A model generated the notes under the pieces. The model made no database searches, had not been told where the DNA came from, and saw only the letters and a program-made list of their open reading frames with translations. Source: a virus (Duplodnaviria; Heunggongvirae; Uroviricota; Caudoviricetes). From it: a stretch of 15,988 nt of DNA. Both the position numbers and the translations under genes were made by a program. Positions 1 through 15,988 of the stretch are shown in pieces; position 1 is the first letter of the stretch; each line of letters opens with the position of its first letter. Location: IMG/VR virus record IMGVR_UViG_2585427750_000018, positions 1 to 15,988 of that record; one strand, given 5' to 3'.

Positions 1-515
1 CCAAGCAGAGCAATAAAACCTGGTCCCTGACGCATCCGGTGGATGACGCAATTACCCTGCTGACACAGGGCGGCAGACTGACCTGTAAGTTCCGCCTGTC
101 AGGCGCACTGACCAACAATCAGTTCGGGCTGGGGATTTATCTGTATACGGATGCTCCCGTTCCTGATGGTGTGGCGATGACGGGTACCGGTAATCCGTTC
201 CTGATGTCGTACTTCACTCAGACCACTGACGGCAGAGTGAATCTGATGCATCACAGGAAAGCCGGAAACACGAAGCTGGGGGAGTTCGGCGATTACGGTA
301 ACGACTGGCAGACGCTGGAGCTGGTGTTCACCGCCGGCAGTGCCACGGTTACTCCGAAACTGAATGGAGTGGCTGGCCCGGCATTCCAGGTTATAAAAGA
401 CGGTCTGACACTGGGACTGAATGCGCTGACGCTGACGGATGTTACAAAAAATGCAGCGTATGGCGTTGAGATAGAAAGTCTGGTGCTGGAGATAAATGCA
501 CCGGCATCATCATAA
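1..515 (+). CDS. 3' part of an upstream gene (5'-truncated by window edge); product unidentified, possibly a beta-rich or carbohydrate-binding C-terminal domain of a moron protein
   Basis: Frame 3 is open from position 3 with no stop until TAA at 513-515, so the gene begins upstream of the window. Gly/Thr/Asn-rich, no recognised catalytic motif. It sits directly upstream of the holin, where lambdoid prophages often carry moron genes. Confidence 0.45.
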
Positions 516-600
516 AAAGTGAGCCAGTCAAATGGAAGGTATCGTTAAACTCACCGGTAGTGTCAGTGGGTCGTCTGAGACGCCTGCATGAGTTATCAGA

Positions 601-632
601 GCCATCAGTAGTTAACTGGTGGCTTTTTTATT
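601..632 (+). terminator. Putative rho-independent terminator downstream of the first gene
   Basis: Stem gccatcag (601-608), 7-nt loop, ctggtggc (616-623) with one G-U pair, followed by ttttttatt. Confidence 0.5.
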
Positions 633-664
633 GTTGTCAGCTTCCGGATAACGGGAGACGGGGT

Positions 665-880
665 ATGTACCAGATGGAAAAAATCACAACAGGTGTGTCA
701 TACACCACGTCAGCGGTAGGGACGGGATACTGGTTACTGCAACTGCTGGACAAAGTCTCTCCGTCCCAGTGGGTGGCAATAGGTGTACTGGGGAGTCTGC
801 TGTTTGGCCTGCTGACGTATCTGACTAACCTGTATTTCAAAATCAGGGAGGACCGCCGTAAGACGGCGCGGGGAGACTAA
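665..880 (+). CDS. S: Class II holin (phage 21 S21-like pinholin), 71 aa with a second in-frame Met at 674 (68-aa form)
   Basis: Translation [71 protein letters not shown] closely resembles the phage 21 S holin as I recall it (two TMDs, SPSQW motif, charged C-terminus). GGAG at about 653-656 precedes ATG 665. The ORF-track start at 560 is probably over-extended. Confidence 0.9.
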
Positions 881-884
881 AGCG

Positions 885-1433
885 ATGAAGAAAAAATACG
901 AACTGGTTGTTAAAGAGATAAATAATTACCCGGATAAGATTGCTGTTACTGTGGCACTTGAAATTGGCGGGCATCCGTCGTTGTTGTTGCCACATGTGGC
1001 GATTAGTCTTGACCGTACTGAAGGTGCCACGCTGGAGTTCTACGAAGCTGAGGCGAAAAAACAGGCGAAGCAGTTTTTCATGGATATTGTTGCCGGGTTA
1101 TGCGAAGGGGATGAACCGTCACCGGAAAAGCGCCCCGTAATTTTAGATGCGCAGGATGTATTGATAACCTACAAAGGAAAGCTACCGGGAAGAATTACTT
1201 GTTCTCTGAAGATGCCGCCGTCAACACTGCGGTCAGAAAAAGATGATGTTGAATCGCGTATTGAAAAACTGGAGTGCTATATCGCTGAATTGAAAAAAAG
1301 CACCCCAACAAAAAATGAGGTGCTTGCAGCAGACGAAATGAAAGAAGCTATTCCTGATCGCGCGGCGAATCTAAGCTGCGCTTCATGGTTGAAAGAGCAT
1401 CTTCAGCAGCCTGAAAAAAAAACGCCGCGATGA
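885..1433 (+). CDS. Hypothetical protein (182 aa), no recognised domain; first gene of a two-gene insertion between holin and endolysin
   Basis: ATG 5 nt after the holin stop with GGGAGA 8 nt upstream. Coding-like Lys/Glu-rich composition, no hydrophobic segment. Visibly more AT-rich than the flanking lysis genes. Confidence 0.6.
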   Translation: MKKKYELVVKEINNYPDKIAVTVALEIGGHPSLLLPHVAISLDRTEGATLEFYEAEAKKQAKQFFMDIVAGLCEGDEPSPEKRPVILDAQDVLITYKGKLPGRITCSLKMPPSTLRSEKDDVESRIEKLECYIAELKKSTPTKNEVLAADEMKEAIPDRAANLSCASWLKEHLQQPEKKTPR

Positions 1434-1470
1434 GCAGTTTGCTGCGTTTTACGATTATTGCCGGAAAGTG

Positions 1471-1875
1471 ATGAGCAGAAATCTCGCAGAGTGTTTCAGT
1501 ATTCATAATGATAATTTCAGTGACCTGGAATGGGAGTGTAACCGGCCATCCTTTGTTGTATCCGGTGATGCTGGGAAAATAACCATCTCAGAAAATGGAA
1601 AAGTAACACCGCCATCGCACCAGCACAGTGAGGAGCTCATTGAATTTGCCATTGATTACCTGAAGAACAATAAAAAGCAGGGGCTGATGAAGTGCATTGG
1701 TCGTTGCATGGGATATCTTCAGGTAGCCGCTGAGATTGAAGCGCTGGCCAGTGGTGCTGATAAGGATGCAATTGTGCGGGAGGCTCTTCTTCGTGATTTT
1801 AATACTCCACCCTTTAAAAAAGTGCCGGCTTACTGGCTTCATCCGGGGCTGACTTATCTTAAAGTGCGTATTTAG
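1471..1875 (+). CDS. Hypothetical protein (about 134 aa), no recognised domain; second gene of the holin-endolysin insertion
   Basis: ORF with ATG at 1471 (GTG at 1468 also in frame), stop TAG at 1873-1875. AT-rich like its neighbour; soluble, several Cys residues. Confidence 0.55.
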   Translation: MSRNLAECFSIHNDNFSDLEWECNRPSFVVSGDAGKITISENGKVTPPSHQHSEELIEFAIDYLKNNKKQGLMKCIGRCMGYLQVAAEIEALASGADKDAIVREALLRDFNTPPFKKVPAYWLHPGLTYLKVRI

Positions 1876-1911
1876 TGGGCCAGGGACAGCGGCTGAATAT
1901 TTAATATATCC

Positions 1912-2445
1912 ATGAACACCAAAATCAAATACGGCCTGTCGGCTGCCGTTCTGGCGCTGATTGCCGCTGGTGCGTCTGCGCCTGAAATTCTCGACCAGTT
2001 TCTTGACGAAAAAGAAGGTAACCACACCACGGCATACCGTGATGGTGCGGGTATCTGGACCATCTGCCGTGGAGCCACCCGGGTGGATGGTAAGCCTGTT
2101 ATTCCTGGCATGAAGCTGTCGAAGGGGAAATGCGACCAGGTTAACGCCATTGAGCGTGATAAGGCGCTGGCATGGGTGGCGAAAAACATCAAAGTGCCAC
2201 TGACTGAACCCCAGAAAGCGGGTATTGCGTCATTCTGTCCTTACAACATTGGCCCAGGTAAGTGTTTCCCGTCGACGTTTTATAAACGAATTAATGCAGG
2301 CGATCGCAGGGGGGCGTGTGAGGCGATTCGCTGGTGGATTAAGGACGGTGGCAGAGACTGCCGTATTCGCTCAAACAACTGTTACGGTCAGGTATCCCGT
2401 CGCGACCAGGAGAGTGCGCTGGCGTGCTGGGGAATTGACAGATAA
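1912..2445 (+). CDS. R: SAR endolysin (T4-lysozyme-like muramidase, phage 21 R21 / P1 Lyz type)
   Basis: N-terminal weakly hydrophobic Gly/Ala-rich signal-anchor-release segment (GLSAAVLALIAAGASA) followed by an E...D...T catalytic triad context (EGNHTTAYRDGAGIWTI). This is the type of endolysin that partners a pinholin. Confidence 0.9.
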   Translation: MNTKIKYGLSAAVLALIAAGASAPEILDQFLDEKEGNHTTAYRDGAGIWTICRGATRVDGKPVIPGMKLSKGKCDQVNAIERDKALAWVAKNIKVPLTEPQKAGIASFCPYNIGPGKCFPSTFYKRINAGDRRGACEAIRWWIKDGGRDCRIRSNNCYGQVSRRDQESALACWGIDR

Positions 2446-2539
2446 GCAGAATATTTTGCTGAAAAATGCGGTTTGCTCGCACGGACGGATAACACGAAAT
2501 CCTGCGAACTGACAAAAACTAAGTGAATAAAAGTAAAAA

Positions 2540-2574
2540 CCCCGTTTGTTGGCTGCAAGCGGGGTTTTGTGTTT
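2540..2574 (+). terminator. Putative rho-independent terminator between endolysin and the spanin genes
   Basis: 9-bp stem ccccgtttg / caagcgggg (one G-U pair) with a 7-nt loop, followed by ttttgtgttt. Confidence 0.5.
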
Positions 2575-2604
2575 CCTGACTCTGGAAAAGTCAAAGGAGA
2601 AAGT

Positions 2605-2742
2605 GTGTTTGATTTTAGCAAACTGATTCGGGAGATTCGAGTGATGGCTGAAAAATTATCCACCTGGAAGTTCATTCTTATCTGGCTGGTGTTTGTGATT
2701 ATGGCCTCCGGTTATTTCATCGGTCAGATACGCTGGTGGTGA
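2605..2742 (+). CDS. Small hydrophobic peptide (32 aa from ATG 2644, or 45 aa from GTG 2605), predicted single transmembrane helix; translationally coupled to Rz
   Basis: AAGGAG at 2594-2599 lies 5 nt before GTG 2605; ATG at 2644. Sequence MAEKLSTWKFILIWLVFVIMASGYFIGQIRWW. Stop TGA 2740-2742 sits immediately before the Rz ATG at 2744. Below the ORF-track length threshold. Confidence 0.4.
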   Translation: MFDFSKLIREIRVMAEKLSTWKFILIWLVFVIMASGYFIGQIRWW

Positions 2743-2743
2743 A

Positions 2744-3211
2744 ATGAACCGCGTACTGTGCGTGGTCATCATTGCCCTGCTGGTGGCCTGTGGTGCGCTT
2801 AGTCTGGGGCTGAATCATTACCGTGATAACGCCATAACCTACAAAGAGCAGCGCGATAAAAAAGTCAGTGAGCTGGAGCAGGCAAATGCAACCATTACTG
2901 ATATGCAGCAGCGCCAGCGTGATGTTGCTGCACTTGATGCCAGATACTCGAGGGAATTAGCCGATGCGAGAGCTGAAAATGAAACTCTTCGCGCTGACGT
3001 TGCCGCTGGTCGTAAGCGCCTGCGGATCAACGCCACCTGTCCAGGCTCCGTGCGTGAAGCCCCCGCCACCTCCGGCGTGGATAATGCAACCGGCCCCCAA
3101 CTGGCAGACACCGTTACACGGGATTATTTCACCCTCAGAGAGCGGCTGATGACGATGCACAAGCAACTGGAAGGGGCACAGGACTATATCCGCACTCAGT
3201 GCCTGAAATAA
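2744..3211 (+). CDS. Rz: Rz i-spanin (inner-membrane spanin subunit)
   Basis: Translation aligns along its length with lambda Rz as I recall it (N-terminal TMD, then NHYRDNAITYK...RQRDVAALDA...DYFTLRERL). Confidence 0.9.
   Translation: MNRVLCVVIIALLVACGALSLGLNHYRDNAITYKEQRDKKVSELEQANATITDMQQRQRDVAALDARYSRELADARAENETLRADVAAGRKRLRINATCPGSVREAPATSGVDNATGPQLADTVTRDYFTLRERLMTMHKQLEGAQDYIRTQCLK
2964..3149 (+). CDS. Rz1: Rz1 o-spanin (outer-membrane lipoprotein), embedded in the +1 frame of Rz
   Basis: Entirely inside Rz in another frame. Lipobox LVVSAC, proline-rich CVKPPPPPAWIMQPAPNWQTPLHGIISPSE, very similar to lambda Rz1. Alternative start at the second Met (2979). Confidence 0.85.
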   Translation: MRELKMKLFALTLPLVVSACGSTPPVQAPCVKPPPPPAWIMQPAPNWQTPLHGIISPSESG

Positions 3212-3486
3212 GTTTTGTTGATGCGCCGTATCGTCGCTGTATTCCCTCATTAACAGAGACCGCAGCCCGACAGGGAGACTCCTCTGCGCGAGTGTGCGGG
3301 GATAATCAAAAACGATACACACCGGGGTTTACCGCGTTAACGGAGCGCGGCGTTGTCCCCTCATGGTCGCTGGTTCGGTGCGATGGTGGAAGAAACCGGA
3401 CGATGTGTTACCTCGCAAGACCTGTTATGTCATGTGTCTGATTTGTGATTTAAGTCGGATAATTGTCGTTGCCATTAAGCAGAGGA

Positions 3487-3529
3487 TTGATGGCCGACAG
3501 GGTGGCATTGTTAGAATAAGACTTATTCT
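3487..3529 (+). promoter_or_regulatory. Candidate sigma70 promoter (TTGATG ... TGtTAGAAT) overlapped by a perfect 8-1-8 palindrome AGAATAAG-A-CTTATTCT (3513-3529), upstream of the lipoprotein moron
   Basis: Read directly from the sequence. The -35/-10 spacing is about 19 nt, which is suboptimal, so the promoter call is weak. The palindrome is perfect and overlaps the -10 and predicted start region, which is operator-like. Confidence 0.3.
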
Positions 3530-3543
3530 TATCTGTGCCGGGA

Positions 3544-3876
3544 ATGAAAATGAAAAGAAATCTTCCGTTAATTATTTTGTTGTCTTCTCTGGTTATGGGC
3601 TGTACGCAACATAAAACAGATATGCCCCGACAGTTGGTTAAGGCATTACCACAATATCCGGCCTATGCAGCGGCAAATTATATAAAGGGACGGGTTGATG
3701 TGAGGTTTGATATTGGTGCTGATGGTACTGTCACCCGAATTGAGTTTATTCGTTCAGAGCCGCACCATCTGTTTGATGAGCAGGTTGTAAAGGCGATGGC
3801 AAAATGGCGATTTGAGAAGGACAGGCCGCGTAAAGGCGTGAAGAAAACGTTTATCTTTAGTCCTTCTGCACCCTGA
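3544..3876 (+). CDS. Lipoprotein with a TonB C-terminal-like domain (moron in the bor-equivalent position)
   Basis: N-terminus MKMKRNLPLIILLSSLVMGC has a signal peptide and lipobox, with Thr at +2. The remainder (YIKGRVDVRFDIGADGTVTRIEFIRSEPHHLFDEQVVKAMAKWRFEKDRPRKGVKKTFIF) aligns with the E. coli TonB C-terminal domain as I recall it (EGQVKVKFDVTPDGRVDNVQIL...FEREVKNAMRRWRYEPGKPGSG). The region is AT-rich. The ORF-track start at GTG 3535 is also possible. Confidence 0.75.
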   Translation: MKMKRNLPLIILLSSLVMGCTQHKTDMPRQLVKALPQYPAYAAANYIKGRVDVRFDIGADGTVTRIEFIRSEPHHLFDEQVVKAMAKWRFEKDRPRKGVKKTFIFSPSAP

Positions 3877-4007
3877 TTATTTCATCAGAAATTAATTATC
3901 ACTCTGTTGTTATTCTGTACATCCCGGCAGGGTAAGTCTTGTTCCGTCGGATATGAAGATGAAATATTGTGGGAGGACAGTGGGTACCTGCTCCTGTAAC
4001 CGAACGT

Positions 4008-4208
4008 TCATTTCTCGTTATTTGTCATGCTGGCCGGGCGCAGATGCGTTGCATCTGTTGCCAGCCTTCTCCTGCAGGCTTCAATAACCCACGCTGAAAA
4101 GTTACCGGAACCTTTATGTTCAAGGGCGATATTGATCTGTTCAATCATGTGATTGGGGAAACGGATGTTGCGGGTTGTTGTTCTGCGGGGCCGGTTTTTC
4201 GATGACAT
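4008..4208 (-). CDS. Small DNA-binding-like protein, DUF3950 (YlcI/YnfO-like) family candidate
   Basis: Minus-strand 66-aa ORF with a GAGGA RBS. Basic N-terminus (KNRPRRTTTRNIRFP) and an FSAWVIEACRRRL motif, as in the small proteins found just upstream of terminase genes in E. coli lambdoid prophages. Family assignment is from memory. Confidence 0.6.
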   Translation of the reverse strand: MSSKNRPRRTTTRNIRFPNHMIEQINIALEHKGSGNFSAWVIEACRRRLATDATHLRPASMTNNEK

Positions 4209-4249
4209 TTTCTTTCCTCTGGTGACAAGCTATATGGAGAGGATTTTAC

Positions 4250-4615
4250 ATGGCTGTGCTTCGTACGTTACCGGGCAGAATCAAAACACTGAATACCCGA
4301 CGGGTGAATATTCTGAAGGGTGAACAGCGTCGTGTCAGTGGCAGTGCACGTGTTTCCCTCAAGCGTCATATCTGGCTCAGGGATGCCGGGCAGTGCCGTC
4401 TCTGTGGTCGTGTGGTTGACCTCTGTGACAGTGAACTCGATCACCGAATTGCACTTCAGTTCGGTGGTGGTAATGAGGAGACGAATCTCTGGACGCTCTG
4501 TACCGAATGCCATCGACAAAAGTCTGCTCGTGAAGCGGCGAGTGATATGCCGGACCCGACGCTGCCGGAGGTGTCCGGAGGTAGTGGCAGAGAGGACGAC
4601 ATCATCGGACTGTAA
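4250..4615 (+). CDS. HNH endonuclease (terminase-associated phage HNH protein)
   Basis: Cys pairs (CRLCGR ... CTECH) and the DHRIALQFGG...N..LWTLCTECHRQK motif typical of HNH nucleases. Strong GGAGAGGA RBS. Adjacent to the cos/terminase region, as in HK97-like phages. Confidence 0.85.
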   Translation: MAVLRTLPGRIKTLNTRRVNILKGEQRRVSGSARVSLKRHIWLRDAGQCRLCGRVVDLCDSELDHRIALQFGGGNEETNLWTLCTECHRQKSAREAASDMPDPTLPEVSGGSGREDDIIGL

Positions 4616-4618
4616 CCC

Positions 4619-4678
4619 GAGCGGGGGGGGTATCATCCGGCGTAAAAAACGATCGCTTTGGACACCGCCCCCCGTCTC
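4619..4678. promoter_or_regulatory. Candidate cos-site core: imperfect two-fold symmetric G8/C6-containing arms flanking about 30 bp
   Basis: GAGCGGGGGGGG (4619-4630) and its near-reverse-complement CCGCCCCCCGTCTC (4665-4678), in the intergenic region between the HNH gene and TerS, where HK97-like phages place cos. Confidence 0.3.
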
Positions 4679-4706
4679 ACGCAGAGAAAAAATTCCCGTT
4701 TCAGGG

Positions 4707-4834
4707 CAGTTAACATGTTAACTGGCTGTCCGGGCATTTTTGCGGTTTTTATCTTTATTATTCAGTTTGTTGCGTGGAAAAAATGTTAACAGGCTTTTTC
4801 AGCAAATGTTAACCAGGCAGCAGTTAACATTTGC
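4707..4834. repeat. Cluster of GTTAACAT/ATGTTAAC motifs: 18-bp perfect palindrome (4707-4724), single copy (about 4780-4789), and 12-bp inverted repeat with 9-bp spacer (4802-4834); candidate terminase small-subunit binding sites (cosB-like)
   Basis: Read directly: CAGTTAACATGTTAACTG; AAAATGTTAAC; GCAAATGTTAAC-caggcagca-GTTAACATTTGC. Located immediately upstream of TerS. Confidence 0.5.
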
Positions 4835-4904
4835 GGCATGAGACGCCGGGAAAAATGGGCTGAACCATACCCGGCTGAGTGCGTTATGGACCCGGGAGGA
4901 GGCT

Positions 4905-5321
4905 GTGCTGACAACGCAAAAACGAAAATTTGCGCTGGCGCTCATGTCCGGGAAAAACAAAACAGCGTCAGCCATTGCCGCTGGTTATTCGGCGAAGACC
5001 GCCAGGGTTAAAGGCTCGCAGCTGGCAAAAGATCCGGAGGTGCTTGCGTTTATAGCCCGTAAACAATGCGAGACGGTGGAGGTGGATGAGGTTCCTGTTT
5101 ACCGGCAGAAAAAATCAGAGCCGGAGGATAAACCCCGTCGCCGTGAGGCGGCTGCAATACCACAGCCGGACGAAAACAATCCGGAGATGCCACCGTCCGC
5201 GGTGATATCTCCTGGTATTGAATATATGGAGGACGGTCTTCCCGATCCGGTGAAAGCCATGGGGCGGATCCTGGTGGAAAACATCAACACCGATCCGAAA
5301 CTGGCACTGGATGCGGCCTAG
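4905..5321 (+). CDS. Terminase small subunit (HTH-containing); ends at an in-frame TAG, but the same frame stays open and coding-like to TGA 5466-5468
   Basis: N-terminal motif QKRKFALALMSGKNKTASAIAAGYSAKTARVKGSQLAKDPEV is typical of phage TerS. GGGAGGAGG RBS before GTG 4905. After TAG 5319-5321 the frame continues KLAQFTHHKKGDTGKKSAKGDAAKKAANRFAVPPPPRLVVNNDNEGNG and ends in an ATGA overlap with the TerL start. Confidence 0.75.
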   Translation: MLTTQKRKFALALMSGKNKTASAIAAGYSAKTARVKGSQLAKDPEVLAFIARKQCETVEVDEVPVYRQKKSEPEDKPRRREAAAIPQPDENNPEMPPSAVISPGIEYMEDGLPDPVKAMGRILVENINTDPKLALDAA

Positions 5322-5464
5322 AAGCTGGCGCAGTTCACGCACCATAAAAAAGGGGATACCGGGAAAAAATCGGCAAAAGGTGATGCCGCGAAAAAAGCGG
5401 CTAACCGTTTTGCGGTGCCACCGCCACCCCGACTGGTGGTGAATAATGATAATGAGGGCAACGG

Positions 5465-13615: not shown

Positions 13616-14332
13616 ATGTCTGCTTTGTATGAACGCTCACAGCTGACGCAGGTGATGATTTCATCTGCCCCGGCGACTGCTGAAACTATGGATAAGGCGG
13701 AATATCTGCGCCTGGACTGCACCATCAAGGAAGTCCAGTTCACCGCCGGTCAGAAACAGGATATTGATGTGACCACGCTCTGCTCCACAGAGCAGGAGAA
13801 CATCAACGGTCTGGGGGCGTCGTCCGAGATTTCCATGTCGGGTAATTTTTATCTGAATCAGGCCCAGAACGCCCTGCGTGATGCCTATGACAATGACACG
13901 GTGTATGCGTTTAAGGTGCAGTTTCCGTCCGGTAAGGGCTTTAAGTTCCTGGCGGAAGTGCGTCAGCACACCTGGTCATCCGGTACCAACGGCGTGGTGG
14001 CTGCAACGTTTTCACTTCGCCTGAAGGGTAAACCGGTGTCCTATGTGGTACCGCTGGCGTTTGTAAAAAATCTGGAGAAGACACTTACCATGAATACCGG
14101 TGCGCTGCTGACAATGTCAGTCAGTGTCAACGGGGGAACGCCGCCTTATAAACACGCCTGGAAGAAGGATGGTCAGCCGGTAGAGGGACAGACTACTGAC
14201 ACTTTCAGTAAAGCCAATACGCAGTCAGGTGATAAGGGGGCTTATACCTGCGAGGTAACGGATTCTGCAGAACAGCCGCAGAGCATTACCTCTGATGCGT
14301 GTACAGTAACGGTTAATGGTGCGGGCGGATAA
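13616..14332 (+). CDS. Major tail (tube) protein with C-terminal Ig-like domain
   Basis: 238 aa with a strong RBS. The C-terminal ~90 aa (GGTPPYKHAWKKDGQPVEGQTTDTFSKANTQSGDKGAYTCEVTD...ACTVTV) has an Ig-like pattern, as on lambda gpV-type tail tube proteins. Confidence 0.8.
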   Translation: MSALYERSQLTQVMISSAPATAETMDKAEYLRLDCTIKEVQFTAGQKQDIDVTTLCSTEQENINGLGASSEISMSGNFYLNQAQNALRDAYDNDTVYAFKVQFPSGKGFKFLAEVRQHTWSSGTNGVVAATFSLRLKGKPVSYVVPLAFVKNLEKTLTMNTGALLTMSVSVNGGTPPYKHAWKKDGQPVEGQTTDTFSKANTQSGDKGAYTCEVTDSAEQPQSITSDACTVTVNGAGG

Positions 14333-14337
14333 GGCTT

Positions 14338-14712
14338 ATGGCAAAAGATCTGAAAACACTGGCGCTGGCCAGACTGTCGGGGTTCCGTCATAAAACGGTG
14401 AAGGTGCCAGAATGGAGAAATGTCAGCGTGGTGCTGCGGGAGCCTTCGGCAGAGGCCTGGTATCTGTGGCAGGAAGTGCTCAATGGTGATGGAGAGGATG
14501 ACGATACCCTGTCGGTGGTGGCGAAAACCCGCCGTAACCTGGAAGCGGATGTGACGCTGTTCTGCGATGTCCTGTGTGATACTGACCTGCAACGGGTGTT
14601 CACTCCGGACGACCGTGAGCAGGTGCTGGCCGTCTATGGTCCGGTACATGCCCGGTTGCTGCGTCAGGCACTGGAACTGATCGCTGATGCAGAGTCGGCC
14701 AGAAAAAAGTAG
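14338..14712 (+). CDS. Tail assembly chaperone (lambda gpG analogue)
   Basis: 124-aa acidic protein directly upstream of the tape measure gene, ending at a slippery heptamer immediately before its stop codon. Confidence 0.8.
   Translation: MAKDLKTLALARLSGFRHKTVKVPEWRNVSVVLREPSAEAWYLWQEVLNGDGEDDDTLSVVAKTRRNLEADVTLFCDVLCDTDLQRVFTPDDREQVLAVYGPVHARLLRQALELIADAESARKK
14703..14709 (+). promoter_or_regulatory. Programmed -1 ribosomal frameshift site A_AAA_AAG (G to G-T fusion)
   Basis: Heptamer A AAA AAG in the G frame, immediately 5' of the TAG stop. The -1 frame is open from here to 15017. Confidence 0.7.
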
Positions 14713-15017
14713 CCCGCCCGGAAATTCGCTTTCTGATGCGACTTGCGCTCCGTCTGGGGCGCACCTTATCCGAACTGCGGCACAGCCTGAGTGCGAGCGA
14801 GGCGATGATGTGGATGGAGTTCGACAGGGTATCCCCGCTGGGTGATGAGCGCGGGGATATCCGTAATGCACAGATCGTGAAAGCGGTTTTCGGGGCACAG
14901 GGGATGAATGTTGCACTGAAGGACGCCATGCTCTGCTGGGGCGAGGATGAGGATAAGCCGGAGGTGGATCCGTTTGCGGCGCTGGAAGACGCGCTGAGCT
15001 TTGCAGCAATGTCATAA
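14709..15017 (+). CDS. Tail assembly chaperone T-domain extension (lambda gpT analogue), expressed as a G-T fusion by -1 frameshift
   Basis: The -1 frame reads VARPEIRFLMRLALRLGRTLSELRHS... through to TAA 15015-15017. Conserved position between G and the tape measure gene. Confidence 0.7.
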   Translation, partial: VARPEIRFLMRLALRLGRTLSELRHSLSASEAMMWMEFDRVSPLGDERGDIRNAQIVKAVFGAQGMNVALKDAMLCWGEDEDKPEVDPFAALEDALSFAAMS

Positions 15018-15026
15018 ATAATGATG

Positions 15027-15052
15027 AAAACCTGCTGTGGCAGGTTTTTTTT
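15027..15052 (+). terminator. Terminator-like hairpin between the chaperone and tape measure genes
   Basis: AAAACCTGC-TGTG-GCAGGTTTT followed by a T-run. Confidence 0.45.
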
Positions 15053-15068
15053 GCCCGGAGAAAGGTGA

Positions 15069-15988
15069 ATGGCGACGTTACGTGAACTGATTATCAAAAT
15101 TTCGGCAAATTCACAGTCATTCCAGTCGGAGATCCAGCGGGCGTCCCGTATGGGCAGTGAATATTACCGGACCCTGCAGAATGGCGGGCGTCAGGCCGCT
15201 GCGGCAGCCCGGGAGCAGCGACGTGCCCTGGCTGAGCTGAACAGCCAGTTGACGGAAATTCGCGGTTCTGCTGTCGGAATGGCTGGCGCATTTGCCGGTG
15301 CCTTTGCCACCGGACACCTGATTTCTCTGGCCGATGAATGGAGTTCCGTGAATGCCCGACTGAAACAGGCGTCGCAGTCATTCGATGAATTTTCGTCATC
15401 ACAGAAAGTGCTGATGGATATCAGCCAGCGGACGGGCACGGCATTTTCGGATAATGCGGCCCTGTTTGCCCGTTCGGCTGCCTCAATGCGTGAATATGGT
15501 TACAGTGCCGGTGATGTACTGAAGGTGACGGAGGCCATTTCGACAGGGCTGAAAATATCCGGTGCCAGTACGGCAGAGGCGGGCTCGGGGATCACCCAGT
15601 TCAGCCAGGCGCTGGCACAGGGGGTGTTACGGGGGGAGGAATTTAATTCGGTCAATGAAAGCGGAGACCGGATCATACGTGCACTGGCTGCGGGTATGGG
15701 CGTGGCCCGTAAAGACCTTAAGGCGATGGCGGACGACGGCAAACTGACGGCGGATAAAGTCGTTCCTGCGTTAATCAGCCAGCTGGGGGTATTGCGTGAT
15801 GAATATGCCGCCATGCCGGAAACGGTCTCTGACGGGATCACAAAGGTGGAAAACGCCTTTATGGCCTGGGTGGGTGGCGCGAATGAAGCCAGCGGAGCGA
15901 CGAAAACGCTCTCCGGCGTGCTGAACGGTGTTGCCGGTAATATTGATAATGTGGCAACAGCCGCGGGGGCGCTGGTTGCCGTCGGGGT
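15069..15988 (+). CDS. Tail tape measure protein, N-terminal part (3'-truncated by window edge)
   Basis: ATG 15069 with GGAG RBS; open to the end of the window. Translation MATLRELIIKISANSQSFQSEIQRA...AEAGSGITQFSQALAQGVLRGEEFNSVNESGDRIIRALAAGMG has the typical tape-measure N-terminal domain. Not in the ORF track because it has no stop. Confidence 0.85.
   Translation, partial: MATLRELIIKISANSQSFQSEIQRASRMGSEYYRTLQNGGRQAAAAAREQRRALAELNSQLTEIRGSAVGMAGAFAGAFATGHLISLADEWSSVNARLKQASQSFDEFSSSQKVLMDISQRTGTAFSDNAALFARSAASMREYGYSAGDVLKVTEAISTGLKISGASTAEAGSGITQFSQALAQGVLRGEEFNSVNESGDRIIRALAAGMGVARKDLKAMADDGKLTADKVVPALISQLGVLRDEYAAMPETVSDGITKVENAFMAWVGGANEASGATKTLSGVLNGVAGNIDNVATAAGALVAVG

Follow-up and report, generated by a model that had tools for sequence, protein, structure and literature searches.

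The C-terminal domain (CTD) of the energy transducer TonB (about residues 150–239 of the Escherichia coli protein; structures 1U07, 2GSK and 2GRX) binds the TonB boxes of outer membrane transporters by β-strand augmentation, its β3 strand pairing with the box, and in TonB proper it is carried behind an N-terminal membrane anchor and a proline-rich periplasmic spacer. To judge from the entries of a reference list, TonB is limiting and the transporters compete for it. According to a secondary summary, exported periplasmic TonB fragments covering residues 33–239, 103–239 and 122–239 inhibit the TonB system (bioRxiv 10.1101/2020.01.05.895219). Such engineered fragments are free TonB CTDs without an energy source and are expected to act as competitors for TonB boxes. 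Howard, Braun and co-workers reportedly found in 2001 that periplasmic TonB fragments protect against phi80 and colicin M. Natural interference at the same membrane is represented by Cor (phi80, N15, HK022 and T1) and Llp (T5), small phage-encoded outer membrane lipoproteins which inactivate FhuA from the periplasmic side. Indeed, T5 Llp is an outer membrane lipoprotein able to reach the periplasmic face of FhuA, where the footprints of TonB and Llp overlap. A further small outer membrane lipoprotein, Bor/Iss, is the moron that phage lambda carries between Rz and cos.

The gene described here was found in a 15,988-nucleotide stretch of DNA (the window; IMG/VR record IMGVR_UViG_2585427750_000018) belonging to a lambdoid prophage from E. 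coli, and its product is tentatively read, on sequence, model and analogy, as an outer membrane TonB-box decoy that would damp TonB-dependent entry. The features on which this reading draws are collected in Table 1. An earlier note made from the letters alone had described an AT-rich gene after Rz/Rz1, and both points hold: the GC content of the gene is 0.44 against 0.55 for the window, and Pfam identifies Rz and Rz1 upstream, with 339 nt separating the Rz stop from the start of the gene. A DUF3950/YnfO gene, an HNH gene and terS follow downstream. The further description of the site as the bor position is roughly right, in that the gene occupies the Rz–cos interval, but bor has not been replaced, since phage 21 carries both genes between Rz and cos, bor on the opposite strand and the lipoprotein gene on the strand of the late operon. 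With Bor/Iss the product has in common that it is a small outer membrane lipoprotein, probably a moron, encoded in this gap between modules, whilst the two proteins have no sequence similarity. The open reading frame contains two in-frame ATGs, of which the upstream one had been taken as the start in the earlier note. The spacing of the Shine–Dalgarno-like site, whose GGA phage 21 has in the corresponding position, is right only for the downstream ATG, and the RefSeq and phage 21 annotations likewise begin at MKR..., which makes the shorter form the most likely one.

Table 1. Features of the lipoprotein gene and its surroundings, in positions of the window
Feature	Position	Strand	Basis or remark
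Lysis cassette context	1912..3211	+	late genes, same strand as the lipoprotein gene
Endolysin	1912-2445	+	Pfam Phage_lysozyme, 2e-24
Rz i-spanin	2744-3211	+	Pfam Phage_lysis, 4.5e-47
Rz1 o-spanin, embedded in Rz	2964-3149	+	Pfam Rz1, 4.4e-20
Putative extended -10, TGtTAGAAT	3509..3517	+	read from sequence; not called by a simple -35/-10 scan
Perfect 8-1-8 palindrome, AGAATAAG-a-CTTATTCT	3513..3529	.	candidate operator over the putative extended -10
Shine–Dalgarno-like GGGAA	3540..3544	+	read from sequence; 5 nt before the ATG at 3550
Alternative start, ATG	3544	+	in-frame; precursor would be 110 aa
Lipoprotein precursor CDS	3550..3876	+	ORF (stop included), Shine–Dalgarno spacing, RefSeq and phage 21 annotations; 108 aa
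Signal peptide with lipobox	3550..3603	+	read from sequence; lipobox conserved in relatives
Lipobox LVMGC	3589-3603	+	codon of Cys18, the predicted lipidation site, at 3601-3603
TonB C-terminal domain	3625..3861	+	Pfam/NCBIfam, PDB alignment, AF2 and Foldseek; equivalent to E. coli TonB 153-231

The precursor opens with the signal peptide MKRNLPLIILLSS, and its predicted cleavage context, MKRNLPLIILLSSLVMG followed by C-T-Q with cleavage before the Cys, matches the lipobox pattern [LVI][ASTVIM][GAS]C. The residues after Cys18 are Thr (+2) and Gln (+3), which means that there is no Asp retention signal, and a tether of seven residues separates Cys18 from the TonB CTD. Every Enterobacterales relative that was examined has a lipobox, the conservation extending over E. 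coli, Klebsiella, Raoultella, Pantoea, Erwinia, Rahnella, Sodalis and part of the Serratia relatives, and together with a non-Asp residue at +2 it is conserved down to 35% identity. The protein is probably lipidated and sorted to the outer membrane, a fate that had already been proposed from the signal peptide, the lipobox and the Thr at +2, all of which are seen in the sequence.

The mature part is fully supported, by profile matches and by modelling, as a complete TonB C-terminal domain. It matches Pfam TonB_C (PF03544; E=3.8e-15, 56.6 bits, cut-off 24.6) and TIGR01352 (1.7e-15, 57.1 bits, cut-off 27.1), its only Pfam matches being TonB_C and TonB_2, and residues 153–231 of E. coli TonB align to it without gaps (PDB chains 1u07, 2gsk and 2grx; E about 1e-15). 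The AF2 model, with a mean pLDDT of 86 and a core above 95, has a fold of the TonB CTD type, a three-stranded sheet and two helices, and its top Foldseek matches are 1u07, 2gsk_B (the BtuB complex) and 2grx_C (the FhuA complex), with an rmsd of 1.0 Å, target TM of 0.89–0.92 and probability of 1.00. The resemblance to the TonB CTD on which the earlier note had built is thus confirmed at the level of both family and fold. Alignment with TonB shows that PxYP is kept, plus the aromatics at TonB positions Y163, F180, F202, W213, Y215 (here F) and F230, and that the β3 strand, which in TonB pairs with TonB boxes, has its counterpart alongside the PxYP region. Identity to the E. coli TonB CTD is 36–38%, and Q160 and R166 of TonB are replaced by Leu and Tyr. 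Q160L has been described as a suppressor allele for TonB-box mutations; Leu as a family feature at this position was ruled out, as the phage 21 allele has Tyr and Klebsiella has Gln. The variability of this residue, which lies next to the TonB box, and the Tyr found at the R166 position throughout the family are observations that speak against a TonB-box decoy.

The conserved aromatics, which are implicated in contacts of the TonB CTD, would also suit a TonB-like domain that binds a partner other than a TonB box, the protein then serving as an envelope tether or toxin trap; the candidate ligands are host TonB (as a heterodimer), ExbD, peptidoglycan or another periplasmic β-strand ligand, for instance the translocation segment of a bacteriocin. 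FusB, a TonB homologue that binds its protein substrate directly, is among the fold matches (9hi3), and a soluble paralogue in Serratia shows linkage to an immunity gene and to a toxin of the colicin A type, which would not use a TonB box. The fold, however, is much nearer to the TonB CTD (E 1e-7, rmsd 1.0 Å) than to TolAIII (E >0.04, TM about 0.4), and a different ligand is considered quite unlikely. The labels of some records, ‘TonB fragment’ and ‘partial tonB-like membrane protein’, would instead make the gene a non-functional remnant, a piece of a captured tonB gene that is passively carried. This explanation is most improbable and is effectively refuted by the conservation data: identity to the E. 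coli TonB CTD is only 38%, a signal peptide and lipobox have been acquired and conserved across genera, none of the copies examined has a disrupted ORF, and dN/dS between the window and phage 21 alleles is 0.12–0.18, which indicates strong purifying selection on the gene.

The protein nevertheless is not a TonB proper, as judged by its sequence: the NCBIfam TonB equivalogs score 49–73 bits against cut-offs of 265–448, and only the C-terminal part of each profile is covered. It has neither the N-terminal membrane anchor nor the proline-rich spacer of TonB and therefore would have no coupling to ExbBD, and it would be lipid-anchored to the opposite, outer membrane. From the engineered TonB fragments it differs in being natural, lipid-anchored in the outer membrane and divergent in sequence, and also in extent, since it holds only the equivalents of residues 153–235 whilst the shortest inhibitory fragment quoted starts at 122. 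Membership of the Cor/Llp family was likewise rejected. The Pfam matches are confined to the TonB families, a Foldseek search of the BFVD viral structure library with the AF2 model gave no match with E <= 0.001, and Cor and Llp share a distinct fold of their own with weak CHAP-like similarity only. Whether Cor itself is TonB-like had been left as a question in the earlier note, and the answer is that it is not. The likeness to Cor and Llp lies in the size, origin and location of the proteins and in the expected phenotype, resistance to phages and colicins whose entry depends on a TonB-dependent transporter that is acted on from the periplasm. The differences are that the effect of Llp is allosteric and confined to a single receptor, whereas a decoy for TonB boxes would not discriminate among TonB-dependent transporters, and that cor and llp genes adjoin tail or receptor-binding genes whereas the gene described here sits after the lysis cassette.

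A spanin label was also considered, because the protein and its relatives match PHROG 1267 (‘Rz-like spanin’) at 4e-42 to 1e-17. It was rejected, as separate Rz and Rz1 genes are present in the window and the protein forms a globular TonB_C domain; an i-spanin consists of an N-terminal transmembrane domain and a coiled coil, o-spanins are short proline-rich lipoproteins whose genes usually overlap Rz or lie within it, and the protein is neither. PHROG 1267 is in effect the family of stand-alone TonB CTDs, and its functional label looks wrong. This label, ‘TonB fragment’ and the ‘protein TonB’ of GenBank are misleading and have spread through phage annotation; the E. coli homologues are annotated only as ‘TonB family protein’. 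PADLOC gave no match for the protein. Full-text literature searches found no study of the gene, and the phage 21 genome announcement is silent on it.

Within phages the gene is patchily distributed but constant in its placing. It is held by 7 of 112 related phage records, the others sharing the flanks only, and over 100 related Stx phages with shared flanking DNA lack it. The proposal of the earlier note that it is a moron is supported by its AT-richness, by this absence from Stx phages that share the flanks, and by a putative promoter of its own, the extended -10, which phage 21 keeps as TGtCAGAAT although the flanks differ. In all seven phage or prophage loci whose annotation was read, the gene lies on the late strand between the lysis cassette and the terminase, and strand and position are kept despite differing endolysin and terminase types and an identity of only 35–47%. 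A scan from Rz to the gene found no promoter on the + strand and no terminator, and no terminator was found on either side of the lipoprotein gene. Transcription would occur at least with the late operon, given the shared strand and the lack of a terminator after Rz, and probably in addition from the gene's own extended -10 promoter with its operator-like palindrome.

The constant strand and position directly after the lysis genes in every phage copy, and the absence of a detected terminator between Rz and the gene, would also fit a function late in the lytic cycle. The protein would then be made with holin, endolysin and spanin, and by shutting down TonB-dependent traffic or occupying the transporters in the dying cell it would block late superinfection or colicin killing ahead of the burst, or spare progeny from loss on debris; a role in protection from debris has been described for Cor and Llp (BASEL paper). 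Against this, the AT-richness, the candidate promoter and the Fur boxes of Sodalis and Serratia prophage copies suggest expression outside the lytic programme. Lysed debris lacks a proton motive force, and TonB-dependent irreversible adsorption (T1, phi80) is already off there. Nor does the tail tip belong to the phi80 type: in a prophage with 99.8% identity, the J tip has 55% identity to the lambda and 434 J tips, and no named FhuA-dependent phage (phi80, N15 or HK022) is among the 40 matches listed. A late lytic function is considered improbable. Self-exclusion through an FhuA-type tail likewise lacks support, because the J tip of the carrier is lambda/434-like and not phi80-like.

The region upstream of the gene has been compared with that of its relatives. 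The palindrome lies where relatives have a Fur box, and palindromes of this kind occur at two sites only (three overlapping matches) in the 16 kb, P being about 0.007 for the 150 nt upstream of the gene. In the relatives, near-perfect Fur boxes are found in most cases, including the Sodalis and Serratia prophage copies: 16 of the 24 loci re-scanned have boxes that match the 7-1-7 motif at 12–14 of 14 positions, a score reached by 0–1 of 300 shuffles, and matches of at least 12/14 number 16 in the 24 upstream regions as against 4 in about 202 kb elsewhere. As newly observed here, the box lies about 30 nt upstream of the start, or about 60 nt in some relatives. Among the phage alleles of E. coli, the Fur site is either weak or missing. 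In the window the best 19-mer matches the Fur consensus GATAATGATAATCATTATC at 13/19 (3515-3533, - strand; p about 0.03 by shuffling), the match to the 7-1-7 motif is 9/14, and in phage 21 the right arm of the palindrome is deleted; the weakness of this site and the loss of half the palindrome are points against the decoy in the window. No Rfam match was found on the whole window or in a sensitive search of 3100-4300, so that the conserved stretch upstream corresponds to no known RNA. The family from which the gene was captured appears to be Fur-controlled, which means that the protein would be made when the transporters are derepressed. For the decoy, the Fur boxes of the relatives, those of the Sodalis and Serratia prophages included, would tie expression to the moment of transporter derepression. 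An inhibitor of iron uptake that is induced by iron starvation would, on the other hand, be physiologically awkward, and a positive role in uptake would suit the Fur control of the chromosomal relatives no less well.

Such a positive role is a serious rival to phage exclusion, because members of the family are not restricted to phages and mostly have a Fur box. The prophage copy would on this account be a fitness moron and not an exclusion factor: an outer membrane-tethered, Fur-induced TonB CTD would pre-engage or hold the TonB boxes of ligand-loaded transporters, and would either raise ligand affinity by thermodynamic linkage or help to release and recycle limiting TonB, in both cases to the benefit of uptake during starvation. 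[quoted passage not shown] The near-perfect Fur boxes, which two prophage copies share with most of the chromosomal relatives, argue for an accessory factor of this kind, as does the presence of several relatives in chromosomal contexts unrelated to phage. The sole experimental precedent for free TonB CTD fragments is, however, inhibition; no transporter, siderophore or exbBD genes adjoin the chromosomal copies examined; and the E. coli phage alleles have the weak Fur site or none already described. The accessory factor is on balance judged unlikely.

The distribution of the family is wide. A homologue is present in 1618 of 5426 complete E. coli genomes (about 30%), among them ST131, NC101, O157 and commensal strains, and it was observed here for the first time that members also occur on chromosomes and plasmids of Enterobacterales. 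In Serratia, soluble paralogues belong to a module that also contains a colicin and the corresponding immunity gene, an arrangement likewise new here, and in three separate contexts the paralogue is co-oriented with the immunity gene, which hints at a protective periplasmic role. The N-terminus of the Serratia colicin is colicin A-like, and the colicin looks Tol-dependent, so that it lends no specific support to a TonB-box decoy; its DSMTVTG was considered as a TonB box and dropped, the colicin A-like N-terminus being Tol-binding.

The decoy remains the reading that is favoured. Besides the domain and fold, the conserved residues and export signal, the purifying selection, the prevalence and constant placing of the gene, the Fur boxes of relatives and the hint from Serratia, it draws on three precedents: free TonB fragments inhibit, TonB is limiting, and Llp and Cor act at the periplasmic face of FhuA. 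By analogy with these systems the mechanism is plausible. The TonB CTD would be held on its short tether directly under the TonB-dependent transporters, where it would bind exposed TonB boxes by β-strand augmentation, as TonB does; with neither membrane anchor nor ExbBD coupling, the lipoprotein could not energise anything. Its targets could be the TonB boxes of transporters such as FhuA, BtuB, FepA or CirA, and possibly those of incoming group B colicins, and host TonB would face competition for them. A lysogen would be partly or fully protected against TonB-dependent phages of the T1 and phi80 type, colicins and microcins, at the cost of some siderophore and B12 uptake. That the gene serves to exclude TonB-dependent phages and colicins is the leading reading, not the sole one. 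A broader proposal, considered doubtful, is that stand-alone TonB CTDs constitute mobile, previously unrecognised ‘import gatekeepers’ of the enterobacterial envelope, either anchored in the outer membrane or soluble (Serratia), ancestrally Fur-controlled and repeatedly exchanged among chromosomes, plasmids, colicin modules and prophages, which would intercept TonB boxes against phages and bacteriocins; on this view the copy in the window, like those in about 30% of E. coli genomes, would provide the prophage with a generic defence whose fold differs from that of Cor and Llp.

Were the decoy to prove true, about a third of E. coli strains would have, in a prophage, a gene able to tune the whole of TonB-dependent traffic at once. 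This would bear on sensitivity to T1/phi80-type phages, and on the group B colicins and TonB-dependent microcins that shape competition in the gut, as well as on the acquisition of iron and B12. Cefiderocol enters via TonB-dependent transporters, and the activity of siderophore-conjugated ‘Trojan horse’ antibiotics of this type would be affected too. Given the Fur boxes of the relatives, these proteins might alternatively belong to the iron uptake machinery of enterobacteria as members so far overlooked. As a decoy, the lipoprotein would represent a mechanistically new type of phage-encoded exclusion factor, one that works by mimicry of the energy transducer as opposed to allosteric closure of a single receptor.

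The lipoprotein gene is AT-rich, as the earlier note had stated (GC content 0.44 against 0.55 for the window). Its open reading frame stops at 3876 on the plus strand and has in-frame ATG codons at 3544 and 3550: the spacing of a GGGAA motif at 3540-3544 suits only the latter, and the RefSeq entry ('TonB family protein', 108 aa) and the curated phage 21 record both start MKR, so the start was set at 3550. The lipoprotein with a TonB C-terminal domain (CTD) described previously thus stands, whilst its start codon, placed at 3544, does not. The precursor N-terminus, MKRNLPLIILLSSLVMG-C-TQHKTDM, has a positively charged n-region, a hydrophobic core and a lipobox with Cys18, followed by Thr and Gln and without an Asp retention signal. 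An ungapped alignment to E. coli TonB 153-231 starts 7 residues past the cysteine. The relationship holds at the level of both family and fold: the protein matches Pfam TonB_C at 56.6 bits (cut-off 24.6, E 3.8e-15) and TIGR01352 at 1.7e-15, and an AlphaFold2 model made from 32 family members (pLDDT >95 across the domain) is closest in the PDB to 1u07 (TonB CTD alone), 2gsk_B (BtuB-bound) and 2grx_C (FhuA-bound), each at 1.0 Å rmsd and target TM ~0.9, with TolA domain III a far poorer match. The PxYP motif is retained, as are aromatics at TonB Y163, F180, F202, W213, Y215 (F in the lipoprotein) and F230.

Several other identities were rejected. TonB proper is excluded because the protein is a lipoprotein with neither the membrane anchor nor the proline-rich spacer; among NCBIfam models, the TonB equivalogs were matched over the C-terminal third only, far under threshold. 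Against a recent fragment of host tonB stand an identity of 38% to the E. coli TonB CTD, a lipoprotein signal kept across genera, and a dN/dS of 0.12-0.18 between the two alleles from E. coli phages, whose proteins are 70% identical; a dead remnant can be all but dismissed. A spanin is dismissed since the window has separate Rz and Rz1; PHROG 1267, labelled 'Rz-like spanin', is in effect the TonB_C lipoprotein family. Phage 21 carries both bor (opposite strand) and the lipoprotein gene, which excludes Bor. Cor, whose likeness to TonB the earlier note could not confirm, shares with Llp a different fold (bioRxiv 10.64898/2026.03.26.714494), and a search of the BFVD library of viral structures with the lipoprotein model gave no significant hit; a TonB-like Cor and kinship of the lipoprotein with Cor/Llp were both rejected. 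Phage records (MT225100, OV696612, LR597643) use the labels 'protein TonB', 'TonB fragment' and 'partial tonB-like membrane protein'; neither these nor the PHROG 1267 label suits an exported lipoprotein made of a TonB CTD.

The window allele (97-98% protein identity) is found in seven phage records (two of JLK-2012, Lys8385Vzw and four Stx1a phages), and >100 related Stx phages have only the flanking DNA in common with the window and lack the gene; this confinement to few phages with common flanks marks it as an accessory gene of the insertion type. Phage 21, ev017, Perceval and a number of ECOR prophages carry a second allele. Matches, all annotated 'TonB family protein', occur in 1618 of 5426 complete E. 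coli genomes: 416 at at least 95% nucleotide identity, and ~1200 at 60-80% (72-73% in sampled rows), the phage 21 type. In the annotated phage and prophage loci examined (the window, JLK-2012, phage 21, an STEC chromosome, ST131, a commensal, a Klebsiella phage and a Rahnella prophage), the gene always shares its strand with the late operon and falls between lysis cassette and terminase, despite differing endolysin and terminase types and identity down to 35%. In Sodalis, a phage lysozyme gene and an Rz-like ORF precede it; in Serratia montpellierensis, a small terminase gene follows. A prophage of E. coli AUSMDU00014361 (locus L100, 13839-15834), 99.8% identical to the window over 3400-3900, has three tandem DUF1076 genes behind those for its tail fibres, as well as a gene of the Lom family; taking DUF1076 to be the NleG-type effector family, the element would be a lambdoid prophage of the STEC/EPEC type with multiple cargo genes.

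Exhaustive searching with HMMER, together with a scan that took one genome from each species, revealed many proteins of 105-135 aa with the signal peptide, lipobox and TonB_C architecture in Klebsiella, Raoultella, Pantoea, Erwinia, Serratia, Sodalis, Rahnella and Pseudescherichia, several of them encoded among ordinary chromosomal genes. Phage and chromosomal copies are interleaved in a neighbour-joining tree, which argues for repeated exchange. On Klebsiella plasmids and a Raoultella contig the gene is followed by a GNAT acetyltransferase gene, and the closest relative of this lipoprotein is the copy of Klebsiella phage ST13-OXA48phi12.4; the pair suggests a cassette that moves among different kinds of replicon.

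Features of the window and of relatives' loci (L-numbers; coordinates within each locus)
Feature	Position	Strand	Remarks
TonB_C lipoprotein gene	3550-3876	+	ORF, SD spacing, RefSeq and phage 21 starts
Perfect 8-1-8 palindrome, AGAATAAG-a-CTTATTCT	3513-3529		Place homologous to relatives' Fur box
Putative extended -10, TGtTAGAAT	3509-3517		Overlapped by 8-1-8 palindrome
Predicted Fur box upstream	L004, L015, L018-L025, L027, L028, L030, L031, L034, L046		
Serratia TonB_C/immunity/colicin module	L006/L007 6001-8510		Chromosome
Serratia TonB_C/immunity/colicin module	L012/L013 5001-7447		Plasmid-like contig
Serratia TonB_C/immunity/colicin module	L098 4001-6498		Conjugative plasmid
TonB_C lipoprotein + GNAT pair	L099 3962-4825		Klebsiella variicola plasmid pKP91
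TonB_C lipoprotein + GNAT pair	L023 4001-4903		Raoultella planticola

Upstream alignment placed a near-perfect predicted Fur box ~30 nt (in some ~60 nt) before the start in most relatives, overlapping a -10-like hexamer. The sites match the 7-1-7 motif TGATAATnATTATCA at 12-14 of 14 positions and the 19-mer at 14-17 of 19; the 7-1-7 scores were reached by at most 1 in 300 shuffles, and matches of at least 12/14 number 16 in 24 upstream windows of 100 nt versus 4 in the remaining ~202 kb. Present before most chromosomal relatives and two prophage copies (Sodalis, S. montpellierensis), these predicted boxes imply an iron-regulated family. The window palindrome has just one counterpart of its kind in the 16 kb (local P ~0.007) and matches the Fur consensus at only 13/19, and phage 21 retains the extended -10 (TGtCAGAAT) with the palindrome's right arm missing. 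The ancestral gene thus looks iron-regulated, a control that the E. coli phage alleles, with a weaker or partial site, may have kept or lost. With Fur control predicted for the relatives, a role in promoting uptake becomes a serious, albeit unlikely, alternative. No terminator was found between Rz and the lipoprotein gene, so the Q-antiterminated late transcript must cover the gene too. A purely late-lytic role is improbable.

Further strong Fur-box matches lie distant from the TonB_C gene, in the late regions of a Sodalis prophage (L030 5670, 14/14) and a Klebsiella phage (L014 8606, 13/14). The non-coding stretch from Rz to the lipoprotein gene (~3215-3400) is identical to phage 21 at 111/129 aligned positions, with a 17-nt deletion in phage 21, and is more conserved than the coding sequence (232/324); positions 3300-3400, the only part in the query, recur in >100 Stx phages that lack the gene. 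The stretch has no Rfam match and may be a conserved late-region element or a recombination junction. Besides the palindrome at 3513-3529, the window has a single further long and perfect one, CAGTTAACATGTTAACTG (4707-4724), located between the HNH endonuclease (4250-4615) and small terminase (4905-5321) genes; it may serve packaging or be recognised by terminase or HNH.

A Serratia subgroup has an ordinary Sec signal, and its TonB_C protein is therefore soluble and periplasmic. On the same strand, 68 bp downstream of its gene, is a colicin E1-type immunity gene, itself convergent with a pore-forming colicin gene; the three form a conserved module found on a chromosome, a plasmid-like contig and conjugative plasmids. 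This suggests a protective periplasmic role for the soluble protein; the colicin N-terminus is colicin A-like and Tol-binding, so the module gives no specific argument for TonB-box interception.

The best-supported reading, held tentatively as possible rather than probable, is a qualified form of that in the earlier note: a TonB-box decoy competing with TonB. A TonB CTD lipid-anchored at the inner face of the outer membrane could not transduce energy; it would pair with exposed TonB boxes and compete with limiting TonB, with lower sensitivity to TonB-dependent phages, colicins and microcins as the expected outcome and iron and B12 uptake as the expected cost. A decoy has experimental precedent: exported TonB fragments 33-239, 103-239 and 122-239 inhibit the TonB system (as summarised in bioRxiv 10.1101/2020.01.05.895219). 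Llp is an outer membrane lipoprotein able to reach the TonB-binding region on the periplasmic side of FhuA (bioRxiv 10.64898/2026.03.26.714494). The residue at the TonB Q160 position, which adjoins the TonB box, is Leu in the window allele and Y or Q elsewhere; Q160L is the classic TonB-box suppressor allele (PMC11658791), which makes the Leu intriguing, and variability at the site tempers the decoy idea. That the domain has a different binding partner seems quite improbable. The decoy is further tempered by the prophage J tip, which is lambda/434-like and not phi80-like, so there is no sign of a phage excluding its own kind.

The ORF is already known and widely annotated, by domain name only or wrongly; a literature search for functional work on it found none, and the lipoprotein is not present in PADLOC. 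If the decoy reading is true, it would resemble Cor and Llp as a phage-borne outer membrane lipoprotein aimed at TonB-dependent transporters, but with an unrelated fold and a proposed generic action, in contrast to their receptor-specific one. The family-wide predicted Fur boxes, the mobility between chromosome, plasmid and phage, and the paralogues in colicin modules seem to be newly observed here, and they make the question of function directly testable.
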